From Octopus vulgaris (lineage: Eukaryota), in the NCBI GenBank assembly GCA_951406725.2, contig OX597814.1:117490001-117554000 (forward strand): a stretch of 64,000 nucleotides of DNA, given 5' to 3'. Position numbers and translations under genes: made by a program. The notes beneath the pieces were generated by a model. It was not told the origin of the DNA, made no database searches, and saw only the letters and a list, made by a program, of their open reading frames with translations. How positions within the stretch are numbered: the first letter of the stretch is position 1; each line of letters starts with the position of its first letter. Below, one piece after another: positions 1 through 64,000 of the stretch.

Positions 1-60
1 CTCACTGTTTAGTTACTGCTAAATTTAATGTTCCATTCTTTGTTCAAGTTTCAATATTCG

Positions 61-184
<124 letters not shown>

Positions 185-239
185 ATTGAATGGAAGAAAT
201 GGAGTTGAACGATGATTGTACAGAATTCCTTTTATTACA

Positions 240-320
240 TTCTACACATGTTTCAAAGGCCACAAATTTCCAAATTCTGATTAAATAAGGGTACCATATT
301 GTGGCTTTGTCATCAGGAAA
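240..320 (-). ncRNA. Type I hammerhead ribozyme motif (mirror copy)
   Basis: Reverse complement reads TTC-CTGATGA-CAAAGCCACAA...TTGTGGCCTTT-GAAA-CATGTG-TA-GAA. Confidence 0.6.
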
Positions 321-443
321 CAACAGGAATTCCGTTGACAGAACAAAACAGAACAGAGGCGCAGCCATGGGCTCTTAAAGAGCCTCCTCGTTCGAATTGC
401 TGCGCCTCTGTTCTGTTTTGTTCTGTCAACGAATTCCTGTTTT

Positions 444-522
444 TTCCTGATGAGAAAGCCACAATATGGTACCTTATTTTATCAGAATTTGGAAATTTGT
501 GGCCTTTGAAACATGTGTAGAA
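444..522 (+). ncRNA. Type I hammerhead ribozyme motif
   Basis: TTC-CTGATGA(447-453)-GAAAGCCACAA...TTGTGGCCTTT-GAAA(508-511)-CATGTG-TA-GAA. Stem I TTC/GAA, long stem II, minimal stem III with palindromic ACATGT, GUA cleavage triplet. Confidence 0.65.
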
Positions 523-1220
523 TGTAATAAAAGGAATTCTGTACGATCTTCGTTCAACTCCATTTCTTCCATTCAATAATAATATTAAACTTCAATTATC
601 CGCACCAACGCACGGTTGCAACACCAAATGGTCTTATCTCCAACCGTGTATTTTCTGCTGTGATTTTTGCTACCCAGGTATCGGTTAAACTTTTGAATAA
701 TCTGTAACAAGAAAATTCATCTTTCTATTTCAACAAATATATATATATATATATATTGTGTCATGAATGACACGACAATGCATTATAATACCAATAATGG
801 ACTACAATAACTGTTATAATATAATTATCCATAATCTGATATAATTATAATATTTCGGAATACAAAAGTTCGATCTTCATATATCGCTAGGAATTGTTAT
901 AATCACTTCTACAATCGGTTTTCCAACGGTTACTGAATTTTTTCTTCCCGGAAGCGCCTCTGCAGTGGTCTCACGTAGCTCCTTCCGTAATTTCTCGTGG
1001 GAAGTGCTTCTGCGCCATGTTTCAAACTCGAATGTGTTGGCACATCCGCAGCGCTGCTTCTAGTTATGGATTATATGTGCAGTTTCTTTTTTTCCTTCTT
1101 TTTTAAAAAACAATATTACATGGGTATGGTATCAAAAATGAACCTACACGCATCCAGAGGTAGCTAAATAATATATTGATTGCCAGCTTCTAGCCTGCTG
1201 TTAATTTGGGGCCCTTGTCT

Positions 1221-1485
1221 GCCGATGAGGATTTTATTTTAATTTTCGCCCTTTTTTAAAGATTAGCTAGGCTCATGGGCCCGGCTTCCCGGTTTCTATG
1301 GCGTATGTGTTCCCCTGCTGGACGGGACGCCAACCATCGCAGCGTTACTCATTTTTGCCAGCTTGGAGCAACGTGAAATGCAGTGTTTTGCTCAAGACCA
1401 AAACGCGTCGCCCGGTCCAGGAATCGAAACCACAATCTTACGATCATGATGCTGACATCCTAACCACTAAGCCACGCGCCTCCAC
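1221..1485 (-). mobile_element. tRNA-derived SINE inserted into the GIY-YIG remnant
   Basis: Minus strand has A box TGGCTTAGTGG, B box GTTTCGATTCC and CORE-like TCTTGAGCAAAACACT. Flanked by a TGTCT duplication at 1216-1220 and 1486-1490. Confidence 0.75.
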
Positions 1486-1980
1486 TGTCTATGATGATAA
1501 CTTCTTTAATTTTAAGATTACTCAAATTTCTTCAATTGGCCTCAACTGTTATGCTCAACTGTTGGTGTTCCGGCATCTGTCTAGATGTTTTCTGAAGGAG
1601 GAGGCTTTCGCGTTCAGATGTTCTTTGATGCGTAACGGTCATGTTGTGCTACCCACATAGATCGTGTTCCAGTTGTTACATTGTATTCTATACACATTTA
1701 CCCGTGTGCATACATCTGTGTCACGGAAGGGGCAGTTAGCTAGCGTGCATTCATTGTTGACCCTTGATCGTTTCTATTCAAGTATGATACACAAATTAGA
1801 AAGAGCGCAGCGAATATGGCCACACACACACACACAAGTTTGAGACATGGCCACTCACGCACTTCTCATGACGAATTCCGGAAGGAGATTCGTGAAACAA
1901 CAACAGAGAGACGCTTCCGAAAAAAAAATTAGTAACCATTGGAAAACCGATTCTAGCAATGACTGGAACAATTCCTAGCG

Positions 1981-2019
1981 ATATCTGAAGAAGGAAATTT
2001 TGTATTCCGAAATATAATA
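1981..2019 (+). ncRNA. Minimal hammerhead-like motif within the inverted pLTR
   Basis: ATAT-CTGAAGA-A-GGAA(attttgta)TTCC-GAAA-TA-TA-ATA. The other arm has a decayed version (ATGAAGA). Confidence 0.4.
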
Positions 2020-2769
2020 ATTATATCAGATTATGGATAACTAAATTATAACAGTTATTATAGTCCTTTGTTGTTATAGTTCATTGTTGAGCCATTTAAG
2101 ACACATTTTATTTTACAAATAAAACACAATGCTTAAAGCGAACTACAATACATACATATATACATATACACTAGAAGAAGGAAAATACACGCAACTTTTA
2201 AATGTTTAATATATTTAATTATATTTTCAAATATAGATTATTGAAATAGTCGACCAGTTTTGCGTTTTGTTAATCATGACATTGAAACTGGTGAAAATAT
2301 TGCAATTTCATATTTTTCTTAAGAATCTTTTAGTCTATGTTGTTTGTATTAGAGTTTGTTTGTAAATGAATCAGCATGTAGTAGTAGGGGAGGTAATTGG
2401 TGATTGTTATTATTCAAGACAGGGGAGGTAATTGCACTCTGGGAGAGTAAACTTATATGTACACTCATGTTAAAGTAGTGACATCAAGTAAGCATACGTA
2501 TGTGTTTATGAAAAATGCGTCATGGTTTCATATTCAAACGTGGTTTGTATTTTTCAGTATTTTCTTTATTTAATGACTCTTATATAGATGGGGGAAACCG
2601 TGAAGTTTGGTTGGAGACTCTCTGCTCACCTCTCTATGTGTTTAGTCAATAGTATCTGTCTATATCTGGGGAAACGGATCTGTTCCTTATGCAGTGTAGG
2701 TCTCCGTCAAATTATACACACTCACAAACACACATATTTATATATTTGGCCAATTCTCAATAGGAACGT

Positions 2770-3236
2770 CCATTGGGACGCCATTCTTGCGCGTCAAAGA
2801 AAACTGAAAGGCAATCTGAAGCAATGTATCATACCCATTCGCTTCCAGGGAAGACAAAGCATCAGAACCTGGCAACAGTCCTGCTTCTATTCAGTTCAAC
2901 GATTTGAGCATAGTCGACTCCAACATCGGGACCAACTTCGTGCAATCATGAAGGCACGCTGGCAAAGCACAGTCCGTCTAAATGGAAACCTTAGTAGTTA
3001 TTTTGGCTTTGTGGCACGCAGCAAAGCAGGCCTTGCCCTTGCTGCCCAATCAAGTAAACACGTAGTAAATGCTCCACAGACACTGGAGCAAACTGTATCT
3101 TCGAGTTCTCCCATATTTGCCAAAAGATTTGCTAAGAATCAGCAGACCTCAAGAAAACATTCATGTCTATAGAACGTGGTTACCACTTTATCTTATTGAA
3201 ACTTCATTTATCGTTCACGACAAGAGAATCCATATA
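2770..3236 (+). mobile_element. RTE-clade LINE 3' remnant
   Basis: ORF 2588..3172 contains QRKLKGNLKQCII...RTWQQSCFYSVQRFEHSR...RSKAGLA, resembling RTE ORF C-termini. Ends in an (ACT)n tract. Confidence 0.5.
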
Positions 3237-3237
3237 T

Positions 3238-3320
<83 letters not shown>

Positions 3321-3540
3321 AACCACCACCACCACCTTACCACTACATCTACTACTACTGCATCTACTACTACTACTACTACACCACCACCACCACCTTA
3401 CCACTACATCTACTACTACTGCATCCACTATTATTACTACTACTACCACTACCAGCACCACCGCCACTGCCACCACCACCACCACCACCACCACCACTAC
3501 TAATACTACAACTAAAACAATAACAACAACTAATAATAAA
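3238..3540. repeat. (ACT)n/(ACC)n compound trinucleotide repeat
   Basis: Directly visible. Confidence 0.95.
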
Positions 3541-3756
3541 TCACAAAACCAAAAATAAACACGATTTTGACGGCTCTATAGGTATTTCAAAATTATGATG
3601 CTATGATGCTTGGTGTTTCCATTATTTTGTTCAACCCCTGTATATAGATCCATATATTTACACACATACATACACGCGCACAATCACACTCACAGTGACG
3701 CACACATCTACAACGGTCTCCACAACAAACAACTTGACCCATGCATGAATATATAT

Positions 3757-3981
3757 ACTCTTTTACTCTTTTACTTGTTTCAGTCATTTCACTGCGGCCA
3801 TGCTGGAGCACCGCCTTTAGTCGAGCAAATCGACCCCAGGACTTATTCCTTGTAAGCCCAGTACTTATTCATCAGTCTCTTTTGCCGAACCGCAAAGTAA
3901 CGGGGACATAAACACACCAGCATCGGTTGTCAAGCAATGCTAGGGGGACAAACACAGACACACAAACACACACATATATAT

Positions 3982-4047
<66 letters not shown>

Positions 4048-4208
4048 GACAGGCTTCTTTCAGTTTCCGTCTACCAAACCACTCATAAGGCATTGGTCGG
4101 CCCGAGGCTATAGCAGAAGACACTTGCCCAAGATTCCACGCAGTGGGACTGAACCCGGAACCATGTGGTTGGTTAGCAAGCTACTTACCACACAGTCACT
4201 CCTGCGCC
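3757..4208 (-). mobile_element. Octopus-type tRNA-derived CORE-like SINE (family A) with internal (TA)/(TG) microsatellite
   Basis: Head GGCGCAGGAGTGACTGTGTGGTAAG, B box GGGTTCAGTCCC, CORE-like TCTTGGGCAAGTGTCTTCTGCT, tail (GAGTAAAA)n. Many copies in this window. Confidence 0.85.
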
Positions 4209-4219
4209 TATATATATAT

Positions 4220-4872
4220 ATTAATCAATTTAGGGTAGTAAAAAATTCAATAGAAATTTATCGCTACCAGCGGTCTATTAGGGTAAATGTTTTTAAATTT
4301 TCATTTAATTTCTGAATTACTACTACTTAGCGGTTTGAGTCCTGGCTGCTTCTTCTAGTGGGCCGAATGGCCTATTAAGGCCATTCCTTAATTGTTGTTG
4401 AATTTATATATATAGTCTTTGACTATTTTCTCTTTCCCACTAGACCGCTGGTAACGATAAATTTCTATTGAATTTTTTGCTACCCTAAATTGATTAATTG
4501 ATGATTTTCTGACTAATTCTGATATTGAATCAGCAGTTTATATTTACTGCTGATAAGTTGGCGCGAATACGATGGTTTTGAAAATTTTAGGGCAGATATT
4601 CCGAGGGCATTGATACAGATGCCTCGTGTATATCCGTCTCTCCTGGTTTCTTTACTGATGAGGTGTAGCCTTTGGTAGATTGACTTAATTTAATTTAATT
4701 AGTCTGGTTTGCCATTAAAAACACCGAAACGATGCATCGTCTAAAGATGAATTAGGGTAAATGTTTTTAAATTTTCATTTAATTTCTGAATTACTACTAC
4801 TTAGCGGTTTGAGTCCTGGCTGCTTCTTCTAGTGGGCCGAATGGCCTATTAAGGCCATTCCTTAATTGTTGT

Positions 4873-4874
<2 letters not shown>
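4220..4874 (+). mobile_element. Retrozyme/pLTR-like non-coding element: 474-bp period, identical 124-bp direct repeats and a 58-bp inverted 5' piece
   Basis: 4277-4400 is identical to 4751-4874. 4220-4277 is the reverse complement of 4441-4498 (2 mismatches). (TA)n on both sides. Contains a hammerhead. Confidence 0.8.
4649..4747 (+). ncRNA. Type I hammerhead ribozyme with extended stem II
   Basis: TCTTTA-CTGATGA(4655-4661)-GGTGT...ACACC-GAAA(4726-4729)-CGATGCATCG-TC-TAAAGA. 6-bp stem I, 5-bp stem II base, palindromic stem III, GUC triplet. Confidence 0.85.
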
Positions 4875-4913
<39 letters not shown>

Positions 4914-5407
4914 GAGACAGCTGTAAATATTCGTAATATATAAAAAACGTATTCTTGAGAAAGGCAGTCAAACATGAGATACGCGTCTGATATTCTTTGA
5001 AAGAAAAATATTTTGAGATTGAGTATATAAAAAAAGAAATCAGGGAAAATAATGATTTCTTTAATAAAAACATAATATACTGTACAGAAACAGCATTCAG
5101 ATCTTTTATTTTCGAAAAAATAGTCTTACTTCTGAAAATGTTAACTGTGTATATTTTTTAAGTAGTCTCTTCATTCGACAATTGGTCTAACAAACTGATT
5201 ACTTCACAACATCTAATATTGCTGCGCTGTTTTTATTTTGATTACACATTAGTTCTTATTTAGCTTTTGTTTATGATTCAGGTCAGTAAGAATACCGTGT
5301 TGAGAATCACTTCATTTTTTGTTACACTCATCATTGTGTCTACTTCAGAAGTATTTACATCATTTCTCACGTGAAGAAAGTGATTTCGATATAACACTGC
5401 AAGGTAT

Positions 5408-5600
5408 GGCAGTGAGTGAGCTGACAGAATCTTTACCGCATCGTGCAAAATGCTTAACAAGATTTCATTTAACTTTACATTCTGAGTTCAATTTCAACGG
5501 AGGTTTGGTTTTGCCTCCAGTTGAGCACTAGGGTCAACGAGATCGGCGTACCCCTACCACATACTTTCTCGTTTCGTGTCAAACGTTGCAACTGATATTA
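5408..5600 (+). mobile_element. Decayed tRNA-derived SINE (family B), internally deleted
   Basis: GTGAGCTGACAGAATC...AAATGCTTA...TTCTGAGTTCAATTTC...CCAGTTGAGCACTAGGGTC. Shares motifs with the copy at 10562-10768. Confidence 0.5.
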
Positions 5601-5656
5601 CACTGTTGGGTAGGGCATTATACATCTGCGGACTGACAACTGTCGTTCATTTCGCA

Positions 5657-6064
5657 ACTCTTTACTCTTTTACTCTGTTACTTGTTTCAGTCATTTGACT
5701 GTGGCCATGATGGAGCACAGCCTTTAGTCGAGCAAATCGACGCCAGGACTTATTTTTTGTAAGCCTAGTACTTATTCTATCGTTTCTTTTGCCTAACCGC
5801 TAAGTTACGCGCACGTAAACACACTAGCATTGGTTGTCAAGCGATGTTGGGGGGAAAACACAGACACACACATACACACACATATATGTATATACATATA
5901 TACGACGGGCTTCTTTCAGTTTCCGCCTACCAAATCCATTGTCAAGGCTTTGGTCGGCCCGAGGCTATGGTAGAATACCCTTGCCCAAGGCACCATGCAG
6001 TGGGATTGTGCCCGGAACCATGAGGTTCATAGGCAAGCTACTACCACACAGCCACTCCTATACC
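5657..6064 (-). mobile_element. SINE family A copy
   Basis: Colinear with 3757-4208 along its whole length. Confidence 0.85.
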
Positions 6065-6146
6065 TAGAAAAAGGATCCACGTCCCTGGGTGAGCCCGAAC
6101 CACTAACTTTTCGGTTAACAGCCGGTTGTTCGTACATATATACATA

Positions 6147-6184
<38 letters not shown>

Positions 6185-6235
6185 ATGAATGTATATATCT
6201 ATATCTATCTATCTATCTATCTATCTATCTAACTA

Positions 6236-6330
<95 letters not shown>

Positions 6331-6334
<4 letters not shown>

Positions 6335-6421
6335 GACGCTTGTCCAAGGTGCCATGGAATGGTACTTGGACATGGAACCATGCGCTCGGTAAGCAATTTA
6401 CTTACCACACTGCCACTCCTA
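6331..6421 (-). mobile_element. SINE family A head fragment
   Basis: Matches the tRNA-like head (TTACTTACCACACTGCCACTCCT) after a (TA)n tract. Confidence 0.65.
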
Positions 6422-6924
6422 TTATTGTTTCGTTCGTAGTGCAATATTTATTCACTTTGACTTTGTAGTATGAGGATTCTTTTTAATGGATATATTCTAC
6501 AATTTACAGAATCATATCACTATTTTTTTAATACTTGTTATGTTATTTCTGCAGTACAGAGTGTTCAAATATAGATGCATCATGGTGTTTAAAAGGTTAG
6601 GTTTACAGCGGTGAAGCCCAAGATCAGTATGAATGAAGCCATATTAAGCTTGTGTCTTTTACCATAACCTCTCTTCGGTTTCAGTGAGAGTTAAGTGTTA
6701 ACACTAATTGTGAGAAATAGTGTGAGGTGAATAAGATATGTAAAATGTCATTGCCAATTAAGGTAATAAGTCTCCCTTATTCCCTTTGAAATTTAACAAA
6801 GTGATTCCGTTCAATGCGAAGTGAACAAACGTTCACAGTATACTAATGACCAGGAAATACTAAGTACATGTATGTATTTGATGGTGATATATATCAATTA
6901 CGCTTTATCAATGTCTATACTTAA

Positions 6925-7106
6925 TCTCTGTGTATGTATATATATATGTATTTATGAATGTATGTATGTAATTGTGTATGTATGTAATTATGTATGTATT
7001 TATGAATGTATGTATTTATGATTGTATGTATTTATGTAATTATGTATGTATGTATTTATGATTGTATATATGTAATTATGTTTGTATGTAGTTATGTATG
7101 TATGCA
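6925..7106. repeat. Degenerate (TATG)n-type repeat
   Basis: Directly visible. Confidence 0.85.
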
Positions 7107-8322
7107 TGACGTCGTTTTATTTTGATTTAACAGTACTTTCCCTTGGAGCTGGGGCTGATTTCTAAACAAAGAAACACGTGCTCCATTGCTTCAATTTAAA
7201 AGGCATCAACGGTCATTGTTACGTGTTGTACTTTAAGACAGTTTGGCCATGTTTTGCTCCTCTACATTCAGATTGCATCTGTGAAGTTCGTCTTGGTAGA
7301 AAACTTTCAATCACTTGATAGAAATATTAATAAGAATACTCCATCAATGTTTCTAGTGTTGGTACATATGCATGTATTTCAGAGCAGAATTGATGTTTTC
7401 ATTCATACTCGTCTGTATTTTCTCAATTATAACATTTGTAAAAAGTTTCAGTAGGAACATCGCATCAAGTTAAGTATTTCTATTTTTGAGTTAATTATGT
7501 TCATATGTTTGAATAACTGCTAATTATATGTACTTTGGCTACACAGAATGGAGACATCCGCTTGCATCCTGGGGTTTTATGGACTCTCTCTTCCGCTTGT
7601 TCATGAAATATTTCTCAGCGATCACTTGTGCTTGGATAGCACAGACGTAGATATTGTGATATGTCAAGATGTATCGCTCAAGAATCCAAGAGAGGCAATT
7701 CATGTGAATATTTTCATAATTTTCAAGTTTATAGAAAGCATATTCATGCAACTCTCTCTCTCCCCCCTCTCTCTCTCTCTCTCTCACGCACTCACCCACT
7801 TTCTGTTTCTCTTTCGTTCTCTGTCTTTGAGTGTCTGTTGGCGTAGATATGTCTATTACCAATCATCGTATTCTAATATTGTGGAAGGAATTATTATTGT
7901 TAGCCTTTAAAAATCGCGGTTCACGCTCACACATATAGCTTTTACAAGAGACGTCACATTGCTTATGCAAAATACGAATTAAAGAAGAACGATATTTCTG
8001 ATACATCAGAAAATATCAGCAAATTTTCTACTTTCATTTTACATTTGCCTCATTCCTGAAATAAAAAGAAAACTGGCAACTATTAATATGAAAATTCCAA
8101 AAAGTCATTAAAATAATAGTAGTGCAGAAGACATAATAGTTAATATATATTATTTTTTTTGCAATGAATTATATTTTATTATTTCTATGTGTTTTCTATT
8201 GAGTACATTCAATTCTTGTACAAATTACCGTCATCAATATTCTGCTCCTAATCGTAAAAATTACCATTTTCAAAAGTGTCTTGGTCATAAAATAATATAG
8301 TGTAATATAATATGATATAATA

Positions 8323-8324
<2 letters not shown>

Positions 8325-8388
<64 letters not shown>

Positions 8389-8478
8389 AGAGAGAGAAAG
8401 AGTGAGGAGGAGGGGTAATTGGGAGAGAGAGAAAAGGATGGTGAGAATAGGCATAAATACTTGTATGCTTATATATAT

Positions 8479-8529
<51 letters not shown>

Positions 8530-8790
8530 GTATATATATATATTTATGTATATATATATATATTTATATATGTGCATATTTATATATATGTATATATGTG
8601 TATACATATATATTTATATATGTGTATATATATATATTTATATATGTATATAGATATATAGTGTTATACTAATTATCTTTTCTTAATAATTTTGATATAT
8701 ATTTAAAATAATATAAATTAATTAATCTTATGTATTGGCTTGAGTTTTTCATTGTATGATTTGCCTAATAGTGGTTTTATCTCTAATTTA

Positions 8791-8833
<43 letters not shown>

Positions 8834-8890
8834 ATGCAAATACGTACACATATGTATATATTTATATATATATGTGTATAAATATATATA
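8325..8890. repeat. (TA)n-rich microsatellite cluster
   Basis: Directly visible. Source of the IY-repeat ORFs. Confidence 0.9.
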
Positions 8891-9416
8891 AACACACAAT
8901 AACTTACCCTCTCACACACACGCACATATTCCCACACGTAGTCGATGCTGGTTTACCAAGAGAATCTGCATTCATATAGGATATGAATACACCGGATTTA
9001 TATAGATTATCGCTGAAGTTTCTATCGCATTATCTAGTATCCTTCGATGTACCAAAATAAATATTTCATTTGAAATGCTAAGCATGTGAGGTTTCAGTGG
9101 TTACTAACTTTAATATGAAAAGCAAACGCCAACATTTAGAAAACAGACTGTTACATCTTTTGATTAAAGTATTACGTGACTAGTTTCCAAACATATTACG
9201 TGTATCAAAGCGGTATCAATAACAGCTGTTATAACTTTGGTATTGTGTTGAGAAATGAATTAAGCTTCGGCTTTATTAAACACTTAGAAGAAGAAGACGG
9301 GGGAGTAGAAAATGAAGAAGTAAAGAAAAAAGAAGGATTTTTTGATATAGCAACTTATACACGCATCCAAAATCTTGCATGCAAACATGCGTACATATGT
9401 ATATATAGATACATAC

Positions 9417-9545
<129 letters not shown>

Positions 9546-10561
9546 GTATATATTACATATAAGGAAATAAGGGGACAGCGAAAAGAGCGAGGTGGTTGAG
9601 AAAGAACGATGCGAATGCATGTCTGCATCAAAATACGTCTTTTCCAGCTTATCGTTCGTTTATTTTAGTCGATTATATCATTATACCATTTATATATCGT
9701 TTATTACTTATGAAGTGTTTGAATGTCATAATAAAGTTTGAGTAGAGAAAAGAAAGGAAATGTACTATCCATATAACCAGATCCCGAATCGTCTTCACGT
9801 CCTGACAACATTCTGCAAGCTACTCAGCTGCAGCCAAAATGTTGGAATAATAAAAAATGACAGATCATTTTACTAGCTGCATCGTAGTGATATACTGAAT
9901 TTACAATTGTCTCGGGTAATTAGAACTGCTTCTCCTAAAACAACTTCACAACTTTTAGAATGCACTTCGTATCAAAGTAGACAAAGTCATTTGCTACTCA
10001 TAGTCTTTTCTCTTGTTTATTTTGCAGCAGTCAATACGTAGAGTTTTATGAACCGAATATATTTTTGTGAGAATTGGTTAATACATTTAGCATTATACTT
10101 CATATTATTTAATACTACGTAGAAGTGCACGAAGAACGGCAATTAAAATTCAAACGTGTACAATTATATTTAACATGTTTGTGTGCACTCCATTAGAGAA
10201 AGATTTCCACGTGGGTATCTGCCTTAAAAATGAAATTTCCGTTATACACGTTGTGTTTGAAAATACTTACGGGCCATAAACGACGTCATTGTGTCTGCGT
10301 CGTTCCGCTTCATCTTCCTTAGCTACTACAGACTGCCGTTCGTTTATTTAACAACAAATAGAAAATTTGCTGATATACGCAAAGCTTTGCTGAGATTGTA
10401 TTGCTTAACTGGATGTAAATTTAGTCCTTATGATAAAAATAATGGCATTTTCAATTACATATAACATGTTTTTTACAACTAGTCTTTTCAGTACATTAAA
10501 CGATGACAATTTCCATACTTTTATACACATTTTGTAACTTCTAAATTTACTGCAGCTTATA

Positions 10562-10768
10562 TTTCGTACTATTTTGGCACAAAACCAGTAAATTTAAGTA
10601 GAGGGGTTAGTCGATTGCATCGATCCCAGTACTCAACTGGTACTTATTTTATCAAAGCAGATAGAATAAAAGACACAGTCGACCTGGACGAAGTATAAAA
10701 TCAAAACGTAAAAACGGATGAAATAAGTATTTCGTCCGGCGATGTAAAGATTTTGCAAGTTCGCAAAC
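10562..10768 (-). mobile_element. Decayed tRNA-derived SINE (family B, Meta-domain-like)
   Basis: Minus strand has GGTCGACTGTGTCTTTTATTC...TTGATAAAATAAGTACCAGTTGAGTACTGGGATCGATGCAATCGACTAACCCCT. Confidence 0.5.
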
Positions 10769-13254
10769 TTCCCCTCAAGCTTATAATGTTTATAGTTGTA
10801 GCATAAGCTTGTAGCTGAATACAGATTGAGTATAGCGAGAAATTCTTCCAATTTGAATAGGTTAATGCCAAGCTTAGCTATTCTTCAGTTTCGTGATTGG
10901 ATGCCTGTTTGGGCAAATTTTCCTGGATTTGAAAACTAATTCACATAGCAAAGATTGACTGAGCTGTATTATAGTAAAAGTATTTAGATACGATGAATGC
11001 TCTTAATATTCCCTTTTCAACAATCACTGTGTCTTCAAGTCAATATTTTCCATTTGCATGTTACCAAGCAATTTTCAGGTTTGTTTTGTTCACTATAGGA
11101 ATGAGTTTTTAAATGCAAGCATTCATTCTTTAGCAAGATCACGAAACATCAACAAGATTTACGTAAAGTGAGTAATTCTAAATACGTTGGTGGGTTCTAC
11201 TAAAGTAACGGGAAACAGAAAATTCTCAGAATGGGCGTTTGAATTGCCATTTCATTTTATAAACAGCGCAATAATTCTTCAGAGATTCTCATAAATGCTT
11301 GCTTTTCGAAGTGCAATGCAGTATATTTCCGTATGAATTTCGTATACTAATAATTGGCTTCCTACCGGAACATTTCTGCTGTAATTTAATCAACTCTTAA
11401 ACAAGTCAATCAAACGCTTCTTTCATTGCAAATTTTATTTATATTATTTTTATGAAATATATATTTTCTTCTGTAGAATTATTTCGTTTTATCAACTGCG
11501 AAATTTTTCCGTATTGCAGACATGTTATTTAAATATTTTAGCATACAGTTGTATTTTCTATGATAGTATCTATTAAGATCGTATCTAATATTGTGAGTGC
11601 ATCGACCTCGGAAACAATGCATCTTCCGATAATTATTAGTTCCTTTCATATATGTTCATTCAATTCCTGTCTACTATCTCATTCTATATTGTTCTTTTTT
11701 CTTTTTCCTTTACTAATCTTTCTTCTATAGTCACACACAATGTAAAACTGCGACTTAATTATCGAAGGAAATGGATTCTCCTACTGATCTTCGCAAGGGA
11801 CGAAGTACAATTCCAAAGCGTACTTGTGAACTATGTAAATCAAGTAAACATACAAAGACTGAAGCCAGCTGCAGCCTCAGCTATAATGGCGTATCAAGCG
11901 TGCATGGAAATAGTTGTGGATATGTGTTTAAGGCACCATTTCTAATTTTTCTGTGCGCCATTTCTACCAGCGCTGTTACAGGTTTCCAGTCTTTTCTCTA
12001 CGTAATTCCAAATAATGTAGTCTATAGTCGTTAAGAAAGAAACTATAAATAAATTTCTCTAGAAATGTTCACAGTATCGAATGTGATGACTGCTTCACTG
12101 ATAAACATTGATTAATATATTTCTCCCTTAGTTTTTTTGTCGCCTTTACGATAATAACTGATGTATGAATCTATACAAACAAATATATACATATATAGAT
12201 ATATAAATATACGATATCAGGCACACACAGAAACACACATACACACAAAGGCACACTCTCACACATATTTTAATTAAAATAATGCATAAGGCTGTCACAT
12301 AATCCATATACCACATACTTCGAAGTATTTTCTTTCTCACAGGCTCAAAGATATCATGTTTTTTTCTGAACATCAATTAAACCAGTAGAACATCTCGACA
12401 TTCGTGTAGATATCCATCATCAAGTTATTATTATATTCATCACATGTCTGGGTAAATCATCATTTATATATTATATACAGTATCTGATAAATAAATGTAT
12501 ATTCAATGATTAATACAGAAAAAGGTAACTGGAAAAAATACAAGCAAAAAAACTTAACCTATGCATTTACATAAATGCCTAGTGAGATGAACTAGATTTT
12601 ATGCAACGCATTTTCCTGAAAGGCCGCAAGGACTCGAGACTGAAAATACATACTAATTTCCATTGTTTCTTTTTTCTGTTTAATGCTTTCTTTTACCAAA
12701 GAAAATATAATTCGGCATGTTTTTACTTTTTCGAACGTTTTTATTTAAAAATTATTCTAGCACAACACGCAAGAGATTCTAGCTTTTCCTATCCCTAGAT
12801 TAAATATTTTGCCTCGAGATAAAACAGTAGTTTCATCTCTATGTTGAAAACATAAAAACGTTCTTATAAAGATTACGTAATGCAAAGACTCTATGTATAT
12901 ACTATATTCGAACAATTCACGTGCTACAAACTTCGTACCAACACAACCAAGTATATTTAAGATTTTTTGTTTCCTAGAGAAATACATATTTTTCAGATAA
13001 TATATTCGAACTAAGATAAAGCCATACGTTTAAATATTCCTGTACATATTTGTTTATACAGTTCTACTGACTACATCCGCATGTACACATGAAGTGGAGC
13101 TGTTTGAAGTAGTTTGAGTTAATCACTATATTATAAAGAACTCAGTTTGTTAAAGACACCTAAATATTTGCTTAATGAAGGTTTCCACTAGGAAAAAAAT
13201 ATATGTAAAGCATTTTATTATGTAACATTCTAAATAATTTGTATCGTATATATA

Positions 13255-13267
13255 TTATTATATATCC

Positions 13268-13298
<31 letters not shown>

Positions 13299-13386
13299 AC
13301 ATACACACACACATATATATATATACATATGCACACACACACATATAGATATATATATATATTATACACACACCCCCACACACACA

Positions 13387-13440
<54 letters not shown>

Positions 13441-13668
13441 CATATATACTTACTTGGAAACGGATGCGTGGATTTCGCTCAAATAATAGTATAAAAATAT
13501 ATAAATATATGCATATATGCATATATGGATATACTTACATATATATGTATATATACATGCATCTAGGAGTACAGGTCATAAAAAACTTTGAACACAATGA
13601 GAAACGAAAATATAAACCAAAGACAGAACTCGAACATCTTTTCGAACAACGAAAAAAAACATATATGC

Positions 13669-13733
<65 letters not shown>

Positions 13734-13741
13734 TATATGTA

Positions 13742-13799
<58 letters not shown>

Positions 13800-13855
13800 G
13801 AGAGAGAGATAGACAGAGACAGAGACAGACGGATTGATAGATAGATAGATTGATA
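13255..13855. repeat. (TA)n/(CA)n/(AGAT)n cluster with two short pieces of the repeat at 50569-51295
   Basis: 13448-13487 matches 51252-51290. 13566-13660 matches 50569-50668. Confidence 0.7.
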
Positions 13856-14994
13856 TGCACAAGAGTTACGGAATGGAGTTGTAAAAATCCAGGCTACATA
13901 TGTTTCATACTCTTAAGGCCAAGGATATTTAGATAAGATTAAAGGCTACGTTTTCGCAAAGCGGTACATGTTGACGCAGAAAGAATTCAATCAGAGTGTG
14001 AGGAAGGCACAGTATGTGAGGGCTATATAAATGTGGGGATTAATAAGTATTAGAAGAGGGGTAGAAAGAAGAGAAATAAATAAATAAATACATAAAATAT
14101 ACTATAGGGGACAGAGTGAAAGGAGGAATTGGGCTGTTCAATATTAGATTATACAGTAGTTTAGCATAATCACAGAATTTAACAATCGTATTGGCATTTG
14201 AAGATAAGATAAGTTGGATGGGAGTGGGTGAAGAAATATTTTTAGTCATGGGGAAAAAAGGGAATTGTTTGTGAATAAAGCAAAATAGCATGGCTAGTGG
14301 TTGTTTGTAGTCGAGGGTTTTCTATGGCCGCGGGGCATAAATTGGTGCCAAAATATATTTATGAAATGGTGGAGGTTTATTTTGGGATATGTATTTGTGA
14401 ATTTATGAGTGGGTTAGGAGGGTGAGCAGAACCATAAAGAGAGAAGAATGTTTTATGTAGTAAGTAAAAATAAGGGGAGAAAATTATAATTGAAGATCAA
14501 GGAGTTAAAAGGGGAAAATAGTTTTGCTTTATAGAAAGTGGTAATGAGAGTGAGTTAGGAAAAAATATGTATGAGAGGGGAAGACAATAGCAGGGTGGGG
14601 TTGTAATCATTTGTATATTGAGAATAGATTTCGTACCTGTTGAATATTACATTGCTTCGTTCATTGAGACCGTCCGTGGATTTCAAAATCGCTAAAGAGG
14701 ACGCAGGTGTGTGGCGAAAGGTTTGCAGACAATTGACATGAAATAACAATACTAAAGAAAGGAAGAACGAATTTATAGTGTATGTGTTTATTTGACAAGA
14801 CAAAAATAACCCTTCCAAATTATAAAAATGTTTGTTTCGACATAATTTCACATGAAGAATCTTAGAAAATAAATACATAAGCGTATATATATATATGTAT
14901 GTATGTTTATATATGAATGAGTGAGCGTGTTTATTTATGCGTGCGTCTGTTTCAGTGGGTGTATATATACGTGTGGGTATGTGTGCTTTTATTA

Positions 14995-15146
14995 GGCGCA
15001 AGTGTGGCGGTGAGAAATTTCTTTCTCAAGACAAGCTCCCGGTTTCAGTCTCAGTAATTGACACCTTGAGCAAGTGTCTTTTATTATAGATAACCAAGAC
15101 CCCATTAGTATATTCAGTAGACAGTAATGCAAAGAAACCCAACGTA
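14995..15146 (+). mobile_element. SINE family A, decayed 5' half
   Basis: GGCGCAAGTGTGGC...CCTTGAGCAAGTGTCTTTTATTATAG. Confidence 0.6.
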
Positions 15147-15159
15147 TATATATATATAT

Positions 15160-15780
15160 ATAATAATGTATTTATTCTCCGACTTGAAGCGACAATTTTT
15201 TAAAATATAAACATGTGATGAACTAACCACAGGCAGAATCGAACTCAAAAATCGATGCTTTCATGTGTCCTTGCGAATCTGATTAGTCAATCGCTCGCCC
15301 ATCGATTTCAGTTAAATTTAGTTAATATATACTTAAACCCTCTTGATACTACATCAATAATATTTATATATACAAATCCGAAAGGTTTTACGACTTACAG
15401 AGAGAAAGCTACTATGGAATGCTCACAATATGATAACTGTATACTTACTGTATAATACATATCATAATGATATTTATATATCAGAATTATATCCATTTAT
15501 GTATTATCAAGACATTTTAAGTATATATTAACTAAAATTGACAGAGATTGACGCGTAAGCGTTTCGCCAATCAGATTCGCAAGCATCAATTTAAGTGTCA
15601 ATTTGTGAGTTCGATTCTCCCTGAGGTTAGCATCAATTTCCAGTCATTTGTTTATATTTTTAAAAAATTGTTGCTTCAAATCGGAGAAGAAATATCATTA
15701 TGATGTATATTATACATAGTTATACTATGAAACTTCCATAGCAGCTTTCTCTGCGTAAATCGGAAAGTCTTTCGAGTTTA
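15160..15780. repeat. Permuted inverted duplication (X-Y followed by rcX-rcY)
   Basis: 15172-15355 vs 15497-15692 and 15378-15476 vs 15690-15776 are diverged reverse complements. Confidence 0.7.
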
Positions 15781-15801
15781 TTAAAAAAAATATCATTTAC
15801 G

Positions 15802-15833
<32 letters not shown>

Positions 15834-15838
<5 letters not shown>

Positions 15839-16031
15839 TAATCCAAACATGAAAACACAACAACGCGAGGACGTGGAACAAATATAGTATTATTGGACGC
15901 TCAGAAAGGAAGGGAAAAAGGAGGGCTTTACGTTTCGAGCGGATATCTTCGTCAGAAACATAGGAAAAGGAAAGATCCAGAGAAGGGAAGACGGAGGAAA
16001 AAAAAATCGCCAACGGTACACACGCGGTCAC
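15834..16031 (-). mobile_element. Penelope pLTR-like repeat with a decayed minimal hammerhead (15926-15958)
   Basis: Paralogous to 52434-52625. Minus strand TTT-CTGACGA-A-GATATCCGCTC-GAAA-CG-TA-AA. Abuts (TA)n. Confidence 0.65.
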
Positions 16032-16549
16032 ATTTTGAATGACCGGAGGAAATGGGTGAAGAAAAGTTCTTTCAAAGACAGGAGAGTGCAAGAGGTGGTA
16101 TGTGTGTGTAAGTGTGGATATGTGCCTGGGCGAAGGTCTGCGTGTGCATGTGTGTGTATGTGTATGTGATCAATGATAACAAGTGTGTGTATGTGTGGTT
16201 GTGGCTGTAAATCTATGTGTGTTGTAGGGCTTAGTATTGCTTAAGGTCAAGGAAGAAGGAATTAGGAGTGGCTCTTCTGTCTACCCATGGTCAGTGGGAG
16301 GTAACAAGACGAAATACGAAAGATTGAAGAATAAAATCGTTGGCTGTTAAAAGCTTGAGATCGAAAATAACCACGACGCTGTACGAAGTGTGAGCATTTT
16401 GTAAGTTATGACATGTGGTATAATTGTATGCGAATGGAATTTAAAAAAAAACCTATAAATGAAGTTAGTAAATATAATGTAAAAATGTTGAGAGGCAGCA
16501 AAAATCGCATTAAGAAATATAATTGCATTTATTAAAATAATAAAACTGG

Positions 16550-17238
16550 AAATACAATATTATTAACATCATCAACGTAACAAATCTGTAATATGCTATT
16601 CTGTTTGTGAGCGTATATTTTGAAGTTATGGCAATTATGTAAAGAAAGACAATGTAAAAATGCAAACCAACCTAGTGCAAGGTATTTGGAAATGAAGTCT
16701 ATGAAGGATCACAAAAATGATAATTTAGATGTTAAAGTAGCAAACAGAAATTATTTCGATTCTGTTAAATAAATTCATAGATACACTGTAAGTAGGTACA
16801 ACATAATATTAATAAAATGTTTAAAGAGATAATTTTGCAATGTATTGTATAGAAAATATAAGAAAATAGCAGAGGAACACAGGATAAGACTCACATATTA
16901 TAATCTATAAGATGAGATCATTTTAATCCCTGCGCTCTGTAGATAAAAGCAACAATAACAACAAAATCAACATCATAATCGACAACACCATCAACAATAA
17001 AATCAACAACAACAACAGAAACTACAATAATAAAAATCATGCCTGCTATTAACCGGTTCTGCTGGAAAAGAAACCAGAATGGAAGCGGTTTTAACTGTTG
17101 TAGAAGAGCGTGTACACCTGGAAAGAAAAAGCTACTAGAATATTTGCAGGTCAGCGCAGATAAATTTGTAAAGGCAATGAATAAAGAAAAAGTGAACAAA
17201 TATGGAATAAGAGAAAAGGACAAGCATGAAAATGAAAG

Positions 17239-17310
<72 letters not shown>

Positions 17311-19400
17311 CATATTAAATAGATTGATGAAAAACCATTGCTAGTCAGTTTTGTAAAGCCACTGAGAATGTATGTTAAAAATGTGTAATTTAATAGAAGA
17401 AACGAAGATCCTTATTGTAGCAGCTCAAACTAAAGATTTTGAAAAGAAACAACATGAGAAAGTATGTGTATGGAGGAAAACGTGTCAGTAAAATGTAGTG
17501 TATGCAGAATTTGGGATGAAGAAATGGCATATATTCTCACAGAATAATCGAAGTTGGCTCAAGCAGATTATAATTATAAGAAACGTACTTATGACGAAGT
17601 TTACAAACTTTTACTCTGAAAACTTTGTCTGAAATGGGTGATTGCAGGTTGAAGCTGAAAGTACTTGATATAATCGTCGGATAGAAAGAATACTTGTGTT
17701 GGAAAAATGCAAGATTTTATAGGATTTTCCAATTCGAACTGATGAGACGATAGAAAATGATAAGAAATATCTAAAAGTAGGCAGGGAAAAGCGAATTTGC
17801 TTAGTGATTGATCCATCATGTCTGTTTGAATTGTGAAGAAATAAGTGGAACAACTATCAGGTCGAGTAAAATGCAAACGACATTTTGAACCTTGACAAAA
17901 TAGTATCGGATTTTTGCAGTTTTGAATTAGAAGAAAAAAATGTTTTGAAATTGTCTGATAATACAGACATGGACTTGCCCAAATGCATCAGTAAATTAAC
18001 ATTGATATTTTTTTCACCGTTGTTACGATCATCTGGAATGGACCTGTCTAATTGCGATATTCGAGCAATTTTGCTATATAACTTAAAAAAAAAGGACGTA
18101 ATGGAGCTGAAGCTGCTGAGGATATTCAACGAAACTTTTGGTGAGGAAATTAACTGTGAGTGGCCAGCTCAAAAATGGTTTAAACGATTTCGCATTGAAG
18201 ACCTGAACGTTGGTGGTGGTGAGCGTAATAGACGCCCATCTGTCATCGATGACGGTCAATTAAAGACCACCATTGAGAAGGATCCACGTAAACCCTCTCT
18301 AGAACTGGCAGAACAACTTCATGTTGGCCAGAAAACTGCCAGCAACTATTTGTATGCGATCGGGAAATCAAAAAATCATGCCAAATGAGTGCCACACGTT
18401 TTCAATGAAAATCAGAAAATGCGCAGATATAAAATTTGCTCGTCGCTTCTCCTCCGTAACCAGACCGATCTAATTCTCGACCATATAGTAACTTGCGATG
18501 AAAAGTGGATTCTGTGCAATAGTGAAAATCGTTCTTCACAGTAATTTGGACCAAAATGAAACACCGGAAAGCTTCCCTACACCTGAGCTCTTCAAAAAGA
18601 ATGCTATGGTGAATGTTAGGTGGTGTACTGCTGAACCTATGCACTATAACTTCTTAAACCCTGAATAAAACCATTACAGAAGAAACATATTCCCATGAAA
18701 TTTCCAAAATGAATGAAATGCTGCTACTCCTCCGTCCCAAACTAGCCAACAGAAGAGGGCCAATTATTATTCATGACAATGCTCGACCACCCGTTTCAAT
18801 AACGACGCTCCAGAAGTTGAGTGAACTTGCCCAAAATGTTCCTCTCCACCCAGATTATTCCCCATACCTTTCTCCAACCGACTATCATTTTTTGAAGCAC
18901 CTTGATGGTTTCCTGCGTGAGGAGTTCAAAAATCAAACCGATACTGAAAGTGCGTTCAAAAAGGCCATCAACTTCTAAACAAACTTGTAACTCCTTGGCA
19001 AAAAGGTACTGATTGTTTTGGTACTTACTTTGATGAATAAACTTTCAGCGTTGATAAAATATATAACTTCATGTTTCAAAAAGTTGCTTACTTTTAACTC
19101 AGCCCGATAAGAGTATACACTCCCTTAAAATTTGAGTTTGCGAGAATTTGAAATATGGAAACTGTAAATGTTCTAACTGCAGTAAATGGAGCATGAGGGC
19201 ATATTAAAGAAAAGGACAAATGGATGAAGAAGATTGGAATGCAATCTCCTGCAAGATTCATAAAATGTTTACCTATTAGGAACAGAGAATCAGAACAATT
19301 TTGAGTACTTAAAAGATTATTGAAAGTTTGCGGATATCTAGGGTTACCGGTAACCCACTAACAACTTCACTTCTGCCAAGAAGTCAGGTAAAAAAATAAT
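16550..19400 (+). mobile_element. Heavily decayed R4/Dong-type (RLE) LINE, split by a mariner insertion
   Basis: Fragments RFCWKRNQNGSG (17050), LIVAAQ (17410), CSVCR, KLAQADY, IL*DFPIRTDETI (17710-17755). After the mariner: FARI*NMETVNVLTAVNGA*G and LLGT. Confidence 0.6.
17857..19107 (+). mobile_element. mariner (DD34D) transposon relic
   Basis: TA-flanked diverged TIRs (TCAGGTCGAGTAAAA / TTTTAACTCAGCCCGA). HTH region IRAILLYN...WFKRFR, VTCDEKW, and HDNARP...YSPYLSPTDYHF with 34-residue spacing. Stops and frameshifts present. Confidence 0.9.
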
Positions 19401-19449
19401 AATTATAGTAACAATATGTTTTCCTGTTTTCCTGCCCGGGGTCGTTAAT

Positions 19450-21245
19450 TCATTATTATTTTCATTTACACTCAACAGGTTAGACTGTTGCAAAAGAAAA
19501 AATCCTAACAGCAAGTAATCTCAGATGCCAAGAACCCTCCTACGTGACCCATTCTCATGACTACTATTGCGCACTTATCTATGCCACATTTTCATGCCTG
19601 TATTTTTGTTGAAGATTCTTAGAGTCTGCATTAAGGAATCTACCTCTTTTTTATTCTTACTGAAAAGGTTCAGATCATCCATGTAGAACAAAGGGTTAAT
19701 TTTCCCCTTACTATTTCTGAACAGAAACCCTATCACCTCCTTCCTTAATACTAACCTATGAGGGATCAAGCATAAAACAAATATTAAAAGGGACAACGAG
19801 TCCCTTGAAAATTTCTCTTTTGATATTAACTTTCCCAGACTGTGTCACCTGAGTGTAGATCTACTTTCCATATCTTCATGCTACATCTAATTAATTATCT
19901 TATGTTGTCTGCTTTACTGAACAGACTCTCATGAAAACTATTAAATTTCTTTAGCCAGTAATCTTGAACTAAATCTGATCCTGGGTCCCACCAGTTCAGC
20001 ATTTTCCCGTAGACTTTACTCATTAATGCACTAGTTAATCTTCGATCTGGCTGCTTCTCACTCATTACTTATTTCCTAACGTGCTTTAACCATACTGCAT
20101 CTCCATTATGTTTGACTGGCTTAACCCAAATATTACTCCAGAACCTTCTAGCTCCTTCTACATTTAGTACTTTGTTCTCCACTATTTATTTGGTTATAAA
20201 ATCTCCTGTGATCAGTCTCAAATAATCTACTCCGTTGATCCTGATCTATACTTTTCTGATAGCCGGAGATTTTGCAAGATACTGATATGATATGCTGTTT
20301 CAATTCTTCTATTACTGTCGGAAATCCTTTGTCTTTGACTAACTATCTTTTCTCGGGGGAAGATCTGCAATTTATGTTCTCTAACTAGTTCAGTTTCCAG
20401 GCTTCTATTCTGTCATATCTTGTCTTAAAAATCTTCACTTATTTTTGTCGACACCTTCTCCACATTTGTTATTTTTCAATCGTTCCCTGTGAAATATCTA
20501 ATCCTCTGGTGACTACTACCCCTCATGCATAGATCAGTGAATCAATGTCTCTTATATCGTTAATATTTCTCCTCCTGATAACAGAATCTATTTTCCTGGT
20601 CATAACAAGCGGTTTCCTACTTTTGGCGCCTTTCATTGCTGGCAACATTCTTCTTACTGCTTTACTCATTACTTCCTGCAACTCAACAATAATCTCCTGA
20701 TCTTCCCTTTAATCACCTAACTCGCAGGTGCCAGTTGTCATTTCATTATTGGAAGTGCTATTATAATTAATTGTTCCTTTAGGTTATTCTTTGGTTTGAG
20801 CCGTATCTCATATATTGTTATTTGTGTTTCTTACAACATGGTATTTCTTTCCCAGTTCTCTCGTCATGTCTTCTACCTCCAATTCTGTCATCTAATTTCT
20901 TCTACTAATAGTATTAACAGGATCAACTAAATTCTGCTCATTCACTTTAAACATAACCATGTCTAACGAAAATATTAACATCCATCTATAGTCCCTTTTA
21001 AGTTCACTTTATAACTAGCACTGCATCAATACCCTTTTTTCCCCCTCTTGAGTCTATTAACTGCTGATGTTGTATTAGGATAGCAGTTGTGGTCAGTCTG
21101 CAATTTTACTGAACCGCTGACGAGCGAGAGGCCTTCTCTTCACTTTCGTTTCTACTCTACATTTTTTCTGAAAATCCTGTTTTGCATAAACTGAGGTAAG
21201 GTAACGTTGGTCAACATCGTAATCACCACTATTATTTTTCGCCAT
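19450..21245 (-). mobile_element. Decayed, internally deleted R4/Dong-type LINE
   Basis: GDSLSLLIFVLCLIP and LFYMDDLNLFSKN RT motifs (19575-19810). Upstream coding-like decay extends to ~21245, next to (TTC)n. Confidence 0.65.
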
Positions 21246-21309
21246 CTGTGAGTTTCTATTGCATCATTTCTTGAAATTTGCGCTGGTGGGCTGGTGCGTG
21301 CTGCATTTC

Positions 21310-21626
21310 ATTCTTCTTCTTCTTCTTCTTCTTCTTCTTCTTCTTCTTCTTCTTCTTCTTCTTCTTCTTCTTCTTCTTCTTCTTCTTCTTCTCCTCCTCC
21401 TCCTCCTTCTTCTTCTTCTTCTTCTTCTTCTTCATCATCTTCTTCTTCATCATCTTCTTCTTCATCATCTTCTTCTTCTTCTTCTTCTTCTTCTTCCTCT
21501 ATTTCTTCTTCTATTTCTTCTATCTTCTTCTTCTTCTTCTTCTTCTTCTTCTTCTTCTTCTTCTTCTTCTTCTTCTTCTTCTTCTTCTATATTCTTCTTC
21601 TTCTTCTATTTCTTCTTCTAATTCTT

Positions 21627-21657
<31 letters not shown>

Positions 21658-21716
21658 TTATTATTATTATTATTATTATTTTTACTATTATTATTATTAG
21701 TATTATCATTATTATT
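21310..21716. repeat. (TTC)n then (TTA)n microsatellite
   Basis: Directly visible. Confidence 0.95.
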
Positions 21717-21721
21717 CAGTA

Positions 21722-22380
21722 ATCTTATTTTTATAACGTGCCTTCATTGCACTGTCGAGCGCAGCTCTGCGTGTCTTAGGTAACTATATTGAAAGTGTTC
21801 TACGTAGAATGTATGCAGTGCCTAGTAGTACCATTTTCTGTATATAGGTCCTGGTGTTTTGTTATATATTTGTCTGAATATTTTTTATCATACCTAATGC
21901 GCCCACTATAATAGGAATTGTTCTGCTTTTAGACTCCACATTCGAGTTACGTCTGTTTAAAAGTCTTCGTATTTTGAAAGTTTCTCCAATTTTAGAGAAA
22001 CGTTGTCATCTATTGGTATTGATACATCAATTAGAATGAATATTCTTTCTTCATGGTCTCTGATAACTATATCTGGCCCATTGATTTTAATTTCTCTATC
22101 TGTGTGTATTGGCGTATCCCATATTATTGTTGCTTTCTCATATTCTGTGAACCTCTCTGGCGTGTGCCTATACAATCTTTTTTCTGTTGTAATTCTATTG
22201 TGATGTTATAGCTTCTGGATCACTTCGAGCCTGACAGCAGCTCCAATATTCTTAATATGTTTTTCAAAGCCCTTGGAAACTGATCCTAATGCTCCAATTA
22301 CCACCGGTATCACCATTACTTTCCTCATACCCCATAACTTTCGTGTCTCATCCCGCAGTAGCTGACATTTCTCTATCTTT
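21722..22380 (-). mobile_element. Two R4/Dong-type LINE 3' fragments (RLE endonuclease)
   Basis: IIWDTPIHTDREIKINGPDIVIRD...ILIDVSIP...KLSKY (21957-22175), and KIEK..LRDETRKLWGM...IPVVIGALG (22206-22378). Confidence 0.85.
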
Positions 22381-22784
22381 AGTGTAGAGGTGGTGGCTTT
22401 GACAATGGCATTTACCTTTGAAGTTATGCTGAGACATGATAATGCTAATGCTACTGATGAATACCTGCTTGAAAGACAGAAGGATAGACAAGAATCAAAA
22501 TTGTAGGAAGTCTTGCCTGAAGGGTTAATATTAAACAAGGAAATATTAAACAAGGAGTAATGAGAGGCAGAAACAAAAATGGAGCAGTGGTAACTGCCTA
22601 GCCTAGTTATGAGACAGGTAATCGTGATCAACAGAGATAATAAAGGAGTGAGGAAAATTGAATATGCGGGAGACAGCAAGCTTGTTGACCAGGATCAGGA
22701 GCGTTTCTTTGGTGACTATAGACAATTGACTCTTCGTTTGTTGTGGAAGTGATGGACCAGATGTAGGAGCAGTAAATACCCAGT

Positions 22785-23040
22785 AATAGACGTGAGATAT
22801 GCAGGGATATTGCATCCATAGATCCGCAATATCCCGGCATATCTCACGTCTATTTTCATTCCTCCACTTCACTCTCTGTTTCATACTTTATCTAAAATAA
22901 CTATTGCTTAATCACTTTCTTACACAGTCTCCGATGAAGCGATATATAAAATATCCAGGAAACAGCTGTAAGAACTTCTATTTATAAATGTTCTAAAATC
23001 TTTCACAGCATTTTAATGTTTATCTCATTCCGAAACTTAT
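22785..23040 (+). mobile_element. Fold-back hairpin plus hammerhead-like motif ending in (TA)n; pLTR-like
   Basis: Hairpin at 22785-22854. AGTCT-CCGATGA-AGC-GATAT(ataaa)ATATC-CAG-GAAA-CAGCTG-TA-AGA at 22926-22973. Confidence 0.5.
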
Positions 23041-23282
23041 ATATATATATATGTATATGAAAAAAATAAGTTTAAAAGAGAACAATGCAAGCTATTTCAG
23101 ATGTTGAAAAAGAGATAAAGAGCGATTTCTAATAAAGTTTCATAATATTTACAAAAAACAGCTAAAGCAATTAATAAGAACGGTAATAATAATAGTAAGA
23201 GAGACGAAAGGAGAAAATAAAAAATATACATATCAATGTGTATGCACGTCTATATGTGCGATAAACTATAACATAAAAATAT

Positions 23283-26200
23283 CCCTGAAGACGTCCAAAC
23301 CGAAGGGAACAAAATCGAAGCGGCCAAAGAAGGCGAAGGAACCGGCGGTCGTTTCCACACATGATCGTTCATGTGCGGATTCTTCCTCATCTGCCTTTTC
23401 GGTCCCGGAGGTTCCCCAACCTAATTTGAGGAGCTAGACTCAAACCCACCTGAAGACCGTTGTTCTCCCAAAAAGAAAGAAACGTAGTCAAAACTCCAGT
23501 GGGGCAGATTTAGCTACGAAACCTGCTCACGATAAAATCTGTTTGGATTCTCCCTCACTTGTCCTTCCCATTAATGCCATTGCTCAACCAATTCTGAATG
23601 ATTTTGATGTGAGTTAATCTGGAGAGTGGTGCTCCTCCAAACCGAAGAAGGGGCAGTGCAGTTCCAAACCAGGCGGGAAAGTTATGAACAAAAACCCATC
23701 ACGATCGACCCCAAAGGCCGACATAAGTCTGATGGCTATGAAACCACCCTCTCGAAATCATCGAACGAATAATCGAATGCCGCAGCTCATAATAGAGAAC
23801 AGTAAGACCATTTTGTCCACTCAGGATCAGCAATCATTTATGGTAAAGCTGAATCCACCTGTGATACAGGCATAAACCGCCTAAAAGAAGACATAAATTT
23901 TGTTTCCGTTTTAGTTGGAGAATTGTTCTCTGTCAACGAAAATGTCAGTATCCATAAGGTCGCTCGGCTAGGAATATTCCAAGCGAGCTCAACGGCAGAC
24001 ACTAGACCACGCCCAATAAGAGTAATCTTTTCTTCCGATCAGGAGGCTTCAACCTTTCTCAACAGAGCTCAGATGCATGCCTGGGAGGACCCCAATATGG
24101 GTTTTCGCGAGGAATACTCACTGAGAGAGAGAATTCACCGGAGAAATCTAATATCCGAACTGAAGATGAGAAAACAGATGTGAGAGAAGGGTTTATGCAT
24201 CCAAGATGGACAAATAATCAAGTCCTACCTGTGGTCACATGCTGTAGTGCTGACAGGGAAAGTGAATCGAGGGCGAATCGAAGTAAAGTAGATACCACCG
24301 TCAACGATGCTATCTCTGATACCCCTTATTCTGTTGTTCCCCAATTCCCGCCCCTCAAACTTCACAGCTCAGCATCGTCTATACCAACTCGTGCTCCTTA
24401 TTTCCAAAGTTCAGAGAACTATTTACATTGGCCATGCGTGATTCCCCTGATGTGATAGCGATCACCGAGACTTGGCTAACTCCAGCATTAAAGGACTCGA
24501 AAATCCACCTACAGGGCTACGCCCTCTTCAGATGTGACAGAGAGAAAAGACGAGGTTGTTGTGTATGTTAAATCTGTGTATGTTAAATCTGATCTCAAAC
24601 CGTCCAGCGGTATTCTACCCAATAATGCTCAACCTACAACAAAGTTCGATGCCGTATATTGCAAGCTGAGCCTATCCGGGTTTTGCCTGCCCGTGTTAGC
24701 TGTCTACAGGCCGCCTCTTGCCGACCATCTAGACGATGCTCATTTACTCGAAGCGATAAGGTTCGTTTCAGCTTCTCATGACTGTTTGATATTAGGAGAC
24801 TAATCGATTGGCCCTCATCAATTTGTACATCATCCTCCCGGTTCGGCCAGGTCCTTCTTGACGTGGCGGAAGATTGTTTTCTATCGCAACATGTCGAATA
24901 TCCGACAAAGCATCGGTCTGGGCAGCAGCCATCTATGCTGGATCTGGTATTCTCCCGCTATCCAAGACCAGTGTCAGACGTATCTGTGTGCGCCCCTCTT
25001 GCCAAGATTGATCATGCGGTCCTGAAGTTCGTCATGCACACCACATTTTCTACGCCCACGACTACTTCGCTGCCACGTAGTCTTCTCTGCAATTAATCTT
25101 GAAATTCTAACCGAGGCTTCCGCGCTTCTGGACTGGCGATCCCTGATGACGTTGTCCTCAGTTGACGAACTATGGTCGTCCCTCAAAGCATATGTAATCT
25201 GGTTGACTGACCAAGCAGTTCCCGTTGGGCTTCCCAAGGAGAAGAAACACAAGCCCTGGGTGACGAAGAAGGTTAAACAAGAACTTCGACTCAGAGATAT
25301 TGCTTGGGCTGAATTCAAAAATCTGGATTCGACTGCAGCTTTTGAGGTGTACAAAACTCAACGAGACCAAGCCGTGAAAATTGAAAAGAAGAACGCTTCA
25401 GATATGAATACAGAATCGCGGCAAACGCCAGTAGCAATCCAAAAACCTTCTTTGCCCATGTCCAACGGAATTCCCGCTTAAACAACCAAATTACAACGTT
25501 GGTAGACTCAACAGGCGTATCAATTGAGGACCTTATCAACAGAGTCAATTATTTACCGAGGCTTTTTCAACTATTTTCAAACAAGATGATGGTCGTGAAC
25601 CCTCTCCATTTGATAGATCGGTACCTCCAATGCTTCGATCGGTCATCACGCGAGACGAAGTCGAACGCGTTATTCAAGGCCTCGATGTCAACAAGGGTCA
25701 CAGCCCTGACGGCATACACCCACGGGTTATCAAAGCGTTGGCTCCGGTCATCTGCGAGCCCTTAACACATCTATTCAATATGTTATTGGCGACGGGTGTT
25801 ATACCTGCGGACTGGAGAACAGCGATAATCTGCCCAATTTTCAAGAAAGGGAGCCGCGAAGACCCGCTTAACTACCAACCGGTTTCCCTTACATCAATAA
25901 TCAGCAAGATGTTCGAAACCATCTTTAAGAAAAGTATGATGCTCCACCTCCAAAACACAGCCTCTATCTCTGATTCCCAACACGGCTTCGTGCCGAAGAG
26001 ATCATGCTTGACTAACTTACTGGTAATGGAAGAATTAGTGACGCGCATCCTCGATAATAGTGATGCTGTTGACCTATGTTTTATTGGACTTTGCCAAAGC
26101 TTTTGACTCGGTAAACCACCGCCTATTACTTGACAAGCTTCAAGCATTTAGTTTCCATCCGGATATTGTACGATGGGTTGGTGCCTTCCTCTCAGATCGC

Positions 26201-27231
26201 TCCTTCCAAGTCCAAGTTAATGGTTCGCGGCCCGACGTCTCCAGTGCGAATAGTGGCCTGCCTCAAGGTTCAGTGCTTGGGCCCTTATTGTTCTTAGTCT
26301 TCATAAATGACTTGCCCGACGACCTCTCACGCAACACACCCTTCTATTTGCCGACGATGTCAAACTGGTCGCTCCTCGCGGTGATATAGAGGATCTTCGT
26401 CGATGCCTCCACCAAATTTGGAGATGGTCTAACGAATGGGACCTGTGTCTGAACGTGTCAAAGTGCTGTCATCTGCCTGTTGGCTCTCCTCCTGCAACTC
26501 AACTTGATTTCGAGCCGGGTCGTCTGCTACAGGAGAGGACCGATCAGGTAAAGGACCTGGTATCTTGGTGGATTCCTCCTTTTCGCCTTCGGCCCGGTGC
26601 GTCCATACTGCCAACAAAACACGCGGAGTTCTGTTCTTGATTCGACGGTCATTCGGAATGCTCACAGCAGCCATATTCCTACTGCTCTATGTCACGCTGG
26701 TGAGACCCATATTGGAGTACGGGATTCAAGCCTCTTCTCCTTATCTCCTCAAAGACATACAGCATCTCGAAAGAGTCCAGAAGCTGGCTACCCGCATGGT
26801 TCTTGATCTCAAGAATTTGTCGTATGAAGAAAGGCTGAAGACGCTCGACCTTTATTCTCTAGGAAAACGACGACGCCGTGGTGATCTCATTCTTGCTCAC
26901 AACATCATAAGCGGAAAGTGTAACATCTCGAAGGAGCTGTTCTTCACTCCTGCTCCAGAGCGTCGGCTGCAGGGTCATTCCGAAAAGCTCTATCTGCTAC
27001 GATTTCATCTCAATCGAAGGAGAGGGGCTTTCTCCGTCTGGGTTGCGGATCCGTGGAATAAGCTGCTGGCCGAGATGGTGAAGATGCCGACGACCGCTCG
27101 GTTCAAAGTCTCCCTTGACCACAAGTGGCCTGAACTCTTTACATGAACACCACCCTGTACATAAATCAATGTCCCCCTACATGGCCTTGCTTTTTTGCTT
27201 TTTGAGCTAAAAAATTAACTAACTAACTAAC
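23283..27231 (+). mobile_element. Near-full-length decayed CR1-type LINE (ORF1 remnant, APE, RT)
   Basis: ORF1-like RLG...RPRPIRVIF. APE motifs DVIAITETWL, YRPP, ILGD, LDLVF. RT motifs SPDGIHPRVIK, YQPVSLTS, QHGF..KRSC, DFAKAFDSV, PQGSVLGPLLF. C-terminal LERVQKLATR, RRRGDLI. (TAAC)n tail. Many frameshifts. Confidence 0.92.
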
Positions 27232-27314
27232 ACATATTTATACATATACATTTATGTGAAAATATTTATATTTTTATATACATAGATATTTATATACATT
27301 TATATGAAAATATA

Positions 27315-27454
<140 letters not shown>

Positions 27455-28484
27455 AGCACACATGCGTAATACATACATATAACTCTTGAATATACACACA
27501 TAAAATGCACTGCAATATATGTGTGCAACAGTGTTCTCTGGATGTGCATGTGTGTGTACATTAGCAGTCAATCCGGCTCTTAGCCATTATGCAAAACTTT
27601 TAGTCACGTACATATGTGTCAATGACTCTCAAAGTAATAACCTTTGGAAACCTTAACTGCTTAAGTAGGAATACATATGCTATATGAAGTAGTGAGTGCT
27701 CTCTTCCGAAATATTTTCCTAAACAGCACCAATAGTGTGAGGGAATCATGGAATTTAACTGGAATTTTTAATATCACACGTATTTTAGTAATGCAATTAA
27801 AGCAGGATTTTGTAATATCTCTGTTTATTGATATCATGCTTCACATTCTAAGAAATATTAAAAGAAACGGATACAAGAAATATTAAAATTTTTAAATATT
27901 TCGCTCATCTCCATTAAGTTTATAAAATATTACTATACCACAAAATTAACATAATGTAGCTAGTTATCAAAATCCAATATAATCCTGTTGAAATTTTCGC
28001 AATGACTACTGAATACATGTTAATTTTTTCTTACAAAATAGAGGTTTAATGAAATCCTGCAGCTATTTAGTAATCATAAATATAGCTTCAAAGATAAAAT
28101 TGACGTATGAAACTAAGCAACTGAAAACGGAAAACAAAAAAGAATGTATACATTCCGTATAGAAATTCACTGTACGCATTTCGTTAATGTCATTTTCCTG
28201 AAATATTCTTCAAAGAAAAAAAATATATATTCTCACAGGACACATACACGTCAACGAGATGCACACACATATCTTGTAAACGCAAATACACAAGCAATGT
28301 TTGTGTTTTTATATATGTATAAACAGACACACACACACGCATATATATATGCATACATATATATATATTCATATATATATATATTTATTTATACATATAT
28401 ATATGTATATATATATATATATATATACATAAATATGCATATATATGTATATATATTTATATATATATATATGTGTGTATATAC

Positions 28485-28590
<106 letters not shown>

Positions 28591-28838
28591 TTTTCAGGCA
28601 AATATTCTGTGTACAAACGAAGTAAAAGTACTGAGTAACTGAATATTAACAGAAAATATGAATATAATTTAATATTATTACGAGTTCAAGCATCTTGAAT
28701 GGTGATTCTGAGTTCCGTAGTGCTGAATTTCAAATAACTATCGTTTGAATAATTAGCAAATCGACGCTCAGAGAATGTTCGTTTACGCAGCTAAACACGC
28801 ACTCACAAATAAGCGTACACATACACACACATATGCTC

Positions 28839-28909
<71 letters not shown>

Positions 28910-28970
28910 GCTACCTACAGTCACACACATTTACATATGTGTGTATTCAAATATTCATCTTGTAATACAA

Positions 28971-29010
<40 letters not shown>

Positions 29011-29864
29011 GTGTGTGATTGCTTGAATATGCATGTATAGCCTATCTTCTAAAATCTATTTACCAAAATTATGTTCCCAGGTTGTATTTGATTTGACAGC
29101 TGTTATTCATTTTCCATAGAATTATCGAGACACATATAATTCATCCAAAGGACAAAATATAACTTTAAAACATTTGACATGAAAATGCATAAATAATGAA
29201 TACAATATAATGATTCTACACTACGTTTCCAGTATATAAATATTTATGTATATTTATTAACTTCTCCCTTTTTCAACGGTGTGCATCACTCCTGTCAAAA
29301 ACATTCAATATTATTATGAAATGGATCATAAATATGTATGGCCTTCATGTTCCGTGTTTTAATTTTGGTGAATAGTCGTGCACAGATGCATCTGTCTTAC
29401 AAAGTACATTTCAATGCCATCATTTTGGTTACATATAGAGAAACGTATGCTTTTATCCGTGGTGGATAGCTATCAAATTATAAGTGTTCCTTTACGAAAT
29501 GTATGCCTTGAGATCTTCAATGAAATCAAAAGTTTATTATAAATGACTTTCATAAAACTCTTCTTTATAGGATTTGTAACTCCTATAAAGAAAATGTTTA
29601 TGAAAGTCATGAGTAGACTCGGTCATATACTGAAATATTTAGTTACAAGTTTACACTGTGAAACCATATGTTATCAAATCCAACTCCCATTAAATGATCC
29701 GATGAGGATTGAGTATTTACCAGATAAATTTTGAAGAACTAGCCCATGCCTCAATATCTCCAACCTGTGAATTAAGCAGGACATAAATTTTCGAAATATT
29801 AGATGTTTCTACAGAGGTAGTGCAGTGAGAGCACGTGATAAGATTAAAAGTAATGAATAATAAT

Positions 29865-31410
29865 AATGGGGTTCAGGGCTTTTGGCTTAAAATCCTGACA
29901 GGTCTGTACAGGAGAATTGCGGGACAGATGGATGAAACATTGAGTAGTGGCATCCAAGTACCAGCCAGGATGACAAAAGGAAGAACGGTACTATGCCAGA
30001 AGGACCCAAGTAAAGGGAATGCGGTTGGAAATTTCTGACCAATATCTTGTTTGCCACTGATGTGGAAACTGATGACGGGCATCATATCAAACAGCATCTA
30101 TAAGTACCTAGATGAATCTGACCTACTACCAGTGGAAGTAAGAGCGGAGGGATGAAGGATCAATCACTTATCGATAAGAGTATCATGGCTGACTGTAAGA
30201 AGAGACGCAAAATGTTGGTGATGGCATGGGTAGAAAGCATATGACATGGCCCCACACTCGTGGATTATTGAATACCTTAAGGTCTCCCACAATATCCTGA
30301 GGTCAAGGCAAAACTCAATGACAACGTGGCAAACTGAACTCACAGCACGGAGATATAAGCTAGGAGAAACAAATATCAAAAGAGGAAAGTTTCAAGGGGA
30401 CAGTCTGGCGCCTCTCCTATTTGTTGTCTGTATACTGCCGCTAACGGGCGTTTTAAGAAAGATGCGTGTGAAGTACATGCTAGTCAGGTTGACAGTAAAC
30501 AACCTGTGGCTTAAAGATGACCTAAAGTTATTCGCCAATACTGAGAGAGAAACTGTGCAAATGATTAGCAAACATATTACCATGGAATTTAGGATCGAGA
30601 AATGTGGTGTAATGATTCTGAAAGGGGTGGGGCGTAAAAGCCATGTGATCAAGTTGGTAAGTGGTGAAACTATAGATGACGTCGGAGAGGAAGGATATAA
30701 GTACACGGGTATCATTGAAAGAGATAAGATGATTGAACACAAGATGAAAGAAATGTACGGGAAGGAGTAATTAAGAAATCGGCTCGTGTTTCAATCGAGG
30801 CTAATTGGCCGCTATAAGATTAGAGCGATTAACACGTGGGCAGTTCCTTTGATGTGATATGGGGCAGGAATAGTAACTTGGAAGAAGCATGAGTTACAAG
30901 AGACAGACCGAGGAACACGTAAGTTAATGAACTACACCCCAAGAGTGATGCGTCAAGAAGGAGGACGGGGATTGGCGGGCGTGTTGTGAAGGTTGTGAAA
31001 GGGAAGAAAATAGCCTGGTTTGGTATGTCAAGGTGGGTAAAAAAGAAATGATTGAAGCAGTGAAAATGCAAGAAACCTTAAAAGTGAACGAAGCTGTAAA
31101 TCCAGCACAATTAATGAAGACCAGATAGAAAGCAGATGATGAAAATTTTGCCGGACAAGAAAATGCACAATCAGGTAATGGCTGCAGAAAGAAGACTTAA
31201 AAGGGCACTGATGCATTAGTTTGCAGCACCTGAGAGCAAGTTCTCGAACAAACTACGCCACATATTACATTAATAAAAGTACTAACTCACCACAGTGTAG
31301 GATGTGCTCTCAGAAGGGCGAAAGCACTACATGAAACCTTTGGTGATTTGTTATTGCCTGCTTTCAAGTAAAGAATAAACGGCAATTAAGAACTAGCTGA
31401 GTATTCCTCA
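29865..31410 (+). mobile_element. Decayed R4/Dong-type LINE (RT to zinc finger)
   Basis: [73 protein letters not shown]. Followed by (AAT)n. Confidence 0.88.
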
Positions 31411-31425
31411 TTAATAACAACAACA

Positions 31426-31575
<150 letters not shown>

Positions 31576-32839
31576 GAATAGCAAAAGAGGCTGATTGCTA
31601 CCTAGCTCAGATACCAGGAAACCGCAAAATGGTAGAAATTGAGAAGATAGTGGTCATGGGAACAGCCCATATCCTACGTAAAGTGCTATAAAGTATTATG
31701 GATAAATATATATATATATATATTCACATATATATACATATATATACACGTAAATACGCATGATTATGTATATATATATGTATGTATATGTATATATATA
31801 TATTTATATATGTATGTATACGCACATACACCTATATATGCATATATATATGTATGTATGGTGTATATATATATTATATATATAGGCATTGTGGATATGC
31901 ATTCATTTTATATATACATATATGCATATATGTTTGTATGTACATACTTTTATATAAGTATGTGCATATATATGTATGTAAAAGCGCAAGCTTAAGTTTG
32001 CATAAATATGTGTAACACATTCACATATAGATATGTATGGGTGAAATATATTCATATAAAAATGGGCTTGTATAAGAATTTTATTTCGTAAATTTAATAT
32101 AAGCTCTGTTCAAACTTAGTTTAAATTAGATATAACCAACAGTTATTTTGGTGACTAAAACAATCTTAGATATTACAAATGAAGTTGTTTTAAGCAATAC
32201 GCTAAATTACTTTTCTCACAGTAAATATGTACATAGCAGTGATACGCTCAGATCAAAAGACGTTATTTTTGAAGGGCATACACATTATTTAATCTCATAA
32301 ATAATACAGGAGTACCCAACTTCTTTTCATATTGAAATTGGTCTTCTCATATGAATATCTTAAGCAGTGGTATGTAAACTTATTTGAGATTTCATTTTAT
32401 ATAACTTAAGATATCGATTGCTTTTACGTTTATTCAATATGTATAATATATTCGAATATTTACCTTAGAAATATGCAGACAAGAAAGAGAAGAAAACATA
32501 ATATTATGATTAAATCTTTGGTAACATTTTTGTTTGTTATCTTCAGCACAAATTATGTAGCATAGATATATTCCTGTATACCTCTCACATATAAATATCC
32601 GAATTATTTAATTTACAGGCGCATTAATTACATTACAGTTATTCAATCATCCTTTGTACAGGATGGCAGTATTTGCAGGATATTGGATGCCAAGATTATA
32701 TTAACATTGTTATATTAGGTTTGTTACGAGACGATACTTTTTTCCTGAATCCATGTTGCAAAGTTAATATTTCAGCAAAATTTAGAATGTATACGGATTC
32801 GATTTTGAATTAGGTTTCTCATCTCGTGTCTCCGATAAT

Positions 32840-33960
32840 TACATTTTGCCAAAATGGATAAGGAGAGGACCAACATATACAAGTGAAAATTTCCAAATTA
32901 TCGAAAAATATAAAGCCAATGAAAAGGAAGACACGTTAGAAACGAAACGAAGTTTAAACGATTCATGTGATCAAACGGCCTTCCGAAGAAGACATACAGA
33001 ATATTCGGTTTGGTGTTTCTTCTGTGAGAGAAAAAATTACAGGGCATTGATAAAAATTATAGTGATTGAGAATAAAACCATGTATATTGGTCCGAAAAAC
33101 ATTCTCTAAAATAAGATTCTTAATAAAAAAAGACAAAAAAACATTAAGTAATGCATTCAATTTGGAAGGTTCTAGGTTTGAGAAATCACTTTCATCATTT
33201 CGAAGGGCTTATCTTTTCTCACGCTACAACAATGTTCAATGAACTGGTGTGCAGAAGAGAGTTAAGCACTAAATAGTTACTAGTTTGTAGAACAATAATC
33301 ATTCCTCCTATAAAAAGCATTTGATATGTGCAGATATGTAGGACTATAATTTGATTGCAGAACATTTCCAAAAAGCTTAAATGTTATGCATTAATATAGG
33401 AAAATAGGTTGGTTGCCGACGTATAATATAAACGAAAAAAGAGTACCAAAAAGAAGTGTATGGCTATGGCGAGCAGCCAATGGTAGCAAAGGAAATTACT
33501 GGGAATAAATGAACGTGAAAAAATCAATCATTACCATTGAATGCCGACAAGCCGTTTATGGTTTGCCAAACTCATAACTGCAAAATATACATAAGGAAGC
33601 ATCAGTAACAGTAAGGTTCATTGAGAATACTCTATGACGAAGTACCTTTAAATTTGAGGCGGTACCTACAGAAAATTAAAACCGACCTATATTTATTCAT
33701 AACCCGAGAAAGATGAGAATATCTCTAGCCCTATAATTGTGTTCCTATCTCTGATCCACAATAATGAAACTTTTGGACAAAGTAAAATTTTGTAATAAAT
33801 ATTTCCGTTAAATTATACATTATCTTCTAACAGGTTTGACCTTAAAATTATTTACAGGGAACACTATTATCTCTTGACTTTCGTCTATAATCTATTCATG
33901 AATACTATCAAGATATAAACGAATAATTATGGTTTACGACAATTGTACCAATATTCTTAT
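32840..33960 (+). pseudogene. Possible very old pogo/DDE_1-type transposase relic
   Basis: Only weak motif echoes (TYTSENFQ, GPKNIL, YNINEK). No TIRs seen. Confidence 0.2.
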
Positions 33961-35200
33961 AGAAAATTACAACATTTATTAAAGTTGGTTGTATTAACTT
34001 CAGCCAGTAAAGATAAAGACGTAAGATCAAACCACTTATACATCTCGGTAGGATTGGATCAAACGAATAAAATTCCAAGAAAACCCTAATGAAGAACTTT
34101 AGAAATACTCAGAGTGTGATAGAAAATTAGACAGCACTGTTTAACAGTATACTGTGAATATACTAAAATGATAACGAGCTTGACATCCAAGATATAGCTA
34201 ATAGCTTCAAGATACTAAAAGGAAATTTCATTATGGTTGAAAAGCTTAAGCAGTAAAAAGGGGAAAAACTAGTAAGGCGTTCTCAATCCATAGCACAAAC
34301 ACTGATATTGATTAAACCTTATCCTAAACAGAAAATGCCAATCATGACACAAATAGTTATGTACAACACAGTGACATTGGAATAATGTTTAGAAGAGTAT
34401 ACACTACCAGCTGAGTACTGTGATAATCTACGAGGAGTAAAATGAAATATTACATATATAATAAAATTATACTGCATTAAAAAACATGTTAAATAAACTC
34501 AAGAATAAGATTTTCAAATATTTTCAATTTTTTTTTAAGCACCACCAACTGACACTATGTTTAACTTTTATGGATTACACTCTGTTGCGGGTAATCCATG
34601 AGATACTGCAGAACTTGACGGAGGGTAGACAAGACTGACTGAAACCGAAAATGGCCTTAGTTCATCGGGGTTCAAAGTAGAAATGTATCTGATATTTTAT
34701 GCTATCAATAGAATTCCACACATGACTGTATAAATAACATATAGGAACAAAAAGTGTCACGTCAAGCGAAGAAAATGTAGCTATTAGAAATAGGCCGTTA
34801 GAAAAGAAAGTATTGTTTACTCTGTTATCGCTCTCCGAAAAATCCCTAGAAACATTAGCTTGGTGACAAATATAACTAAGAAATATGCCATGTTTCAGTG
34901 GAGATTTGAGCGCAAAGCTTTATGTGCTTGTACCATATGCGGTACGTGAAAAATACAGTGTCATAAATATATGGCATACTCGTTACGGCTATCGACTATA
35001 CAAATTGACTTACTGTAAGCTGTAAAGATCACGAACGAAAATGTTTGTACTGTAATTAAAAATATCGAACAAAATATTTGTCCACATATATAAAGTTACA
35101 CATTTGCATACAGACCTACGTGCACGTTCCACTTCCTATCTATCTATCTATCTATAAAATACAAAATATATACATGTATAAAATATTTTAACAAATTATC

Positions 35201-35246
<46 letters not shown>

Positions 35247-35293
35247 TATATATATATGTACACACACGCACACACGCACATACACACACACGC

Positions 35294-35324
<31 letters not shown>

Positions 35325-35676
35325 TGTACACGATTACTCCTATACACATATACACATATATGTACCTAATTTTAAGATTTCTACTAAAATCATTTTTATT
35401 GGCTTGAAGGGTGATAAAATCATGCGTTGCTGTAGGTATTGTACTCTGTGCCTATCGTTAAGTTTGGAAGCAATTCTTCTTACTTCAATGTTCGCCTCTC
35501 TATGTAAATTGTTTCTTGTTTTCCTTTTGTAGGTATCTTTGCTGTTGCGTGTTAAGTGTCTGTTACGAACGTCTTATCGACTGTGTATAAATCCTTTATT
35601 GTATCTCATTTCACAAAAATATCGTCTGTTTTTAATAATAATTTTACCTTTCATAGTTTTTTCGATTGAATTGTTA

Positions 35677-35800
35677 CGACGACGACGGCGAGGATGGTGA
35701 TGATGGTGATGATGATGATGATGATGATGATGATGACGATGCCGTCGACAATGATGATGACGATGATGATGATGATGGTGATGATGACGATGATGATGAT
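35677..35800. repeat. (GAT)n/(GAC)n repeat
   Basis: Directly visible. Confidence 0.95.
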
Positions 35801-36163
35801 AATATGTTCTGATATGCGTTATCTATGAAATATCTGGGGTGCTAGGCGCCGACTGAATTAGTAACGATGAGAAATTGAATGTTGAAACAATGATGATTAT
35901 ATTTGAACATAAATCAAATATGAGTCCATAATATTAAGCACTACACAAAATATGAAAAAAAAAATTGAAACAAAAAAAAAACGATAAATAATAAATAAAT
36001 GAAAACTGAAACCACTGCAAACATAATCCAGAAAGCAATGACAGGTTTGAAATCCCAAATAAATGCTGCTCAGCTTGAATTTTCTAATCAGAGAATAGTA
36101 ATAAACTACACTAAAATGACAGGCTTTTGTAAATCTTGTTAGCTGAAAAGGTTTATTAATATA

Positions 36164-37590
36164 CTAGCAGAGCTACCCGGCGTTGCCCGGTAACATTCAA
36201 GTGAAGAATTAGTCTTTTCTGTTATATTTTCTGTAATGAACTAGAATATCTACGTTTCGAATTTCATCAAAATTGCAGATGAGGGTTATTTCCCTCTTTA
36301 CACACCCTAAATGATTTGTAATCGTGCCACATGTATACCATACTACTGATTTTTATGAGCATATTCCAAAATACCAATGTTATTGAACCTGTTAAAAAGA
36401 TTTTGTTCCTAAAAAAATGAAGGTCATGGAGCTCTAAAATGTGAGAGTTAAGGCCCCTGTTGGGGGTGGGCATCTTAATGTCAACCAGAGAAGTTGAATT
36501 GTTAAAAATCTTTTCAACTTGGGTCTTATATCTATTGTTTGAATTTCTTTGAAATAGGAAATATATCTTCACTGGGTTTGTAAAAGAGAGCAAAGCTACA
36601 GGAAACCAAAAGACGAATGATCACAATAAGCAGCCAGTTACCCTACCCTAGTCGTTACTTGAAGTACAGGTTCAAGAACTATGCTATATATATATATATA
36701 TGTGTGTGTTTATACATATATGTATATATATATGTATATACACACACACACACATACACGCACACAAAGATAAATTCATAGATACAACTGAGTAGGCAAA
36801 AATTATGAGACACTTCGTAGTGCTTTTTAATATTTTGATAAGCCTGGTACTTACTCTATCAGTTTCTTCTTGTGAAACCAGTAAGTTATGGGGATATAAA
36901 TAAACGAACACCAGTTGTGAAGCAGTGATGAGGGAGAAACACGAAGACACACACATAGACTTACATATATACATATATATATACATACATATATATACAA
37001 TGAATGTCTACAAAAAGTTTCTGTCTACAAAATCCACTGACTAGACTTTGGTTGGTCTGAGGCTATAGCAAAAGACATGCCAGGTTACCACACAGTGTGA
37101 CTGAACGGACGACCATGTGTTTTGGAACCAAGTTTGTTACCACACAGCCTTACCTGCACTTATGTATATGTGAGTGTGAGTGTGTGTATGTGTGTATGTG
37201 CGTATGGGTGTATATATGTATTCATATATATATGTGTACATATTACATGTACATCTATATATATATACATCTAGACATGCATGCATACTCATACATGTAT
37301 ATCTATAGAAATACATCTATACATATACAGCTATACATATTCATGTATGCATATACAGCTATATATATACATCCATATACTTACAATAGAGAGATGTTTT
37401 TGTTACACTTTTAACACGTAATACTGAAATAGAGGATATGTGATATTGCTGTGGGCCATGACACTACATGGACCCAAAGTAAGACATGTGTAAAATTTGA
37501 ATGAAATTGGTTGTGTAGTTCTCAAGTTTTAGGGAAACACACAGACATACATACAGACAGACAGACACACATTCTCAGTTTTGTATTATA
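36164..37590 (-). mobile_element. Non-autonomous Helitron-like element carrying a SINE family A copy (~36740-37158)
   Basis: Minus-strand 3' end CCGGGCAACGCCGGG hairpin, then CTAG|T. 5' region matches 47110-47298, which begins TC on the minus strand. Confidence 0.7.
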
Positions 37591-38089
37591 TATATATATA
37601 CATATATGCATACACACACATACATATATATTTGGAATTTACAAAAGAAACGAACAAAAGACGAAGACAGGTGTGTAAACGGCCAGCAGGTTTATTAGTT
37701 TAACGCTCCGGACTTATAAAAATTTATATAAGGAGTACTACTCATTTTAAAAATAGATATAGAGGACACAATAATTCATTTATTCACCCCTATATAAAAA
37801 ATTCCACGATATTATCATCATACATTAACCACCAAATACATTCTAACATTGAGTATAATTAACGATGATCGATAATTACTGAATCAACAACATAGAACAC
37901 ATATACTAAATCGTATAGGCTTTGCATCAAGGAATCGAGTAGCATACTATACGCTAGTAATAGAAATAAAGACATTTTCTTTATTAGGCACACAGGCCAC
38001 TAACACAGAGGGGACACTACAAGGACAGACACAACACCACAGTGGGGACAAAAAACACAAAACGAATGAGTATGAATATTATATAATAA

Positions 38090-38451
38090 CTAGCAGTATC
38101 GCCCGGCGTTGCTCGGGTTTTTAAGGGAAATAACTATAAAGCATTTATAGCCAAAATATAGCAAAAAAATGATGGTAAATTTTTTTTTGAGAGAAAAAGG
38201 TCAAGTTGCGTCCCCTAGACAGTCTGTGGTTTGTGTTTCTGATTCTCGACCCCATGTCGAATTTATCGATTTTTTTCAGAACTGGGGGAACTTTTCAAAA
38301 TTTTCGCTGCGTTAGGTTTGGATTATGACATTGGGCTATGTGTGTGTCAAGTTTCATCAGAATCGGTTGAAAGCCGTGGTCAGGGTGAGGGTACAACCAA
38401 ACAGACACACAGAAACACACACAGACAAACTGCCGTTTATATATAGAGAGA
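38090..38451 (-). mobile_element. Short non-autonomous Helitron-like element
   Basis: Minus strand A|TCTCTCTATATATAAA ... CCCGAGCAACGCCGGG ... CTAG|T: TC start, subterminal hairpin, CTAG end, A|T target. Confidence 0.8.
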
Positions 38452-38559
38452 TGAAAGACGAATGGCTGCATAGGCCCCATTCCTCATGCAGTACCATTTG
38501 AACGTTTGTATACACAGTCGCTATCTATTGTTTTTTCTTTCCTTAATTATTGTTTTCTT

Positions 38560-39640
38560 CAAAAACTTTTTCCTTTATTTTTCCTTCTTTTTTGTTAAAA
38601 ACAAATTAATTTTACTTTTATTCCTCTTTAACGCCTCATGTAAGGCTCCAGTTCTAACAGGTCGATTACTGGTGGCAGCTCATTGAACTCCACCAGTGTT
38701 CCGGCTGGGTCAATTTTACTACCGCACATGTCTCTCAGTTTCTTATAGGTTTCCCTATCGACCACAAAGGTCTTCACACTCTCTAGGTACACGTCTTTTG
38801 GTAACTTTACCCTTATAATGTGCTTGAACTTTACGATTTTTTTCTCCACCTCCTCGTTCTTGGAATAGGTCACGAATTACCATTTGTAACTCCTTCCTCT
38901 CGGCTTTCTCTTTTCTTCCTCCACTACCCTTCCTATTATAGATTCATCTATACTCTTCTCTGAGTCTAGGACCATCTCTTTCTCCGTCTCTACTGTAACC
39001 AGTTTCCTCGTTTCGTCCTCTTGTAGTTGAATTCCTGAGTCTTCCGTCAATTTACCTATCATCTTCATATTTGTTTCCTCCTTCTCTGACTCTTTTTCAC
39101 ACATCTTCTCAATTATTTTTTCCCTTTCATTTTCCGTCTCACTTTTATCATCTTTCTTTCTCGTTACCTCTTTCTTTTCCATCTCTTCTTTCTTCTGTTT
39201 CTGATTAGTCGGTAGTGGGCTTACCCTACGCTCCTCCTTTTTCTTTACATTAGTGTGAATTCTTCTACCGCTGTTGTCTCATTATTCCCACCTATTACTG
39301 CCTATTCGACCTTTTCTGTAGCCTCTCTCTGTTCTTTTCGTGGGAATCTCGCCTTCATGTGTCCTTTTTCGCCACATTCGTAACACACAGGCAGTATTCC
39401 CTCCACCTTCATTCTTAGTCTTCTTCCTAACGTTGTTCATTAGTTCCTCTGATGGCGTCAACCTTATCTTTCCGCCTTCCTTTTTCAGCAGCTTCTCACT
39501 AGCCTTCATCGTCCTGGGCTCTACCTTTATTTCAAAGGTCTCTAATGTTTCCTTCGCTGCTCCTCTTCCAGCTGCGGCTGCATAGCTGTGGCCGCCCTCT
39601 GGCGCCTTCTCCATTTTCCTCAACGGGAGAGTTTAACAAC
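38560..39640 (-). mobile_element. gag/ORF1-like remnant with CCHC zinc knuckle (retroelement-derived)
   Basis: SYAAAAG N-terminal motif. A shifted frame at ~39390-39340 reads PVCYECGEKGHMKARFP. E/K-rich downstream ORFs. No RT seen. Confidence 0.6.
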
Positions 39641-40322
39641 ACAAAAATTAACGGTATAACAAACAATATTAACAACGGTTTTAACAACAGCAGTAATCAA
39701 CAATAAATTCTACTCACAAATACAACTCAACTTTAATAACTCAACTTATTACATAAAATTACAGACATTTTAGTATGTTGTAAATATTTAGCGTCTTATA
39801 ATTTTCTTAAATTTAAAATTTAACTTTTTAGAATATAAAATTTTAAAGCTTTTTGAAAATACGACCCAATTAGATCATTGGATCCAATGAACACTTGTGC
39901 ACAAACATGTAATCTTAAATTATTTTTTTGATAGTAGTATATTTCAGTACAGAATGAAACATTCCCTTTGGATATTATTTGCATAATTAACTAAAGTTAA
40001 CCTTTCAATGATTTCCATTTCTTATTTAAACGTGGTAAACCTCTTGAAAATCTGCAGAACATTATATGATGCTGTCACTTATTCATCGATACTCAAAAGT
40101 TGAACTTCCACCAACTGAATACTCACCATGTAGTGCCTTACTGATATTTGCTGGATTTTACCTCGAGAAAGGAATCCTGAGGAAGGAGGGCTGAATTTCG
40201 AATACTTCGTACAACCACTTTTCTGAAACGTCTGCAGGTTAGGAAAAAAAAATTTAATCGCCTCTTTCAATTTAGGTTTTTATTTTTCATGCTTATATTC
40301 GTATTTCATTGTTATGTTTATA

Positions 40323-40885
40323 TTGGGTTGTCCGAAAAGTTCGTTCCGATTTTTAAAGGAAAGTGAAAGATCACTAAATATTTGCCATAACTTTTTTAAT
40401 CAACCAAATCTGAACCATTTCGTTGCACAATACGTCTCCATCTTTACCTTGAAAATACCCTCTTCCCAGAATTAGGGTGGTTTCAAGGCAAAGAATTCGT
40501 CAATGGATCTTTTTACGTCATCTAAGGAATTGAACTTTTTACCATTAAGACTATTCTGCAGAGACCTAAATAAGTGGAAATCCGAATGAGCAATATCTGG
40601 GAAATAGGGAGGGTGGGCGTAACACATCCCAGCCGAGCTGCAGCAATTTTTGCCTGGTTTCCAAAGCATCAAGTGCCGGAAATGAACTTTTTTCATCTTT
40701 TATTTTAAAGGGTTACAGAATGAACACTGGTTATAGGAACATAAACCTTCTTCCACGAAAAGATAACTTAAACTGTGCTCTAAATGGAGGTGTAGTCAAA
40801 TCCTATTTTATGGACTCAAACATGTTCTAAAATAATTCGAAAAATAAGCTACTATAAATCGGCACGAACTTTCCGGGCAACCCAA
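40323..40885 (-). mobile_element. Internally deleted mariner (563 bp)
   Basis: TA-flanked TIRs TTGGGTTGTCCGAAAAGTTCG / CGAACTTTCCGGGCAACCCAA. N-terminal HFRHLMLW fused to HPPYFPDIAHSDFHLFRSLQNSL. Confidence 0.9.
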
Positions 40886-41387
40886 TATTTCAATATTTTT
40901 ATCATGAAACTCTTAATATAAATATGTGGATATTCGTATGGAATAATACCTTATGTGCTACATCTGTATTTTCTTGTCTGTATGTTTTAAGAAATTTGTT
41001 TGCTGTAATATACGATTTTTGCACTCGTGACTGGACTAAGGCTACGTTGTTTTCCCATTATTAATAAATTGTATAATAACATTAAATTATAACTTTATTT
41101 GGTGCATTTAGACTCGTTGTGTGTCCACCCATTTTGGCCAAAAAATTGCATACATATTACATGGTCTTAAACTAATTTTGCCGTTAAATTTGAAACGTTT
41201 ATATTTATCATTAGAATTCTTCAAGTTGTATAAAAATAGTTATTGTCTGCATCATTCGAAAGAGAAATAAATTTTGCATAAGGTGTAAACGCTAAAAATA
41301 ATTTGTGTGGTGTTAGTAACAAAATATTTTGTAAGAAATAGAACTTTTATCGTCGGTCTTAAATATATTTTCGCCAGTGTATATATC

Positions 41388-43878
41388 TCAGGTTATCCCA
41401 TAAGTTCTGTCCGAATTTTGGATAAAGAATACAAGTGATCAAATGTTATATTTAATTGTAAGTTAATCATCGATGTACTTTCCCAGATTATCTATGACTT
41501 ACTTCCATCTATTTACAAGCTTTTTAATCCCATCAATGTAAAACTTTTTTGGTTTGAAAGCGAGGAACTCTGAAATGTCAGGTTCGACCTCCTACTGGCT
41601 TGCGAAAGTTGTGCCCCCCTAATAATTCTGTAAACTATGAAACAAATGGTATCCTGAATGAGTAAGGTCGGGAGAATAAGTTGGATGAATTTTTTTCCAA
41701 ACCGACCTCTTCGATATTCTGTGATGAGATCGTTGCAGTGTAGGGTTGCGCATTATCCTGATGAAACATCACTCGTTTTCGACTCACTAAAGCGGCTCTT
41801 TTTTCCTTCAAAGCTAGTTCAAACGCTCTAAGTGCTGACAATAGACTTGAGCTTGATTGTTGCATTAGGTGGCAATAATATAAAGTGAATTGCGCCTTTG
41901 CAATCGCACCAGACAGAGAGAAGAACCTTTTTTCCCATGAAGCTCCTTTCTCGGTTGTAGTTGAGCATTTCTCTTTTACCAAGCCACTGTTTACTACGTT
42001 TAACATTTCGATAGAAAATCCATTTTTCGTCAAAAGTCTATCGAAAAAGGGTGAAATGAGTTTGCGAGAATGGAGAGAAGAGCAGATGTCAACTCGGGAT
42101 TTGCGGTTGCTTTCGGACACTATATGAGGCACCTATTTTCCAAGTTTAGGAATATTTCCACGTTGTTGAAGATGACGACGAACTGTTGTATGGTTTGAAG
42201 TAAGCTTCCTTGCCAATTCTTCACGTAATGCCTCAAGGAGCTTATCAACAAACTCAACTGGACGTCCTGTTCGATATTCATCTTCAATTTTGCAAAAGAT
42301 CTCCTGCAAGTTCCTTCATTCAAGCATTTTCCCATAAACTGAGTGTATGTTTCGAGTCACTTCGGCTGCAGAGTTACCTTTATTGTACTCATAAATAATT
42401 ATATGTGCCTTAACTGCTCCTTGGATACTTCCATGTTGAAAAGGTTTTAATCAAAGCAATTTTAGGGTATCCACGAAATCTGGGTACATGGAATAAAATC
42501 ATAACATAAAAAAATAAATATAAGAAATAATAATTTTTCTTTTTTACTTTTGTTTAAATTAAATTAAAAAATACTTTACTTTTCTAAATTTATGTGTTAA
42601 TTTTTCTACAGATGATCGAATGATGGATCTGTCTAAAGAAGAAAGAATCGAGTTAGTATTATTAAGTGGACGAAAGAGACGGTCTTATCGCAAAATTGTG
42701 GAATAATTTAATCTTCGACACCCTTATAGGCAACCTGCCGTCGGGAAATTGATCAAGAAATTTAAAGAAACAGGCAGTGTTTTAAATAAACCTCGTTCCG
42801 GGCGACCAAAGCCTTTAGATAAAACGAAAGAGGCTGTCACGGCTAAAGTTTCTGCTAGCCCAAAGAAATCACTTCGTCGGACATCCACAGTGTTAGGTGT
42901 TACAAAACCAACCATCCATAAAATACTGGTTGAGGAAAAAGTTTCATCGATACAACCTACAGATATTGCATCACTTAAATGAAGACGACCCTAATAGCCG
43001 AATGTAGACGTGCGAATGGTTTTCAAATAAAATGGATGAAAATATCAATTTTACGAAAATCTTTGTGTTGTTAAGTGACAATACTACGTTTTATGTAAAT
43101 GGTGAGGTCAACAGACAGAATCTTCTATACTGGTCTCGAGGTAATCCACATTGGATGGATCTATCCAAACAGCAAGGCAGCAAAAATGTGATGGTGTGGT
43201 TTGGTTTGTGTAAAGCTCATGCTCTAGGACCCTCCTTCATGTAACGGATGAGACTTATGTAAATATATTGAGAGACAAATTAATATCTCACATTGAGGGC
43301 CTTCCGAATTGGATTCAGCAGGATGGGGCCCCTGCCCATTTTGCCACAACTGTTAGAGATTGCCTTAATGGCACTTTTCCTCACTGGATTGGAAGAAGGG
43401 GTCATATGGAATGGTCCCCTCGTTCACCAGACCTTTCTCCCCTTGATTTCTTTTTCTGGGGTATGTTGAAAGAGAAAGTTTACTCAATAAAGATTACAGA
43501 TTTAAAACACATGAGAGAACGCATTACCAGTCAGTGTGCTGAAATTGATGGCAATGTAGACTTATTTAATCACGTTCAACTGAATTCTGCCAGGCGCGTC
43601 AGGTTATGCATTGAAAATGATGGAAATCCCTTTGAAAATATTTTTTATTAACATTATAATTAAATAAAATTGTTTTGTTTTAAAAGTATGTGTTAATCCC
43701 CATGTACGCAGACTTTGTGGGTACCCTTTATTATTTTGTAAAACAATATTGAATTAGTTTAAACGTACACAAAGGCATAAAATTAATTTTTAATTAAATT
43801 AGACATTTGAAAATACTATTAAATTTCATTCAAATCTAAAAAGAGGGAAAATTGAACAGAACTGATTGGATGACATGA
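41388..43878 (-). mobile_element. mariner relic interrupted by a second DNA transposon
   Basis: TIRs TCAGGTTATCCCATAAGTTCTG / CAGAACTGATTGGATGACATGA. Coding motifs VPH, VMFHQDNAQPY, YSPDL..YHLF at 41450-42435. Confidence 0.85.
42463..43728 (+). mobile_element. rosa/DD41D-like Tc1/mariner transposon relic
   Basis: TIRs AGGGTATCCACGAAATCTGGGTACATGG / CCATGTACGCAGACTTTGTGGGTACCCT. Motifs KFKETGSV..KPRSGRP, SDNTTFYVNGEVNRQN, QQDGAPAH...WSPRSPDLSPLDFFFWG (40 residues between the 2nd and 3rd D here). Confidence 0.88.
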
Positions 43879-44314
43879 TATATATAATCTATGATATTCT
43901 AGTAGGTTTCAAGTTTATAACACCTTGATATCTCGTGTTATCTCATTTTATATGCCTAAGACGTTAGTTTTCTATTCTGGTTTTTATATATTTCTGTACA
44001 TTATACTTGTATCTATAGTTAATTTTAAGCCGAAGCATAATACGATCCTTGTACGAATGAAAGAACAAGAATGTCCTCGGGAAATTTTATCTTCCACCGG
44101 TGTTTGTAATCGATGGTGACATGTGCGATGATTTTGCGATTATCTTCTATTTTACGGAGAAATTGGAAGCCCCGAATGTAAGCCACCACTTTATGCATAA
44201 TTCAATATTTATAGTTCTCTATTTCTAACTAAAATTCTGTCCTCAATAATTATAGATCTCTATATCTAAATGTAATTCATTTTCTTCCCGTTCAACTTAT
44301 AACTATAAGACGCA

Positions 44315-44567
44315 TTCTTGCCTGTCTCTTGACGAAGCTTTTTTTCTCCAGCGTTCACCACTTCACCTCGTTAGGGTTAAACAGCCTTTACCGAATGTTT
44401 TCACTGTCCTGTTTTTGTTAGCAGCTTTGACGATCCACGTATCTCAAATGTAATTTAATTTGCTTTGGGGGAGCAATTGCTTTGACGAAGACGTATCTAG
44501 GTAAAACTGCCAACAACTGAGGAAGGGTTGTTTTTTATGCTGCCTTCGCGCTATAGTTCTCTATATA
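44315..44567 (+). repeat. Interspersed repeat related to 50569-50990 (pLTR-like)
   Basis: Shares colinear motifs ACTGTCCTGTTTTTGTTA, TTTAATTTGCTTT, GAAGACGTATCT and CTGAGGAAGG with the reverse complement of 50700-50860. Confidence 0.5.
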
Positions 44568-44593
44568 TAATTGAAATTCTTTCTTTCTTTTTT

Positions 44594-46115
44594 GCCGAGT
44601 CAAGCCAAGCCAAGCCGAGCCGAGCCGAGCCATTTGTAATAGTGACACCAATGCCATAACGCTCACTGTGGTGTCGTAGGCCCGGACAGTGAGCGCAATG
44701 GCGCCCAGAGCAAGCTCTGATGATCCTCAGCAGCTTTGGTGGACATCCGATTTTTTGGAGTAGGATGAAGAGGCCTTTTCTACTTACGAAGTCAAAGGCC
44801 TTTGTCCGATCAACGAAGGCCATATATAACGGCAGTTTCTGCTCTCTGGACTTCTCCTGAAGTTTGCGTATGGGGAATATTATGTCAATAGTTGATCTGC
44901 TTCTTCTAAAGCAACACTGCGATTCTGGATAAATTCGGGAAGCAAGCAGTTGTAGCCTGGACAGGATAATGTGAGCAAATGGCTTTCCAAAAGTGCTTAG
45001 AAGAGATATTCCACGGTAATTGTTACAATCACCAGGGTCACCTTTGTTTTTGTAAAGCGTGATGATGTTAGCATCCCGCATATCATGAGGGACTGTATCC
45101 TCTTCCCAGCACTAACACAGAAGCTCATGAAGGTGCCGAAGCAGGATGGTGTTTTTGCGGTTTTGATGATCTCTAAGGGGATGCCGTCTTTTCCGGAGCG
45201 TTGTTACTTGCTAGAGATTCAATAGCCTTGGTGAGCTCTGCTATAGATGGCAGCTACTGTGGACCCCGTGAGTACAGATTCTGGTAGTACTCCACCCATG
45301 TATCCATTTGCTTTCTTTGGTCATTGATGAGATCTCCAGTAGTTAAATTCAGAGAGGCTGACTTGGTTGCGGATGGTCCGAGGGCCTTCTTCAAACCGGC
45401 ATACATCCAACGGGTGTCACCACTGTCAGCAGCTGACTTGATACTCTGACAGATTTCCTGCCAATACCTATTTGCACAGCGTCTGGCAGTCAGTTTGATT
45501 TTATTTCTTGCCTTTCTGCGTTCTTCGAGTAACTTTGTAGAAGAATCACTCTTATATTGCACCAGAGCTTTGCTTCGATAACTGTTTCCAGCACTGAGAG
45601 CCCAACACTGAACAAAATCTGGGTATATAGAGAACTACGACGCGAAGGCAGCATAAAAAACAACCCTTCTTCAGAAAGTATCTATTGATGTAGTATACAA
45701 AGCTTCCCTGATATAATTCCACCTACTTTCAGCAGAAGAAGTTGGGTAGCTATTAAGGGCGACCTTGATAGAAACAGCAAAACATTGTCGCAGTGTAGGG
45801 TCCGAGGTTCTGCCAGTGTTAATGCGTGGTCGGCCCATTTTCTTGGAGTGATGGACTTTTTTTAGGCAGAATCCTCACCCTGCTTCTTATTGGTGAATAA
45901 TCTGTCACAATCCACACTGTAGTAAGTACGGGTCAGTTGAGCAGAATTCAGAAAGGATTTTCGTGTAATGATGAGATCCAGCTAATGCCAGTGGTGAGAT
46001 CTTGGATGTCTCCAAGATGCCTTGTGGGATGTCTTGTTGGAAAAGAATGTGTTGGTGATGCACAGGTTATGGTATGTGCAAATTTCAAGTAGTCTCTGAC
46101 CATTGTCATTCATGT
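44594..46115 (-). mobile_element. RTE/BovB-like LINE remnant, internally deleted, with a pentamer tail
   Basis: HPRSHHW, MRDANIITLYKNKGD..DCNNYRGISLLS, PESQC.FR..RST.D, AFVD.TKAFD, GCPPKLL. Tail (GGCTC/GGCTT)n at 44594-44631. Confidence 0.9.
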
Positions 46116-46211
46116 TGCTAATACCAAAACACATACACTTACATATATACATACATATTTCTACGATTGATTCTTTTCAGTTCCTGTCCACGAAATCCAC
46201 ACACACACACA

Positions 46212-46289
<78 letters not shown>

Positions 46290-46302
<13 letters not shown>

Positions 46303-47298
46303 GTATACACACAAAGATAAATTGATGGATACAACTGCGTGGGCAAACAAAAATATGAGACACTGCATAGTGCTTTTTTTATATTTTGATAAGCCTGGTA
46401 CTTATTCTGTCAGTTTCTTCTTGTGAAACCAGTAAGTTATGGGGATGTAAATAAACGAACACCAGTTGTGAAGCAGTGATGAGGGAGAAACACAAAGACA
46501 CACACATAGACTTACGTATATTCATACATATACATGCAATTGATTTCTTTCAGTTTCTGTCTACAAAATCCACTGACAAGGCTTTGGTTGGTCTGAGGAT
46601 ATAGCAGAAGACACATGCCAAGTTACCACACAGTGGGACTGAATTGAGGACCATGTGTTTTGGAACCAAGTTTGTTACCACACAGCCACACCTGCACTTG
46701 TGTATATGTATGCGGGGTGGTGGTGGATCGGTGTGTGTGTGTATGGGTGTATATATGTATGCGTGTATATATATATGTATATATATATATATGTGTGTAC
46801 ATATTACATGTACATCTATATATACATCTAGACATCTATAGAAATACATCTATACATATACATGTATACATATAGATCTATATATATGTATATATATATA
46901 TATATATATACATACAATAGAGAGATGCTTTTGTTTCACTTTTAACACGTAATACTGAAATAGTGGAGAAGATGTGATATTGCTGTGGGCTCGCCCTAGG
47001 CAAGAAGTTAAACAGTTTTTTTGCCCATGACACTACATGGAGCCTATGTAAAGCATGTGTAAAATTTGAATGAAATTGGTTGTGTAGTTCTCAGGTTTTA
47101 GGGATTCATAGTGGAGAAGATATGATATTGCTATGGGCTTGCCCTAGGCAAGAAGTTAAAAAAAGTTTTTGCCCGTGACACTCCTTGGACCCTAAGTAAG
47201 ATATGTGTAAAATTTGAATGAAATTGGGTGTGTGGTTCTCAGGGTTTAGGGATTCACACAGACAGGCACACACACATTCTCAGTTTTATATATAGAGA
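46290..47298 (-). mobile_element. Second, 3'-truncated copy of the SINE-carrying Helitron-like element with a ~150-bp internal tandem duplication
   Basis: Colinear with ~36740-37582. 46960-47108 is duplicated at 47109-47257. Minus strand starts TCTCTATATATAAAACTGAGAATG. Confidence 0.75.
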
Positions 47299-47329
47299 TA
47301 GATGAACGATATTTAGAACTACAAACATG

Positions 47330-48840
47330 AAGAAGTGAAACAAACACTGAAGGGCCATTTATCAGTCATTGTAATGATTCTAATAACCCACCTTTCTCAA
47401 GAGACACAATTATGTAGATCCCAAGGTTTTCTGTTGTTTGGTAACCGAATTTCAATTACGAAAATAAGAAATGTAAGCTGTAACTTTTACCTTGAGCTGT
47501 TTGTGCACCAATGAAATAAATGTAATAAATTCATTATTGATACTGTGATGAAAAGGCAATCAATGCAGGCCTAATTCAAATACGTAAATTGTATACAAGC
47601 AAAGTAGTTGTATCGGTGAGAATCACTGATAGCGTGTAACCAAGTGAAGAAGGCAGCGATGAAATGATTAAGTTAATAATGTAAACTTAAAGAAAATACA
47701 AAGAGGCTTATGTTTTATCTGTACATGAAAACAATTGTTTACAGGCTGGAAAATGGTTTCACTTCTTTAAGTTGTTAGAACAAAAGGAGAAAATAGTAGA
47801 GACCATTTTAATACAAGGTAACAAGTGACGACAAGGTGGATAACTAAAACTTCTAAATAAAAAAAAGTAAAATAGAAACATTTACATGATCAACAGTGTG
47901 CAAATGTGACAGAATGGATGTTAATCAATATGAAAGCCAACATAAATACTCTGGATTAAACGTAGAAATGGGTCATCACATTTTAGTTACACAAGATCAA
48001 TGTCTAGACATACACACACTAAAATTTACACAGAAAAAAAGAAATTACCCAAGAACCTGATATAATCTGCAAACATTACAATCGACATTATAAAACAATC
48101 AACGGCGACAGTATCAGATGTCCATTTTTAGCAAAGACAATAAATGCACAGACATGACCGTGGTGGTGAATATATCCATTATGCAAATATAAGCACCTTC
48201 ACAACACCATTTAGAACAATTGCTATAAGCACGCACAAGACATCGTGTATGTGTATGTGCGTGTGTACGCGTTTGTGAATGTCTTTGTATCGGTTCGTGT
48301 GTGTGTGTGTGTGTGTCGGGGTTTGCGGCTTCTTAATGACAAGAGGCTGTGAAATAGATCAAAGTACACTGTCCAGTTTTAATCAGTCAGAAACGAAAAT
48401 ATATTCAGTCATCTATGCTGAGATAAACTTATTCGCCAAAATATCGAGGGATGTGTTTATTTATGTCCGAGAAGCAATTACAATATACAAAACTCTAAAT
48501 GGAAATAAGCATTCCACACTTGTGGAACGTTAAAGACAATACAGAAAACAGAGAGTAAAATATACAAAGAGATTTCAATGTTAAAAGTGATCAGAAATAA
48601 ATAGAAGGAGGAGAGAATAGCGGTAATATAAACAAAAACCATTCTATGCAATATATATTCAATTGAATAACAGAAATCTAACGAAACATATTTTACACAA
48701 ACATTTCTCGAAACAATAACCATTCTAATAGTAAAGTTTTAAATCTAACATATTTATAAGTATTTCAATCACCAAAAGTGAAAACTAAATGTAGCACACC
48801 AACTTGACAATGTTTCTAAATAAAATCTCATAGACATCTA
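47330..48840 (+). mobile_element. Very decayed R4/Dong-type LINE
   Basis: ILVTQDQCL (~47980) and RHDRGGEYIH (~48150). Ends near (ACT)n/(AAT)n at 48897-49040. Confidence 0.5.
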
Positions 48841-48894
48841 AGTAATAAAGAGCTATTTCTAATGGTGTAGTGAAGATGTGTGATATTTATAAGA

Positions 48895-49042
<148 letters not shown>

Positions 49043-50268
49043 TACTAAACAACGGCAACAGATCAAAACCGAAGACAGTAATAATAGTATTGCTATAGAA
49101 ACCAACAACAAAAATATCTCACATATACCTTGTAAGTCTTTAAATACCGATAATAATTATCAAATTTGCGCAGAAAAAAAACAGAAGCAGAGGAAAGAAA
49201 CGAAAAGAATTATCGAAAACTAGTTAGAACGAGAGGTGTGTCTCAAGGATCCGCTTCTTATAGGTTTTGGAGAGATTCGACGCTGACATAATATTCTGAT
49301 TAATTATATTCCTAAAACTATCTTCCAGTATAGTAGAAAATGAAAGTTTTCTATAAAATCATTATAGGATAAATGATTAAATAGGAAAATGTGGATACCA
49401 TAATAGACATAAATATGCAGTGTATGAAAAGTAAACAGGTTCCATAAACTGATGTCAAAATTTTAGGTTCATGTTTACAGACAATAACGAAAACATAGCC
49501 AATCCGTGTTAAATCAGTTAATAAATTCTACTGAAGAGTTGTGCAGAAATACAGCACAGCTATAATCATGTTTTAGAAATAATAACAAGTTCTTCATTCC
49601 TGTGCACCACAAGATTATGCAGAGATTACACCTTCAGTTGCAAAAATATTCTTATCGTTTTTAAATATATCAAACTTGAGATACGAACCACGGCGAATTG
49701 CAAATGGAAAGGTTTCAGAAATTGAAAAATATATGTCCAAACCTAATTTGTACGAAATAGTATAATACAAGGTAGATGAGCATTAAAATGAAGATATGAA
49801 GAGGGCCTGGAAATATTTAACTTTCCTTGTGTTCCAGTAACTTTGCGGAATTATTGCGGATCAAAAGTATTTGCGCTTAAATTATCAAAATTTAAAACTT
49901 TATTTGAAAAGATGGAGGAATATGTGTCATCGAAGAAAAATGATAGATTTCAATTGACAGAAATACTGCGAGAAATTCTACATTGACGAAGAAAAAGGAT
50001 GTGCATCACCTCTTTTGAAGTGATTTAAGGATATTCAGAGTACGTTACGTTAAAAACGTTGAAACAATCGAGGTGTTTGGTGTAAACAATTCATTCGAAC
50101 TGATATTCCTAAGAACTTTTTATAAAGTCTTCAACATGCCAATGTCTTAAATAAATATAGTAAGTATTAAATTATATATGTGTGTGTTATTTAGAGATAG
50201 TTGTCCCCATCATCACGCCATATAAAAGAATTTTAATTTAATACTTACTATTCATTTTTCTGCTACAC

Positions 50269-50332
<64 letters not shown>

Positions 50333-50568
50333 ATATATATATATCCATACATAACTATATAATACATATATACATACAAAGATATATATATATATACATA
50401 TATATACACATATATATATATATGGATATATGTATGGAGATATATATATATGTATACATATATATATATAAATGTATATATCATAATAAATTAATAAATA
50501 AAACATATGCATATATACATACATATATGTACGTACCTACATCTATATGTATATATACATGCATATAT

Positions 50569-51295
50569 GGTTACAGGACACCAAGAAAAAAACGTCGAAC
50601 ACAGTGAGAAACTAAAACATAAACATAAAACCAAGTAACTGGACATTTTTCTTAAACAACGAAAAATAGAGTACAAGACATAGAACACAAAGAAAATTCT
50701 CCTTCTTCAGCCGCTTCTGTTTCATCTACTCCGGTTTCGAAGGTAAAGGCGAGACACGACTTCATTGAAACAATCCTTCCCGTAAAAGCAGATTAAATAA
50801 AAATTGCGAATTTTTTGCGGAGGGGTAAAAATGGTAACAAAAACAGGACAGTAAAGACAGTACAAAATATATACAGTAAAAGACAGGACAAGGAGAATAA
50901 CAGTAACACAAACATGTTAAGCCAGAACGAAAGAAAAATATTATGAACGCTTTTGAGGACGGCAAGAGAGAGACAGGAAGGTCATCCACACTTGAAGGAA
51001 GCCAGTCAGAAAAACAGTAGCAGACCTCTATTCGCAGTCAACGACGGGAGGGAGGAGGAGGAGAAAGAGAAAGGGAGAAAAAAAAGGAATGGTTGTAGAT
51101 AAAACCAGAAAGAATGAAGAATGAGAGAAAGGGAGAGAGAGAGAGAGGGACAGCAAGGTAGAAGAAAAGGAAATCGGAAAGAATGAAGGATGAGAGAGGG
51201 AGGGAGACAGAAAAGTTAAGAGTGCGTATTATTATTAATATTAAGATAAAACTTACTTAGAAATGGATGCGTGCGTTCCGTCATATAATAACAAA
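50569..51295 (-). repeat. Interspersed non-coding repeat in a (TA)n context (pLTR-like family)
   Basis: Pieces recur at 13448-13660 and 44315-44567. Confidence 0.5.
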
Positions 51296-51336
51296 TTAAT
51301 AAATAAAACATATATATACATACATACATACATATG

Positions 51337-51414
<78 letters not shown>

Positions 51415-51504
51415 CTTCTAATAGAAGGATAACATTTCTCAAAAAATATTTTACCCGTGGCATTTTTCCACCTTTTTTATGGTGAAAATTACAACAGTAA
51501 GGGC

Positions 51505-52345
51505 AACAGAAAAAATATTTTCCTATGACAGTATGCTGAAAAATATACATTAAATCGTCTAACCAAGTACAATATTTTTCACCATAAATGCACAACGTGT
51601 CGAAACATGGAAAGCAAGGAAACAGACAATTTTAAAATACGTTATTCCCGAATTTGACCGATTTCTAGATTAATCCAAAATAATTCTTCCTTCAGCAACG
51701 TGAAATACGGTTAGAATAAAAGGGACACTTACATATACTCATCGAAATGCAGATGTAAAATCATGTGTACGTTTAAGTACCCCAAATGTATTTAAACAGA
51801 AATTCTGTAGATGGCCTCAGAACACTATAGACGGTTTGGAAAACGCACGTAAAGCGGTCACCAGTCCAGAAGTGAAAGCTAATATATTTACTTCAAATGT
51901 AAGGATTAATTATTTCAGAAGAAATTCGATCAGTGGCCAGTATATTAAAATACATTTTAAGGAGAAAATTGCAAGCAATTATAAATATGGTCAAAAGAAA
52001 AAGAAATCTATGCCAATATGCTGAAAAATAGAACTTAAATCCTTTAACCACATACAATATTTTTCACTCTAAATATACAGCATGTTTAAATGAGTTTTCC
52101 AGACCGTCTACACATGTGCTGAGGCTTGCTACAGAATGTCTATTTCGATATATTTGGAGTACGTAAATATACATATGACTTAGCATCTGCTTTTTCCGAT
52201 TCGGGAATAAGGTATTTAAAATTTTTTTCTTAACTCGCTCTCTTCGTTTCAACACGCTGTGTATTTATGGTCAGACGATTTAAGGTCAATTTTTCAGCAT
52301 ATTGGCATAGGATTTTTTTTTATTTTGCCTATATTTATAATTATC
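51505..52345. repeat. Partial tandem (~480-bp period) plus inverted copy
   Basis: 51520-51600 resembles 52005-52088. 52085-52342 is a diverged reverse complement of the Y-X unit. Confidence 0.7.
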
Positions 52346-52433
52346 TATAAATGATCTAATATCTACACAGCCTTGTTTTTTTTTATCTCATTACGAAAAT
52401 GTTTTTTATAATTATATATATATATTTATATAT

Positions 52434-52625
52434 AGTTACTCCAAACATGAACAAAGAGAAAACAGACGTGGTACAAGTATAGTGTTATTGGACACTCAGG
52501 AAAGGAAAGAAAGAAGGAGGATTTAACGTTTCGAGCCGAGCTCTTCGTCAGAAACATAGAAACGGGAAAGGTACAAGGAAAGGAAGACGGAGAAAGAAAA
52601 TCGCCAACGATAGGCACGCGGTCAC
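52434..52625 (-). mobile_element. Penelope pLTR-like repeat
   Basis: Paralogous to 15834-16031. Lies between (TA)n and (CA)n. Confidence 0.7.
52522..52554 (-). ncRNA. Minimal type I hammerhead ribozyme
   Basis: TTT-CTGACGA-A-GAGC(TCG)GCTC-GAAA-CG-TT-AAA. The palindromic AACGTT stem III is the dimer-type minimal form described in Penelope-like elements. Confidence 0.75.
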
Positions 52626-52657
52626 ACACACACACATACATACACACACACACAAAC

Positions 52658-52710
<53 letters not shown>

Positions 52711-52712
52711 TA

Positions 52713-52830
52713 TGCAACAGGCTTCTTTCAACTTCCATCTACTAAATCCACTCACAAGACTTTGATCAGCGTGAACCCGAAACTATGTGGTTGGGAAAGA
52801 AGGGCCTTACAACACTGCCACGCCTGCGCC
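52713..52830 (-). mobile_element. SINE family A 5' half, internally deleted
   Basis: CAGGCTTCTTTCAACTTCC...GCCACGCCTGCGCC. Confidence 0.7.
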
Positions 52831-53184
52831 TGATGGCATCGAACAATTATTGTAAAATAATAATGCAAATGTTTCATCTGCGGAAGAGTTCATCGTACGG
52901 AATCAAGGATTAGGGTTATTGTGTTTGTCAATAAAGAAAGAGATGAATGTCGAATAATATATTACGTTCACCTGGACTGTATTAATCCAGCTGTAAGAAA
53001 GTCTTGCGAAAAGGAAATTTCAAGCAAAATTAAGAAGCAGCGTATTGATTTTATGGGCGCTTAAATCTGACAATTATACTAATCGGTCTTCAGTGACAGT
53101 TATCTGAAAATATTTACTTGTGCCTACAGAGGCCCAGACACAAACATAACAATATGTCTATCTATATTATCGTTTTTTGTTTTC

Positions 53185-53936
53185 TTTTATTTGTTTCATT
53201 CATTAGAGTGCGGCCATGCTGGGGTTATTGCCTTGACATATGTTTCGTTGAATGAATTGACCACAATGCTTACTTTTTAAAAAAACTTGATAGATATGTT
53301 TATAACCCTCTTTCAACGAACCGCTAAGTTACGTGAACGTAAGTCCAACTATAGAGGTTGACAACAAGCAGCGACATCCTGAGATACAAAGGCTAACACC
53401 ACACACAAATAGTGATATATATATATAATCAATAATAAATCTGTGGGCAAAGTATAAACAGTAGCTGTACGACATCGTGAAGTATATTTGCCACTTAAAT
53501 GTGGCTAACACTTAAGGATGGATGCTGCTGTAGCTTGTAGCCCCAGGAGGACACCTCCTCCAGCTGGCTATTGACTCACTTTCTGTACCCTGTCAGTATT
53601 TGCAAAGGGGAGCTAGGTTGAAGATGGGAAGGATGAATTCCCTTTGCAAATACTGATAGGGCACATAAATTTTGTCAATACAGCAGCTGGAAGAGGTGTC
53701 CTTCTAGGACTACAAGTTACAGTAGCATCAACCCTTAAGGGTTAGCCGCATTTAGGTGGCAAATATACTTCAGGATATATATATGTAACTATATATGAGA
53801 TCCACTTAAAAAGGTGTTTTCGTCAGTCCGCGACTATAGTTGAAGATACTTGCTGAAGTTGTTAAGCAATGGACCTCAATCCGGAAACATGTCATTGAGA
53901 AGCAAACTACCTCCCAAACAGTTACGACTGCACCTA
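53185..53936 (-). mobile_element. Older SINE family A copy split by a palindromic MITE
   Basis: 3' part at 53185-53410 (GCGGCCATGCTGG, GAACCGCTAAGTTACG). Decayed head at 53795-53936. Confidence 0.55.
53474..53776. mobile_element. Palindromic MITE (~135-bp arms, ~30-bp spacer)
   Basis: 53478-53609 is a diverged reverse complement of 53640-53772. Confidence 0.8.
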
Positions 53937-53959
53937 TTCATATATATCTTTTTTTATTA

Positions 53960-54170
53960 ATCTACTTTTTGAATCATTTGACTACAGTCAAGCTCGTGCA
54001 CATCCTTTAAAAGTTTTAGTCGAACAAACCGACCCCAGGAATTAACTTTTAAGTCTAATATTTATTCTATCGGTCCCTTTTGCAGAAATGGTAAGTTACA
54101 GGGATATAAACACAACACCGATTGTTAAGCGGTGATGGAGGACAAACACAGACACAAATACACACACACA
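53960..54170 (-). mobile_element. SINE family A 3' half
   Basis: TAGTCGAACAAACCGACCCCAGGA...TTATTCTATCGGTC...GGACAAACACAGACACA. Confidence 0.7.
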
Positions 54171-55048
54171 TAGATGCATACATACATACATATACACACA
54201 CGCACACACTCACATGTACTCGCACATACGCACGCACACACATATACATATAATGAAAAGAAGACAAAGAAAATTCCTTAACACATCTTTAATTATAAAT
54301 TATAAATTTTTCCGTACTACTTTTATTTGCAACACACGTTAACGCAGAAATTTGAAAAGAAAAATTACGTAATATTTGCGGCTTTAGGCATTGTGTTAGG
54401 AAGGTTCCGGAAGAAAATGAAAATCAAAAAAAAAGAAAAAATTAAGAGTGTGTATGCTGGATGAGACTGTGGGGAATATATCATGTGTGTGTGTGTCTGT
54501 TTGTCGGGGGCGGGGAGGAATCAAGAGAGTGGATATGTTATTGTTAGGAAGGGTATAGAGAAGGAGGGATAGGACAACGATTAGAAGAAGACGAAAGAGA
54601 AGTAAAAGGAGAAATGAAAGAAGAGAAGGGCAGAAAAGAAGGAGGAGGTGGGGAGAAGAAGTGCACGGAAAAAGAAGATGAACAGGAAGAAGAGGATGAA
54701 AGATAAGAAGAAGAATGAGAATAAAGTGAAGGGGGAGAAGGAAATGCAGATGGCAGTGCTGCCTATGGCGAGACGATTTATCCAGTCGCATACTAGCAGG
54801 GTGCGAGCCAGCAAAACAGGACCATTGTTACCAAAATTGGTTCCATGAAAGAATGTATTTGGCCACACACTGACAACTTAATGTGAAAGTATCTATTAAA
54901 GAGATAACTAGAAAATTTTCCTGAGTCAAATGATGGGGATGTTTCATGCTGTAGGTTGTGGGGAGACCTGATTTACGAACTTACTTTGCTTCAGTATTAG
55001 GAGAGTAAGAAGTAAGAATAGTAAAAGATGAACATTCATGCACACACG

Positions 55049-55124
<76 letters not shown>

Positions 55125-55196
55125 CTTACACAGGAACACATACATACACAAGCAGGTATATTCATACAAATACATACACAGATATGCACACACAAA

Positions 55197-55242
<46 letters not shown>

Positions 55243-55485
55243 CACATATATACTTGCATATATATTCGTACATACACTAGTCGTAATCTAATTACAAGTG
55301 GGACTGGTTAATATCGAACTATATGAAAATTATATTAATGAAAAATTTTTAAAAATAAAAGTAGGGGCGATACACATATCTCTATCCACACTTGTCTATA
55401 CCTACGCACACGATCTCACACATATATCCAAGCACATGCACGTATACACATACATACCCACACATATGTATTTGTACATTCCTCT

Positions 55486-55651
55486 GGCTTCTTTCAGTTT
55501 CCGTCTACCGAATCCACTCACAAGATCCTGGTCGGCTCGGGGCTATAGTAGAAGACACTTGCCCAAGATGCCCAGCAGTGGTATTGAATCAGGAACCATG
55601 TAGTTGGGAAAGCGGCTTCTTACCTTAGAGACACGCCTGTGCTCTTGCGCC
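55486..55651 (-). mobile_element. SINE family A 5' half
   Basis: GGCTTCTTTCAGTTTCCGTCTACC...GAAGACACTTGCCCAAG. Confidence 0.8.
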
Positions 55652-55708
55652 TATGTATGTGTGCGTATATATACATATGTGTGTATTTGTGTGTGTATGT
55701 ATCTATCA

Positions 55709-55744
<36 letters not shown>

Positions 55745-55893
55745 GTCTACACATATATGCACACACACACATATACACATACATGCAAATACATACATGC
55801 ACACACGCAAATTCATACATACTCACATACGTACACACACGCGTACACACATATATTCGCATATATCTATATGTGTATGTATGTATGTATATA

Positions 55894-55958
<65 letters not shown>

Positions 55959-56811
55959 GTAAATGTATATGTATATATATATATGCATGTATGTATGAAT
56001 GTATATATATATATGTTTATATATATATGTATATATATATATATATGTTTCTAAGTACACATTGATTAATGTAATAAATAGTTATTGAGGACTCTTTTTC
56101 TGTGTATTCTTTTAGGTTTGTTAAATATATATAGTAACGATTATGATGCGCTGTAATGAATACTTGGTAATGACAATGTGATATATTTACAAGATTTTAC
56201 ACTAAAAGCATTCATGAAAGGTATAGTGTACTATGATTTTTCCAGTGTATACTTTCACGTCAACCCTTTGAATTTTCCCATACAGGAAATGAAATTTTAT
56301 ATTTAAATCTATTATTCCAGTTCATTTTCTCTGCTTCAAACAATTTGCGCAGACATTTCGACAAATAATGAACATTCAAATTGAAATGTTACTGTAATAC
56401 AAATGATGATTTTAAATAGAAAAACAATTATTTATTTTGAACAGCATCACTAGCCACGTGGATAATATCATTTTGAATATAAAATAGCTGTTGAGCTGTT
56501 TCAGAAATACATTCATATAAAAGAACGTAGTGAATACTCATTAGTTTACAGAATATAAATTGCAATTTTGTTTTCAAGTGATTGATGGAAATCTTATAAT
56601 AAAACTTTTCAAAAAATATAAACGTATTCCATTATATCAGACTGATAAACACATAGTTCTCTGTCTTGTTGAATTTTGTTTAAGTTTCGAACGCTATTAA
56701 ATATACATACACACCATCTGCCTGCATCCGTAGCTTATACTTTTATTAACATCTCTAACGTAATAGGGTTTATATTAAAATATTTTAAACACCAAATGTT
56801 AACTACTTATA

Positions 56812-57192
56812 GGCGCAGAAGTGGCTGTGTGGTAAGTAGCTTGCTTACCAACCACATGTTTCCGGGTTCAATCCCACTGCGTAGCACATTCGGCAGGTAT
56901 CTTCTACTATACCTTCGGACCGACCAAAGCCTTGTGAGTGGATTTGGTAGACGGAAACCGAAAGATGCCCGTCGTATATATGTATATATATATAATGTTT
57001 GTGTGTCTGTGTTTGTCCCACAGCATCGCTTGACAACCGATGCTGGTGCGTTTACGTCCCCGTAACTTAGCGGTTCGGTAAAAGAGCCGGATAGAATGAG
57101 TACCAGGCTTACAAAGAATAAGTCCTGGGGTCGATTTGTGCGACCAAAGGCGGTGCTCCAGCATGGCGAGAGAGTAAAAGTGTAAAAGAGAG
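56812..57192 (+). mobile_element. SINE family A, full-length plus-strand copy
   Basis: GGCGCAGAAGTGGCTGTGTGGTAAG, GGGTTCAATCCC, tail GAGTAAAAGTGTAAAAGAG. Confidence 0.88.
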
Positions 57193-57409
57193 TATATATT
57201 TTAATTACGTAATGTTAACTATGGTTTTGTGTAGAAGAAAATACAGGAAGATCAGATGTGATATTATTTAATATATTTTAGTCTGAGATTCAGAGACTTA
57301 TTGCAACAGTCGTTCAGTTTTTCTAACCCTGTAAAGGAACTCGGAAAGCCTCTCGCGATAACCTTAAAGCAAGGAAATTTTTTATCACCCTACCATTCCC
57401 CACCTGTAC

Positions 57410-57470
<61 letters not shown>

Positions 57471-57733
57471 TATATATGTATATATATATATACATGTGTG
57501 TATGTGTGCTTGTATGTATGCATAAATATATATATGTATATGTGTATATGTGTGTATACGTATGCTATATATGTCAGAACATCCATTCATAGAGGACTTA
57601 CATAACACGGAGAATGTGTTTTCTTTCATCTTGCTCAAGTTTCTGTTCTACCTAGTATTTACAAGTTAAAGTTATGTTGCGTATAATTACCTTGCTTATA
57701 AAGTGATTGAAGGTCAATATATGATTGTACGTA

Positions 57734-57777
<44 letters not shown>

Positions 57778-58196
57778 TATATATATACATATATGTGTGT
57801 GTTTATGTGTGCCTGTGTGTATCTATGTGTGTGTGTGTTTGCGTGTGCGCGGATCTGTGTATGTCTGTGTAACTGTACATAAATATAACGAACTTATGTC
57901 TGCCTGTATATGTGTATATCACCGTGACTGTCTGCAGACAGTTTTTAGTCTAAATAATTTGCATTTAATAACGGAAGTAAAAACAATTCCGGCTTCTATT
58001 TAGCACTTTAGTTTTTTTCACAGAAAATACTGACTAATTGTTTCAGACTTTTAGAGCCATCGGTAAGTAAATACAGGAAATTCTTTCTATACCATAATAA
58101 TAAGTGCACTCTGCCAAAAACGCAATTATTTCTCTGTCTATAAATGTCGACGGAGGTCATGTATGGTTCAAGTAGTGTATACATACAGAGAAATAC

Positions 58197-58283
<87 letters not shown>

Positions 58284-58320
58284 TACATATATATATATAT
58301 ACATATATATATACACATAC

Positions 58321-58366
<46 letters not shown>

Positions 58367-59514
58367 ATTCATGCATATATGCTTGTGTATATTACACATA
58401 TATGCATGTATATTTAGATATGTTTGTGTTTGTATGTGCGTGTGTTCATAATACGTATGTGTAGGGAAAACACACAAACATATGTATGTGCATTTAACAA
58501 ACTCATAAACGCACAAAGATATATACCAGCATTATATACAACAGCCTTGTTTCAAATATTTACCCATCCAGCTGGGCAATGAATGATACCATCGAACAGC
58601 AAAGCACTATTTCACCGTGGGTTCGGTTCATCAGGTACCAACAACGGTTCAGTAGCTCGCATCCCAGTCTCACCTAAAACACAAACAATTAGCCTATACT
58701 AAACAATTAGTATAGACATATACTGGGCACACAGAGTGATATCGGTCGTCCCTGCCCCAATCAACACGTATTTGTGTGAGATAGAGCGTATGCGTGTGAG
58801 TCTGTGTGTGCGTTCGGCTGGGTGGGTGTATGATCTTCAGGCTAACACTGGTGATTCTCGGATTTAGCGGTGTATTTTGTAATTTATTGTGTGTAGATCC
58901 TCATACCAGGGATCTTACGCTTTCGTTTCTTAAGCCAGTATCTTTTTTTTTCGTGTTCGTTCTCTGATTAAATGTATAGAGTGATGTGAGTTCTATTTGC
59001 ATAATAATTATACAATTAAAATCTTGATGAAGCTGTGTTTTTGCATGTGATATTACCTCTTGAAGATCCAAATATTTAACACAATACAATCTTGACTACA
59101 TTAGAAAATTTCTAACGAATAATCATATTAAAAACACGCATGCACTTCAAAGAGTAACCAAAGAAAATGACAGAAAAAAATCCGTCACCTGACGCCAAAA
59201 CGGGGACCAATTAGCAAACAAAAATATGGGAAATCACCCATTGACATATATAATTTGCCGCCAAAACGAATTTGTGCCATGAAACGCGCTAAAATTGATT
59301 CGTGAGATAAAAATCCCATTTTAAGTAATGAAAAATGTGTGTGCATGTGAGTGTGCCTGTATTGTGTGTGTGTCTGTTTATCCATGTGTGTAAAGACAAA
59401 TTGAACATGCATTTGGAGAGAGAGTGTGGGAGAGGGGGAGAGTGTGGGAGAGAGGGGAGATAGAGAGATAGGGAGACAAAGAAGGAGTTCTGGAAAAATT
59501 TACAAAGTTGGCCA

Positions 59515-59950
59515 AACGTCAAATCTCATCACACATTCTGCACTTGTCTCTATCGGTATTGTTGTCAATTCTACACATCATATAATTGGTCCTTAACGCT
59601 TGTTCCTGAGCTGCGCATAAGAGTTATTTTATCTCTATCTTCAGGTCGCTCCTCCTCATCCATAGCTACCGGTCATCTGTCGCTGTCTTGACTTTCACAT
59701 CTCTTGCAAATTGATTTTTTTGTAAATTTCTTGTTAAATTTTTCTTTAGTTACATAATTTTCAGTTTTGATGACACCGGCCTCTTTCAAGTACTTCAGCA
59801 GTGGCTCCACGGCGTTTTTGTATACCACGCTAGTCTGATTTCCTCTCCTTCGATACAGTCCTGGCAACTGATCAAGTCTTCCCACCCTTCCTTCTCGACG
59901 AGTAGGTCCTATCGGTGTCACTCTTAGTGTGAAAGACTGTGTACTGTCAA
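59515..59950 (-). mobile_element. Decayed R4/Dong-type LINE fragment
   Basis: HTKSDTDR, RKGG, WMRRSDLKIE, LCAAQEQALRTNY, DKCRMC across frames. Next to (TTC)n/(TTA)n at 60045-60240. Confidence 0.75.
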
Positions 59951-60094
59951 AATATTTTTGATATCGGTATGCATTTCCTTCACTTCTCTCTTTTTGATAT
60001 TTCATAATTCCCATTCCATATCGACGTGTTCCTATCACCCAGTCATTGTTGTTGTTGTTGTTGTTGTTCTTCTTCTTCTTCTTCTTCTTCTTCT

Positions 60095-60129
<35 letters not shown>

Positions 60130-60144
60130 TTCTTCTCCTTATTG

Positions 60145-60197
<53 letters not shown>

Positions 60198-60469
60198 TTA
60201 TTATTATTATTATTATTACTATTATTTTATTATCATTATTATTTTCCGATTTATTTGCATTATATTTCATTTCTCGACCGGATCTCAAGCTAGTTTGTGG
60301 GTATAACCCTTCTTCGTCGGTACTGATTATTCCTGTCTGCTAGACACGCTTATATTAGATGATGCCTTAGGCACGCTTATATTAGATGAAAGCAATTGAT
60401 ATCAACACGATTATTTAATCCCATATATTATTGGTTTCGGATATATATTGCTACTTTGAATGTAAACTT

Positions 60470-60990
60470 GGAGTCTTACCGTGGCCGTTTATGAGAGTTT
60501 CATGCAGAATAAGGCCTCTACCGCCTTCCTTCTACGGGAAATAGAGCCTGGGAATGACTGATGCTCGGTGGTGCATCCTGGTTATAGTCAGTAATTTCCT
60601 CGTCTTTATGTCCACACACTGCAAGTCACTCAGATTCCAGTTGATGGTATGAAGGCTATACAAGATAACTGAAACCGCTAGGGAGTTCATAGCTGCAATT
60701 CTATTATAGAAGAACCATTCTGACATGTCTATAATACTCTTTCAGTGATTTGTGTTTAATCCCTTTTCCTTTTTTTTTCCAAGATACTAATAAAAACATT
60801 CTTAATCCAGGTCATTGATACATGTAGCATGATCTAGTTGGGTCGTCGTACTAACTGTCAGTTTACCATGTTTGAACGAAACTTTTGCACACCAGTCATA
60901 TTGATGTCATCGCTAAATATTTCACAGTTACTCGTAATCCTTTCAGAGCCTTGTTATCTTTTGCGTATGATATCAGACCGTCTATGCAGA
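60470..60990 (-). mobile_element. Decayed R4/Dong-type LINE RT fragment
   Basis: AMNSLAVSVILYS..INWN...DIKTRKLLT..RMHHRASVIPRLYFP; FSDDINM. Confidence 0.7.
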
Positions 60991-61844
60991 GAAAGTGTGA
61001 ACTGCAATTTTCAAACATTTTGCAACCGTGATTTGTTCTCTTTAGTTCGTAGGACAAGGGAATGAAGGAAAGACAGAAGAGGAGAAGGGATAATGAATCA
61101 CTTTAGAATATTCCACGGGTTATTTTCATGTTCTGTGATACATACAAGCCTTTCTCGCAGTTGCGAAACAATCCCGTGTCACAGAGACCCATACGGTGCT
61201 GCATTTTACGAAACATTTTACGAAAAGGGAGATGTTGTATATATGTAGTGCCTTGAAGATCCAGCTCTATGCGGGACATTGTCAAATATCTTACGTTTCC
61301 TCTTTTGGATGACGAATTTTAAAATATTATAGGGTTTTTTAATAGTTGCTCTACGCAGACGCATAAGTTTAGTTTGCACCATTTTTGTTCAAGAGGGAGG
61401 ATGCTGTTTAACAATCGATAGTAAGCCCTGTTGTTGTTGGTCATTTTCTGCAAAAAGAAATGAAAATGAGATGATTTATATATTTATCAAACATTTTATG
61501 TTCGTGGTATACATCATCGAGCAATTTTGAGAGAGGTATTAAAGCTAGACATGTGGCTTTTCCGGGCTGATAGATATTCACCCTGGAAAATGCCACATTG
61601 AATTCTTACATTTCCAGCATTAAGCGATTTATTTTCACTGTTCAAAGTTAGTGTAGTTCTCCATGATCTCATACTTACATATATGAAGTTTCGCAGAGTA
61701 GGTGCTATTTTATACAGTTCCAGACATTTCCGATTTCAGCTATGTGGTAGACTATCAAAAGCTTTTTTATAGTCTATCCATGCTATTGACAAGTGTTTGT
61801 ATCGTTTGTGACAATCTTCCTAGATCATCATATTTATTATTATA

Positions 61845-61916
<72 letters not shown>

Positions 61917-62343
61917 GAGTGAGAGAGCAGTGCATGTCATCAAAGTGAAACTGGGGTAAAATATACGAAGCTCAATATACCCGTCTGATAAGGGTACACC
62001 AGGCATATGCATCACAATTGTATGTGCGTGACATGGTGATATCATATCAAGATAAACAGCGCATTATCTTGCAGGTGGGGCCCAGTTCGAATTTTCTTCT
62101 GGTTGAGTAACCCATCCCGATCAAAAGGTCTCTGAATAAGTGATGTTTAAGGATGTTGAACGAACCACCCGTGTTTCCAAATGTGAATTATCCAAACCTC
62201 TAAGAACTCCTTTCAACACATGGCTATGATGCTCCCCCACTACTTCTGCTCGTGATCAGAGATGCACATGTGATCAGCCATTAAGTGACATGCTCAACTG
62301 GTTAAGGTCAAACAATTGACAAGCAAATCTGTGGTATTGAGCA

Positions 62344-62346
<3 letters not shown>
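61917..62346. repeat. Unclassified ~430-bp insert between (TTA)n and (TAA)n tracts
   Basis: Higher-complexity island bounded sharply by trinucleotide tracts. Probably a LINE UTR or SINE-like piece (inference). Confidence 0.35.
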
Positions 62347-62382
<36 letters not shown>

Positions 62383-62419
62383 CAATAATAATAGTAATAA
62401 TAATAATATGTAATAATAA

Positions 62420-62478
<59 letters not shown>

Positions 62479-62525
62479 TTATTAATATTATTATTATTAT
62501 CATTATTATTATTATTATCATTATT

Positions 62526-62673
62526 CTATGTTTGACTTTTGCTTTATGTTTGTACAAGTTGGCTCTAAGTCTCACCCAGAGACCTCAAGAGACAACAGGT
62601 TGGATTATTATTATTATTATTACTATTATTATTATTATCATTATTATTATTACTATTATTATTATTATTATTA

Positions 62674-62711
<38 letters not shown>

Positions 62712-62752
62712 GTTATTATTATTATTATTATTAATACTATTATTATTACTAC

Positions 62753-62784
<32 letters not shown>

Positions 62785-64000
62785 TATGTTTGACTTTTGC
62801 TTTATATTTGTACAAGTTGGCTCCAAGTCTCACCCAGAGACCTCAAGAGACAACAGGGTTGAAGTTCATGTTGTTGTTATGCCTAGTGTGCCATATATTT
62901 GGGGGTGGGGATGTTGTACTAATGAATGTCTAAAAAGAAAAAAAAAAGGTTTTTTTTTTTTTTTTTTTTTTAAACCGAAAATTATGTTTGTTTTAAACCT
63001 TGAGATTACATAGAGAGTATTTTGCGTAGGATATGAGCAGTTCCCATGAGCACTATCTTTTGAACTTCTGCCATTTTTGGGTTTCCTGGTATCTGAGTTA
63101 GGTAGCTATCAGCCCCTTTTGCTATCATTCCCAGGGCACCTATGACAACAGGTATTGTTTTAGTCTTCAGCTTCCACATTTTGCTGATTTCTATTTCAAG
63201 ATCTTTATATTTGCTCAGTTTTTGGTAGGTCTTGACAGATACGTTTATATCGATTGGGACAGTCATATCAATGAGGAGGCATGTTCTTTGTTTGAAGTTT
63301 TTCAATATGATGTCTGGCCTATTTGCATCTATCTTCCTGTCAGTTTGAATGGTGAAGTTCCAGAGGAGTGAGATGTGGTCATTTTCAAGCACTGGGGGTG
63401 GTTTGTGTTCCCACCAGTTTTTTTCATGGGGCAAATCCAGGTTTTTACAGATTACCCAGTGAATATATTGTGCAACTCTATCGTGCCTGTTGAGATACTC
63501 TGTAGGCGCTAGAAGACTGCACTTGGAGACCACATGGTCAATGGTTTCATTTTGTTGCTTGCATACACGACACGTTGGACTGCTTCTGATCTTTAATATG
63601 TTGGCCTGGTAGTTTCTTGTTGGTAGGCATTGATCTTGAGCTGCTATGATAAACCCCTCTGTTTCAGATTTTAAGCCAGAGGCCATTAGCCATTGATGGG
63701 TCAGGGCTTTGTCGATATCTGCATTATTCGCTCTCTTTGGGTATTTGCCATAGAGAGGTTTTTCTTGCCATTTATTATTCAGAATATCTAAGGCCGCAGT
63801 TTTGGCACGGGTTTTCATGCGCCTAGCTTTTTCTGTGCTTGTTTCTTGTATATCTATCTCTAATTCCGAAATTGGTTGTATTCGGAATTCACTTAGATAT
63901 TCCTTTGCCTGTTTTGTGACTGAGTATGATGCTTTCTTGTTTTCATGTTTTGAGACAAGTTTTAGCATCCAGTCCTCAGAGTTTTTCAGGTAGGTGTCTA
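62526..64000 (-). mobile_element. R4/Dong-type non-LTR retrotransposon 3' end with duplicated terminal 74 bp
   Basis: ORF plus 3' UTR ending in (TAA)n. 62526-62599 matches 62784-62857 with 2 mismatches. Confidence 0.9.
63006..63968 (-). CDS. C-terminal part of a non-LTR retrotransposon ORF: CCHC finger plus restriction-like (PD-D/ExK) endonuclease; continues beyond window
   Basis: KPLYGKY, ETEGFIIAAQDQ, CRVCKQQNETIDHVVSKC, RHD, RPDIILKNFKQRTCLLID, KLSKY, PVVIGALG. No stops over 320 aa. Confidence 0.92.
   Translation of the reverse strand: MLKLVSKHENKKASYSVTKQAKEYLSEFRIQPISELEIDIQETSTEKARRMKTRAKTAALDILNNKWQEKPLYGKYPKRANNADIDKALTHQWLMASGLKSETEGFIIAAQDQCLPTRNYQANILKIRSSPTCRVCKQQNETIDHVVSKCSLLAPTEYLNRHDRVAQYIHWVICKNLDLPHEKNWWEHKPPPVLENDHISLLWNFTIQTDRKIDANRPDIILKNFKQRTCLLIDMTVPIDINVSVKTYQKLSKYKDLEIEISKMWKLKTKTIPVVIGALGMIAKGADSYLTQIPGNPKMAEVQKIVLMGTAHILRKILSM

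Follow-up and report, generated by a model that had tools for sequence, protein, structure and literature searches.

A dispersed non-coding hammerhead repeat of Octopus vulgaris with two fixed termini: a non-LTR retrozyme probably mobilised by Penelope-like elements

The element described here occupies a small part of a 64,000-nucleotide stretch of Octopus vulgaris DNA, the whole of which was analysed and is termed the window; positions are those of the window. The element comprises two back-to-back arms bounded by (TA)n tracts, with the following features:

4209..4219, no strand: left (TA)n target tract, short, read from the sequence; lying at the tail of a SINE-like repeat of very high copy number (about 4047-4208)
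4220..4277, minus strand: inverted arm of 58 nt, from unit positions 165-222, ending at terminus T2, which recurs in many copies
4277..4874, plus strand: main arm of 598 nt (474-nt unit plus 124 nt), 3' end at terminus T1
4277..4400, plus strand: direct repeat copy 1 (pseudo-LTR equivalent), exact match to 4751-4874
4401..4498, plus strand: 98-nt "tail" between T1 and T2, containing an internal TA tract; delimited by termini counts, the tail concept being that of PMC8557442 and PMC11167929
4649..4747, plus strand: type I hammerhead, from motif scan, family alignment and folding
4751..4874, plus strand: direct repeat copy 2, ending at T1, exact match to 4277-4400
4875..4912, no strand: right target tract, (TA)19, read from the sequence

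An initial annotation had described a perfect 124-bp repeat of 474-bp period beginning 10 nt past a ribozyme cleavage site, a 58-bp inverted piece at the 5' end, (TA)n on both sides and no credible open reading frame (ORF), and these features were all recovered. The direct repeat is exact over 124 nt and starts 10 nt 3' of position 4741, the 5' end of the main arm (4277) lying 10 nt beyond the equivalent of the cleavage site; the inverted arm matches 4441-4498 at 56/58 positions. The longest stop-free frame in the element extends for 58 aa and the longest ATG-started frame for 23 aa, and the element contains no ORF encoding reverse transcriptase (RT) and GIY-YIG domains, the mark of an autonomous Penelope-like element (PLE). 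The insertion had also been judged young, in agreement with the 0/119 differences between the direct repeats, compared with a pooled within-arm mean of 1.8%. Contigs from 4/4 sequencing runs cover the element and are uninformative on transcription, ends and circles; the listed records containing its sequence comprised contigs only, with no RNA record among them.

Copies of very abundant SINE-like repeats occur in the window at 3756-3893, 5663-5800 and 4047-4208, and the element is inserted in the TA tail of one of these; read depth in three sequencing runs was 10^6-10^7 on 4050-4217 versus mostly 10^1-10^3 on the element. The window also contains broken reverse-transcriptase fragments of LINE type (RVT_1 matches), at 24492-27146, 30234-30770 and 44551-45634, and a 148-bp tandem repeat occurs in two copies at 46960-47256. 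Frames at 17870-18978, 41635-42132 and 43214-43651 resemble mariner/Tc1 transposase remnants; two of the three were scanned and gave no Pfam match at E 0.01.

A scan of the entire window for the hammerhead motif returned a single match, in this element. The canonical core, 6-bp stem I, GUC triplet and self-complementary stem III described previously were found in place: CUGAUGA at 4655-4661, GAAA at 4726-4729 and GUC with C17 at 4741, after which cleavage is predicted; stem I formed by TCTTTA/TAAAGA (4649-4654/4742-4747); and a palindromic stem III at 4729-4740. Stem II has its base at 4662-4666/4721-4725 and a long AT-rich extension. This extension, also noted earlier, is present in this copy, but the distal GACT/AGTC helix proposed as part of it is, in exactly that form, absent from the other family copies among the 36 aligned. 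The predicted fold of 4640-4760 is more stable than 200/200 shuffled sequences (z -3.5), and that of the circular monomer has a z of -3.7 (0/60 shuffles better). The unconstrained minimum free energy (MFE) structure, at -25.1 kcal/mol versus -23.0 for the active fold, does not form stem III, implying a cost of ~2 kcal/mol. Two copies of the element could also pair with each other through the 12-nt palindrome (-18.7 kcal/mol), and intermolecular palindrome pairing is described for dimeric metazoan hammerheads (PMC4209133). Comparison with Rfam gave nothing at the gathering threshold, the best ribozyme match being a non-significant one to Hammerhead_3 (E 2.7).

The element belongs to a large family, for which 2407 first-look candidates were retrieved from the 2.8-Gb genome; full units are 86-98% identical and occur on many contigs (40 scored). 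Exact matches of three family motifs numbered 22, 32 and 149 (the last for one 24-mer), with 0 for reversed controls. Tandem arrays reach about 7 units, and there are arrays of 4-7 units that are near-identical (0-4 mismatches). The family thus presents a non-coding, low-GC 474-bp unit, both dispersed and in tandem, with consecutive units bearing hammerheads, as expected of retrozymes. A sister family with a 455-bp unit and the same two termini (1966 first-look candidates; loci L079-L108, e.g. L089) aligns with the main unit over its whole length with 335 identities, 113 mismatches and 33 gaps, or about 75% identity over aligned bases. The features of plant LTR retrozymes, a type III hammerhead in true LTRs and a 4-bp target duplication, are not those seen here, where the hammerhead is of type I topology, the flanks are TA and the 5' ends vary.

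Of 36 main-family copies, 13 (this copy included) have a strict ribozyme core, 21 carry U4C in it and two have a broken one; in the sister family the core is strict in 25/29. Across these 65 hammerheads (36 + 29; 60 distinct), 97.8% of helix cells are paired, compared with 35-45% in slid controls. Nine of 15 helix pairs are changed on both sides, with compensatory changes in all three helices, most double changes tracing to the single split between main and sister family; stem II pairs vary inside the main family as well, and one stem III position shows three pair types (GC 20, AU 11, UA 28). Judged from these comparisons, a real hammerhead with a fold conserved across the family is supported.

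Two other features of the unit were noted. The motif TAGGGTA (4279-4285), just past the cut site, is complementary to TACCCTA (4480-4486), just before T2, and both are kept in the two families; their pairing closes a domain from the cut site to T2 in the predicted fold (z -3.4), which we regard as a candidate RT-binding domain. A possible C/D-box snoRNA at 4494-4556 (SNORD52, 27.8 bits, cut-off 45) had box C in just 29/60 copies and was taken as a chance match.

Termini were examined in pattern-selected sets of insertions: a discovery set of 43 insertions from 60 loci, two loci having been dropped because they were cut by the locus edge, and a replication set of 31 insertions from 33 loci, with two dropped and six retrieved earlier (20 listed places and 49 unlisted matches lay outside the set). 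The 3' ends of the family lie at T1 (unit ~124, window 4874) or at T2 (unit ~222, window 4498), 98 nt further on, and are followed by (TA)n, while 5' ends vary. T1 and T2 may be two RT start sites flanking the 98-nt tail. Insertions with two arms paired T1 with T2 in 24/26 discovery and 20/24 replication cases, the remainder having a non-standard end; no T1+T1 or T2+T2 combination occurred in either set, and T1 on one arm was accompanied by T2 on the inverted arm in 44/44 two-armed insertions with standard ends. The copy in the window conforms, its 58-nt T2 arm standing back to back with the 598-nt T1 arm. TA occurs on both sides of 74/93 insertions, as with the (TA)n microsatellite targets of the Hydra and Naiad clades of PLEs. 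Further hallmarks of PLEs shared by the family are the partial tandem (pseudo-LTR), the inverted 5'-truncated arm and the tail at one end.

These observations alter the view that the element arose by reverse transcription some 1.25 times round a circle, with permutation points differing among copies. The family is indeed multi-copy, but its 3' ends are fixed at T1 and T2 instead of being randomly permuted, and the inverted 58 bp represent another arm, with its end at the other fixed site, which is a hallmark of PLEs that the initial annotation had not recognised. We also considered whether the arms of one insertion derive from different source loci, which is unsupported for the main family: over 12 insertions, divergence was 61/3475 (1.76%) within arms and 105/5786 (1.81%) between arms (p 0.87), and since it is no higher between arms, both would have the same source.

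The same data bear on the proposal that the repeat is a minisatellite or foldback element spread at the DNA level, with a decayed or incidental hammerhead, or that the direct repeat is an assembly artefact. Units of 469 and 473 nt do occur together in one array (L171), a mixture suggestive of a degree of unequal crossing-over at a later stage. We nevertheless consider this proposal very improbable, given the dispersal of main-family copies over most large contigs, the fixed 3' and variable 5' ends, the compensatory changes in all three helices and the recurrence of the same architecture at dozens of independent loci.

Autonomous PLEs are abundant in this genome and include several young families with intact frames of 717-1091 aa encoding RT and, at the C terminus, a GIY-YIG domain. 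Their proteins have the RW, DKT, CxCX5C and CxxC/CxH motifs that PMC8557442 gives for the Hydra clade, an assignment made by eye from the motifs rather than from a tree. In most of the sampled families there is a comparable hammerhead, its stem II also long, and copies have two termini in (TA)n; two-armed cases with both ends read had one of each terminus in 6/6. The likeness of this pattern to that of the octopus repeat points to a non-LTR retrozyme most likely moved by PLE enzymes. A parent element was sought by BLAST and with an nhmmer profile over 120 autonomous-PLE loci (479 kb), the PLE families of the genome being sampled via four queries; these searches returned separate retrozyme copies only, the next best match having E 0.005 with high bias. 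The sampled families, rejected as parent, share the architecture of the repeat and not its sequence, and the pseudo-LTRs sampled in this genome have no sequence similarity to it. Since no autonomous element with matching ends occurred in the 120 loci, we infer the partner from architecture.

Several of these PLEs have features of their own. A very young, massively amplified family with a 717-aa frame and a 2.59-kb period (L236-L265; G000:C3:37226182-37238271) gave 16137 candidates, of which 150 were scored at 99-100% in the piece searched; it forms head-to-tail runs of up to five, its hammerhead carries U4C, and its two termini are separated by 67 nt. Intact families of 778, about 980, about 1090 and 835 aa with Hydra-like motifs (L073-L078, L151-L169) have tails of roughly 110-150 nt, compared with the 30-40 bp quoted for PLEs. 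In one two-armed autonomous insertion (L073:1137-6587) the arms differ by 4.4% and the direct repeats are identical, which suggests, from sequence divergence, derivation from two different RNA templates. In a Neptune-like family with a 781-aa frame, the 3' region is long and repetitive, and the 900 nt past the frame lacked (TA)n at the four loci concerned (L115, L120, L162, L170).

On an alternative reading there is no independent non-coding element, and the copies are what 5' truncation has left of an autonomous PLE, namely its ends (pseudo-LTRs). Their architecture is that of truncated PLEs, most PLE insertions being 5'-truncated (PMC8557442), and the copy at L035 adjoins a PLE RT fragment. 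That neighbouring PLE, however, is old, broken, on the opposite strand and shares no sequence with the repeat, and for these reasons the chimeric insertion L035/L234 was also rejected as a clue to the partner. Each unit moreover has a further unit upstream of it, up to 7 in a row without an ORF, and the sister family has the same closed unit of 455 bp. This alternative is already largely refuted, and we consider it highly improbable.

The best explanation of the locus, to which we assign a probability of about 85% from the sequence comparisons described, is that a 474-bp non-coding repeat, dispersed in the genome and bearing a type I hammerhead whose fold is conserved, has left a young copy here, and that this repeat is a non-LTR retrozyme for which a Hydra-type PLE likely supplies the mobilising enzymes in trans. 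Hydra-clade PLEs target (TA)n and carry hammerheads (PMC8557442), and purified anole PLE cuts and extends both strands, with two RT start sites defining the tail (PMC11167929). Counting against it are the failure to find a parent in the 120 loci, the 21/36 copies with U4C and the inactive MFE fold, together with reports that the ribozyme of the anole PLE is dispensable in vitro, with no RNA reads ending at its site (PMC11167929, in the portion of the source covered), and that 8/9 Xenopus retrozymes tested failed to cleave (10.64898/2026.07.22.740005).

The 5' ends of arms offer a view of the RNA template. In 65 arms, 20 ends fell 0-45 nt downstream of the cut site, compared with 5 and 10 in the neighbouring 45-nt windows (p 0.003); this 0-45 nt window was picked on the discovery data and written down ahead of replication, in which the counts were 15 versus 6 and 5 (49 arms, p 0.009). 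In second and later passes, 11 ends lay in the 0-45 window and one in the window preceding it. The suggested tie of the redundancy's start to the cleavage site thereby gains statistical support in both sets. Selection on the T2 motif lowers the background rate, making the local contrasts more reliable than the Poisson figures. The 0-45 nt window is the most AT-rich (83%), other AT-rich windows (74-78%) being low in 5' ends, and a second hot spot of equal rate, close to both T1 and the internal TA tract, spans unit 84-129; a joining bias may therefore contribute to the pile-up.

Because a closed circle has no 5' end, the pile-up near the cut favours a tandem self-cleaved linear RNA, one of two templates proposed in the initial annotation. 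The sequence data thus favour templates that are ribozyme-cut linear RNAs, with a small loss on joining, rather than a closed circle. Arms extending more than 12 nt beyond the first cut site (59/114) imply either templates in which some sites were left uncut or had been rejoined, or an enzyme that jumps from one cut monomer to another. The other template, a 474-nt closed circle that reverse transcription would copy by a rolling-circle mode as modelled in PMC7229834, would belong to the same element; these long arms, near-identical arrays of 4-7 units, the favourable fold of the circular monomer and the circles formed by coral, mussel and axolotl retrozymes (PMC7229834) agree with it, and the pile-up could then reflect RT stalling at the hammerhead or AT-rich joining. 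Yet ends cluster downstream of the cut in first and later passes alike, and do so before RT would reach stems I-III; multimers, moreover, need no small circle, since head-to-tail multimers are formed in this genome by autonomous PLEs of 2.6 kb as well. We view the circle as unlikely to be the main template, and do not adopt it as our principal model, although it may form part of the RNA pool.

In the mechanism that we propose for PLE-driven movement of the retrozyme, tandem copies would be transcribed and the hammerhead would cut some sites, yielding linear RNAs whose 5' end is the product of cleavage. A PLE protein with RT and GIY-YIG activities, probably a dimer, would nick both strands of a (TA)n tract, one nick priming cDNA at T1 and the other at T2. 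Each cDNA would proceed toward the RNA 5' end, past hammerhead sites that were uncut, religated or jumped, and the two cDNAs would be joined 5' to 5'. At this locus the T1 arm would have reached 598 nt, coming to within 10 nt of the next cut site and so giving the 124-bp repeat, and the T2 arm would have ended after 58 nt. That the copies record such a PLE reaction in vivo, with a dimeric enzyme priming both nicked strands once per RT start site on hammerhead-cut linear RNAs and not closed circles, is a tentative proposal, to which we give slightly less than even odds.

Comparison with known systems places the element, by the sequence-level definition of that class, as a non-LTR retrozyme, neither an autonomous PLE nor an LTR retrozyme. 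Metazoan non-LTR retrozymes (PMC7229834; 10.64898/2026.07.22.740005) likewise consist of low-GC, non-coding units that measure a few hundred bp and contain one type I hammerhead apiece, and they occur as monomers to multimers and together with PLEs; the unit here, 474 bp, compares with 150-450 bp in the first source and 51-972 in the second. They have been argued to be non-autonomous PLE derivatives from 35 genomes, with no mollusc among the groups named in the portion of that source covered (10.64898/2026.07.22.740005). The octopus family differs in its stem II region of about 64 nt and its 4-bp palindromic stem III, and in fixed double termini, inverted arms and (TA)n targeting, which are not described in the portions of the two sources covered ("inverted" and "microsatellite" have 0 occurrences in that of PMC7229834). 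Circles, shown for retrozymes of coral, mussel and axolotl, are a possible form of the RNA here.

Like the family, Hydra-clade PLEs (PMC8557442) have a hammerhead within a pseudo-LTR, insert at (TA)n, form partial tandems and show, besides an inverted arm that is 5'-truncated, a tail at one of their ends; unlike them, the family has no ORF, and its tail is 98 nt long rather than the 30-40 bp quoted. The Anolis Poseidon element PAc (PMC11167929) is similar in its two internal RT start sites, the cutting and extension of both strands, an AT-rich target and a hammerhead upstream of the start sites; PAc is autonomous and, in the portion of the source covered, without sign of cleavage in vivo, whereas 5' ends here cluster near the cut site.

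We found no literature report of an octopus or cephalopod retrozyme, or of strict T1/T2 pairing, though supplements or Repbase/Dfam may hold the family; the main text of an octopus repeat annotation (PMC13282606) contains 0 occurrences of "ribozyme" or "retrozyme". Elements of this kind are already known, and the value of the family lies in two regularities at the ends of its copies, the T1/T2 pairing and the 5' ends near the cut, which make the mechanism of mobilisation testable. The enzyme that moves animal retrozymes and the role of the hammerhead in PLEs are stated to be open questions (PMC7229834, PMC8557442, 10.64898/2026.07.22.740005). The octopus family offers a compact test substrate, a non-coding RNA of 474 nt on which two start sites and a cut site have been mapped, in a genome that also contains young autonomous PLEs, and any model of how PLEs integrate faces a sharp prediction in the strict T1/T2 pairing. 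If the proposed reading is true, the family would provide evidence from a genome for PLE machinery as the means by which animal retrozymes move, and for cleavage of the transposition template by hammerheads of the PLE type.
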